Origin: Dimorphilus gyrociliatus | Taxonomy: Eukaryota > Animalia > Annelida | Assembly: GCA_904063045.1 (NCBI GenBank) | Contig: CAJFCJ010000007.1 | Coordinates: forward strand, 616,819-680,818 | Direction: 5' to 3' | Length of the DNA: 64,000 nt | Shown here: positions 1-64,000 of the stretch, one piece after another | Layout of the letters: each line of letters opens with the position of its first letter | Position numbering within the stretch: the first letter of the stretch is position 1 | Notes under the pieces: generated by a model | The model's database searches: none | What the model was told of the DNA's origin: nothing | The model's input: only the letters and a program-made list of their open reading frames with translations | Position numbers and translations under genes: made by a program

Positions 1-222
1 CAGAAGTCTCGTTACAGTTTTGGCAGGAAAAGGAGTGTCTCAACCAGTTTATTACATTGTCCGCTCTCTATGCGAACAGTAAGTGAAAATAAATAATAAT
101 AAAAAAATATTTGCCTAATAAAACTAAAAGACGTTAATTCTTTTATCATCTTTTAGAAGGAGATAGACAGATTATCTAGTGGAATATACTTAAATGGTAA
201 TATATTTGAGAATCTATCTAGA

Positions 223-256
223 ATATATATATATATATATTAAAATATATATACAG

Positions 257-316
<60 letters not shown>

Positions 317-337
317 CAAATATCTATATATATATAT
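223..337. repeat. Imperfect (TA)n microsatellite
   Basis: Long run of tatata with a few interruptions. Confidence 0.95.
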
Positions 338-754
338 TTTACATGTATGAACTGATCAGGGATTTATGCCACCGATGACATAGTGTAGAAATTAAGAAAT
401 TCTGCAGAAGAATGACATTTCTCTAATCGCACAGCTTAAAACTGTGATCATGTGATTTATATTCGTTCATCCTGTCTCGCCGTCATTCGTAAACTCCTTA
501 TACATATCGTGAAAAAACGGCCGAGATCACTTAAGGTTTAATAATAATAACAATAAAAAAAACATGCATGTACGTTGAAACTGTTTACTGCAGAAATGTT
601 TTTAAAATATATACATATGTACATATATTGTGTATATAAAATACATATATACTGTATATATGTGTGTGTACTTATATATACATTTATATACATATATGTA
701 TTGAAATTAAACACGATAAAACTCTAGCATTGTATTGTGTAAGAAATAAATATT

Positions 755-2276
755 TTAAGCATCTTGAGCAAGCCACTTTTCAAGCAAATCTCCAATCTTT
801 TGGCGAGCTTTTGTTAGTTGTGGGGGATCCTTTTTAGATGGTGGATACATATTGGCGCAATGTGCTGTACCTTGAATAAATATAGCCGGCGCATCCTGGT
901 TAAGGTCCTTAGTTAAACCAACTGCATGCCAGGGATCTATACTACCATTTGGGAATACAATTCGTGTTGCCTTCAAATTTCTAGCTCCGTAATTAGTGTT
1001 TGTTTCGTTTACATTAGCTTCGAGGTCTTTTAGGTTAAATACACCAAAAACATCAGAGCATATCTTGGCAGAAAATTTTAATCCGAAACCACTTCCAAAA
1101 GGTTGTTTTGGAGAATCAGATGTCTGATACCACCCAAACTCATTACAAGTCTGATATATCCACTGACGACCACCCACTGCCGCCTTCCAAGAAACATCTT
1201 GTAATTCTTTGATAACAGATTTATATGAAAAATCTAGGCAAGTTTGATTCGCGTCTAATAACAACAAACTATTGACTTTAGCATAATTTTCTAAAGCGTT
1301 TTCTGAAGTGTTTTTGCCACCAGTCATCAATTTACATAGCAAATCTATTGTTATTTGACTTCCACCTTCAAAGTGTCTATTATCTTTATTGTATTGGACT
1401 ATTCCTTCGAAATTACCAGCCAAAGATTCAAGTAGGTTTGAAACGTCATCGTTTTTGCTCATATCAATATCTGCGCAAAGTTTGAACATTTTTTTTAATA
1501 GCTGGCGATCACTTTTCTTAGCAAGCATGGCTTTGAATTTTTGTGAAGCTAAAGAAATGCGTTCATCGCATTGAGGGTTTATGGAATTTAACGATGCAGC
1601 TACAACCTCTAAGTACTCGTAAAAGTTTACTTTAGCAAATAGAGGCGCACTAGATGCAACAGCAGCATGAACTAAGTGAGGATATTTGGCGCGAAACCAA
1701 GCTGATAAGGCACCCGAATAAGAACCGCCAAATGATACCCATTTAGCTTTATTCATTTTTAAAAGGCTACTCATTTTCACCCGGAAATTAGCTAAATCTC
1801 GAAGTGCTTGTTCGCTTGTCAAATAGCGAAGATTCTCAACGCTGACATTTCTGAAATAATATTGATGACCTATTACAAAAAGTGTTATCGCATTATATAA
1901 TAAATTACTTGGTTGGATGACTATCTCCATAGAATCGATGCTCGATTTGTATGCAATAAGCGTTATATCTTTTGGCAAATTCAATCCATTCTCCTTGTAC
2001 CATCCACTTAGGACTGGCGGGGCCTTCACCTCCGATTTGTAGGAAAACTGGCCCTCCCGGTTTATAAAAAGTACTGTTTACGTAATACTTTTGCTTCCAT
2101 GTTCTTGTGTCTGCTGGGTTAAAATGATCAAGTTTTTGTTCAAACCACTTAGGAGCCGGTAAATATTTTCGATCTATATGCCCCTCTGGCTCCTTCAAGC
2201 CTTGATGTCTCAACAGACTTAATGCTTCTGTTCCCAAAAGGGTGCAAAATATTAAAAAGGAGGCAAGAGAATTCAT
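755..2276 (-). CDS. PRSS16: S28-family serine carboxypeptidase (PRSS16 / thymus-specific serine protease / K12H4.7-like), secreted or lysosomal; 2 exons
   Basis: Signal peptide ([18 protein letters not shown]); motifs QKLDHF, IGGEG, EHRFYG, GGSYSG (catalytic Ser), GSIDPWH, TAHCANM. ORFs 1905-2276 and 755-2029 are joined by a GT-AG intron 1851-1908, giving ...SHPTK|[10 protein letters not shown]. Confidence 0.9.
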
Positions 2277-2297
2277 TTATCATGTAATAGTTTTTTA

Positions 2298-2322
2298 TCA
2301 CATGACAATGGAATCACGTGAC
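2298..2322. promoter_or_regulatory. Two MiT/TFE-type E-boxes (ATCACATGAC, ATCACGTGAC) in the 161-bp bidirectional PRSS16/ORAI promoter
   Basis: Motifs read directly; they resemble the CLEAR/M-box consensus GTCACGTGAC / TCATGTG. Confidence 0.45.
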
Positions 2323-2437
2323 TTTACCGCCTCTTAATCTGGTTCGGTGGTGATTTTTTTAACAACTCAAATTGAATAAATTTTTCTTTATTTATTCCCT
2401 CCAAGGCACTTAACTTTCGCGAAAATTTTACACTGGT

Positions 2438-3136
2438 ATGACAGAAAATGAACAGTTGTCGTGGTTACCTAATCATAGCGAGGAGGCCGAAACTCGATTA
2501 TCATGGAAGAATATGCATCTCGCCAGATCGAAATTAAAGGCGACCAGCAGAACATCGGCCCTTTTATCAGGTTTCGCAATGGTCGTAATGGTTGAGTCCG
2601 ATACCAAAAATGTTAACGAAGGCTTATTAATCGCGTTTAGTGTATGTACAACTCTAGTGGTTGCGGTACATCTATTAGCGTTGATGATAAGCACCTGTGT
2701 TCTTCCCAATATAGAAGGAGTTCTATCCCAGAACGAACTCAATTCAGTTCACGAATCTCCCCATGTAAATTAATCATTACGCACAAAACGCTTTAATTAA
2801 TATAACTCAATGAATTTTAAATGACAACAGGTACGAATGCGATACTATATTGATATTTCTTGGATGCTCTCCACATTCATCGGTATCTTACTCTTTCTGG
2901 TCGATATTGCAATTCTAGGTTGGATTAGATTTAGCAAATTAGAAACTAGTAATGGAAAATACAAAAGTACAACTGGAGCTGCGACAGCGTCAACAGTTAT
3001 TATCATGCCTGCAATTGTCATTTTTATCATATTCGCTGTGTTGTTCTATAGAGAATTAATTGCTCATCGTGTAGAAACAACTGCTAATAAATTCAAAGAG
3101 TTACAAACGATGATGTCTCAGTTACAACATGTTTAA
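2438..3136 (+). CDS. ORAI: Orai calcium release-activated calcium channel subunit; 2 exons
   Basis: [33 protein letters not shown] matches Orai TM1 with the selectivity Glu. Intron 2765-2830 (gtaaat...acag) joins ESPH|[11 protein letters not shown]. Four TM segments. Confidence 0.95.
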
Positions 3137-3389
3137 ATATTTCTCATTTTTTTTTTCTCTCGAAACACCTCTTGTCTGATAATACATTTTAAATTTGCCA
3201 ACGTGAGCAATCATAAAATATTTCTGTTATCTTTTAAAAGAAATTATCAAAATTATCAGAACTATTAAAATATTTCATGTATTGACAAGATATATTATTT
3301 ATTTTGTTTTCCTTTATCTTGGCTTATAAGACTTTTTATTGTATTCTTTTAATATTTTCTACTATCGTTCAAAATCTAGTATGCCGAAT

Positions 3390-3800
3390 TTAACAGGTTG
3401 GAAGCTTTTTCATTGCGCTGTCGCTTGGCCAGAAGGTAAAAGTAAGAACGGGAGTATCGTCTTCCTCCTGTACACCTTTTCCAGTAAAACATTTCAATTC
3501 GCTGATATAGCCGATAGTCAATGTCATATCTCCTCTGGCTCCACGGATCTTAAAGTCAAAATCATTACGATTTTCCTATAAAAAAACATAAAAGACGAAT
3601 GATTAAAGTTAACTCCCTGAGAAAAATCAAATATAAAATATTACCTTAGGAGATTGCGGTAAATCGAACTCAATTCCAGTAAATGGAAATTTAAGAGCGA
3701 CTCTCTTGTCCTCTACTGTGCAGGTTCCTGCAATTGGCAAGTTCGAGTTGGACATTGGCATCCTCATGTACATGGTGGCTTGTCCTTCGTAGGTAGGCAT
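3390..3800 (-). CDS. Unrecognised 113-aa protein, 2 exons (3645-3800, 3390-3575); not in ORF track
   Basis: ATG at 3800, phase-0 GT-AG intron 3576-3644, TAA at 3390-3392. Product: MPTYEGQATMYMRMPMSNSNLPIAGTCTVEDKRVALKFPFTGIEFDLPQSPK|ENRNDFDFKIRGARGDMTLTIGYISELKCFTGKGVQEEDDTPVLTFTFWPSDSAMKKLPTC. Exons are GC-richer than the flanks. Confidence 0.8.
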
Positions 3801-4564
3801 AATTGAGTTTCTTAAGCTTTCAAAGTTAGAAAAGAAGAATGAGAGCTAGACCAGCGGTTTCTGCAATAAAATGAATTGTTGGTAAGGATATATCGGTCTG
3901 ACATTCATACACGTTATCAGCCATATTAATACTAATAAGACGGTCACAAATCTCACGATCGTTAATAAATAGCAAGTTTGTAAATATAAACAGCTCTTAT
4001 TTTGCGCTGTGCCTCTTTCATATTTGCATATTTTTTTCATATTTCATACTAGTTTGAAAAAAAGACTGTTTTTTTACAAAACTAATAAAAAACATAGAAA
4101 TAGAATAAAAAGGAAAATATTTGAATTTTTAATGTCAGCTTACCTTTGTTCTAGAGACAACTTTATCGCTTGGATGTACTTAAAACCTTTTTAAAAATAT
4201 TTGGGAGAGTCTACTTTGTGATATGTGGGCGGTACGGTTTCAGCACTCTACTTATTTGGATAGCCTTAAGTCACCGACAAAGTGTTGTAAAAGGTTATAA
4301 ATTGCATTCGAAATAATATAAATAAACTTTTTTTATAGCATAAACATGTGTTGGTTAATTAATCAAATTTCTTCGCGTAGTATACTTTGTATTTCGACCC
4401 AAGCTAAACGACACTTGTGTCATTTATTGCTTTACGTCTTATCAGTGTCAATATACATAATGGGAATGGTTTATTCAAACAAGATATCGTCTAATCTCCG
4501 CGTCATTTAAATTTGAGTAGGCGGATTTTTTTAATGGACAGTAATAAAGTCTGTTGTTCCAGTT

Positions 4565-7423
4565 CTAGCGGACACAAGATGGCGTTTTCACCATGGAAGA
4601 GAATTTCAGGAAAGCTTCAACTACCGTTTGGGTTCTCCTTACTAAAGTAGATAGAAATCTTGATGCTTGAACATATAAAAAATAATAGCAAATGTCTCTG
4701 TTTTGTTCTATAACATTCTTATCCGTGCTGGTTATGTTCTCCAAACAAGATCTGACGATGAACATTTCCCGTTGAAATAGAAAACGTCTTCTATCATATA
4801 CGACTGGTTTACGCCTCTTCAACAAATAGATAATTTCGTCCACTGACAGTAATTGAGCAGACAGACATTCTTCATAATATATGAGTACATTGTCAACAAC
4901 CTGATTTGAATATTTCCATTTTTTTAGGGCCTGTTGTAGTGAGATTCGCACTTTTTCCAGAAAAACTGTATTTTCACTATGTATATCTAGGTCATAGCGT
5001 AAGTGACAATATATTTCATCCATTTTCCAAGGTCGCCTATCAAACATTCGGTAGGAGAGAACCTCTTCCCAACTGGCTCTACCTGAACTCACTTTCTGTT
5101 TGACTTTCTCCATTTCGTCTATTATAAATTCTATATCATACTCTTCACTAGTTGTATGAGATTGAGAAGTTTCTTTTTTTAATTTAGATTTTGCATTCTC
5201 ACTTTTACCTCGACTTGTCTTCTTCTTTCCTTCTGCTCTGGATTTCCTCTTCTCAGGTTTCTGTCTTTCGACTATTACTTCCTTTTCTTTTTCACATGTG
5301 GCTAAGACCACTTGAGCTTTTTCCTGTGGTTTCTTTTTCTCCTTCGTTTTACTGTCCTGTTTTCTCGTGCGTTGACTCTCAGCTTTAGATTTGGTAGTAT
5401 CCCTTCGCCTTGCTCTTCTCTCACCAACTCGCTTTACATTCTCCTTTGGCTCAGATTGTTTTCTTTTCTTTAGAGGCTCTCGAGACCTTTCAACATCTTT
5501 CATTTCAATTTCAACTATTTTATCTGTCTCCTCCATTTCGATTTTTACTCTCTTTCCCAACTCCAACAATGGCGGCTCCTTAACAGTTAGATTTACAAGC
5601 TTTTCATTTGCTTTCTTTTTTTGCTGAGGCAGTTCATTTGATCTTTGCTCTTTTTTAAAGCTATGCTTGACCTCACTTCCCGCCTCTCTCTTTCCCAACT
5701 GGTTGTTACTTGGCGCTGCCTCATTTTTCCCTTGATCAAACTTAGCGATTAATACCTCCTTATTATTTCTTTCTTGTTCTTTTGGAAGCTCTACATTTTG
5801 CTCAGTGACAATTTCCATTTGTGGAATTGTTTCAATATTAATTTCTGGCTCTCTCAAAGTTTCGACAGAAATTTCTTCAACATTCTTCATCTCTGATTCT
5901 TTCGAAAGTTCCACCTTATCTGCTGCTTCCATCTCGTTGACAACTTCCGTTTCTGACTGCAGTTCAGAGTTCATCTTTGAATCTGTTGAGATTTTCCCTT
6001 CACATTTTTTCATTTCTTCTACTTCTGATACCTTTTCAACATCTAACTCTTGTTCTTCAGACAAAACGTCGCCCGCATCGTTTTCTATATGTCCAGCTTG
6101 TTCTTCAGCAGCTGTTTCACATATCCTACTTTCATTAATCTCTTCCATTTTCTCCTCCATGTCACTTATGATACCTATGTCTTCTTTTTTCTCGCTCTCC
6201 ATGATGCAAATTTCTCTCGGATCTTCTGGTAAAGGATCTTTAACTTTCTCTAGACAACATGACATTTTTATATTTTTTGAAGTTACTTCATTGTTATTAG
6301 AATTCATTGTGTTAGAAAATTCTTCATTCTCAATTGATGATTCTAATCTACATTTACTTTCGTCCTGATCATTTTGGGCGGATACGTTTTGCAATTCGTT
6401 TGTCGTTTCTGTCTCCATTTCTTCTTCAATCCTAGAAGGTAGAATTTCAATACTCTCAAAGTCTAATTTCCTTTGTTCCGTTTGTTCCTCCTGGGTAATA
6501 TTTACACCTAACTCATGAATGATTATATTTTCATTATTAGTATTATATGATTCATCACTTTTTGATGACTCGAGAATCTCCTGTGAGTTACATTTCAAGT
6601 TGTTTTCAATTTCATTTGAAACTGTATGCTCTTCAATTTTTCTATTGGTTTCCAGTAACATCGTATCATCCTCCATTTCTGTTAAGTGATCATTATTATC
6701 ATCAGTCTCTTGTTTTTTATTTCCCTCCATGTTATCTTCAGTTTGATGCGTACTTTTATCGAAATTTTCGTTCGTATTTGGCTTTTCATCCTTATTGTCG
6801 TTCTCTTTCTCTGGTTCTCGTTTTTCCTCCTCAACTCCTTCTTCATTGTTCCTGTTCTCTATCATATTAACTTCTTCTTGTCTCTCGTTCTCGTTTTGTT
6901 GACTCTCAATATCAACTTTGCCACAAAACGCTTGTGTATTAGCTGCAGAATTTTCTGGCAAATTCTTCACAATGACGTCCGATTGTGAGGAATTCTCAGA
7001 TAATTTTTTGTTCAAATCATCCGTGTCCGAATGGTTTTTGAATTCTTTCTCTAAAGACTCTGATTGAGTTACTTCTTCACCTTCATTCACCAATTCCAGA
7101 CTTAATTCCTCTTTAACTTCTTCGCTTCGTTCAATTTCGTCGTGTCCCATTTCCATAGCTGAATCTGAAGTTAAAGCAATTTCGGTAGTCCCCTCAGTTG
7201 CTTCCAACTCAACCTTCTCTTCATGGTCATTTGGCTTCGATGGTAAAGTTTTCCCTTCTTCCAGTTGCTCGTTTTCCAATGAATGCTCCACAATTGAAAC
7301 TTTGACGCTGAAATCAACGTCTTCCATTGATTCATCATCCGATGACGAGCTAACACTTGAGTTGCTACCGAAATTTTTCGACTTTGTTTTATTCCACTCA
7401 TTTTTCTCTTTTAGCCTAATTAC
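4565..7423 (-). CDS. Large Glu/Lys-rich intrinsically disordered protein with a ~190-aa C-terminal helical domain; terminal exon, 5' exons unresolved
   Basis: 920-aa ORF that stays open upstream of its ATG to an acceptor (ctcaacag|TAATTAGG, ~7423). A candidate upstream exon near 7487-7640 reads ...HHKGLLLLCKAAE|. No family recognised. Confidence 0.7.
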   Translation of the reverse strand, partial: VIRLKEKNEWNKTKSKNFGSNSSVSSSSDDESMEDVDFSVKVSIVEHSLENEQLEEGKTLPSKPNDHEEKVELEATEGTTEIALTSDSAMEMGHDEIERSEEVKEELSLELVNEGEEVTQSESLEKEFKNHSDTDDLNKKLSENSSQSDVIVKNLPENSAANTQAFCGKVDIESQQNENERQEEVNMIENRNNEEGVEEEKREPEKENDNKDEKPNTNENFDKSTHQTEDNMEGNKKQETDDNNDHLTEMEDDTMLLETNRKIEEHTVSNEIENNLKCNSQEILESSKSDESYNTNNENIIIHELGVNITQEEQTEQRKLDFESIEILPSRIEEEMETETTNELQNVSAQNDQDESKCRLESSIENEEFSNTMNSNNNEVTSKNIKMSCCLEKVKDPLPEDPREICIMESEKKEDIGIISDMEEKMEEINESRICETAAEEQAGHIENDAGDVLSEEQELDVEKVSEVEEMKKCEGKISTDSKMNSELQSETEVVNEMEAADKVELSKESEMKNVEEISVETLREPEINIETIPQMEIVTEQNVELPKEQERNNKEVLIAKFDQGKNEAAPSNNQLGKREAGSEVKHSFKKEQRSNELPQQKKKANEKLVNLTVKEPPLLELGKRVKIEMEETDKIVEIEMKDVERSREPLKKRKQSEPKENVKRVGERRARRRDTTKSKAESQRTRKQDSKTKEKKKPQEKAQVVLATCEKEKEVIVERQKPEKRKSRAEGKKKTSRGKSENAKSKLKKETSQSHTTSEEYDIEFIIDEMEKVKQKVSSGRASWEEVLSYRMFDRRPWKMDEIYCHLRYDLDIHSENTVFLEKVRISLQQALKKWKYSNQVVDNVLIYYEECLSAQLLSVDEIIYLLKRRKPVVYDRRRFLFQREMFIVRSCLENITSTDKNVIEQNRDICYYFLYVQASRFLSTLVRRTQTVVEAFLKFSSMVKTPSCVR

Positions 7424-8932
7424 TGTTGAGGAATAATAGAAAATTATGTAACTATATTAAAAATTATGAACAATCTAATTATCAGACCTTCAGCTGCTTT
7501 ACAAAGTAGCAGAAGACCTTTGTGATGTTTGAAGTTGTCCTCAGGCATTTTAACATCTGTAAAGCACAAACTGACCACTTTAGCAATTTTAGTTGCGCAA
7601 CAATGATAGGATTTACTTGACAAATGCAGATAAACGGAATACTGCAAAAATATCAAGACTAATTCGACTTACAAAGTATTATTATCCACGTTGTCCAATT
7701 GAAAATAGACAATAAGCGAATATCAAATTTAATAGCTTAAACCACAAGAATATTCTATATTGGTATAAAGACACGTCAGTCCAAAGTCGTAATGAATACT
7801 GTAAGCCTATTAAATCTTTTATTTTTACCGGTATGCAAAAATAAACGAATTGCTCAGGCAATTAATTAGGACAAAATCCGTGATTTTTCTTTAAATACTC
7901 AAAATTAATTAATATCACAAAACAACAAGAATTTAAGTAACAAAAATACTTGGTGAATCTTAATACTTTGCTATATTAAAGACAAAACACGGTTTAATTA
8001 ATTTATTACAATCTTGTAAACTGGAAAACTTAAGGCTCATTTACTTCCGCTGTGTAAGAAAGTAGTACCTGAAAAATAGTGCTGGAACAAGTTGCTGCTC
8101 AAACTCACTTTGAATAGTTCTTACTCAACAAATTTTTAAGGTACTAACATTCTTCGTATAAATTGATATAATAAATGTAATAGCCAAGTTAATTTGTAAT
8201 ATAATTCACTTTTTCCCATAACCATGCCTTTTCCTAGCCTCATGTTTTCCTATTTTTATATTTTAAGTCTTCTCAGAAAAGTCACTTTCTTTGACTTCTA
8301 GAAATTATTAGACTTATTTAATATTAATTAACTTTAAATTATTCTTAAATATGCTATAAAAAAGCTTTAAAGATAAAAAAAAATTAACAAAGATATACAG
8401 TATTCTTCCCCAGGGTTCGTTGAGTATTTTTCATTTCCGCTACTTGAATCCATATATTTCTGATTTTCAACTGATATTATTGCTAAAAATGAATAATTTT
8501 TTACTTAAATTACTTATCTCCCCTTTAAATTTTTTATTTACCAGTTAAATGTTTCAAAAAATTAGCTTTAGTCAGTAAATCTGTAGTTCATACTCAAAAG
8601 TTCTACGATTGTAACGTTCTTTCCGGTTTTGGTTCGCGCGCCAAACGAAATGCTACGTGTATGCCTATAAGATTGCATCAATTACTGTTTATAAACAGAG
8701 AAGTATGGTTTTTTCGTTTTTGAATTTGAAGTGCAAAATTTGATTCTTTTCCCATACTACGCCTGTATCTTTTTTCAAAATCGATTGTTGTTCTGTCGTG
8801 AAGAATGGTTATATTTGGTAAAAATCTAACAATTATACAGGAGATAATGGCTATCATCATACTGTAGAAAAGTAAAGCATTAGGATATCGTGCATTATCT
8901 ATCTATGAACGCTTTGTGTGCTTTTAGTATAA

Positions 8933-10940
8933 TCATTTATTTTGTTCCTCATCGGCAACAGGAACGAAAACGCTCAATCTCCGGAAATATTGTTCCGATT
9001 GCCCTTCAGTACCATCTTGTGACATTGTTCTTAGCCTAATTATTTCAGCAGCTTTATCGGTAGAATATTTAGGCACATAAACAGGCGACTTGTGTCTAAC
9101 AACTTCAGTGACTGGATATAAACGATCATCCCTAACGGCTAAAGTCTTTTCATTTTCGGCAATATTCACGCTCCGATTTTCACGCCTAATTATGATTTCA
9201 ACAAGTAGAAAACAAATAATTCCTATAGCCAAGACAGTGAGTAAGATGTAAATTTTTATGCGAATGCATATGAAGGAACTATATGAGAACGAAGCAATCA
9301 TGCCAACGGCTTCCCATAAGCGATAATTCGAGAAAGCCGCTTCTGAATTATCCCGAAAAAGTAGGCTATAAAGTGCTGTAGTATTTATATTAAACCAATT
9401 AATAGTAACGGAAATGTATTTATATTTCAGAAATACCATTTATTTGCGTCTGCCATATAGCATCACCTATTCCCCAAGCAGCTGGCATTAGAAACATTAT
9501 CCATAACTCATTTGGATTAGGCACCCAGAAAAGAAAGATATTTAGGCATATCACATGGGCGGCAAAAGCTGCATATTAATTAATCGCAATCATAGCATAT
9601 ATTAAATGTGCAAATGACATACCTGTTACAAATACAGGAGCACGACCAAGTCTCTTTACCACCATACCTGACAAGACAGATACAACGGCAGCCGATGCGC
9701 AATAAGCTATAACAACTTTACCTATACTAGCGATTCCAATAGCGCATGCTATATAGGATTTTGTATATTCCGCTGTCATAAAAGCTTGTTCCATTCCAGT
9801 ATAGATTGTCAGGGGCGCCAATAGAACTTGATATTTGTTTCCCATTTGCGATATCGTCGAAGTAAACAAGCTAGCACTAAATTTAACATTTTTATTCTTT
9901 TCTTTTTGTTTAGCTGGCTCAGGGTCCATAAAAATGGATAGAAAAATAATCGATATGACGCCAAAAACAACATAAGTCCCAACCAGCGTCCAAACTACCC
10001 ATTGTTCTGGGCGTTGAGAGTCTACAGTTGTCTCATTTCCCCCAGCTATTAATCCGCAATCATTAGCTCCGCAATGCTCAAAGGATAGGACATCAGTTGT
10101 GTTACTACTAATAACAGCATTGTTGGAGGACATCGAAAGTATAGACGAAGAAAGTATGTTTCCCCATATTGGACCTAAAACGAATGGATGTCATTCTTGG
10201 GATTTCACACGATAATTTCAAACATAAATCACAAAATCCACGTTTATAATTTGTTTAAACAATGGAAAAAAACATGTGGCAAATATACGTAAGCTCGTTA
10301 CCTACGATAAGAACAGATATGTTTGTCGACATTAATTAAAATAAAATAACAACCTGACATAAAAAGCATGAAGAAAATTCCAAAAAACTTTGACAAAATT
10401 GCATCTGGAAGCTGATTGGTAAGTTGTGCATATTCAATTCCACTTAGGGTAAAATAAGTACAATGAGCAGTCCATAATACAGACCATGCTGCAAAATATC
10501 ATGGACAATGAATTATTCTTAAAAAACTTGATAGATACTAATTTACTTTACAGTTAATCCTATAAAAAAAATACACATTTTCAATTTTATCCTTATAAAT
10601 ACAAACCTAAGCCCATTAATAGAGCCCCAATGACGAGTGTTGCCCACGAAGCGTAAAGGTTCGCCGCCATCCATAATGTTAAACCGATCATACTTATGAC
10701 TAGGGACAATTTACATCCTAACTTTTGAACGACAATTGTCGAAAGAAAGATGCATGAAAATGCAGTTGCCGCAAAATTAGCTCCTAGTGAAATTACACCC
10801 ATCTCAGCATTCAAACTGCTTTGGAGTAAGAATAACCCTATGACTGCCGAATATAGAAAGACAAACGAAACCGTCACTACGGCAATATTTTTCACCATCC
10901 TCCATTTTTTGGCTTTTATTTCTTTATCTGCTTTTTCCAT
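8933..10940 (-). CDS. UNC93A: UNC-93-like MFS membrane protein (UNC93A-like); about 5 exons
   Basis: KNIAVVTVSFVFLYSA...LQSSLN, WSVLWTAHCTY, FFGIFF, WGNILSS, GMEQAF, WGIGDAIWQTQIN|ALY, AAFSNYRLWE. The exons join in frame via GT-AG introns; the start codon is uncertain. Confidence 0.92.
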
Positions 10941-13900
10941 CTTTCTGACTTTCCTTTGTTTTCCTCTTTCTTTTGCTGCTCCTTGTATGCGGGAAAGCGC
11001 CAAAGCCTTCCTTACTTATATACGTGAAACTCTATTGGTTATCGAAGAGGCCCATTATAGACCTTTAGTTTCAGAGGCTGGTATAACGATAGAAGAAATT
11101 TTAATGTTATTTTTTTCTCGTAATTCAAGACTCGATTTGTTTATCAGAAGAAAAAGATTGTTGTATATCTTCCCTCAGAGGAGTAGTTGGTAAGAATAAA
11201 GATGCCTCCAAATTCGAAAATGATATACTCGAAAATGGAATGCTTCTTTACACTAAACGCTTGATTGTATGTATTTAATGCAATGTTCTTGACACAAATA
11301 TACAGAGTACATTACAATGAGCAAAAACTGTATGAACATTTCTGAACTGAATTTTGACTAAAACTTTATTTCCATTGGCTTTTTATCATTACACTTTTTT
11401 TCACTAAAGTTTAGATTTAAAATTTAAATTTCGCGCCAATTTGAACTAGTTCGTAGTTTGATTACAATCTTTTCATGGAATAGACTTCGAATATGTATTT
11501 AGTTTATAAACTGTTTATCTATCTATATATATATAATTTATATTCATATATTAGGCCATTCCTCATTATATCCGTTAACAATAAGTTCAATAGCGATGAC
11601 AGCGCTATCTTTAGGAATGCGTAATAATCGTTATTAATACGAAAGAGATAGAAATAAGCGTATAAGAGACCCACCCCTTTTAAACTCAATACCGTCACTT
11701 AGCGTCAGTTAACAAGGATAGACCCAGAGAAAAAGGTAAAAAAACGTGGGTGACAAATTCATTTATCTCTACTAACCAGCTGATATATATTTTTATAACT
11801 AACAAAAAGAATGTTCTTTCTTTGCCAGTTTTTTTTTTACATATTAAAAATATCGACAAAAAAAGAATTAGAATATAATATAAAATTCCCAAAGTGTGAC
11901 AATAGTAGCAACATAATGTCATAAAAATTTTTGACTAGAAAGTTTTAGTTAGCTATGAAAAAAATATGTTTCTATGCGTGCTGTGCGAACAAAACACCCT
12001 TTCAGGACGTTCTTTAAGAATCTGACGCTCTATTAGTACAATAAGTCCTGAATTTCGAGAATATTTGTGCAGAGCATTCATAATTTTTTTTCTTTAGTCT
12101 TGTATAGCTCTATCATTAATGGAAAAGTTGAACGAATTCAATATATCTGTTTTATTGATCGAGTTTTAAAAAGGAAAATAGTGATATTCAGAGTGAGGTC
12201 TATAAATAAATAGAAAAATATATGTAACATAGGTGGCGTTGATGACCGGCTTTTTAACTACGCCTATCGGGCAGAAAAATGGAGAAGCCTCTTCAATGTT
12301 CTACGTCTAATATTGCCTTTTCTTATTATTGATAGCGATGCTAACCATCGGATCATAAAAGGACATATTGCATATTTGACGATAGACTGTGAAATAATAT
12401 CGCCCCAGTCTACAGAGACAGTTTGGAACGCCGCTTGGGGACAATAGGGACACGCTTCTTGACCGCATAAAGGCTGGTAAGTATCCGCGGGACATTGCCT
12501 ATAATTCCCTCCCTTTTTTATTTGCATTAAAGGAGTTGAGTCTTTAGGGAGCACACGTTTGATTAGCCTCCTCACTACCGGTCCTGTTTGAAAGGTCGGC
12601 GACCGCAAGACTGGCTACGTTCTAGTTTTTTGTAGGCCGACAGCAAACGGTCTTATTAAGCCTGCCTTCTTTACTACGCTTAAAATTTATTTTTCAACTC
12701 CACCCAACCGTAGTCAGTAGTCGTAAACATCAAATATCCAAAAAAAAAACGTCGTTTGTTTTATCCGTAATTGGTCGTCATTTTTCACGTAGGCGAACGA
12801 AGTGAATAACCGATAGAGTTTTCGTATAAGGTATTTAGTGCGCTACCACCATCTTGTCATTATGTAACACTATGAGGAAAAAAAACAATTCTAAAATAAT
12901 AGTTTTCGATTTTTATGTGCAAATCCGAAGTATTAAAAAAAAAACAGACTATGATCGGATTGATTATTTTGAGGTCAACATTAGATAGGACTTTTGGTTC
13001 GAAGGCTAGATCGTTATTAAGAAATCGAATTTCGATGAAATAGTACATTATGAGTATGGTAGAGGAATAAAAACCCTGGTAAACATGAACATTTTCAAAA
13101 GCAGCTACTGACGTAGAATTATCGATTGTACTCAACGACCTCGATAAAACAGTCGGCGTAAGATTTTGTCCATTATCTAGGACTTGTGTTAGATGAGCTT
13201 TTACTTTGGTTGTTATAAATAGAATTTGATAAAACTCGTCAGAAATCAAGGTTACAGCCCGAGTTAAGCACTGTTAACCCTTGGGTTCATAATAAAATGT
13301 TCACTTAAATTCTTTTAGACGCCCTAGTTTCTTCAACATAAGCGTCTCATGGTCGTAGGCTGAAAGTTGGTCGATTAGATTGGTCCCGTATTCTAAGCTG
13401 TTATTAAATAAATGTTGCCATAGATAGGAATACGTAGCGAACATGGCGCTTTTTCGATGAACTGTTTATCGGACACTGTAGGTACTTCAGCTGGCTGGAT
13501 CAATCCATGTCCGCCGCACGATTTTTCACTGTTTTATGAATTCGTTTCGTATCTTAAGGTGTTTTAAGAGTACGTACGTATATGTTAATAGTTTTTAGAC
13601 GAAGAGGACTATTTAGATTTTGTGTAAGTATATTTGACAGATGTTAAATTGTTATTGGCAAAGTTTTCCATTCTTTTATTATGGATAACACATATATGCG
13701 CATATGTCGTTAGGGATAAACCCGTATGCTTAAATTTTTTAATGGAATAGGAATTGTTATTTTAGATTGACGAATGACCCATTACCGGTCAATGATTTAG
13801 ATTGGTAAATAGAAGAATGTAAGCCTTTATTCGGCGCGTGCGCATTAGCAAATTTTTAAAGTATGACGATTATAAAAAATATGCCGAAAGGAGGATAATA

Positions 13901-14267
13901 TGATCGTCTTATGAAATTAATTAATTGTATAACTTGTTTGCTGGGATCCTTTCCTATTTCAAGGTCATTGGTTCGAGTTCCCTTGGATTACGTAGGCGTT
14001 TGAGATTTTTTTTGTTGTTTTTTTACCAACAACTGAGCGACGTATTGATGCGTGTTTATATTTAATTGAAATTTATCTGGGACTGAGTGTAAGTGATCGG
14101 TAACTTTTTATGAGTCGTTCCGGTTTCAAACCATCGAATAAGCGATAATACAGATTGTTAATTGACTGACAGTACGCAATCGTAATTAGAAAGTCGCCAA
14201 TGATCATATCTAAAAGCGCAGAGCCACCTGGTGTTGGCCTAATTAAAACCCCATATTTTCCTCACAG

Positions 14268-14992
14268 ATGATCAATCGACCTGTAGCACATTGAGAAAAA
14301 TGCAAAATGTCCTTTTGAACCCTTTTAATATGGACGAAAAGCCGCTCGATTTATCGTGCGACGGAATAAACAGTCTATCTCGTCAGATGGATGAGGCATC
14401 GAAGGCGACGGAGAAAGTAACAGGATACTTTGGAATGACGATAAGTAGACACGGTCCGGGATACACTCCTACAGATTTAAAAAGCACAAAAGATTTTTCG
14501 ACTTTTGTTAACATATGTCCGAAAACCACACCCGATCATATGCCCAATATTATTCCTGAATCACTCCTGCATTCTAGACCTAGAGAAACCCAAATGGAAA
14601 CTGAACAAACAGAGGAACTACCACAGCGTCTGAAGGATTCTAACAAACGTTGTATGTTTGAAGTAACTGGCTTCAATCGTGAATTAATAGAAAAATGGGA
14701 AAGAAATAATTCCAATTGGCGTGAATCTAGTGAACCTACCGCTAATGCTACTTCCCCGTTCGTACCTCCATCGCTTATTCGACAGTCTCCTCAGCACTTG
14801 CCACGTACAGATCGAGCGACAGTTGAGAGAGGTAGCGTTGATAATCTGAATGATGAACGCGCAACCGTCCGGAAACTATCAATTAATGACGATGATGGGA
14901 ATAAAGGCCGACGATCGTCGTCCATGGGCGATACTGTTCGCCTACCGCCGAAGAAAGCATATTTACAGGACTTGCAGGGACAGAAACACTAG
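14268..14992 (+). CDS. ~220-240-aa disordered protein with a PLDLS (CtBP-binding) motif and a C-terminal LPPKKAY motif
   Basis: Open frame from an acceptor at 14266-67 (ttttcctcacag) to TAG at 14990-92. Contains MDEKPLDLSC, RKLS, RRSSS and RLPPKKAY. Several upstream donor sites (e.g. 12478, 12829) suggest non-coding or alternative first exons. Confidence 0.65.
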
Positions 14993-15209
14993 AATATTGT
15001 TGTATATATATATACATATATACAGTTTGAATTTTTTCGGGATTACGCTCACAGACGTTTTTAAAATGCAATCTATTTATTATAAGTCAAAATCGAGATC
15101 TATCTTACAAAATGAAATTGTATGTATACAGGGTTTTGTATATTGTGTGTATAATATCTATATTCCTATGATAACGATCATTGTCTTTAATATTACATAA
15201 AGAGAATTA

Positions 15210-16973
15210 TTAGTCTTTTTTCATGCGTTGACTAGTCATTCGATAGATGATGCTGTCGCGTCCTGGATCCATATTCCACATCGTCAATGAAATACCAATG
15301 GTGGCGAGAATGAGTATAATCTGTATACGAGGAAAGTGACATTGAAAGTTTGTCAGGAAAACAATGCATTTGCTTAATCAATACGAGTGATTATAATCTT
15401 TGTGTTATAGTAGCATTAGACTTGAAACCTATTGTTCTATGAATAAGTTTGAAATTAAACAAATGAAAAAAAAATTTACCATAAGCCATAACATTATATT
15501 GAAAACAACAGGATACGATTCGGTAACGTTAGCAAAGTTCGGCTGTGTAAACAAAATCAGTAATTGTATATGTTATTCTCAAAAAAAAGAAAGGCCTACA
15601 TCTTTTTTAGTGTCAGATGATTTTTCTTGAAGACTGCGGACTACTCTTAAATGAGGTCCATCGACGACAGATGGCAGCACTACTTGTTCAATGACTACGT
15701 TTCCATTGTAAAATTTTTTAAATAGCCTAGCGGCCTGTTGAAGTAAGAGGTTGTAAAAGAAAAAAAAAGAATAATGAAATATGAAAATAAATAAAATATA
15801 ATAAACAAATAATTCTTTAGCCAAAAAACACGCACGTCATCAACGAAGGCTGCAAGAGCTTTGGCAGCTGCTTTCACCTGTACGCTCTCATCGCCGTAAG
15901 TTTGCCTTAACTGCCTCAGAGCTGTAAAACGCATGTGGATATAATCAGGACTGTTGTCTTCTATATAACTCCTTTTAGAATGAATCTGTAAAGGAAAAAA
16001 CTTCTGTTTAAAATGATACAAAAGGGATTACGATCATTACTAACAGCGTCGATTATTGTCGAAGCAATTTCTAATTCGGCTAAAAATTGCATATCGATTT
16101 CTTTGCTCGCATTTAAAGACTCTCCTCCGTCCTTAAGAAATCGATCTACCCTGTGTCGTCGAATTTGTTCAAAGGTAGATGGTAGAGAATCAAAAATTTC
16201 TGGATAACGTAATTTAAGCTTCGGTAAAAAATCTGTAAGCGAGTAGTCGACGATCAGAGGTTTATGATCAAATTCCCCTGACTCTAGGGTTTCAACGAGC
16301 CTTTGGGTATATATTACGGGCGTGTCCTTTAAAAAAAAAAGAATTGAGATAAATAGAAAGTCCAAGTTAAAATGCGGTAACTGCTTACCATTGTTAGACC
16401 ATAAGCGAGCTTAGAATTCAAATTGACAATGTTTTCACCACCTTCAACTGTGAACAGGACATTTGCTTTGGGTCTTTTAAAGAAGTCCACAGATTTCAAA
16501 CCATTCCATGATACCCCCTGAACGTTATATATAGAAAAATATAAATGATTAAAGTTATGAAACAGCAAAGAAACCTGATGAACAGTAAAGCCGAGCAACT
16601 GGGAAACGACAGGAGAAATTTCACTTGAAGGAATGGGTTGTGCTTCTTGTCGGAACACGACATACTCTGGTGAATGCTTAATTTGGAATGTTCCTAATCC
16701 ATTACATGTGCCTGAGAAAAATAAATTAACATTTAGTAAGCATACAATGGAGAAGGCGCTACTGATAAACTGCTCATGTGACTACTAATCGAAAATCGAA
16801 ACATATATTCCAACATCATATTACACATCAAGAAAATTACAGTTCCAAATTTTGACATTAATACCTTTCCAATAAAAATATTAACGTGTCAGCATATTAA
16901 ATACCTTACCTAGAAGCAGAAAAACCCAAATACAGCTGAAAGTTTGTAATAATTCGTACATAATTTTCGCCAT
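15210..16973 (-). CDS. ATP6AP2: (Pro)renin receptor / V-ATPase accessory protein ATP6AP2; multi-exon
   Basis: Signal peptide [21 protein letters not shown]; VSWNGL...FKRPKANV; QFLAELE; furin-type RVVR; TM segment [12 protein letters not shown]|[11 protein letters not shown]; tail [22 protein letters not shown]. Confidence 0.93.
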
Positions 16974-17108
16974 TTTGAATATTTCGTAAATATTTTTACG
17001 AAATATTATTTTTTTAAAGATTCCAGCTTGGAAAAATCTTATTTGTATAATGTTATTATCAATAAAAATTAGGAAAAATACGAAAAGGCGGAAAGAGCAG
17101 ACGCTTTT

Positions 17109-17118
17109 ATCACGTGAC
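17109..17118. promoter_or_regulatory. CLEAR-like E-box ATCACGTGAC in the ATP6AP2/BCOR divergent promoter
   Basis: Same decamer as at 2313-2322; lies 136 bp upstream of the ATP6AP2 ATG. Confidence 0.4.
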
Positions 17119-18061
17119 TCGCCGCTGCAGCGTGTTGCGCTCTCAGTTAGAGGCGAGTCGTCGGTAGGAGGATTTACACTCTCGTCGGCCTTATTGTTTT
17201 ACCTAAAAATCGGATATTTCCAGTTTAAAATTGACCTCCAAATGATGAAAGATAGTTGATCAAGAACCTGCATCGGCGGTTTACTTGACATCAACGTCGG
17301 TAAGTGCACATAAAGAGGAAGAGAGCGAGAGTATGTAGATATGTGCTTGGTGTGTGTATGTTGAGCTTGGCGTCGGTGCCGCGCTCGCCGTGTGTTTTAG
17401 CTTCAGGCCACTGCGAAGCTTTAAATATTTTTTACCGACAAATTTCCTAATGGCAGAAATAGCCGACAATCGTATTATTCCAACGGTTTGCCGCTATAGC
17501 CCGCCCTATATCGACTAATCAATACGATTACGTAACAAGACGGGACGGTTCTTTCGACAAAAATTTTTTGGCGTCTATTGACGCCTTTCGGCAAATGAAG
17601 AACGTCTGGTTGAAATAGGTAGGATCAAAGCTCATTTGACAAACTTCGCTTACTGGCTGTGTACGTTTTCGTAGACAATCGCGTTAATTAAACATCGTGA
17701 ACAATCTGCGGCAGACCTTGTATTGAATATGGCACGTTTGCTACCCTCCTTTGTCTCTTCCAAGCATATCGGATATTTACATAAGTTTTAAGCCGGCTCT
17801 AATCAATCATCGGTCCCCTTATCGAATGTTGCGCCCGTATCATTGTTTTGCGGCGTTCGAGGAAGTCGGTTGCCATGGTGGTATTTGAATGAAAAAAATA
17901 TTGTCTCGATAACAAAAAAACGCACATTACAAGCATATGCACGTATGCATTTCCATACGGTTCGTAAATATAAAATATATGCATATTAAAATATAGCTGA
18001 TGACGCCTTCGCGCTAGAGATCTTAACTAAACTAGCAAATTTTTATTATACAGGATAGTCG

Positions 18062-21000
18062 ATGGACGATTCGTCGGAGAATCGAAGTGAATCGAACGTC
18101 GTTGATAGGTGAGTAACTATAATGAATGAGTACAAAAATGAATGCTGGTTAGGGAAAAGAGCGTGTAAGTCGTGTACGTGTATATAAGACAACAATTTCA
18201 AATCATTATTTTGCGAGCGCGTGCGATATTCGGTACTCAGTGTTTTTTTTTAAAACGGCGCCGATAATCCTACGATAAGCCGCCGATTTCGAACGAATTA
18301 TTATCGCGTCGAACAGATTTTTTCTATGCGCCTCATTCACTACGCACGATTTTACCCTTTTTTCGTCTTTTCACCTCTTTCCATTAGAGCTTACATGTTG
18401 TATATATCTATATATTTGTGTATGTATTGTAATGGCTTTGTCATACATATATATATATATATATATACATGCGTATACATATGTACACGCACAAACACGC
18501 ATTCTTGTATACCATGTATAAATATATATATATATATCCCATAAAGTGCAGATGTACAAAAAGTTAATTCTCTCTTTATCTTTGTCCTTTGCTTTGCTTC
18601 AATAATTGGTCAAGAGATATTTTAATTGTCAGCATCCTAAAATGAACGTTTGTACGCATATTGCACTATACGCAATTAATTCTCGTATGGATTCCCTTTT
18701 CAACTCGTTTTTCCTACTGCCTAGAATTTCGTCCGCGAGCGTGCAATGCGGCAAAATAGGTGGCGCTGGAAGACGTTGGCAAGAAACAGGCATTTCTTTG
18801 TTGTGAATGGCAGCTGCTGCCCGAGAGCCGAATCGAGCCTACGCGCCTACCGTTACGCTTCACATTTTCTCCCCCATTTCCCGTCCTTAAACCAATTTTA
18901 TTTCTTGCCCGGCAAAAATGTAAAATCCCTACCCTCTATACAAATGGCTTTCTCACTTAGTTGTGCTCCACCCACTTTAGCTATTTCTTGGTTCTTTTAT
19001 ACACCTTTCTAAGTTGAAAAGTGACTTCTTTGATAGATAGATAGATAGATAGTCTGAAAGAACGAAGGAACGAGGCGAAAAAGATCAATGTGTCCACAAA
19101 TCTGTTTGATGAAGAGCGTTATTTTGCGTAGCGAAATCTGGCCGCTTAATTGATGGGCGACGCGCACCTGTCCGACGATTTCAATGGGCCTATGTTATAC
19201 TAGCGATCGGTGCGGCGCGATAACAAGGCGGTTATAAAACGGCGAACTCGGCGACAACGTTTGTACGCTCGCCTTCTCTCTTAATATTGATTGTCGTTTG
19301 TAGTATATATTTGTTGCTGCCTGGCGTTCGTTTTTCACCCTATTCCCAGGATTTATACGCGTACACGGGCTTGCTTATAAGCAATATACATTCTCTAAAT
19401 ACGTAAAATTTATATTGCTTGAAAATTTACCGGGTGCACATACAATGAAATTTTGATGTATTATGAATTTTTTAAAGCTTTAAAATTTTATTTTTACCTG
19501 TAGTCAAGGTATGTTAAACTAGTATATATATTTTGATGTTATTATCGCAGCGCGACGATTAGCGGAGATAATGCTGTTGCCGCCGCCGCGGCTGCGACGA
19601 CGACGACGAACAAGAAAGCCGTAAAGCCGGTAGCGCCGTTCTTTTCGTCTTCGAAAAACGACGCTTCTTCAGAACAAAGTGGCGGAAAATTACAAGCCAC
19701 CGTTAATCCGCAACCGTCGGAAACGGTTCCACTCGATCTTTCGGCCAGTAAAGGGGCCCTTCCACTCGACCTGTCCGTCCGCAAGAAGGAAGAGATGGAG
19801 GAAAAGAACGTCATTGACCGACCTATGGGTCGCCATCTTAACCTACCAACCATCGCTCTTAGCAGGCCGAATACGGCCGGTAAAATGACTGCGCCCTCTC
19901 GAATCATGTCAAAGCCGTTAGCACCGTCATCACGAATCGGCGTTAAAACAGGGACGCTCGTGCACAAAGTATCACCTATGAGACATGGCTTACCCACAAC
20001 AACGACTGCGCTACCCCATACAACCGTCCTACAACCTAAACCTCAGGCTTCAGGCAGTTCATCGGTTGGCGACGAACCACCGACAACGGCTTTGTCAACA
20101 GCACCCGCTTCAAAGTCCAATTTTGCCGTTCGTTTTATAGCTAGTTTCGAGAAAAGAGCGGCGGCGGGTGCCGGAACTAAACGGACAGCCTCCCCAGTTT
20201 TGGCTCCCCTAAAATGTGGATTCCCACTGTTAGCTAAAGCCTCCGAACAGCGGACCAATAGCAACGACAATACCGCTACGCCTTTGTCCGTCGCCCCAAC
20301 AGCGACTCCTAGTGACGAAAATTGCCTCTCGGCAAAGCGACTAATACCTTTAGTGACGGAAGAATGTAAATTGCAGAAACAGAGCGCCGAAGAAACAGTC
20401 GTCAGCAATAACAAGGTAGACAAAGCAGCTGACCTAGCAGTGGTTACAAAGCCAACTGAAACTTCCGTATCGGATGCGTCGTCAGCCACCAAACGCTCAG
20501 ATAGCACCCCTAAAGCGGACGAGTCTAAATCGATAACGGACGCACGACGCGTCTCTTGCGAATCGCCGTCCACGACGCCGCAGAAGCGACTCGACGTTGA
20601 TGGGAAGAAGAAAAAGACAACGTCAAAAGCTTCACGGTCAAAACGACCTTCTGTCAGTTGTAGTGACGAGGAGGAGCCAAAGGTAGAAGTGAAAAAGGGA
20701 AAGAAAGTTAAAAAAGAGCCTGAGGAAGACGAGTCGGACAAAGAGTATGATGGGGAGGGAGACGAAGAAAATAATGATAATGAGTCCGGTGACAAAAAGC
20801 GAAAACCGGAAGTACGTGTAACACGGTCGAGAAATTCTTCGCCTAAACAGGCTCAATCGCCCCTGAAAAAAACGAAAAAAAACGGCAGTGCTTCGAAGCA
20901 CAGACCTCCCGCTGGTCGTAAATCGAAAAGTTGTGCGAAAAATGAGACGGGTTCGTCCGGAGACGAACAGACGTCCAATACAACTAAAACTTCAAAACGT

Positions 21001-24000
21001 CGCCGAACTAGCAACAACAATAATGTAACTAGTCGAAGAGGTCAAGCGCGCAGTGCCAGCTCTCAAGACGACAGCGACGCTTCTGAGAGCGGCGTCACAA
21101 CCCGAAGTCAATGCGCACAAAACGCGCCTAAAAGGCAAAGTCCCAAAAAGAGACTATCAACACCTCCACGTCGCAATAACAAACAGAAAAAGAAGGAAGT
21201 CAGCTCCTCCGAAAGTGAACACGAAGACGAAGACAATGTTTCCAATCGCACTCGAGCTCGAAAGACATCTAAAACTGCAGACAAATCTCCTAAAAAGAAT
21301 ATCTCATGCTCGAGGAGAGGAACTAACGCTGCAACAAACGATTCACCCGCGAAGAGAAAAAGAAAACAGAAAGAGGCTGGTAGAGCGGATAGTGAAGAGG
21401 ACGATGAGGGAGAAATCAGTAGCACTAACGCCTCCGAATCATCCCCGCCGGCAAAACGCCTTCGTTCTAACGCTAACAAACGAGAATCGGAGGCAGTGAC
21501 GTCATCCGATAGTGAGGAGAGTGAAGCTGAAACGCAACGTCTCACTCGTCGAATGACTCGGAAAAGAGAACAAACGGAAAAAAATCGCGAGGATGATGAC
21601 GAAGATGGAGAGGGGAATGATTCGGACTGTAGTCGAATGTCGCCTCCACATACGCGAGGCAGGAAACGACGTTCGCTATTGGACGAATTGCATACGTCAG
21701 AGGGTTATGTAGGTGACGAGACGCGATCAAAATCGTGCGATGACCTTTACGCTGACCCATCAAAATTGGGTAGAGAAGAAAGGGCTCTGCAGGTACGTAT
21801 AACACACGAAAAGGGATTATTTATTGCAGACTAGCAATTTTATATAAATAAATATTGCAGCGTGCCTTCATGCAGCTCTCCGAAATGAATGGCAGTTCGT
21901 CGTCAGCGGGCAATCAAAAGAAGTGTTCGAGGACGCCATCTACCGGTTCGAATAAGCGAAGTGTTGAGCGCCATCAACCAGAAGGTAATAATTTTATTGA
22001 CATGACGTAGAGTACTTAGGCCTTTTAGTATAGAAAAAAACTCTATTGTTTGGATTTCAGCCACTACAGTTCAATCACCGAGCAAAGCGAAGAAAACACC
22101 TGTTTCACCTGAAGCCAATAAACGAAATGAAGAGGAAAAAGAGGCAAAAAAGAAACGTAAGAAGAAGAAGCGTAAGAAAAAGGTAAAGAGACTAAGACAG
22201 AGTACAAGGTTGAAGAGTAGAGTAGCACGAGGAATTTTCGCCGAGGACTCTTCATCTGACTCATTTGTCGAGCAAGATGACGAGGATGACGAGGATGTTG
22301 TTATGGATATAAAAGAATCTTCATCAAGTAACTCGTCCGAAGAGGAAAGTGATGAAGAAGGTACATCGGAGACATCGGAGAGTGAAGAGAATAATAAGCG
22401 ACGGAGGCAGCCAATGCTTAGAGAATTGCGAGCACTCTTTCCCGATGAAATTCCAACTCGTGCACGAAGTAGCGAATCGCGTGATGACACGAGCATCACG
22501 TCTGCTGCTACTGTATCAACACCACGTCCAAAGAAACGAGGTCGTCCCGCAGCTTCAAATTCTAGATCGAATACACCAGATGCTCGACGGACGAAACTCG
22601 GAAAGCTACCAACTAAGAGTGCAAGACTGGCTTGTTCATCACCGTCGTCATCGCATAGAAGTGAAACTGCAACAGTTACAAACGCGGCGTCAGCTATTCC
22701 AATTGAAATAAAAAAACTTGGTTCTCTGAGAAGGGAAGCTGGTGAAACTCCCCTACATAAAGCTGCTAGAAAAGGCAACGAAGAGGTCGTGAAGTTCTGC
22801 CTGGAATCCGATTATGGAGATGTGAATGCTCGAGATAATGCCGGATTTACTCCTTTGCACGAATCATGTTTGCAAGGTTTCGTTAATATTACCGCAATGT
22901 TGCTTCGTCATGGAGCCGACGTAAATGTTGCTTCTCTTGATGGCCTTAGACCTTTAAGAGATGCTATAGAAAGTGATAAAGTGGAAATAGTGAGACTTTT
23001 ATTGGCCTATGGCGCTGATCTATCTTTACTCACTTATTCTGGTAACGACCTATTAGATCTGACTCAGTCAGAGAGGATGAAGAAGTTGTTAAATGGCTAC
23101 TTACGTGATGCTTATGTTGAATCGAACGACTCTGCCCTCACACAGCAGATGGCTAAGCAGTACGCAGTAGTCCTTCATCCAAGTAAGTGTGTAGGAATGA
23201 GTGGCCTAAATTATAGTTTACTTCGTTTTCCTCTTGGCTAACACTGTTGAATTTTCATTACAGAACAATACGGTGGGGAGAGAGTCAAACTAAGGAAACA
23301 ACGTTACGAAAAAGATAAGAAGATACGCAAAGAGGAGAACGAGCTAGTTCGTAAATGGCACGAACGCGTCAGACGAAGGGAGGAAATGGAAAAACGAAGA
23401 AAGGAAAAGAAGAAGAAGAAGGCAAAGGATGAAGAAAGTGAAGAAAGCGACGACGAAGAATCAGAAGAAGATGATTGGTGGGAAACTGACATTGGCCAAG
23501 CTTGGACTTTTGCCGGACCATCCTCATTATTGGGTAATAAATAATAAAACTCATCTTAAATATTTAATTAATATAATTGGTACGATTTTTTTGCAGACGA
23601 AGAAGCTGAAGAAGGCTCATTAAACGTATTAGATAAATGCCCAGCATCGATTGATAAATCTGATGATGTCATTTTTGAATTCTCACGCGAACCTCATTTG
23701 AATACTTATCATGTAACTGTTAATGGTGTTACGGATAACTACGTTCTTCTTTCTGACGTTATGTCAAACCTAGGGGTGGGAAAACAAGTAGAAGAGGAGG
23801 AAGATGAATTTATTAAATTGCATTACACCCTTACAACTAAGTCTATGAAATATGAGGAATTTATTGATAATGTGGATTCTAGAAATAGTGTTTTACCACC
23901 TCCTTTACCAACTTCAACACCCTGCTCTAAAACAAAGAAGTCGAACAGCACGATAACTCTAATTAAGATTAACGATGCCCTGCGATCTATTATGTCTATT

Positions 24001-25041
24001 GAGTCAATTGTCGTGAAAGCACCCACGACGATTGGGAATAGATCAAGAAGAATTAGTACAATCTCAACGCAAAAGGCAGTTGATGTTAGGAAAAAGAAGA
24101 TGGCAAGACAGAGTACTACTTCGACGACTCAATTTAGTACCGATTCCAAATCGGATACAGATCGATGGGTTGATAAACACTTTTCATTTGCAAAGCCGGC
24201 ACCTAAAATAACGAAAGAATCTCCAACACCCTCGACTGTGCCTACAGCTGTATCCGCTTTCAAAACTGTTCCGTCCCCTGCGCCATTCAATTCTGTAAAG
24301 GCGCCACCAAAGCAAAATCCAACAACCGTCTCGATTCAGTCGAAAGTCACACCTCACTCTTTCCCCTTGCCACCAACTTCTGCAATGTTACCACCAAGGC
24401 AACCACCAGCAGTTGTTACAACTACAACACAATTTTGGGCAACACCAGCACCTCAAGCTCCTCCCCCTCCATATAACACTCACAGTTTAGAAATGTATCG
24501 AAGAAATTTGCAATCACCGACACCATCTTTGGGATGGAAGTCGGGGGTTGCATCGAATTCTGCAGCCCCGTGGGATGGCGGTCTCTTCAACTCGCTCAGC
24601 CAGACGTCACATAAGACGAGCGTATCGAACGAGAATCCGCCAGTTGAACCTCTCCCAGCCCATCGAAGTTCGTCTGCACATCACCCCGTATCCTACTTCC
24701 CACCCCCGCCACCTCCACCCCTCAACGGACATTCCACATTTATGGGAGCTCCACCACAGGGCGCTCATTCTAGTCTTGTGACGCAGCCGGCTCCTCCACC
24801 TTATTCGGCGTTGGGCACTTCTCGGAATGTACTGTCTGCTGTTGATCCATTAGCGGCTGCGGCTGCTGCAGCGGCCTATCGAACGCATCACGATCTATTG
24901 CCAGGAAGGATGGGGCCAACCGGATATGGATTAGAAAACGCTTTCGCGTCCTGCATTCCACCTTATGCGACAGCACCGACGTTTACATCCGGTCGGTCAA
25001 CTCCGTTCCAACCTCATTACGCCTACCGTCCTCAATATTAA
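18062..25041 (+). CDS. BCOR: BCL6 corepressor-like (BCOR/BCORL1) protein: long disordered N-terminus, 3 ankyrin repeats, PUFD domain, extra Pro-rich tail
   Basis: Exons 18062-18108, 19551-21792, 21861-21983, 22061-23182, 23264-23533, 23597-25041. Motifs: EERALQ|RAFMQLSE; ankyrins GETPLHKAARKGNEEVVKFCL...NARDNAGFTPLHE...RLLLAYGADLSLLTYSG; PUFD start DDVIFEFSREPHLNTYHV...NYVLLSDV; two PLDLS. Confidence 0.9.
19032..19051. repeat. (GATA)n tetranucleotide microsatellite in the first BCOR coding intron
   Basis: gatagatagatagatagatag. Confidence 0.85.
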
Positions 25042-25264
25042 GGAAAGGCGTAACTCTCTTAGCCCACTGTATCCCCCTCCCCTCTGACTATTTTCTTTCT
25101 CTCTGCAGCGACGTGTGTATACAAAGATAAATGTATCGAAACGATTATTTGTACAGAAACACTACATAGAGTTTTCTTTATATACCATTTTAAAAAGAAT
25201 TTGTTTAGTTTTTGAATATAAATAGCATGCAATCTGGTGATTCTTCCAATAAAAATTTTCCAAT

Positions 25265-26879
25265 TTATTTAAAGATGAAATGATAAAACGCAACAAACAT
25301 CGCAGATAATAAAGACGTAATACCCGCAACATAGAAACTGACTGTAAAATCCCCCGTATAATCAGTAAGAACAGCTCCAAGAAGCGGCCCTATTAAGCTA
25401 CCAACACCACAACACAATAAGCATATGTTAAAAGCAGGTTTTAAAAGGCCGCTCTTGTTCATGAGTCTTATAATTGACGGAGTAATTAAACAGAATGAGG
25501 CGTTCGTACTACATCCGATTAGCATTATGGAAATGCTCAATCCATTGTATGTATCAATGAGAGAAGGCGCTAAGAAAAGAGTTGCTGAGGTAATTATAGA
25601 AATGATAAAATGACCTATGAAAGGTTTGACGGATTTGAAGCGCGACATAACGCCCCTGGAAATTAGGCAAGAGAATCCGAAGAGAGATACAAACTTATAA
25701 GTCATCAAACCATCCAGCTTAGTATGTACTATAGCAATTTCGGAAAGCCAAATAGTAATGAATGCCCAAATGCTATTCGATAAGAGTATTCCGATTGCGT
25801 ATGGCGCCAAATGAACTATTCGAACGTAATTTTCTGCCGTCGTATTGCAACTAGCCGAACGGCTCCGACATAATTGTTCTTCATTGTAATGATTACAGGT
25901 CATATAGGTCATCCTCTTCCAAATTGCCTCCTCGTCATCCTCTTCCTCCTCAACATCCTCATTCTCTCCTCTCTCTTCTGTATTAACAGGCATCACCTCA
26001 TCATTTTCATCCATCATAATCCCGCTACTAACTACTTCCAATTCTCTCCTGGAAACTGCCTGAATTACAATAATATTTTCTCGATCCTCTTCTTCCTGGT
26101 TCAACACATCGGCGGCTGACATTTTTTTCCTGAGTAAACGTCGTTTTAAAGGTTCCAACCATTCCCTCTCCAACTCTCTATTCTCTTTATCCTCTTTATT
26201 CAGCTTCCTTATGTCTTCGACTTGCCCTGAGGTCGCTGGCTTTAATAAGAGCGCTAACCAAATCTGCTGCATTGGCAGGCCGGCTAATAAAATCATGGAT
26301 CCTTGCCAACCGTAGGCTTGAATAAGAAAAGTGACGGGAAGAGGTAAGACGATACAACCAAAGCCAAAGCTTACGGACTGCAAACAAAACGCTAGTGTTG
26401 CATAACGTTTAAAGTAGAAGGTAGCCGCTGCTAAAGAGGACGTAAACTGTAAGCCACAGCCCCCACCAAATAAAAAGCCATAGAAGAACATAAGAGCCGG
26501 CAACGAGGGCAAAAAAGCAGAAATTAATAGCCCTATTGCCGATAAGATACCTCCGGTTATCAAGCATACTTTACAGCTGGTTCTGGCATATAGGAAATTG
26601 GCAACTGGAGCTAATGAAATTTTTTAAGGTAAGAAAAGGAAGAAAGAGAAATAATCTATATTTTTACGATAATATCCGTAAAAATAAGCTCTTACCGCCT
26701 ATGCTCATAAAGCATAATGCAAGACTGGAAACGCATACTGTGTTAGTTCGACTGTTATGAAATTCTGATAAAAACTTCGAATTGAATATCGAAGTACAAA
26801 TCGGTAAGGAAGATATAAATTGAGAAACGCACGTAGCGCTTAAAATTATCCACGAAGGTCGTTTATCTATATTCTCCAT
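25265..26879 (-). CDS. SLC16/monocarboxylate-transporter family MFS protein, copy A (divergent); 2 exons
   Basis: 12-TM pattern; GGILSAIG...YGFLFGGGCGLQF...YFKRYATLA; acidic central loop; intron 26611-26695. Lacks the DGGWGW motif. Confidence 0.85.
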
Positions 26880-27426
26880 TTCTTTATTCGTCCGTCTAGC
26901 ATTTTATGAACAAATCGATACTTCGTTTGTCCGCACAATTGAGTAAGACCTATACGCGAAAATTAAAGATTTAACAGGCCTGTAAATTCACCGTGAGTTT
27001 TATTCCCACCCAATATATTTCTTATTATTTATACACAGTATAAACATTCTGTATTATAAGTAAACCTAGTAAATAGTTCTAAATATATAATAAATAGGGA
27101 AAAGGTAAAGTAAAAGAAAAAATAAGGGAAAAGTGAGAAAAAACATTTTATTTCTATTTACGAATTTTACTTATTAATTGAAAAGAGATTTCAACTAAAA
27201 GATAAATGTTTATGGGATTTACAGAGCATGATAATTTCGTATTAATCTTCTATCTCTCTATACAATTAGGAGCAGAAAAAATGTTGTATAAACTGTTTCT
27301 TTAAAGTGAATAATTCTTATAAACATAAAAGAGTGTGAAGCTAATTTTGTAATCATTATCTTCATCGTCTTCATCATCATCCACCATCATCATTTTTCTA
27401 TTGTCTTCTCTTTTTGTTCCTTTATA

Positions 27427-28812
27427 CTAAGATATTGATTCTGAAACATAGTGTTTTCTCTGCGTTCTTTTTGAATGTACCTGAGTGGATTCCTTCGACT
27501 TGTGAAAGCATTTTATGCAAAAATATAATATACTCCCAAAGATACAAGCGCCCCCTACAACTAGAAATGGGGCATCATAACTTTTTGTAGTATCGATAAT
27601 CCAACCGCATAATGGACCGGCGACCAAGAATGCAAAACTGCCAACTGCCATCGCTTGACCGATACTTTGACTGACCTTCTCTATACCAAATAAGTCGACT
27701 ATAACGACCGGAAATAGGGCTACGAAACTTCCTGAGAAAGCTCCAAAAATAATTGAGTAGACAATTAAAAGTTTGAAACTATTAAATAAGAATATAAGGC
27801 AGCTAACAAGACCAACTCCGAATATACAAACTCCTGTCATGTAAAATCTGATGTTCTGGCTGTGGTCTGCAATCCATCCAAAACATAATCGTGCTACGAC
27901 GTTCGATATTCCCATTAATGCTATAAGGACATCCGCTTTTTTTTCGGGAATACCGAGGCCTTTATTTGCTCTAGGAGTTGTGAACGTGTAGGGAACGTGA
28001 TAACCGAAATTGAAACAGGTAATTGCCATTGACAGTAGGATGAAACCACCATTCATGAATAGGCTTAAATCGAATAATTCAGAAAATATACCCCAACACC
28101 CGCAGCCACTCTCCTCAGCAATACTAACTCTTATCACGTCCGACTTGACAGAGGAATAAGAAGATTGTTGAGAGCTAATTAAAGGCGCCCTCTCTTTTTT
28201 GTTTTTCTCCTCGTCGTCAACATTCTGCAATGGTCTATAGAAGGCGCCCCAAACAACTCCGTTCACAAATACAATAGCAGCTATACAAAGAAAAGTATAT
28301 CTCCAGCCGACTCGATCCTTCAAGACAGGAATAAACATGGCGAAAACTAATAACCCAATCCCGCCACCTGATACAGCCATTCCAGTCGCTAGTGCTCTGT
28401 ACTTGTCAAAGTAATGCTGCACGCAAACCATACTTGTTACATACATCAATCCATTACCTACTCCAGTTAAGACTCCATATGTAAAATACAAATAGTACAA
28501 ACTGTTCACCGTAGCACTTGCACAGAATCCTGCAGTTGATAAAAGAGCTCCAAATATCGTTACTTTCCTCCAACCATACCATTTTAATAGTGGCCCAGCA
28601 AAAACTCCAGTTAAGTATACAAGAAAAGGTTGAATCGATCCAATTAAAGATATTTTAAAGTAACTCTTGTGAAAGGCTTCTCGTAACGGAGGAATGAGGA
28701 CTCCAAATGTATAAGTATTACCTATAGCGACAGCTAATATAACAAAAGCAGCCAAAACTACAATCCAACCCCATCCTCCGTCTAGGGGCTTAGTTTCTGC
28801 TTTTGCGGTCAT
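27427..28812 (-). CDS. SLC16/MCT family transporter, copy B; intronless CDS
   Basis: MTAKAETKPLDGGWGWIVV, YGVLTGVGNGLMY, YFDKYRALATG, FDLSLF, ARLCFGWIAD. The track's extra 21 N-terminal codons lie upstream of an acceptor (ccttcag) and are probably intronic. Confidence 0.93.
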   Translation of the reverse strand: MTAKAETKPLDGGWGWIVVLAAFVILAVAIGNTYTFGVLIPPLREAFHKSYFKISLIGSIQPFLVYLTGVFAGPLLKWYGWRKVTIFGALLSTAGFCASATVNSLYYLYFTYGVLTGVGNGLMYVTSMVCVQHYFDKYRALATGMAVSGGGIGLLVFAMFIPVLKDRVGWRYTFLCIAAIVFVNGVVWGAFYRPLQNVDDEEKNKKERAPLISSQQSSYSSVKSDVIRVSIAEESGCGCWGIFSELFDLSLFMNGGFILLSMAITCFNFGYHVPYTFTTPRANKGLGIPEKKADVLIALMGISNVVARLCFGWIADHSQNIRFYMTGVCIFGVGLVSCLIFLFNSFKLLIVYSIIFGAFSGSFVALFPVVIVDLFGIEKVSQSIGQAMAVGSFAFLVAGPLCGWIIDTTKSYDAPFLVVGGACIFGSILYFCIKCFHKSKESTQVHSKRTQRKHYVSESIS

Positions 28813-29625
28813 TGTTTCCAAACTGAAGGTTGAAAATGAGGCGATAGTTAAAAAAAAAAACAAGTATAAACTCACTTTATCGATTCAACTTCTAAAAAAA
28901 AGTATTGACACGCTGATCTCTCTGGTAGGCCTAGAAAATGCATCATACTATTATATTAATACACATGTTAATATATATATATATAAATTTATATACATGT
29001 ATTAATATGATAAGTATTGATAAAACTAATTTGATTTCTTAGATCAATAATTCGGAAATTTCTATATACAAAACCGTAGATTAATGATTTGCTTTTCTAT
29101 AAGATATTGATTATATTCCTTGAAAAGAGAAAGACAAAAAAACTGTGATTCTTGATTACTCGTCCTCTTACTGATAACCCATGTACAATAGACTGGAACA
29201 GTATCCGATTAAATTTTATCCGTATTATATAAATCAAGAACAATATTAGCTCCGCATTACCAATCAGACAGACAAAGAGAGAGGACGTGCAGAGAAAAAG
29301 AAAGAAAGACAGAGGGAAAGACAACGGGAGAGAGATAAAGGGAAGAATAAAAGATAAAGCGAGAGGGACGAAGGGAGGGGGTCACAAAGATTCACACAGA
29401 CAAACCGTCATAAAAACTTAAAAATACAGACACAGATGTTATTTGTCTGTCTTTTAAAAAAAGAGAAAAGAAAACTTTAACGTTCAAAGTATAAAGTTCA
29501 AAGATGGCCGAATTTATTTTGTGTGTGTAGTTTGATAAATTTATTGAATTTATGATTATCAATAATATGTTTAAAAAGTCATATAAATGCTTGTATGTAT
29601 ACAATTTTAAATTATGCTGATTAGG

Positions 29626-29655
29626 AGAGAGCGAGAGCGAGAGAGAGAGAGAGAT
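29626..29655. repeat. (GA)n microsatellite
   Basis: ggagagagcgagagcgagagagagagagag, just downstream of the MCT copy C stop. Confidence 0.8.
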
Positions 29656-29720
29656 GGAGAAGAGGAAAAAACAGGAGGAAAATAGAAACGATATCAGAAG
29701 CTAAAAATTCAGGGAGCGTC

Positions 29721-31349
29721 TTATGCAAAACTTTCAGATATAAACCGTCTTCTACTCTTCTTAATACTATCGCTTGTAGACACCTTTGTAGGTCTTTCAG
29801 CGTATTTTTCCTGTGGCATCTTTCTCCACTTTCTTCTCTGGTACCATTGAACTATCTTAATACTCAGTAAGATGAATCCTCCTATTGCTTCGGCTGTTCC
29901 CACAACCCAGAAAGATACGTCATAGCTCTTTGTTTTTTCCTTTATGAAAGCCGAAAGGGGTGAGGCAAATAAGAATGCGAAGGAAGCTATTGCCAAACTC
30001 TGACCCAGAGATCTTTCGATAACATCAATACCAAGTAAATCAACAAGAATGACAGGGAAAAGAGATGCCCAACAACCAGTAAACGCTCCGAAAAGAACGC
30101 TATAAAATACCATCAGCCCATACGTATTAAAAAATGTGATTAACATACTTATAGCGCCGCCTAAGGTTAAACAAATGCTTCCTAAGTAAAATCTAGCTCT
30201 GGGTGATTTATCAGCGAACCAACCGAATATCAAACGACTGGCGACATTCGATATTCCCATGTAAGAGATGAGAAGAGAGGCTTTCTCTAGCTTTATATTA
30301 TCCTTTCCCAACAATTGTATTACCCTATCTGGGGTGTAGGTATATGGAACGTGATAACCGAAGCAGAAAAGCGTTAACGCCGAGCAAAACATTATAAAGA
30401 TAGGATTCGTGAATAGGCTTAGGTCGAAAACAGCATTCTTACACTTGATTCCACAACAGGTCGAAACCGGTTCCTGAACTAAAATATCTGAATAGGATGT
30501 ACCATTATTTTCACGCATTCGCTCTCCTGAATTAGTTAGTGGCGTGTTTTCATTAGGTTCCTGTTTGTTGTCTTCATCGTATTTTATAGAGTCCGCATCT
30601 TCTTTCAGGAGATCTGTATCATTTTCGTAATCACCGTTAGGTAAAGGTTTATATAAAGCACCGAAAAATGCCCCCGACAACATTATAGCAGCTTCAATAA
30701 GGAGCGTTTTACGCCATTGAAAACGTTTTAGCAACAAAGGATCCAACCATCCGAAAAGAAGCGTTCCAACTCCACTTCCGGAAACTGCAAGACCAGTTGC
30801 AAGCGCCCTTTTTGTATCAAAATAGTGTTGAACGCAAACCATACTAGTAACATACATTAATCCATTGCCAATACCCGTCATAACCCCATAAGTAAAGTAT
30901 AAAACATAGACATTCTTTACGAAGGAACTACTAACGAATCCAATTGTTGATAAAACCGATCCAGTAATAGCCACGGTTCGCCAACCAAACCGTTTAATTA
31001 AAGGGCCGGCAATAATTCCTAATTAGAATTGGGAGAGAAAGCACATAAAAACCGATATAGATACAATGAATAAAATAAATATTATACATATTAATTAACT
31101 AATTAATTAAGAGAATTTGCATGAATTATAATATAACAAACCTGTTAAATATAGAAGGCATGGCTGTATAGAGCCGATCCACGAAATAGTACTTTCATTA
31201 ACTTTAAATTCGTCTTTTAATTTAACTAATTTAACACCAAATGTATACGTTATTCCGATAGTAAGAGCTTGGAAGTAGAAAGAAGAGATAACAACGATCC
31301 AGCCCCACCCTCCGTCCGGAACGGATAAATGATCATTTGGGGAAGTCAT
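29721..31349 (-). CDS. SLC16/MCT family transporter, copy C; 2 exons
   Basis: MTSPNDHLSVPDGGWGWIVV; intron 31019-31141 at YLT|G; YFDTKRALATGLAVSGSG; SRLIFGWFAD. Confidence 0.93.
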
Positions 31350-32212
31350 TTTGAAGAAGACGATATTCCAGGCAAGAAAACTATTATTTCAGCAAGTCTA
31401 CTTAAACCTGTCTTTTACGAATAAAAGGTATATAAAAAAATTATATACACTCTTATATGTACATATAAAACGTAAAGAATTAAAGTGAAGGCGAAACACT
31501 CTTCGTCCGTACTCACACAGGTCCTACACTTTCGGACTTTGTAGTTTTTTAAGCAGCGCCGACAAATTAGTCCTATGGGCGGCGGGAGGAAAAGGCTTCC
31601 TACCGACCACACAGACCGTTCTGAGCTATCCGTTCATTACATTCCTATTGTTTACCGCTTCCAGATTATAGTAATACAATCAATTTTTCTACAAACCTAG
31701 TTTAATATAGGGTTAAACGTACGTATAATACATATATATATATATATGTATATATATACTACACGTAGGCCTAACCTTTTTTAACTCTTAGTCGTAAAAA
31801 TTCCCTGTGATGGAACTCGAGACGTTTACTATTCCTTTCATGCTAACAAACTTTTCACCATTCCTACAATAAACAAGTGAAATGGTCGATGAATTGAAAA
31901 ACAATGGGACAATGCCTTATTACTTTTCAAGTATATTTAAATTCACATCTATTACAATTTCAAAGTCAAATGAAAGAAATCACGTGCTTATTGTGAAGGT
32001 TACAAGAACGTTACGTAACGTATACGTATTGCATCATTATCCAATTTCATTTAGTTAATTAATTAATAAATGAATAGATAAAAAAGGAGGTGAAAGGTAG
32101 TTGACTATTGATCGTTTCTTGTTCAATCGATTAAAAAATTAGGTCGAACGCGAATATTGTTTATGTTATTTTATATTTTTAGTTGTTTTTATTCAAATTT
32201 ATAGATTTCTTA

Positions 32213-33727
32213 TCAAGCATAAGATATGGACACATAAGATCTGTTTCGTCTATGTTTGAGAAGAGTTTGCGATTCATCCTGCAAAGTTTTGGAAGATCTT
32301 CTTTCGTCTAGGTATTCTACCAGCTTGTTAAAAGAGAAGACAACACCGCTTATAAGTTGCATTATTCCAACTAGGTAAAATGTTGAGTCGAAATTCTGTG
32401 TTTTATCAATTAGCCATCCTAATTTAGTAGGGAGGGGAGAAAGTATGATTTCAAAACATTAATAATTGTAACATTAAGTAAAATTGTAGCATTAATTATT
32501 ATTTACCACAAAGAGGACCAGCGAAGAGAAGAGCGAAGGAAGAGAATGAACACAGCAAGCCGAATCCTTTTTCTATTTTATCGATAGAGACTATATCAAC
32601 TAATATAACTGGCAGAAGAGATATCCAACTTCCGGAAAGTGCACCAAATATAACAGAATATATTATCATAGTTTTATAGTCGGTATAAAATGATATAAAA
32701 ATTGTTACAATTCCGCTAGAAAATAATAAGAATAACCCTAAAAGAAATCTAATAGATTTACCCAAATCGCCGATCCAGGCGAATAAGAGACGACTAGAAA
32801 CATTTGAAATGCCTATAATTGATATTAGAAATGCTGAACGAGTAGTGTCTATGTTGAATACTTCAGTTGCTCTTTCAGGTATATAGGTATATGGTGCAAT
32901 CATACCAAAATTGTAGATGAAGAAACAGGTTATAAATAGACAATATCTCATATCTAGGAATAATGTTGGATCAAAGAAACCTTTGAGAAAATTCGTAATT
33001 GATAATATGCAAGAATTTATCTTTGTTTCTTTTATCGCTTCTTTTTCTTCTTTCTCTTTCAGCAATAGATTCTCCTGCTCATAACCCATTGAATGGTCAG
33101 CTAACGGCCTTAGTAATATACCACATACTATACCAAGCAACATAATAATACCTTCGCAGATAAGTGTCCATCTCAACTGAAATTTATCTAAGAGAATTCT
33201 TGTTAGTAAACTAAAGACCAACATTCCAACTCCACTACCACTCACAGCAAGACCCGTCGCTAAGGCTCTCTTCTTGTCAAAATAATGCTGTACGGCAACC
33301 ATTGAGGAGAAATACATAAGACCATTACCAAATCCGGTAAGAATACCGTACGTAAAGAATAGTTGATAGATAGTTGAAACACCAGAACTTGCCATAAAGC
33401 CAATACAGCTTATAATTGAACCGACTATTGTTACAATTCTCCATCCGAATCTTTCCAGCAGAGGAGGACCAATAATTGCTGCATATATAGTAAAAATTGC
33501 TACTATTATCACCTACTTTTGACAGGTAAAAGGACCAACTTACCTGAGAAGTATGTAAAAAAAGTTTGAAATGATCCAATCCAAGCAGTATTTGACTTAT
33601 CTTCTTTGAAGACGTTTAAAAGTTCTACGTATAAAACACCAAAAGTGTAAGCAACTCCAATTGCGAGAACTTGAAGTGTGAAAGAACAGGCAACTATCAC
33701 CCAAGCGTAACCACCGTCTATTGTCAT
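32213..33727 (-). CDS. SLC16/MCT family transporter, copy D; 3 exons
   Basis: MTIDGGYAWVIV; introns 33479-33543 and 32419-32506; last exon WLIDKTQNFDSTFYLVG...RNRSYVSISYA* read manually. Confidence 0.9.
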
Positions 33728-33867
33728 TTACACGGTAGGGTAATTTTCAATGGAAAACGTCCTTTTAAAACAATTGAAAATGCTCTAAAGAGCCGAAAGC
33801 TGACCGAAATCCAAGACGGATAGCATAGGCTTATTTGAATTTACGACTTTTTAATAATACCTATTCG

Positions 33868-34079
33868 GCGCTAGATGGCAGCGATCAATAAATATAAAAT
33901 TGTTTCCATTCAATGCAAACGAAGTATAATCTATCGAATAAAAAATATGAGAGGAATTCTAGTATTGAACTATTATGTAACAGACTTTTTTAAATGTAGT
34001 TTTTTTATAGTTCATGTATGTGGTCAGTTCACCTGACTAGAGCTTAAAACGTTTTAGAATTTCCCTACAGATGGCGCCA
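33868..34079 (+). promoter_or_regulatory. Two CTCF-like motifs (GCGCTAGATGGCAGCG at 33868-33883; CCCTACAGATGGCGCCA at 34063-34079) upstream of the MCT cluster
   Basis: Match the CTCF core YAGRKGGC[AG] consensus; both lie within 350 bp of the copy D start. Confidence 0.45.
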
Positions 34080-34311
34080 CATTCCAGAGGGTAAATTTAA
34101 TAAAAACCTTATTTAATATGTAAAATATTAATTTAAAAATCTTAATATTATCTTTAGATAACATTTAGGCCATCATAGTCAAACTATCGGTTAAAGAAAA
34201 GAAAATTTTGATCTGTGTAAAATATAGAAGTTAATATTCAAATGAGACACGTTCAACTCTTTACTCCAAAGCTTTGAATATAGGTTATAGTCTACCGAAT
34301 GAACGTTAATC

Positions 34312-34441
34312 AGCTCTGGTTCTAGTTCAGCTCCCGTGCAAATGTTTCGCCTTTTACTAAACATTTCCGTGGACTAGAACAACTTAACGAGCATAATTCA
34401 ATTTTTGTAATGCCCTGATTCTCAGGGTTCCTATTCAAATG
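34312..34441. repeat. 130-bp direct repeat, copy 1
   Basis: Nearly identical to 35893-36022 (about 4 substitutions by eye). Confidence 0.9.
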
Positions 34442-35892
34442 TCAAAAAATTTCGTGCACCAAAAGAGTGCCGCTCGAAGATTTTACTAAAGCAGAAGGAT
34501 ATGCTATGTACAGTTGTATTTTGCTGCGGAGTGGTTGCCATGAGATAGCTTCACGAACTCTTAACTGATATTTACAAGCGTACATAGTATTATCAAAATT
34601 TGTTTTTCAAATGAAAGCCACCATTTGTATTAGTCTTCTGTCAGAAATTGAATTCCCTATAGCAATGGTGCATGCTTTTAAAATTCAATGCAGTTTGCAA
34701 ACTAATGTTACACGAATACGAAAATATATTTATGGTAATTGACACATACGTCTAAACGAAGGCAAATTACCATTGAATTTTTTATATAAGATTATTTGCT
34801 TTAAATTTGAAACTAAAACTCATTTCGACATGAAAGTAAAAAAGATAAAAGAGTTTTCTGGCACCTCGTAAATAGCTAATCAATTGGTTGAGTCTTAAGT
34901 GAAGGAATATATTTGAAGAAATATCGGATCATTTACAAAGGAATCGCAATTTAAGAAGATCTGAATAAATGGCAAAATAAAAGAGAAAAAGCATATTTAG
35001 CACACTATGAAAGAAAGACAGTAAAGAAATTTAAGAAGATATATATTTGCAAAAATCCTAAGTATTCATTAGGCAAACTACCTTTAGAAATGTACTCTTA
35101 TCTTTGAAGGATAAACTAGTACAAAACGATATTAATATCGATATGACATAACAATAAAAATACAAAAAAGACTCATCACTTCAAAGGATTGTGATATTAG
35201 TGGACGTTTAGTATATACGTGTCCGCTAGAAAATCGTTGGTTTTTATCAAAGTAATATATTGATACTTTTCTCTTTCAACTTCAAATATCTTTTCTTTAC
35301 CTTAATCAACCGAAACTAATCAGGTACAAAATTAAGATTGAACTTCCGGAAAATCACTACTAAAAAAAAAATACGAAATATTCAAGCCAAATTCATGAAA
35401 GATACTTGACATTCTTGTTTTTATCTTATATGTTTGTTAGACAAATTTCCAAGAATTTCTATGTTCTAAGAATATGGCAAATTAGATATTTAATTTCTAG
35501 AATCCAAGTTAATCTATGAACGTGTTATCTAATACTAACAGCGTTCATTATAATTATCTCTTTTCTCGTCTAACAGGTTATATAATCTTTGTAGAAAAAA
35601 TAAAAAAACTTTCAGCTATCACTACTATAGGCCTATATACAAAAAATAACAAAAGGTATTCAAATTTTAGCTTTAGAATGAGATTAAAAGTTTTTTTTGA
35701 AAATATGAATTTATTTATTATTTAGAATGTTCACGCGATAATAATATTGTTTATAATGTGTAAAATATTAGAAGAAACTTAGATTAAGTTTGAAAACCAT
35801 TTGTCACTTCTCAATATGCAAATGAGAAAAGTCCATGCGTTTACCTCTCGTGAGTATATATGACCTTGGTACGTTGATGTTTAAAACCAATG

Positions 35893-36022
35893 AGCTCTGG
35901 TTCTAGTTCAGCTTTCGAGCAAATGTTTCGCCTTTTACTAAACATTTCCGTGGACTAGAACAACTTAACGAGCATAATTCAATTTTTGTAATGCCCTGAT
36001 TCTCAGGGTTCCTTTTCAAATG
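35893..36022. repeat. 130-bp direct repeat, copy 2
   Basis: agctctggttctagttcagct...ccctgattctcagggttcc..ttcaaatg, same as 34312-34441. Confidence 0.9.
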
Positions 36023-38026
36023 ACAAAGTCTTTATCAGATAACACCATTAACGGTTCTCTGAACAAAAGTTGTAATGGAAACTTGACCTCGCAACGGAAG
36101 TTAAGGTATAATGAGAACCAGAAGCCAAATGTTAGCAATATTGATGACTATACACTAAGAAAGAAACGACTGGAAGTTGAAAAAGAGTCCCTTAACAGAA
36201 TTAATACACATACAACAAGATGGTCTAATTTTAACAACTTAGCATAGTACTACTAACTTAAAAAAATAAGACAAAATTCTCCAATTATTCTTTTTGTAAT
36301 CTAGTATCTAAATGGTAAAATAGAGACGAGAAGGTTAACATCGAGAAACCTTGTCAATAGTCTGAAAAATAGCCTATGAACTATTAGAGCTTTTCGACAA
36401 TTGGAATGAGTAGCGTAATGAGATAAATCAAACAATTAAATGAATAATATAAAGTTACATTTAAAAAATATCGTTTAATATAGAAAAGGGGATAAGCATA
36501 GCAGTAAAACTGAAAAGGAAGAGACTAACTATGTATTATAGCGGATCTTGCAGTTTTCATAAAAACATATTAGTATTATAATGCAAAAAGCATGTTAAAC
36601 ATTAAAAAATATCGCTTGAGAAACTAATAAAGAAAGGACGTTAGAGGTTTTCTAGTCTTTATAGATTGTTTGGAAGTATCTTACAAAGATAGATTGATAG
36701 AAGAGTGTAGAATTCTCCTTTTTTGTAGAGAAGAATGACTAAAATTATATACAGTAGATGTCGATGTTGTACGCTACGAATTCGGAAAGCTTTAGATTAC
36801 GAAGAAGACCTTCAGGTGTACGGACAACAAAGAGCCTTTGCACCTGAAGAATTACCGTTTTGTAAAATAAGCAATCTATAGATAAGTAACCAAATAGAAA
36901 TTGGAAACTTTAGTAAAAAATAAATCATATGTAGAACAAAGAGAGAAGAAGACAAGAATTACAGCTATTACATAACCATGTCTGTCTTTTTAGCCTATTT
37001 TCCTAGATTTTAAAATAATAAAAAAAGCATGATAAGCGGTGAAGGCAATTTCTTAAGGTATATTTCTTCATTTTAGGAAAAGATATTTATCCCTATGGAT
37101 TGGATCTGCCAAGTTGGGTCATAAAGATCAGGAATATTTAATGCTCTTGCTGATAAACTTCGAGTATTATAACTTTCTATTTGTAGAAACTTATACGTTA
37201 CATACGTGAGACACGTAAGTAAATCTTGCGAAGGAGGCTATTTTCTCAGCACCCTCTATTCTACATATGCTGCTGATATTTAGTAATTCAACATCTGCGA
37301 GAATATTAGAACCATCCTTTATATCTATAAAATAAGGGAAAAAGTTTAGATAATTGGTAACTAAAGACCAAGACCTCCAATATCACTATTGGGACAATTT
37401 ATCAATTTTTTACTCTTTCCATTGATGAAGAAGCTATTATCCTAAAAGAAAAATATTTTAGCATTTGGCCAATACAAGAGTTTATTGACCAAGAAGTAAA
37501 AAATAAATTACGTAAACAAACAAACAAACGTTTAAATCTTCTTTTTCAAAGTTAAGTTTCAAATATCTTATACTTTCGTAAAGGTGATATTCAATGGCAG
37601 AAATATTCATTATCTTTAAACTCTATTTTAATTATTGGATATAAAAGGAGAGAATAATTCCTTTTTTCCAAGAAATCTATAGGAGAGAAGTACGCTTTTA
37701 CAAACTTCTGAAATATTCTTGCTAGATAAGGTTTGACGCATGACAAAACAGTTCAATTGAATCAGACCAAATGGATGTCCTAATGCAGAAAGTTAATTGA
37801 ACATTGGAAACATTACTCTGCAGAATTCAAACAGTTACACATTTAATAATGTTATCATTCAATAAGGATTGTGACGTAACTAAACTGTTGTTATATAATC
37901 CGTTAGATTGCCTACTTCTTCTCTAATTGCAGGGCAATCAGCAATGAATCTGGAAGGTGCTAGAGGGCTTTGGAAGAGGTATATTTGGATTGGAAATTGA
38001 GAGTGAGTGAGTGGGTAAAGCAGGAA

Positions 38027-38068
38027 AGCGAGCTAGAGAGAGAGAGAGAGAAAGAGAAAGAGAGGAGA
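38027..38068. repeat. GA-rich microsatellite / polypurine tract
   Basis: agcgagctagagagagagagagagaaagagaaagaggagag. Confidence 0.75.
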
Positions 38069-41000
38069 GTTGGATACGGAGTGGCTTCTATCAACATTCT
38101 ATAAATGAAAGAGAAGACTCAAATTGGCTATAAGACTCTTCCTCGTGATATCAACCTTATGGCAACCTTTCGAATAGAAAAACATACCTCAATACTATAA
38201 ATTTATCCCTTACTACCAAGTGTGAAAAAAACCTAATATTAGGCCTAGATAATTAAGTTTTTATTTTATACAAATTGTATAAATTGGCAAGAGTCAATTT
38301 TCCCTTGACGCTTATTCTAATTGTATGAATCTGAAAGGAGACAGCATCCCTGTGGAATAATTACGGTTTGGTTGTTGTCTTTTATCTTAATCATCTGCAA
38401 TATTGTTTTTCTTAAATAGACTAATTCTAAATAAAAGAATGGAATCATTAACGAAGTATAGAGAGATGTATAGTGTTAAAATTCATCTGAACTTGATAAT
38501 AATTAGACGAATATAATCGGAAAATTTGGAATAAAGGAATCAGTCAGTAATATATATATTGAAATCATAATTTGAAATGGGTACGGCATTATCGTGTGAA
38601 GTTTCCGGTCTAATAAAGCCTTAATTAATAGAAAGAAGAAAAAACAATATAGGCTTCGTGGAGGTAAAGTTAATCATTAAAATTTGAGAAAATATTATCA
38701 TTTTCTATTATCAATAATGAATATTTCTTTATTAATGGACAGTCAGAATAAGAAATATGGAATAGGCCTATTGAGTGATGAAAAAGAGATGGATTAACAC
38801 TTTCAAATATAGAAGCTTAATTACAAAGGCGTCCATTCAGCCTTTAAAATTATCTTTATGTACAAGAGAACTTGTGCTAGGCCTTTTTAAAACTAACCAA
38901 ACATATACATAAATTCACTGTACTTAGTATAGACAGAATATGTTTGTATATATTATAACGCTCGAAATCATTCCAAACTTCCACTTGGGTAGCGTTGCGG
39001 CTATTCCGTTACATTAGCTGATGAATGAAAGAATCGGTCAGCTGTACATAAAAATACTTGGAAGCATATACAGGAGAATAAGTCACCAACTACGTGACAA
39101 TTTAATACAATCGCTTACGTCACAGGATAATATTCTATTAGCAAAGGTTAAATGGAGCGGTTTCTTTTTAAAGTCTATTTTATAAAAATATTTCGGAAAA
39201 GATCTTAAAAATCATCAATTATTCAACATCTTTAAGAAGTAGGCGAATTACGAGAGTCTTACAAATCGATTAATTTGAAGAATATAAGGGTTCGCCAAAT
39301 ATATAACCTTGAATAGAAAACATATGATTACTCTAGTTCAATCATCATCAGTTTTTTTTTTACAGCTGGCATAGAAACGTGGACAGTTTAAGTTATCTGC
39401 GAAGCTTACTTTCTGGGACGTTTTACCTTCACCTAGTTTGCGTAGTTCTTCAGTTTTAATCGTGTTCTGTATGATATTAATATAATTGGATATCTCTACA
39501 CGAAATATCCATATTATTCACGTGTCCTTGGTATATTTATATTAATTGACTAATAGATTAGATTTTTTTTTTAACATATTCAAACTCAATTCATTCCTTG
39601 CTGCTTTCTGTCTAGAAGATAATTGAACTGATAAAAAACCCATTAACTACCGAGTTTTCTAATAACACTTTATGATTAGTCTAAATTTATCATCAACTAT
39701 ATGAGTTTAACTAAGAAATCAGATTAAGCTCTGTACCAAAGCATTTATAAGAAGTCTGCATATCGAGGTCATACTTCTTTTGTATTTTCATTCAATTTTA
39801 TATCACAAAATAACTGAACAGTTAGAAATTGATTGATAGGAGTGTGGATAGAAACGATAGGCTAGTTTCTACAAGTAAATTTGTATACGATGTTTCACTG
39901 ACGTTTCACAAAGCATCATTAGACACCAAAACAAATTTATCAAATTTTAGACAAACTTTGTTACCGATACGTACTTCCTTTGGCAAAGGAGACTAAAGTA
40001 ACATATATAGGTAGTTCATGTTTCATATTTCAATCAAATATAAAAACCAAATTTTCAAAGTCTACATAAGACTAGTCTTCTGCCAAGACGGTAGTAAGTG
40101 GTTACTCAAAAAATTTTCACATCGGCAATAAAGAACAAAAAGTATTTAATAACACCTTGAAATGAGCAATGGCTCTCAGTTTTGCTGCAAACTCAATATC
40201 GGCATTATGGGAATAAAGACTGAAAGTATGAGTTTGGCTGAAACAAAAGAGTGTAATTGTAATAATTCATAAATTTACATTCAATATGTAAATTAGTCAA
40301 AGATAGGTTGCTCAAATGACTAAAAATGTACAATTATTACAAAAACATTAAACTCTCAGGGATATCAATAGCAAATAATTCATAAAGTCGGAGTGAAGTA
40401 AATCCCTAAAGTTCCTAATGAGATCAAACTTTCAGTTTTGTTTCGCAAATCACACGATTCCTAATCTCTAATTGAGATTTGAAAAGCAAACAAGCGCAAT
40501 CACGATCGCTAAGACAGACGATTGTTTAGTTCTGAAGACACATCTAACCATTTTCATAGGTCATGTCATCTTGCAGGGGGAAACAAATGTCAAATGTAAA
40601 GCAGAATTACTATTGTCGGCCGAAACAAAACATCTCGTACAGCGTAAAATAGCACAAGAACATTGTTACGTTCAACAAACAGGTGACGAGTCAACTTCTT
40701 ATCTGCATTCGGTAAGCCTGTTCATTCCACTTTGAGGTAAGATCTTCAAGAGTGCGAACAAGTTCAAGTTAAGGTGTGAAAATGCTGTTAGTGATTAAAT
40801 GTAGGTATAAAAATTTCAAGTAACTGGTTAATACTAACAATTCAAATCCTCTTGGTTTAGTTCGGTCATCCTGATTGATTGAAAAAGTATATTAATTAAT
40901 TTTGAAATAATGTTTATGATGGAAATTTCGAGCTAAGCTAGAAGTATAATATAAGATACACCTTATTGAGATAGCGATCATTAAATTATTAACAACTTTG

Positions 41001-43693
41001 AGTTGTTTTTGCACTTAACGTGAGAAGATAAAAAGTATAGTGTCATTAACGAAGGAAAAAATCTAATTTATTAATTGTTATGGTCTACGAATTAAAAATT
41101 AGACTACGAAATTCTTGCATATTTAATTAGTTTTACAAAGTCTTTCAAAAATTCTTGTTAAGATTTATGAGGTTTTTTCCTCTCTAATCGCACAGGAATA
41201 CTTTAAGGCGAGTATAACAGAACAGATATTAAAAAAAATAGGTGGACGATATTCGTAACATGGCAAAAAACTTATATCTTGGGTATTGGAATATGCGCAA
41301 ATTAAGATATTAATGCAATCTCCCTTTAGAATTTTTGTCACGTCCTACATTCTAAAAGATACAAGATACGCTGGTTTATTTTATTATCTTCTTAAACCCA
41401 AGAAAATATTAATAGGAATAAATTTAATCCATATTATAACGAACTTGTTTATATACTGTATGTAAAACCTATTTAACATAGAGCTGTTTAATTCTCAATG
41501 CAAATAGGAATTCTATTTGATTGATATAAGACTGGAATTATAAAACTATGTTATTGAAATTTCTTGATTATAGTTTATCTGAGTTTTTATGTAAATTCAA
41601 TTCTCTCACATAAGGTATCGGACATTCTAAGTTAGTTCAGTTTTTATTAAGTGTTAATTTATTCAAATAGCTTGAAAGAACCCTTACCTTACTCTCTCTT
41701 TCCCTCAGTCTGAAAACAAGTGGTTGACTTCTATGCTTCGTGACCGCAATTGTAACGTTCCAATTGTAGATAACGAAGGCTAGAGAAGAAGTGACCAAGT
41801 CTTCAGCCAAGTGACATTACGCAATTTGAGAAAAAATCTGAACAAAATGTTAAAAATTAGTATTGAAATCACTATAAATGTATACTATAATGTTAACGAT
41901 ATATTGATCAAATGGGAATAGTTTTACTTAGCAGTCAACAATGTAGAAAAGTTGAAAATCTTAATTCAAAATGGTGACCACGTGGCATGCGTGTCTATGT
42001 CAAAGCGTATTTATTGCGAATACTAATAACTAAATTTTCGCCAAGCAAATAGAAATAGCATAATATTGCTCTTTCCCGCTGTTAAACAGACTGGAACAAT
42101 AAATGAAATACAGTTATAAAACCTTCCCAAACTTAAAAGACATAAAAAATTCAAGAATAACTTCTTATAAAATGGTATTTTTTTCGTAAAATAAGTAAAA
42201 AAGGATTGGATAGAAGAGTCTAAATAGTTGAAATAATTCTGGACGAACTTACCAAATTCCAGTTACCCGAAACTTCACGTCCACGTGTTAGGTGGTAGGT
42301 TACTTTATTGCTGTTTGAAAAAAGGTTAAATAGGTTTTTAAATAAATATTTCATCTATGTTATGGTAATGGTCAAATGAATACTTTGACTGAAGGTGACC
42401 CTCAAAATTTTAATGAAATAAAATTAAAAATCTGGAAAGGCTACCTACTTTGGGCAACGGCATGGCGTAATATGAAGAATTCACGTGCCTGGTAAGCACA
42501 AATAGCGACATCTGTAGTTTGACGAAACGACATCTACATTATAAAATGACTGTACGTCGGAAGTACGGTGTCTTTGTCATTAATTTTAATATTACAAATC
42601 CGCATATATTATTAAAAATATACGTTCATCTAAAATTTTAAGTAATATTTTCCCCCTGGAAATGCATTCGTTGTATATAAATTAGATAAATTTTATATAG
42701 CAAAAAAAGAACTATAGATTTTTAACAAACAATGAAAAATAGACTTAAAGTAGGGGTTGTATTCACACTAATCACCCTAAAGGATAAATATCTATATTAG
42801 AAATCATAACAAAAATACTAATGGTAATTGAATTTATAGGACTATTAGTAACAGCTTAATATGTTGTTTGTGGCCATATAGTTAACGTAAAATATATAAA
42901 TCCAAATACTTATATTGGTAAATAAATAGGTCGATAATCTATCTAATGAAGCTTTTATTATCATATTCCATTTTGAAAGAGACAAACTACACCAAGAGAT
43001 TTTAGCAAGGATTTTAATAGAAAAAGAAAATGAAAGAAGGATAGAGTGAAAACAGTGACAACAAGAAGAAAGTATCTCTTTTTCTTATAGTTTTAAGGAA
43101 ATTTGATCCAGTATTTAATAATATTTAAATATAAAACATTTTGTTTTTTTATTCACGACATAGAAAGATAAGAAATTAACGTTTCTAGACTTTTAATGAT
43201 GTATAAATGTTAGTACTCCAAATAAACAGTCTTCTTTTAATACATTATTTCGTTAATGGAATTTCAGTCATCTCTATAGATACTATTAATGCGACTATTT
43301 GTTAAATATTAATGTATAAGGGAAAAAAAGAAACATTTCTTCGAATATAATCGAAAGGGTAGCTATACCCTTTCGATTGTCATCAAATAAGCCGTCTCTA
43401 TATCTAATTAATTAGGAAAATTCTACCGCTCATTTCCATTGGCTGTTTAACCAAATAGAGAATTTATCTACCCCTTTTTTTACTGAATTGGGTGTATAGG
43501 GCTTCGTTGAATCCTGCATAGTTTCTAGAAAGAAAATTGAAGACTATCAAACATAAATCATTGTAGAATGGATACGAAAACCATTTCACAAATTTATTCA
43601 ATAGAAAAAACCTCATTCATCTATTCAAATCAATACATTTGTTCGACTAATTTTATTGATAATTTGTGTATGTGTATAATTTAAAATGGTTTA

Positions 43694-46600
43694 TTATTCG
43701 TTATCCTCTTTTTTTACAGTCATTTTAGCAATAGGAACGGTTAATGGATTCGAGACTATAGGTACATCTGCTTCCACTGCCTCCTCACCTTGGTCTGCGT
43801 TTCCAATAACTCTTCTTACTATACCCGATCTTTTGGACGGTGTAGGGTGTTTTGTGCCAATGGGAAAATTATTTTGTGGTATTTTGTAGTCAATTAACTT
43901 TGCGATTGACTCCATTTTATAGGATCTAACTCGTGCTCTTGCTTTGGTTAAACGCTGTTTCGCAGCCATACAGCGAATGTGATCATCTAGTTCTAATTTT
44001 ACATCGAATTTAGAATTAGGTATTTTAACATATAGTATTCTGTTGTCGTTACGGTCGCTTGTTACATCGAGACGTTGAAGAGGAGCGAAACTTCTAACAA
44101 TACCAAACCCTAATCTTGTTCCGTCGGGTTCTACAATGATCATTCGCACTTCATCAATCGACACAAATCGACGTTCCTTTTTATTCTTATTTGTTATTGT
44201 GCACGCTATTAGATCGCTATTGTTCAAATCAAGAACATCTCCTTCGTTTACTATGTTGTCGTTCTTGGTTAATGGTAAATCCATTTCTTCTTCCTTATTC
44301 AATTTCTTAACAATATCGCGGACGAGAAGGAAGACTCGAATGGCCCTTCTAGCTCTTTCCACTTCACCGCAAGGTAATCTTAATTTGAAGTCAATACCAG
44401 TTAAAGGCGTTGCGGTTGGCGGTAGTAGAACGGCTGCCTCTCTACTGACATCCTCAGTAGTAGAAACTTTCTTCATATTTACAAATTCGTCCTCGAAAAT
44501 CTCAATAAATATTTCTTCACTTTTTACCCATACCTGATAAAAATTTGCTAAAATCAATGTAGCTTGTTCTTTCGCTGTAAGGAGGGCAGTCTTTTGATGT
44601 GGCTGCATTGCATCCTGCAATTTGTGAATAAGGGTAGTTGCCAATTCTAAGGTAATTAATCTCAAACGAGAACCATTTTCACACGACATATTAACCACCA
44701 ATACTAATTTATCAAGAAGTAATAGTTGAAATTCCATCTGCAGGGAATCAATATTATCGGCAATGCCGTGCAATAGCATAAGTGATAGCAGACAATTGAA
44801 ATCGTTATCTGTACAATTTAAAGTCTCCAATATTGTAGAAAAGAAAACACGATGATTTAGTAGAGCCGAGGTTCTTTTGAGCTTTTGCTCGTCTGTTATA
44901 TTCTCCTCGTCTTTAACACTATCATCCGTACTTTCTTCATCCGCCTTTCCTTCAACTGCTCTTTCTATTTCATCATCATCATCCGGTTCGGATGAGAAAG
45001 AACCCGCATAAAAGGTCGAATTTCCTCGACGAACTACTGATGACGTCGATGAGGAGCCATGCGACAAAGTATCCTGTAATAGGGGAGGTTGAACAAAAGA
45101 CGATACCGGTGGAAGATCTTTTCCAACTAAGATTTGAGTTATGACACTCAAAAATTTTGGTCTTTGAACGAAGGTATAAAATAAAGACAATAAAAAGAGG
45201 GCTAAAGGTGAGCAAAGCTTAGGTTGAGGACCATTGTTAATAATACCATATATATGTAATGGTAAAAGCATATTGCCAAGTAATTGTTCCTCGAGTATAG
45301 AATTCAAATCCTCAATATTTAAGTTAAGTATATCATTTACATAAAGTAAATAGTCCACGTGTTCGTCAATCATACTGTTAATCATATTTCGGTTCTTATG
45401 ATCTGTGTCTTCTCTAACAGCAATATCGATATCAAGAGCATGACTTCCCATATACCAAACGAGATTCGAGAAATACGGTGACGCCGTTCTTTCTCGTATA
45501 TACTTCAACATCGATACGTCTCGAACTATTTAAATAAAGAAAGTAACAATTATTTAATAATAAACAAAAATATAATATTGTAAATTGACGCCCCTCCCCT
45601 GCCCAAATTAACGTTTAGGGTATAGATCCTTCGTCAAAACAAATAGAAAAGGAGATAGCCAGGTTTATCAATGACAGCGTTAAAAAAATAAAAACCCACA
45701 ACCAGAACAATTAGCATAGTCATATTTTCACTAATTAAGGGATAATTGTAATTAAAGAGTGATAATGCCAAATAAAGCTTAGTGTATTTTATTGAAAAGC
45801 ATATTGAATCCCCTTTATAATTAGTAAAAAATGAATGTCTTTTTTTTAAAAAAAAATAAAAAACTTGAAAAAATAAGGAAGCGATGATGAGTATGAATAG
45901 ATAAATGTTGTTTTAAAACGTTTTGCCTTTTATTGTTTATATTTTGGCTATTTATTTGCGAATTTTATAAAATACCTCTAATAGGACCGCATTCTGTTTG
46001 CTTTGTATATTGGCAAGCTAATAATATATATGTATATAATATTTATACATTTACATTAAGAACAAATGTATATAAGAGATTTATAATAAATGATAGCTAA
46101 ATTAACTTATTACTAAGTTAATTATAAATAGAATAAGTACAAACCTCTGTAGACATTTAGGGTTATAGTTCTCACAGTTATTCTAACCATACTTTCAGAA
46201 TGATTAAAAAATTTTATAGCTTCTGTGTATAGGGCGAAATCGTTCACATGCTGTTTATGAAAATGACATTCAATTAGAAATAGAATTGAAATATTATATT
46301 ACAAAATATTATTTAATTGTAATTATTCTTACGAACCTCGTTATAGAAGAAATGTATAGTGCTTTCGTTTAATTTAAAGGAAAGCAATTTCAAGAAAGTT
46401 ATATAATAAGCCATGACCTGTTTTATTAAATTAAATTGCAGTTGTTCAAAACATACACACCCACGCATATATAAAATATATTATATAATATGTAAATTAT
46501 GTTACCTCTTCATTTGAAAAGTCAAATTTATGCAAAATAATAGAATTTACGTGATTATTTGATAATAAATAATCTATTGAGTGTGAGAGAGAAAAAATAA

Positions 46601-47102
46601 AATTTATTAATAAATGTTTTATAGTAATTGTTAATGAAACTTACATATAAAGGGGTTGTTGTTGATGTTTTGAAATATTAAATTTAGACTTTGCAACATC
46701 TGGAGGCTTATGTAATGTCCATTCTTTTGTTTCATATATCTCAGAAAGAACGCTAACATGTTCTTTTCCATAAAAAAACTAAAACAGAAAGAGTAAACGC
46801 CTACACACATACACATTAAAGAAAATCAACGTACTCTAGCACCATGCTGTCGTGTTTTTCACCCCATGCCAAGATTTCTGGCAAAACCCGTAGTGTTTCA
46901 ACCAAATTATCCTTATTAGACTCTGTAACATTCTGATGCTTATACAGTAGATTGTAAATCAGTCTATGGAAAAGTAAAACAATTAAATTTTAAAATGGTC
47001 GAGATAAATCTTTAGTAAACTGTACTTGAGATTTTCAAGTGAATGCTTATCCTTCGCTTTCCACGATGAGCCAGTGATCCAAGTCTTTGGCTTAGACAGC
47101 AT
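43694..47102 (-). CDS. CLEC16A: CLEC16A (GOP-1/Ema) endolysosomal trafficking and autophagy protein, 808 aa; 7 exons
   Basis: Exons 47026-47102 (MLSKPKTW...HSLENLK), 46835-46963, 46645-46778 (FFMEKNM...LQMLQSLN), 46506-46573 (YLLSNNHVNSII.HKFDFSNEE), 46337-46417 (VMAYYITFLK..S.KLN...HFFYNE), 46145-46250 (HVNDFALYTEAIKFFNHSESMVR), 43694-45525. Total 2427 nt, in frame. Confidence 0.93.
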
Positions 47103-49912
47103 TTTCCTCTTTAAATTCAAGTCAATCACTCGAAATTAAATATTCAAATTGTCGTAATGGTTCTTTCTTATAAAATGTAAACATTTGTCAGCAGTCACGG
47201 GTATGCTTGCTGAATGTTGTCGAAAATGTTACACGCTTGTTGATTGGATGACCTTCAGAGTCAATCACCGCAAATCTTCAAGTTCAACCAATGAAAAGCC
47301 CTTTGACATTTCAAGATTGACTTCCGTTGCGGGAAAGAATCGAAAAATTCTAGCAATTTGAATGTTCATGTACATACAATCAGGAAAATCCAAATATGTT
47401 TTGAATAAAATGTTTGAAAGTTGCAAGCTTTATTTGCCTAAATCCAATATCATAATCGATCTAATGAATAATATTACAAATAAGCAAAGTAAACTTGATA
47501 AATTCGATAATTAAAACTAAGATGCGTGAATATTCTTGGAAATCGACCAATTTACGGTAAGCTAATTATTCATAGATCAAAGAATCTGGGCAATCAATAT
47601 TTAATCCAGAATATTCTGAAATCAAATCAATAATTTATAATTAAATTTTCGTATTAGAAGCTGAGAAATAAAAAATTCATTGGTGAATGAGTCACTCACA
47701 TAAATACCATAACCTAACGATAAACAACAATGAAATTCTATCTAAATAGAACACCTAAAAAAAAGAAAACAACTTTCTTATTACGCAATAAAAATTGCGT
47801 TATTAATTTCAAGTATAAATTTTATACTATGACATTTATTGAATCTAATGAGGTAAGAAAAAAATGACGTACTGTAATACAACATTTTTTTTTAATGAAT
47901 AAAGATCATCTGTTATTGATAAAAACGTTTTCATTTCGGTTTAATTACGTTTCAAAGAAGAATCGATGTTTAAAATTAATCGTTTTTTATCTTATTCCAA
48001 ACGTTATTTTATAACAGACAGTAATTTTTTCATAAAATACTAATATAACTATTTATTTCCAAGTTAAAAATATACAAAGTGTAATAAATAAACAAATAAG
48101 TAAAATATATAATATTTCATAATATTTAAATATATTAATATATATGCATATTTATGTAAATTAGTCTAATCCACACCTGTTGAATAATTGTTTTATAAAA
48201 TCGTTAAAATATCTTTTGTAAATTGATTAATGTGCTTTTTCTTTTTTTTAACTAATATCTAACATTTTTATTTGTATTTTTAGGTTATACTGTATTATAC
48301 TTATTAATAAATGAGATAATACTCGATAAAAAAGGTCATAATTGAATGGGAATAAGGGCAGAAGTTGTGATTTCATTCGTTATAATATTCTACTCATTAC
48401 AATTACATTAACTTATAGATGAAGTTTGTAAATAATTTAATTAAAAACTATCTGGGTGTGTCATTCATATCTATCATTATAGATCATTTATTTCCTTTCC
48501 ATTTTCTACCATATATAATTAACATTATTAAACTTTCTTGGTAGTATTTTGCCTTATTCTAGGAATTTTAATAAAACGCATGAATTTTTTAAATAATTAA
48601 TTAATTTATAACGAATGGTTAATTGGTTTTTTTTTCTTTTCCTTTTCAGTTTCATTGCCAAGTTTATCGAGTGTTTTTTATCATATTTTACAAGAAATCT
48701 GTATTGAGGAAAGAGAAGAGAAAACCAATCTTTAAGATAATCTTTTGATTAAACTTTTTTCTCCTATTTTTTCTAGGAAGAACTTTCAAAGAGATCTAAT
48801 CTCTTCCATGCCGTTGAATCGAGAGCATGACAAACTTTACATTATCGATCAAGCAATATCTGTCGATTCATTACAAAATTCCACAAAAAAGTAGAAAATG
48901 TACATGTTCATTAAGAGAGTTCTTTCCCTCTCTATCTATTAATCAAACTAATTTCATTCCAGTTTTGTACAAAAATTCTCCCAAAAGGAAAAAAATGATA
49001 AAAGGAGATAAATTATACGTTTGTCTGTATTTACAATGATAAAGTAAATTTTTCTATTGGGGTAAATACGAGTATGGTAACGAGGAATTAGTTAATGAAG
49101 TCAGCCTCCTTTTTTTTTAGCTGTGATAGAGTTGAAAGGTATTTCACCTCTTGCATTAAGTGCTAAATGGAGCGAATGGAAGCGCAATTTTGTAGATATT
49201 AAGGGCTTAAGAATGCTTTCAATATTAAATAATAGACGTCAGAAATGGCGGATGATTTAGAAGGAAAGTCTTTATTGCAAAGTAGGCTACAAAAAGCAAC
49301 GATTTGTATTGGATTGAACAATTGCAAATTTCGACTTTTCTTGATTTGTTTCGGATAGGTTTTTCAAATGAAAGGGCTTAGAGCATATCGTCTTAAAAGC
49401 CTTACACGAAGAATGGTCGATTAACACGCGAGGTTGTTTATCCTATATGGTCAATAAATAATAACCTCGATATGACTTTAGAAACGTTTTAGTTTCCAAT
49501 CTTCAACCTTAGATTTGCTACTAAATCTTACTATCGACTCTATCAATTTATTGATAGTTTTAAGGGCAATTTTGAAAGAGAACCCTGAAAAGTATTAAAA
49601 CCAAAACCAGATGAAGGTGGCAGAGACCTTTGAATTATTTTTGTCGAGCATCTAAAAGAGACAGCTTACATTCGTTCGATGGCAATCGGAAGATTTAAGA
49701 ATTAAGACCGGAAATCAGTTTGACAAACAATCTAAGATCAGTTTAGAGTTGCATTATCTAAAAGCAAGGCAGTCTAGAACGTGACTGTAACATATTTTCG
49801 TTTAAGTACTTTATTCGATTTTTTTAGCTGCTTTGAATACAATAACACATGAAAGGAAAATGGTTAGAATGAATAAAAGATACGTTAAAAATTAATTCGG
49901 CAACGAAAGCGT

Positions 49913-50554
49913 CTATTTCGCAAACCTCATGATCCTGGCGAATTCTTCAAAATTAATACGGTTATCACCATCCTTATCGGCAACTGACATCATTTTCCTG
50001 ATTTGTTCTTCTGTAAAGTCCTCGCCCAACTCCCTCATAACTTGTCGTAATTCTTTTGCTTCTATATAACCGTCGTTATCCCTGTCGAACACTTTAAAGG
50101 CGTCTCGAATCTCTTGATCCTTACCTACAGGCTCCTTGAACGTATTCGCCATAATTACGACAAACTCATCAAAGTCGATAGCCCCGTTTTCTGACGTACA
50201 AGATAAATTAAATAGGAAGAAAAATCTAATGGTATAAGAGTAAATAATAAATAAATTTTTCTTACTGTTCTTATCTACACCTTTGACAATGGCTTTTGCT
50301 GTTTCTTCATTGGCAGAACGTTCATTTATACCGAGGAAAGTCATCATTTCCGCTAATTCATCTGATGTGATTTCACCGTTACCATCTTTATCGAATCGTT
50401 TGAAGATATCCCTTAAATCTAAAACAGACAATGAAAACACATTACAACCTATCCAAAATTATTACTATCATATTCCATAATCATCTATACCGTCTAAATC
50501 TTCCAAACTACTCTTTGATCCCTTATTAAACTTCTTTTTGGCAAATTTTAGCAT
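49913..50554 (-). CDS. Calmodulin-like EF-hand protein 1 (164 aa, divergent); 3 exons
   Basis: Four EF loops: DKDGNGEITSDE, DKNKNGAIDFDE, DRDNDGYIEAKE, DKDGDNRINFEE. Introns 50419-50490 and 50191-50265. Basic N-terminus MLKFAKKKFNK. Confidence 0.88.
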
Positions 50555-51505
50555 TGCTTACTCTGCAATATTTTTTTACAGAATGAAGTAATGGCTCTCC
50601 TCCACTCTAAACAATCTTCAATTAATTAAGAAAAAGCTTAGTTACAAAATAATAAAATAAAGGAACGCTAGGGAAGAATAGAGTAGGCAATGTTAAGACT
50701 TGTTTTAATCGTATATTTCTAGTTGTCAAGATTAATAGCTGCCACAATTTATTTAAACCGATTAAGACGAATATAAATAATTCTAACATAATTTATTAAC
50801 CTTTGAACGTTTTAAAATCTAGTTCATGGTTCATCATCAGTTCCAATTCTTCATAATTCAAATCCATAATGACTTTAGGAGAAATTTTCGTCCTTCGTGT
50901 GTAGTAAACAACTCATGACTACAAACTAGTTTTTTTGAAATTCCGGTGCATTAAGCCTTTGTCCCCGTCTTTTTTAAAATCAATTTTCTATCGAATAGAG
51001 CCTCGATATAAATCGATTGACCCCAATTAATATTGATTGAACGTTTGAAAGTAATAAAATATAAAAAAAGAGAAACAAAAAAAAGAAACAAAAAGAACTC
51101 TATGTTAATGAAGTAGTATTAATCTATAATAATAATAAAAGACTACATACGGAAATTGAAACTTAAAGCAATATATACATTTTTATGTATAAAACATACA
51201 AAAATGTATAAATATATCCTCTTTTTGTTTAGTTCTCTTTAATGTACATTTATTATTAATTGAATTATCTTATCTTGTTTTACGATTAAAATATGTAAAA
51301 TTTCGAATGGAAAAATGAAAAATATGTTTCATATGTAAAATTTCAATTCGGTAAATTTTTGTTTTTTCTTTATCATTTTTCTTCATCTTCATAATTATCA
51401 TTATGATTATCATCACCATCATCACCTTCTTCATCGTCTTCATCATCATTATCATATATATATAAATACATATATATATTATCTACAGAGCTCTTTGTTT
51501 TCTAA

Positions 51506-52285
51506 TCATTTTGTCATCATCATCTTAACAAATTCTAAAACAAATAAAATGTATGCTAATTTAGTCCATGTCTAAAAAATATGGTTAGATTTAATTACCT
51601 TCATAATTAACGCGACCATCTCCGTCCAGATCGGCTTCTCTTATCATTTCATCAACTGTAAAGGGTGCGTAACTAGGACATTAAATTTTTGTAGTTGCTA
51701 AATAAAATAAATCTCTATTGACAATATATAATATTTAATAGCAGTTTGCATATGGAGAAAGCAGTAAGAACATTTACATTCCCTGCTCTTCTACATATAC
51801 GTGTATGTACATGCATTTTAATGAATAATTTATTATTTATTAACGATAAGTATAGACTAAATCTTTTTGAAAATTTAAACAATATATCCGTTAAGTTACG
51901 CCCCTTCATCATCCGTTAATTTCTCTCCTAATGTTGTCATGACGTGCCTTAGCTCGGCTGCGGAAATATAACCGTCGCCGTTCTTATCAAATACCTTAAA
52001 AGATTCCCTCAATTCCACTTCTTCGTCAACGGGATTCTTCATATTTCTCGCCATCATGTGTATAAATTCCTCGAAATCGATACTTCCGTTGCCGTCAGCG
52101 TCGACTTCGTTGATCATGTCCTTTAGCTCCTGTTCGGATGGATTCTGGCCGAGCGATCTCATAACAATTCCTAATTCCTTCGAAGATATATAACCGTCGC
52201 CGTTCTTGTCGAAGAGACTAAAAGCCTCTTTAAAGTCTTCTATTTGTTCTTCCGTCAGTTCCGGATATTCCTCCTGTTTATTCAT
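51506..52285 (-). CDS. Calmodulin-like EF-hand protein 2 (close to calmodulin); 3 exons
   Basis: [39 protein letters not shown]...; exons 51900-52285, 51599-51672, 51506-51534 (...[11 protein letters not shown]|EFVKMMMTK*). The last intron is at the usual calmodulin position. Confidence 0.9.
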
Positions 52286-52745
52286 CGTTGTCTGGCCGTA
52301 ATTTGACTAAACTATCCTACTATTAACTATAATTACAGACAATTTAACAAAAAAAAATGGAAATAGAGAAACTTAGCGACAGTGTTTTTCCCTTTTTCCT
52401 ATTTTTATTACGATAATGATAATATCCTTAATGCAAATCACCTTTCTTATCTTATGCAACAGAGAGAGAGATAGATAGAGAGAGCACATCTTTCCATATG
52501 AATACAAACACATACTAATCAATGCTAAAAGCAACTTACCATATTTATTAGTTTGTTTGTTTTCTCATCTGATTGCTTTTTCAGAGCCTATGTATAAGCG
52601 GCCCGTCTCTGCATTAATACTGTACATTAATGCTAACCGCCAGTAATTATAGGGATAGTATCATATGCCGTAAAATATTCGATATTTATTGATGTGTTTT
52701 AAAAACCTTTTTTATAAATTAGTATATCGTGAATATTTTATGCGG

Positions 52746-55700
52746 TTAACGAGTAAACTGTTTGGCAGAGCTCAATAAATGCAAACCAGAAAAGAGTTTG
52801 TACAAATCGACTTCGGCGTAGGCGCTCTTCTGCAACTGCTTGTCAACGTGAGCTCGTAAGGCGTTCAGCGATCTCTGGGCGTCGCCTCGCTCTTGCATTA
52901 GTCGGCTCGCTCTCATCATTTGCTCGGTGTTGAGGGCTTGTTTACCCTTTTCCAGGTCGAAGATGTGGCGGTAGAAACAAAGTTGATCGTATAGTTGTTT
53001 GTCGCTATACTGTTTATTCATATTGTTTATAATAACATATATATATATATATATATTTAACCTTTAGATATTTATTTATTTATTTTAATAACAAACCTCA
53101 ACTTTTAGTATTCCATGGCCACAAACGTTACAAATAGGTGCTCTACCAATATTTAAAGTAACATTTCTTGTTCTTGCTTCGCATACCGGATCATCGCATT
53201 TCAACCAACCAGTATAATACTTATTAATGTGACGCCTCATCTCTATTGTCAGCTTATTCTTTATAATATTTACGTAACAGTCTTTGTACAAGGCCTCGCC
53301 ACATTCTTCGTTGCGACATTGGGCAAGAGCGAACGTCAAGTCAGAATCCTAATAAAAGCGAGAATAAATAGGCAAAAAGGGTTTCATATCCTTCCTTAAT
53401 CAAATTTTACAGGTGATCACTTACCTTACTGTTCTCAGAAACATATAAACAACTTTCTAGGCAATTAACTGTAGAACATTTAAAACATTCGAAAGAGAAA
53501 CGTTGGCAATCTTTAAACCTTTCCGCATCGCTTAGTTGCGTTATAAAGCCTTCGTCTTCGGTCGACCTTTCTTGATTATATTTGTGTTTAAAGTTACTTC
53601 CATCTAGACCAAGACATTCTGCAATCCTAACAGCATCGGTTCCCTCGATTGGATCACAAAGCCTACTAACAACTGGGTGAACTTGTTGAGCCAAGTAGTA
53701 ATTTTTATCTATATACGTAAATGAGCGAATAAAGATAAGAAAAAGGATGCAACTTCCCTAGTACTTATGTTATATTGATTAAGCTAACCTAATTTCAAAT
53801 TATCTTCCTTAGCTAATTCGTCTGGATGATATGCTCTCTCACTATGAGAGGTAGATGTTCCATCCTCGCAGATAACGTAAAACACCGTATCACCACCCCT
53901 AAGTTTTTTCCCACTCTTTGCGTTTATTCTCAAAGCCACTTGGACATGTGCCTGATGCTTCTTATCTGGGTAATCTTCCGGATTTTTAGCCAATTGCTAC
54001 GTGGAAAAATTATAAATATGACTTGCATTATTAACAATTGTCTAGCAATAAATTACTTTCGTAATGAAAAACTGCTCTACTCCAATTGAATCATTTCGAA
54101 CTTTTTCTGCTACAGAATAGAGTTCAGTATGAATATTTTCGACTATCTCTTCCTTAGATTTTCCGGATAGTATCTCAGATACAGCGAAACTAGGAAAGGG
54201 AAAAAATAATCAAAAAAATGATAAAAAATTGAGAAGAGAATAGGGAAAAAATAATAATGATAATAAAAGAGAGAAATACAATGATTATTAAGACGTTTTA
54301 TATCAGTTAAAACGTAATTAACCTACTTTCCAACAGTTTTAGCTAATTCGCACCAATCTCTTCTTACAATATCTAAGCCCTTCAACTCTTGTTTTGTGGT
54401 AATTTCCCCATTCTTTCCAACAGTTGCTACTAAAGCCGCATATTTTTTCTTCTTTAGCAAAAGCATTGACTTAAAAAGTCCGTCAATGTCGATTTCGAGC
54501 AATTTGTAGTGCTTATTTACTTCGTTCTTTACTCTTAGTCCAACTTTCATTACGTCTTCGTAATCGATAGAATTTGTATTAACCATAATTGAATCAGTAT
54601 CTCCATAGATAACTTCTAGATTCATCTAATTTATATAATAATCATTTAAATTAGTGGGAAATAAAAAGAAAAACAAGGCAAGAAAAGTTTAATTACTAAC
54701 ATTTGTTACCAAATCTTTAGTTTTCAGAAGAATCTCTCGGCCTTTACTTGTAATTAGTGAGGCCAACGGTTTAGCGTAAAACCTGGAATTGGAAAATCCA
54801 AGGCAGCCGTACATTGAATTGGCAGTTAATTTTAAAGCCTTTTGTCTTATATCATATTGTACGTATAAATCCGAATTAGGATCAGTTTTCTTCATTAACG
54901 CTTTAACATCTCGCCTACTGTGAACAAGCTTTCGTATTTCGGTAGGTAGAATACCAGTCTCAGAATCGGATGGCGGGACGTCTGGTATAAATTCTTCATC
55001 GTCAATACTCTTTTCACCATTTCTTTCAATTGTCGTAAAACAAATATTATATTCTTGAATAATCGAAGGATATAGTGAATTAAAATCCAATAATAAAATA
55101 TATTTGTCATAAAATCCTTTCTTTGGCTCTAAAACAAGACCCCCAGTATAAGCTGGCTTTCGACGACCTTGCTGACCTTTCCGTTTAGTTGTATCAAGAT
55201 GCATTTCACCTTCATCATCGGATAGATGATTCTAGTAAGCGAAGAATATTTTTCAGATTATAAAGATAATTTATATGCGTTATGTAGAAAAGCTAACAGT
55301 AATTTGTTGTTTCTTTCCATAAAATTTATCAGGAACAATAAACTGCCTTTCGTGAAAAGCATGCAAAAGCAAGAATTCGTTTCTTTCCGATCGACCGCCC
55401 AACATTGTTCGTGCCTTTTAGAGAGAATAAGAAAAGGAGTGCTGCGAATGAACGACTAAAAATCTTTAAAAATATTTACCATTAAATTTCCGCACACATT
55501 TGTTATTTGTAAGGCTAAAGGCAAGATATTCAATTCATACATTATTCTTAATATGAAACTAGAGTCTCTTAGAGTAACCTCTATCATATTTAGAATGCTT
55601 ATAGATTGACTGTTCAGAGAATGGGAAACAGAATAAGATTATTTTGATAAGAAAAAAAAAATACAGACTCAAAAGCCTTTTTCACTTCATTCGGATCTAT

Positions 55701-58700
55701 GGAAATTCTCGATTCCTTTAGGATCGAATTTGTTAGTTCATTAAGATCATAGCTTCTTAAACGTATAAGCTCTTTGGCCGAAACCATAACGTCGCAAAGC
55801 AAACGACCGCTAATTAGAAATTAAAAAGAAAATAGTGTATGACAAAACAATAAACAAGTTTTTACTTATTCAGATGCAATCATCTAGTTCTTTTACTAAC
55901 CTACAAATCCCTACGGCACCAGTGGCTTTCCCATGTAAATGCTAAATAGCAAAGAATGAGGTTAATTACAATAGGGAAAATGGACAATTATAATCTACTA
56001 CCATAATTTTAGGTGGTACCGATCTTTTCAATCTACCTAAACGAGACCAATGTGGTACTTTTAAAGTTGTTGTACGGTTTAATATAACATCTAAATCATA
56101 TCCAGCGATGTCGTGACCCTTAAAATGAAATAAGGTCAGTTGGTGACTTTTAACATAAAAAATAAAAAATCTATTAGGAAATTAGACTCTTATTTACTTA
56201 CAACGATAACATCCGGATCAATTTTAAAGATTCGAGCAAGAAGATAACTTAACAGACCTCTCTCAGTGCTAACATACTCAATATTAATACCTCTTTTATC
56301 CCTTTGCGATACAGCCTTAAAATCGAACGGTAAAATGCAATCATTTGGTTTTGTAAAAGCTGTTAAAGATAAAACATTTATAAGTGTTTATCATGAAATA
56401 GGTGCTTGTATATAAATTAATATACCGCAAAAATGCTCTTGAAAGTGTTCTTTTGGAGGTGGTTTATCTAAACTAAATTGTTTCTGAATTAAACAAGATG
56501 CAGCAAGAACTTCATTCTGATGAGTTTTCGGATTCGGAAGAGTTCTAACATTCAATGTTAAAACAATTAACGGAGGGGATGATATTGAATCAGAGCATAT
56601 TTTTATAAAATCTGGTTTCTGGATAGTTGCTTCAACTTTACACCATGAAATTGATACGCTACTTGTTTCTGTTTGTTTTTTTTTTTACAATTAACCTCTA
56701 TTAATAAAGTATCGTATAACTTTATTGAATGCTATTACCAGAATGAGATATATCGAGCCAACAGGGTCCTTTTAATCCTCTATCTAGAACAAGCTGTTCT
56801 AAACTAGAAGTATTAGTTCCAAAAGCACAAATGAACGTTTCTCCAGATATATTTTGGGGTAATTTTGGGTAATCAGCCTAAAATTTTTTTGTATATTATA
56901 ATTAGATATTATATAATATACTAATAAGATTTCTTACTGAATATCGAACTTCAAAATATTCAGCTTCTGCTGGAACTCCTGCTTTTTCAAATGCATACTT
57001 TTTCGGTGTTTTCTATTAAAATTTAGAATCAATTAAATCAATTTAATTAGTAAACTGAATAAAAGTGGAAAAGCAGTTAATTGTATTACTTTTGATTTAA
57101 ATTCTTTTATCTTGTATTTATCGGCTATTGAATTAAATTCTTTATAAATATCATTAAAAGAAACGTCCTCGTCTAGTTCTGTTTTCGTTTTTGTATCGTA
57201 TTTCTATGTAAATTAAAGTTTTTGTTTATAACTATTATTATATATTAATTGTATGTCATAAAACCTTTGAACGTGGTAATAAGAATAGTTGTCTTTCAAT
57301 ATTCTTTACTGTAATACAGCAACTGACATATCTGTTATCCTTTTGTATCTTACCAAACAGATAAATCAATCCTGAAAATGCGTTTTCAAAACACTCAATT
57401 AGATATTTAGTCTGAGACAAAGAAAACGAAAATTTACCTGGATGTTTCATTTGGTCTTCGTAGGCGTCAAACCAATATAATCTTATTATATTTTCACCAG
57501 CTTCGTTAGTTAAGGTGGGAAGCGAACCATTATCAGCTACAGTTTCCATTTCTTTTTCGGTATCTTCTGAACAACTCTTCCACATAGAATGATCAATATT
57601 ATTATCGGAAGAAAATGTCAACGAACTTCAAAGATAATTAATAAAGAAAATAAAGGTTAATAATAGTTCAAACAAATTATTTTAAAATAGCATACTTCAA
57701 TTTTGGTTCAGCTTTTACTTCGACTTTCTTTTCAATAACTTCTTCTTTGTTCACTTTTTTTGGACTTCTTGGCTTTATATCATCATCAATTGGTTCCATA
57801 CTAGCACATACTTCATTAAAATCATCATCATCATCTGGTATTTCAATGCTATAAATTCGCATTAAATTTAAATTGACATTTAGAAGTAGTGTAATAAATA
57901 TATTGATATATTGAATATTTCTTACCATTGTTTTTGAATTGTTTCAGCAGGTTTTTCTTGTTTTATTTCTATTTTTGGCCTCTTTGGCTTACTGATAAAC
58001 GGGTTAGATTGCCTGGAAAGTGTTAATTGAAGTAAGTAATTCGCTTATAAATTACAGCTATCTTACTGTTTTTCTCTTAGAACTGAGGTAGGTGTTTTAG
58101 GTGTAGAGTCGTGTTTGATTTCCGACATTAAATTTTCCAGGACATCGTCCTCATTAACAGTCTCTTCTTTCTTTTTTCGTTTTTTCACAGAACTCGATAC
58201 AGCACTTGCTAAAAACATGCGTTTGATATCTCCCGTTCCCTTAGGTGTTGGGGTAATTGTACTAGATCCTTTCTTATTCTTACTCTGATTGCCAGCATTT
58301 TCTATTGAACATGTACAGAATAAGCAAAAAATTACAGTAAATATTATTTACAAACTTTGCTTTTTCGAAGATTTTGAATTTAGTGTATCGTCCACATCTT
58401 CGTCAAATATTTCTCTTCCATCTTCAACATATCCACAACCATCTAGAAGTTTGAAAGTAAACTTATATTGAACGTGAAAATATAAATTAGAAAGTTGTCA
58501 AACCGTCATCTACAATCCAGTCATCATTTTGACGAGATTGAACAATGTTTGAATAGGTTTCTTCATCAACATAATCATAGACATTATCTGGATCGCTATC
58601 TTCATCCTAAAGTTGTGTTTTACAAATTAAAATACTCTACTTTTAGATGTTTAAATTTAAATAAAAAAAACATGTTATCTTCACCTCCGAAAACCTTCTT

Positions 58701-58931
58701 TTTCCAGCAGCTTTAAGTTCCTTAAACTTTCCTAATGCGGCTAATCTACCACTTTTATCTTTCTTCTGTCTTCTTGATCGGCCACGAGCAAGTGATTCTA
58801 ATATTAAAGAATACAAGCATTCAAAATCTATCTTAAGCCTACTGCTACTGTCATAATTTCACAAGTAGCTTGCATATTCATTCACTAAATTAATAAAATA
58901 TAGCACCTGAGTTTGTATCATTTTCCGCCAT
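52746..58931 (-). CDS. POLA1: DNA polymerase alpha catalytic subunit; many short introns
   Basis: N-terminal [22 protein letters not shown] and DWIVDDG; YWFDAYE; polB motifs [52 protein letters not shown]; C-terminal Zn-binding Cys pairs. First exon MAENDTNS inferred. Confidence 0.96.
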
Positions 58932-58942
58932 TTTGCTGGAAA

Positions 58943-58951
58943 GCGCGGGAA
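58943..58951 (-). promoter_or_regulatory. E2F-type site (TTCCCGCGC) 12 bp upstream of the inferred POLA1 ATG
   Basis: gcgcgggaa on the + strand. POLA1 is an established E2F target in animals. Confidence 0.5.
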
Positions 58952-59582
58952 TGAAATATGATTTAGGCCAAGTTTACGTAAACGAAGAGAAGTCTATATT
59001 AAACTTATATGTAATTTATATGTTATATTAATAAATAAGTTTAAGAAATAATTAAATAAAATTATTTTTAAGAGACATAGTTTATTTTACGTTTAAAAAA
59101 TTTTTGCAAAGAACTGTAGACCGGATGTGCCACTTTTCTTTTTTCGAATTGGCGCGCACAATCTAACACGTGAGGGATTTTTTCAATATGTATTGAAAAA
59201 TGAATACAAATTAGTCTTGAGTGAACTTTAAATGTGCTGGTGAAAATTATTACATAATAAACAATTAAAAATAGAATGTCGAACAAGACCTTAAAGTTGG
59301 TAATTCAATGTTTACTTGACCGATAGAAAGGTGAAAGGAGTGGGTAGTTTCTTTCGCTGATTAATAACAGTGTTTATCCAATTTTTGCATTTTTTGTATC
59401 AAATATCACATGTTAAACAAAGGCACTAGTGAGTTAATTTTTTTATTATGAAAATTTAATCAAAGTATCTAATATGATACAAGACGTTAAACATATATAT
59501 GTATATTTATTATTATGCATAGAAAAATATATGATAATGTAAAAATAGTTCATAAGTTTTACAATTAGGAATGTTTATATCC

Positions 59583-60057
59583 TTATTGAATTCTACTTGT
59601 TTCTTCAGTTGATAATCGGTCGAAATAGATAGCGTCGTACATTTTCTATTAGAAATAATAAAAAACAAGCATATATAGTCATATACTTTTAAAACTGTAT
59701 AGGAAAACTTACTCTTATCGTTGGAGAGAGTTTTTCTTTGAATACTTCAAGAAAACAATCGGCTGACCTCGACGTTCCGTATTTAAAGAATTCCATAACC
59801 TCCAATTCAATTGGATCTTTACAATTATTAATATCTTTATCTATTCTTTCAACTATAGAATCTAATTCTCCAATACACCTCTTAGCTGAAGAATATGTCG
59901 AAAATGTAATTATTTCAGCGTTTTCCAATTCGTCCAAGCAAGGTCGATATGACCAGTTGCCATAATAGTAATTTTTTAAATCCTTAAGAATCTTACAAAC
60001 AATTTCCTCCTGTTCTCCAGAACAGACAAGACAATTACCATAAAAGGAAGCAGTCAT
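59583..60057 (-). CDS. Uncharacterised ~135-aa protein; 2 exons (59713-60057, 59583-59645), possibly with further 5' exons
   Basis: ORF MTASFYGNCLVC...LSPTIR| with gtaagt donor, joined in phase 0 to KMYDAIYFDRLSTEETSRIQ*. Confidence 0.6.
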
Positions 60058-61169
60058 AGTGAGACGATTGAAGGATCCTTTTCGACTAACGGTACAATTA
60101 AACAGATGTTATGTAACGTATTCAAATTCACTTTCCCAATCCTTCAAATCAATTCAATTTAGGTTAAACCTTAGGGCTTTTTAATCATAAAATAAGCAAC
60201 GATCTTCTATTTATTCTTCTTTAGGGAAAAAATCGATTTGTCTACAGTGTAGTTTAAGGGAAAAATAAAAACATGTTTACGCTATTCAAATGTTCTCCCT
60301 TACCGTTCTTAGCACCACAGACATTCTCGCTTTGGAATTTATGAAAACATACTTATAATAAATTGAGTATTGTATATAAATCTTCCGTAGATTAAAAGGA
60401 AATTTACCCGAGTAGTAGAAGACAGGTAATTTCTGTTCTCATATTCGGAAAACTGACGACTGGTTGCTTTGGTACACCGATATATTTTAGCATTTCCGCC
60501 TCCAGGCCATTATAATTTGACAAATCTTTATTGACGCTTAATGCAGTCAAATATCTAATTGCACGCATGTGAAATTTATAAAAGTATTTTCAATAATAAC
60601 AGCTTTATTACATACAATTTTAATACATATATTCAATCTATACTTTCATTCATTTTACTTATTTAAAGCATTTTTCTATTCATATATGTCTCCTTCTCAA
60701 ACAACAACAACAACAACGATCCCCCTTCAATTGATGAAAGGAAGGGAACAATTTTGTGAATTACGCAATATAAATGTATGAATAGATTTCAATAATATTT
60801 TTTGGCGGGTAATCGTTTACATCAACTTTTAAAAGTTTTTTTTATCGTTTGTTTTGATTTTTTAGTAGATAGACTAGAATTTTTTGTCTTTTTCTCCCTC
60901 CTTTCTTCTGATTGGTAGATCTAGTAAATTTTACAACTTAAAAACTGATTTTATTTAAAAATATACATATCTACTGTTAGATTGTAAAATGGATGTTGTT
61001 TTTAACAGTCCTGACATCGGTCGATTCAAATTTATTGTGCAACAGATTTTTTTATTTAAAACTTAATTAATTCAAGCTAATTTGTCGGTGAAAAGATAAA
61101 ATATATAAGGGATAATGAATGTATTCGAGAATATTTCTCTATGGTATTCGTTTTCGAATATCGTTACTC

Positions 61170-61181
61170 TAGCGCCATCTG
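61170..61181 (-). promoter_or_regulatory. CTCF-like motif CAGATGGCGCTA upstream of CYB5RL
   Basis: tagcgccatctg on the + strand. Confidence 0.4.
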
Positions 61182-61288
61182 TTTTTCCATGAATGATCTT
61201 TCGGTATCGTCCTTGTGTAATATTTCATAATTACGCTAAAATGGGAATTTTATAAATTGTGTCATTCGGTAAATTCATAGTAATATTA

Positions 61289-61474
61289 ATGGATGAACCA
61301 AAAAAACAGCCAGGAAAGAGAAAACTAAATAAGATTGAGGAGGATCGAGATAAATTGACTTCGCACCCGAAAGTACATGTAAATGAGGGATTCTCTTGGT
61401 GGAATTGTCTACAATATAATATACCTATAGAGAAGAGCAAACCATATGCTGTTAAGAAAATTGAAGAGCAATAG
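61289..61474 (+). CDS. Candidate 61-aa upstream ORF overlapping the CYB5RL start in another frame
   Basis: MDEPKKQPGKRKLNKIEEDRDKLTSHPKVHVNEGFSWWNCLQYNIPIEKSKPYAVKKIEEQ*; follows an acceptor-like ttcatag at 61280. Confidence 0.35.
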   Translation: MDEPKKQPGKRKLNKIEEDRDKLTSHPKVHVNEGFSWWNCLQYNIPIEKSKPYAVKKIEEQ

Positions 61475-62405
61475 TTTAATAACATCAGCTGTCAGATTGT
61501 TCCATTTAAGCGCCAGACACATGGATAACGTAAACAATGAACTTCCTCCCAAACCTAAATCTCCTTCGTTCGATGACTGCTGTGGCAATGGGTGCACCCA
61601 TTGTGTTTTTGACATCTATGAAGAAGAAGTCAAACTTTGGGAAAAGGAATGTTTGAGAATACAAACTGGAAAACGAAATAAATTAGGAAATTCGAAAGGC
61701 TTAAGTCTTGAAACTTATACGTATTTAAAATTGTCGTGCATAGAGGAATTAACTCAGGATACTAAAAATTATACTTTTCAATGCGATCAGCTCAAACTTG
61801 AACCTGGTAAACACCTTCTACTCAGGTGGAAAGATGAAGGTTTAACTCGCCAATATACACCTATATCTTCTGATGAGAACTCCTTTAAAGTGCTTATTAA
61901 AACCTATCCGAAAGGGAGAATGTCAAGCTATATTAAAAAATGGGAAATAAATGATGAAATAGAATGGAGAGGTCCCTTTGGTAGTTTTCAATATACTCCT
62001 AATTTGTATCCTCGTATATGTATGATAGCTGCAGGAACGGGGATCACTCCAATGATGCCAATTCTTTATTCTATACTAGATAATGAAAAGGATGAAACCC
62101 TCATTAAACTAATATTTTGTTGTAGAACCTATAAAGAAATCTTATTAAAAGAGCAACTGGATCAATTTTCATCTTTCTGGAATTTCAAAGTACATTACTG
62201 TCTCAGTTGTGACAACAATGCTATAGCTAAATATAACGAGAGCCTTATCAAAAGCAGATTAAATGCTAATTTAATTGCCGATAAATTAGGATCTTCTATT
62301 CATCAAACACACTTTTTAATATGCGGAAGCGAAACGTTTCAAGAGGATATCAAAGCTTGTCTCAAAAGTTTAAATGTGAAAGATCATTCTATGTTTATTT
62401 TCTAA
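61446..62405 (+). CDS. CYB5RL: NADH-cytochrome b5 reductase-like protein (oxidoreductase-like domain + FAD- and NAD-binding domains); intronless
   Basis: PPKPKSP..DDCCGNGCTHCVFDIY; RQYTPIS; IKTYPKGRMS; RGPFG; AAGTGITPM; CGS; terminal Phe. Confidence 0.93.
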   Translation: MLLRKLKSNSLITSAVRLFHLSARHMDNVNNELPPKPKSPSFDDCCGNGCTHCVFDIYEEEVKLWEKECLRIQTGKRNKLGNSKGLSLETYTYLKLSCIEELTQDTKNYTFQCDQLKLEPGKHLLLRWKDEGLTRQYTPISSDENSFKVLIKTYPKGRMSSYIKKWEINDEIEWRGPFGSFQYTPNLYPRICMIAAGTGITPMMPILYSILDNEKDETLIKLIFCCRTYKEILLKEQLDQFSSFWNFKVHYCLSCDNNAIAKYNESLIKSRLNANLIADKLGSSIHQTHFLICGSETFQEDIKACLKSLNVKDHSMFIF

Positions 62406-62684
62406 ATATTTTTTGCTTAAAGTTTCTTCGCGAGACGAAGGAAGAGAAATCTGATAAAATATATAAAATTTTGGTTTTATTTAAGAAGAGAAAATTATCA
62501 TTTTTTTCACAATTTAAAAGGAAATTAATAAATTATCTTTGATTTTTTTGACTGTTGATTAAATATTCTTTGTAAATGATTTGTAAAATTTCTGCTAGAC
62601 ATTTAATTAATAAATTAATGACTTTGACTGTAACAATAACTAGTAATACACAGAGACATGCGAACAACAGTTGTAAAATTGAAT

Positions 62685-63692
62685 TTAGCGTCTTTTGGAT
62701 GGTTTAGTTCTTGATTGTGAAGGTTTTTTAGGTCCTCCGCTGAGAAGGTTTGTAAGAAATTCCGAAAATTCAGGGATATTATTCTTTGGTGTGAGAAAAT
62801 TCATTTGAGACTGCATTTCCTACAAAACAAAAAGATTTTTTATGATACAGAAAAAGAATTCGCTAATTAATTTTTTCTTCATTACCCTTTGAGTTTCTGG
62901 GTCTTGGGCATTGATAAGTTTTGGTAGTACCATTACCATGATAAGTGGTAGAACCATCATGAGAACCTAATGTTTGAAATTTGCTCAATTAGACATCTAA
63001 AAACTTGTTACGCTCTTAATAATATACTTACCATAGGACTAAATATCATATCAGTAATGCTCCATTTTTCACGTTCTTGAAAATAGTTTATTCTGCTCCT
63101 TGCCTTTAATTTCAATGGGTAGTTAATCTGAAGTTCATCACATTCTCATAATAGATTTCAAATACTATATGTAAGCTTAAACTCTAACTTACGGTTGAAA
63201 CTGCATTTAATTGAATATTGTTCATTTTTCTAGCTCTGAATTTTCCTTTTGAAGTTATATCTATTCGAGCAGGTTCAAAAACATAAGATGGATTAATGAC
63301 TTCAATACTGTATGATCCTGACGGAAGGTTGCTTACTGAGAAGGCTCCATCGCTTCTACAATTTATTAATTATTAATTATTTCGCAAACATTTATAAATA
63401 TCTTTTTTTAGTTGTTTTAATTCGTGTTGTTAAGTCAAAATAATATTTTAATTAGGTAAAAATTTTTTGACAAACAACGACAAACAGCTAGTTACTTTAA
63501 AAACCCCAAATATCGTCCTCCATCAATTATGATTTTTGTTGATGATATCCATTCTAAATCGTTTACAAAAGGTACAAAAATTTTGCCTTCAATCTTAAAT
63601 CTTTCACTCCCAGATCCTAATTCGCCATCGCATATTACATAAGAAAATACATAAATAAAGACTAAAATGTAAGAGATTCGATTTTCATTCAT
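62685..63692 (-). CDS. EMC7: ER membrane protein complex subunit 7; multi-exon
   Basis: Signal peptide; FKIEGKI; GGRYLGFLK|.DGAFSVSNLPSGSYSIEV.NP.YVFEPARIDITSKGKFRARK; YFQEREKWSITDM.FSPM; MMVLPL; ...KPSKRR*. Confidence 0.92.
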
Positions 63693-64000
63693 AACGGAAG
63701 TTTGCTTCTGCGGTCTACGCAATTTTTTTTAGAAATTACATAAAATCGAATATTGTTCTTAGTGGATTCATGATATCCTTAATGTTATCTTTATTCCGTT
63801 GTATTCGACGTTAAGTCTAACTGTTAGTTGCTCTAAAATTCTATCGGTTATTTAAAAACCTATTAATCATAAGATAAGGTATGTGCTTGTATACTTCACC
63901 AGGCGCTTCTTTGTGAATACTTCGTTCATTTCCTTCGTTTAATCATGGCAATCGATGTTAAGGGCGTTCATTTAGGGACGTTACTTGCTGACGTGGCCAT

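Follow-up and report, generated by a model that had tools for sequence, protein, structure and literature searches.

A probable GG–AG intron with base-paired ends in a calmodulin-like gene of Dimorphilus gyrociliatus

A calmodulin-like gene of the annelid Dimorphilus gyrociliatus is interrupted at its fourth EF-hand by an intron whose two ends can pair with each other. Depending on how its splice sites are read, the protein either resembles its homologues throughout or carries seven additional residues where the entering helix of EF-hand 4 begins. Where this intron is cut, how it arose and what its paired ends may contribute to its removal are the questions that this locus raises.

Gene structure and distribution of intron 1

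The gene lies on the minus strand of the window, a 64,000-nucleotide stretch of contig C7 of the 77.9-Mb assembly, and direct reading divides it into three exons (Table 1). All homology searches were run exon by exon. Exon 1, which ends on the minus strand in ...GAT GAT GAA GGG GCG TAA, is 76% identical to calmodulins and 81–83% identical to unnamed orthologue-like proteins (protein search), and corresponds to the first 127 residues of the public model CAD5116919.1 at 100% identity. Exon 2 shares 83–89% identity with orthologous loci (tblastn), and P0010, P0012, P0013 and P0014 end in sequence that matches the peptide of exon 3. The product has four EF-hand loops and is calmodulin-like, with PF13499 and PF13405 detected on P0003 and P0004, two read-through ORFs that are identical to exon 1 across its 127 residues.

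Table 1 Features of the calmodulin-like gene and scores of its candidate splice sites
Feature	Window position	Strand	Description
Exon 1	51904..52285	-	M...TDDE and first base (G) of the Val codon; EF-hands 1-3
Intron 1, favoured reading	51656..51903	-	248 nt, phase 1, GG...AG; homology stops and restarts exactly here
5' helix arm	51894..51908	-	Exon -5 to intron +10; holds GG (donor, 51903-02) and GT (decoy, 51899-98)
3' helix arm	51659..51674	-	Intron -4 to -19; A51666 bulged; holds the decoy AG (51674-73)
Favoured 3' splice site AG	51656..51657	-	Unpaired, 2 nt past the helix base, preceded by a pyrimidine-rich stretch
Exon 2	51599..51655	-	(V) and 18 residues; EF-hand 4 entering helix and loop
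Intron 2	51535..51598	-	64-nt phase-1 GT-AG intron at the conserved NYE|EF position
Exon 3	51506..51534	-	(E)EFVKMMMTK and stop
GT donor	51899		Score outside +1/+2, -4.6; total, -0.7 (true-donor minimum total 1.8)
GG donor	51903		Score outside +1/+2, 3.7 (true-donor median 4.2); total, 2.5
Distal AG	51656		Score 5.0 (true acceptors: median 9.6, minimum 1.5)
Proximal AG	51673		Score 2.5, in the low tail (true acceptors: median 9.6, minimum 1.5)

The start of the gene may extend further than Table 1 indicates. Minus-strand positions 52540-52542 of the window hold a possible mini-exon, an ATG alone followed by GTAAGT, and the ATG taken as the start in Table 1 is preceded, 9 nt away, by a CAG acceptor (window 52291-52300, minus strand). 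An ATG-only first exon is the arrangement of many calmodulin genes, and translation may thus begin further upstream.

The initial annotation had described intron 1 as occupying a non-standard position and as a recent gain, and comparison with paralogues and orthologous loci, from which the intron is absent, bears this out and shows the gain to be lineage-specific. In the D. gyrociliatus genome the site is uninterrupted in all eight paralogues, true calmodulin included, five of which have the NYE|E intron in common. The orthologue-like ORFs P0123 (90% identical), P0128 and P0133 run through TDDE-V, their frame being lost only after NYE-G. A comparison of intron positions among orthologues, proposed earlier as a check, gives the same picture. 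We located 13 metagenome loci encoding ~80%-identical orthologues, which, going by their project numbers, we take to come from marine gutless-worm metagenomes. Intron 1 is absent from 13/13 of them, GA(R) GTC being contiguous at its site, and the next intron (NYE|EF) is shared, with a GT intron after NYE at every locus. Those loci whose contig reaches the preceding exon also have the ancestral intron before GNG. By these sequence comparisons, the Dimorphilus lineage has acquired a genuine phase-1 intron in TDDE|VDEM, where it separates the codons for Glu and Val.

The same intron is present in a diverged Dimorphilus lineage (ORFs P0003, P0004 and P0121), where exon 1 is unchanged over 127 residues. 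Reading through into the intron yields GAYLNGYTL-stop in these three ORFs versus GA-stop-LNGYIV-stop in the window, a difference at 3 of the 10 intron codons that are read through. Tyr in place of the first stop implies a change from A to C or T at 51896. Since exon 1 has remained unchanged despite these differences in the intron, the gene appears to be under constraint and must be spliced productively. Two ORFs lie within intron 1 itself; neither has a counterpart in the protein collection. In another taxon, the orthologue (P0246, P0124 and P0245) appears to be interrupted after GEKL, at a point four codons before the position of the Dimorphilus intron, and the ORFs leave frame there with a Val (GTN) codon.

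Choice of splice sites

As the initial annotation had stated, a lone GT at 51899-98 faces two AG dinucleotides, at 51674-73 and 51657-56. Direct reading confirms these positions, together with two further points made there: GT51899 joined to AG51673 is in frame and adds GAYAPFT, and AG51656 yields the normal protein only with a non-GT donor, a cut after G51904 producing TDDE-VDEM. The remaining combination, GT51899 with AG51656, reads GCT TGA and stops immediately.

To score these sites, we built donor and acceptor position weight matrices (PWMs) from 32 GT-AG introns of the D. gyrociliatus genome (Table 1). The context of GT51899 falls below all 32 true donors. Four bases upstream, the GG site (AAG|GGGCGT) is donor-like except at +2. 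On the 3' side, the 17 nt that are coding in the annotated model resemble a 3' splice site, consisting of a pyrimidine run followed by CAG, and the distal AG at its end is single-stranded at the base of the helix described below, within which both the decoy GT and the decoy AG are enclosed. We therefore favour, with moderate confidence, an intron running from 51903 to 51656 and cut AAG|GG...CAG|, by which TDDE-VDEM is restored exactly, as in P0010, P0012, P0013 and P0014. Because AG is repeated at both junctions, the same intron can equally be written GG..CA or AG..AC.

A U12-type intron was also considered and rejected. The expected 5' site would be RTATCCTT and the expected branch site TCCTTAAC; the intron starts GGGCGTAA, and no TCCTTAAC-like motif is present in its last 40 nt.

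The principal alternative is an ordinary 227-nt GT-AG intron (51899..51673), with GAYAPFT opening the EF-hand 4 entering helix in every copy of the protein or in one of two isoforms; we consider this unlikely. The GT and AG that it needs exist and keep the reading frame, and GTAACT is close to GTWAKT, the loose donor pattern of the D. gyrociliatus genome, but no true donor of the reference set has a context as poor. Similarly, the upstream AG forms part of a YAG and has a candidate branch site of CTAC type 19 nt away, yet it is the weaker acceptor of the two, and its use would turn a stretch that looks like a 3' splice site into coding sequence. Both of its splice sites are buried in a helix of -21 kcal/mol, and an insertion at TDDE-V is found neither in the eight paralogues nor in the 13 orthologous loci nor among the listed homologues.

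The public model CAD5116919.1 (P0122, DgyrCDS5760) does use the GT51899-AG51673 pair and carries GAYAPFT. However, it ends ...NYE-DDEEGDDGDDNHNDNYEDEEK and skips the conserved last exon, EFVKMMMTK-stop (51534..51506), its tail being an acidic low-complexity stretch of apparent 3' UTR (window 51390-51534, minus strand). The last exon is thus probably mis-modelled, and a model that misses it is not transcript-faithful. PASA/EVM pipelines are not known to accept splice sites other than canonical ones. Since D. gyrociliatus was annotated by PASA/EVM (genome paper), CAD5116919.1 provides no evidence for the GT splice. Searching the protein collection with exon 1 and with its last 60 residues returned no 100%-identical transcript-derived protein or fragment.

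Several considerations weigh against the GG-AG reading. The GT51899-AG51673 product is in frame, and an insertion at the start of a helix might be tolerated; the scanning rule would select the upstream AG if the helix were open and the branch point far enough upstream; U1 would normally bind less readily to a 5' splice site covered by a 15-bp helix, and G at +2 is a mismatch to it (see below); and the PWMs derive from no more than 32 introns.

Terminal helix and a second GG-AG intron

An inverted-repeat search recovered the arms that the initial annotation had placed at 51906-51894 and 51674-51661. The repeat itself thus stands, but its length does not: instead of 13/14 bp, the arms listed in Table 1 form a 15-bp helix with one bulged A, to which pairing of +15 to +18 with -21 to -24 adds a 4-bp extension. 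Its duplex energy, calculated with fixed end windows of 20 nt by 30 nt, is -21.0 kcal/mol. Among 5000 shuffles of the 3' end, 3 reached this value; none of 5000 random 30-mers drawn from the window did, nor did any stretch in the interior of intron 1 (best, -9.1), indicating that the pairing is stronger than expected by chance. When the whole intron is folded (z = -3.3), the minimum-free-energy and the centroid structures both contain the helix.

For comparison, the ends of 18 GT-AG introns of the window, comprising 17 DNA polymerase alpha introns placed by eye and intron 2 of the calmodulin-like gene, pair at -1.1 to -7.4 kcal/mol (mean -4.8). All 17 of the DNA polymerase alpha introns examined are short (59–137 nt), GT-AG and devoid of terminal helices. 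In actin and tubulin introns, end pairing ranges from -2 to -12.8 kcal/mol; score-maximising refinement of these junctions was noisy in divergent paralogues, and for every junction the best solution and a GT-AG solution lay no more than 10 score units apart. The strongest pairing among the canonical introns sampled, -12.8, belongs to a 56-nt GT-AG intron of a tubulin-like gene on C32, and some GT introns may be helix-ended too.

The initial annotation had offered an RNA stem that controls splicing as one explanation of the repeat. A stem spanning both splice regions is indeed predicted and forms part of the reading that we favour; its control of splicing is what we infer. According to the genome paper, D. 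gyrociliatus introns are ~66 nt. In the mechanism that we propose, the helix would loop out an AT-rich interior of ~230 nt, bringing the 5' cut site to 5 bp from the helix base, where the CAG acceptor would lie single-stranded, and would keep the upstream AG and the one GT in the vicinity within the duplex. It could in this way shorten the effective length of the 248-nt intron, allow a long intron with a defective +2 position to act like the short introns of the worm, and hide decoys whose use would add seven residues or shift the frame.

A second intron with the same features is found in the AHCYL gene on contig C3 (146500-155500). Alignment to the intronless AHCY paralogue places a 2048-nt intron, CAG|GGAC...TCCAG|, at minus-strand index 1779..3826, between the invariant ...TAQ and TAVLIE.... 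Here no GT precedes the in-frame stop and there is hence no GT alternative, so the genome needs GG-AG splicing at least once. The ends of the AHCYL intron form a 12-bp helix with one bulged A (+1 to +12 with -3 to -15; -17.5 kcal/mol), its donor scores 4.9 outside +1/+2 (true median 4.2), and its site is uninterrupted in the sister paralogue on C6. The alternative notations differ between the two introns, AG..AC in the calmodulin-like gene versus AG..CC in AHCYL, which leaves GG-AG as the reading common to both. They share an exonic AG, a donor with G instead of T in a donor-like context, a strong terminal helix and an intron position not shared by relatives; support for an intron class comes from this one further intron, making n = 2 in all.

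Both helices also have a bulged A on the 3' arm, 2–3 bp from the 5' cut (51666; -6 in AHCYL), and both donors read GGRCG. With two cases only, this coincidence may be due to chance.

With the AHCYL intron in hand, the seven-residue insertion in EF-hand 4 that had been read from this locus loses its footing: the GT context is weak, a donor-like GG site lies next to it, no homologue compared has the insertion, and a GG-AG intron exists elsewhere in the genome. GAYAPFT is probably an artefact of assuming that the intron starts with GT, and the most likely product is an ordinary four-EF-hand protein without insertion.

Tolerance of G at +2 is not explained by U1. The genome contains nine full-length, high-scoring U1 genes, eight of which begin ATACTTACCTG and one of which has two substitutions (AAACTTACTTGG), as well as three truncated copies that begin GTAC. 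None of these copies, full-length or truncated, would pair with a G at +2. Given the canonical 5' ends, G at this position is a true mismatch, and U1 gives no reason why it should be tolerated. The AAACTTACTTGG gene lies at C3:2401789-2401954, and the GTAC copies carry an unrelated AT-rich 3' end; these may be variants or pseudogenes.

We made two blind screens of the window for helix-ended introns in open frames and discarded both, as the reversed control gave as many hits; one hit, 16150-16080, is a continuous ATP6AP2 exon.

A bolder interpretation would make the terminal helix the primary element defining the splice sites, so that such introns constitute an animal class with structure-specified ends. 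We regard it as a long shot. A class of this kind might tolerate any base at +2 and, by analogy with what is suspected for euglenids, might be removed by a route other than U1-first.

Finally, it is very unlikely that splicing at this site is unproductive, be the gene a decaying paralogue with a 129-residue protein (...TDDEGA stop) or the +2 base an error or polymorphism in a real AAG|GT donor: a stop does follow two codons after TDDE, no transcript-derived protein was found in the protein collection and the Gly codon (GGN) of the relative is compatible with any base at +2, but exons 2 and 3 are intact, flank a normal intron 2 and retain the identity to orthologous loci and the match to orthologue-like C-termini given above, the two lineages, whose introns differ, encode the same amino acids in exon 1, and recurrence of the GG donor in AHCYL makes a one-off base error unlikely.

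Origin of the intron and relation to known systems

The initial annotation had likened the intron ends to those of hAT-like elements and proposed an introner-like gain. In this scenario intron 1 would derive from a non-autonomous TIR transposon (an introner or MITE, hAT-like), the helix would represent its terminal inverted repeats, and either splice would be compatible with it; we judge this improbable. An imperfect terminal inverted repeat, a lineage-specific position and an AG on both sides are all present. However, the genome-wide copy search that had been suggested, run across the 77.9 Mb, matched the intron only to itself, and its terminal 13-mer occurs 27 times versus 19 for the control when one mismatch at most is allowed. 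No 8-bp or other target-site duplication adjoins the arms, AG alone being common to both junctions; the 7-nt TGATGAA repeat is an Asp-Glu coding repeat whose downstream copy lies away from them. Beyond the 3' arm the intron continues for a further 3–7 nt, and 5 bp of the complementarity fall in the exon, which predates the intron. Pairing of this kind is not expected of the terminal repeats that a transposon brings with it. Transposon-derived non-canonical introns bearing TIRs are known from Fritillaria, Amoebophrya and euglenids (PMC11282704; PMC7789003). For intron 1, the single copy, the unrepeated termini and the missing target-site duplication leave an introner or transposon origin unsupported. 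No Rfam family was found in the intron.

Among the systems described to date, the tunicate Fritillaria borealis offers close parallels. Its non-GT introns occupy species-specific positions while GT-AG introns keep the conserved ones (Henriet et al. 2019, via PMC11282704; PMC13326754), and the non-canonical introns have terminal inverted repeats and are removed by the major spliceosome. They are the large majority there, with ends that are mostly AG-AC or AG-AT and repeat families with target-site duplications, accompanied by divergent U2AF paralogues and changed snRNA m6A (PMC11282704; PMC13326754). The Dimorphilus intron is similar in having a non-GT donor, a lineage-specific site and inverted repeats at its ends. 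It differs in being GG-AG, in belonging to a small minority (0/17 introns of the DNA polymerase alpha gene, POLA1), in its single copy and in coexisting with canonical U1.

Nonconventional introns of euglenids have non-canonical borders, a stable pairing of the ends that joins the splice sites, and short junction repeats; their pairing is short (+4 to +6 with -8 to -6), and they are released as circular RNA by a machinery yet to be identified (PMC11282704). Non-canonical borders, paired ends and junction repeats recur in Dimorphilus, whereas its helix is 15 bp long and covers the donor itself, the context of which is U1-like. Introner and MITE introns of Micromonas, Aureococcus, Amoebophrya and Polarella come as many near-identical copies with target-site duplications (PMC11282704, PMC7789003). 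Intron 1 is like them a recent gain with terminal inverted repeats and a splice site partly provided by the target, but both copies and target-site duplications, for which we searched, are lacking. In yeast, Goguel and Rosbash reportedly found in 1993 a pairing between the region of the 5' splice site and that of the branch point. There, as may be the case here, intramolecular pairing cuts the effective distance between signals in introns longer than the norm of the organism; the yeast donors are canonical GT and lie outside the helix, whereas the Dimorphilus donor is buried within it.

In the searchable literature we found no such introns in annelids, and the D. gyrociliatus genome paper makes no mention of non-canonical introns. 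If RNA confirms the GG-AG junction, an annelid genome considered "conservative" would contain recently gained introns that depart from the GT rule and come with a clamp of their own. It would then offer a tractable animal model for the steps by which a new intron becomes spliceable, and would show what a spliceosome with an ordinary U1 accepts at +2. Annotation limited to canonical sites turns such introns into false insertions, frameshifts and truncated models, which here would correspond to the seven-residue insertion and the wrong C-terminus of CAD5116919.1.

Two other genes border the calmodulin-like gene on the minus strand of the window. The gene for the DNA polymerase alpha catalytic subunit spans 52749-58816 and has one further in-frame intron near 57400-57460, outside the 17 considered above. 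Directly downstream, at 49914-50560, lies a second EF-hand gene in tandem, both introns of which are canonical GT-AG.
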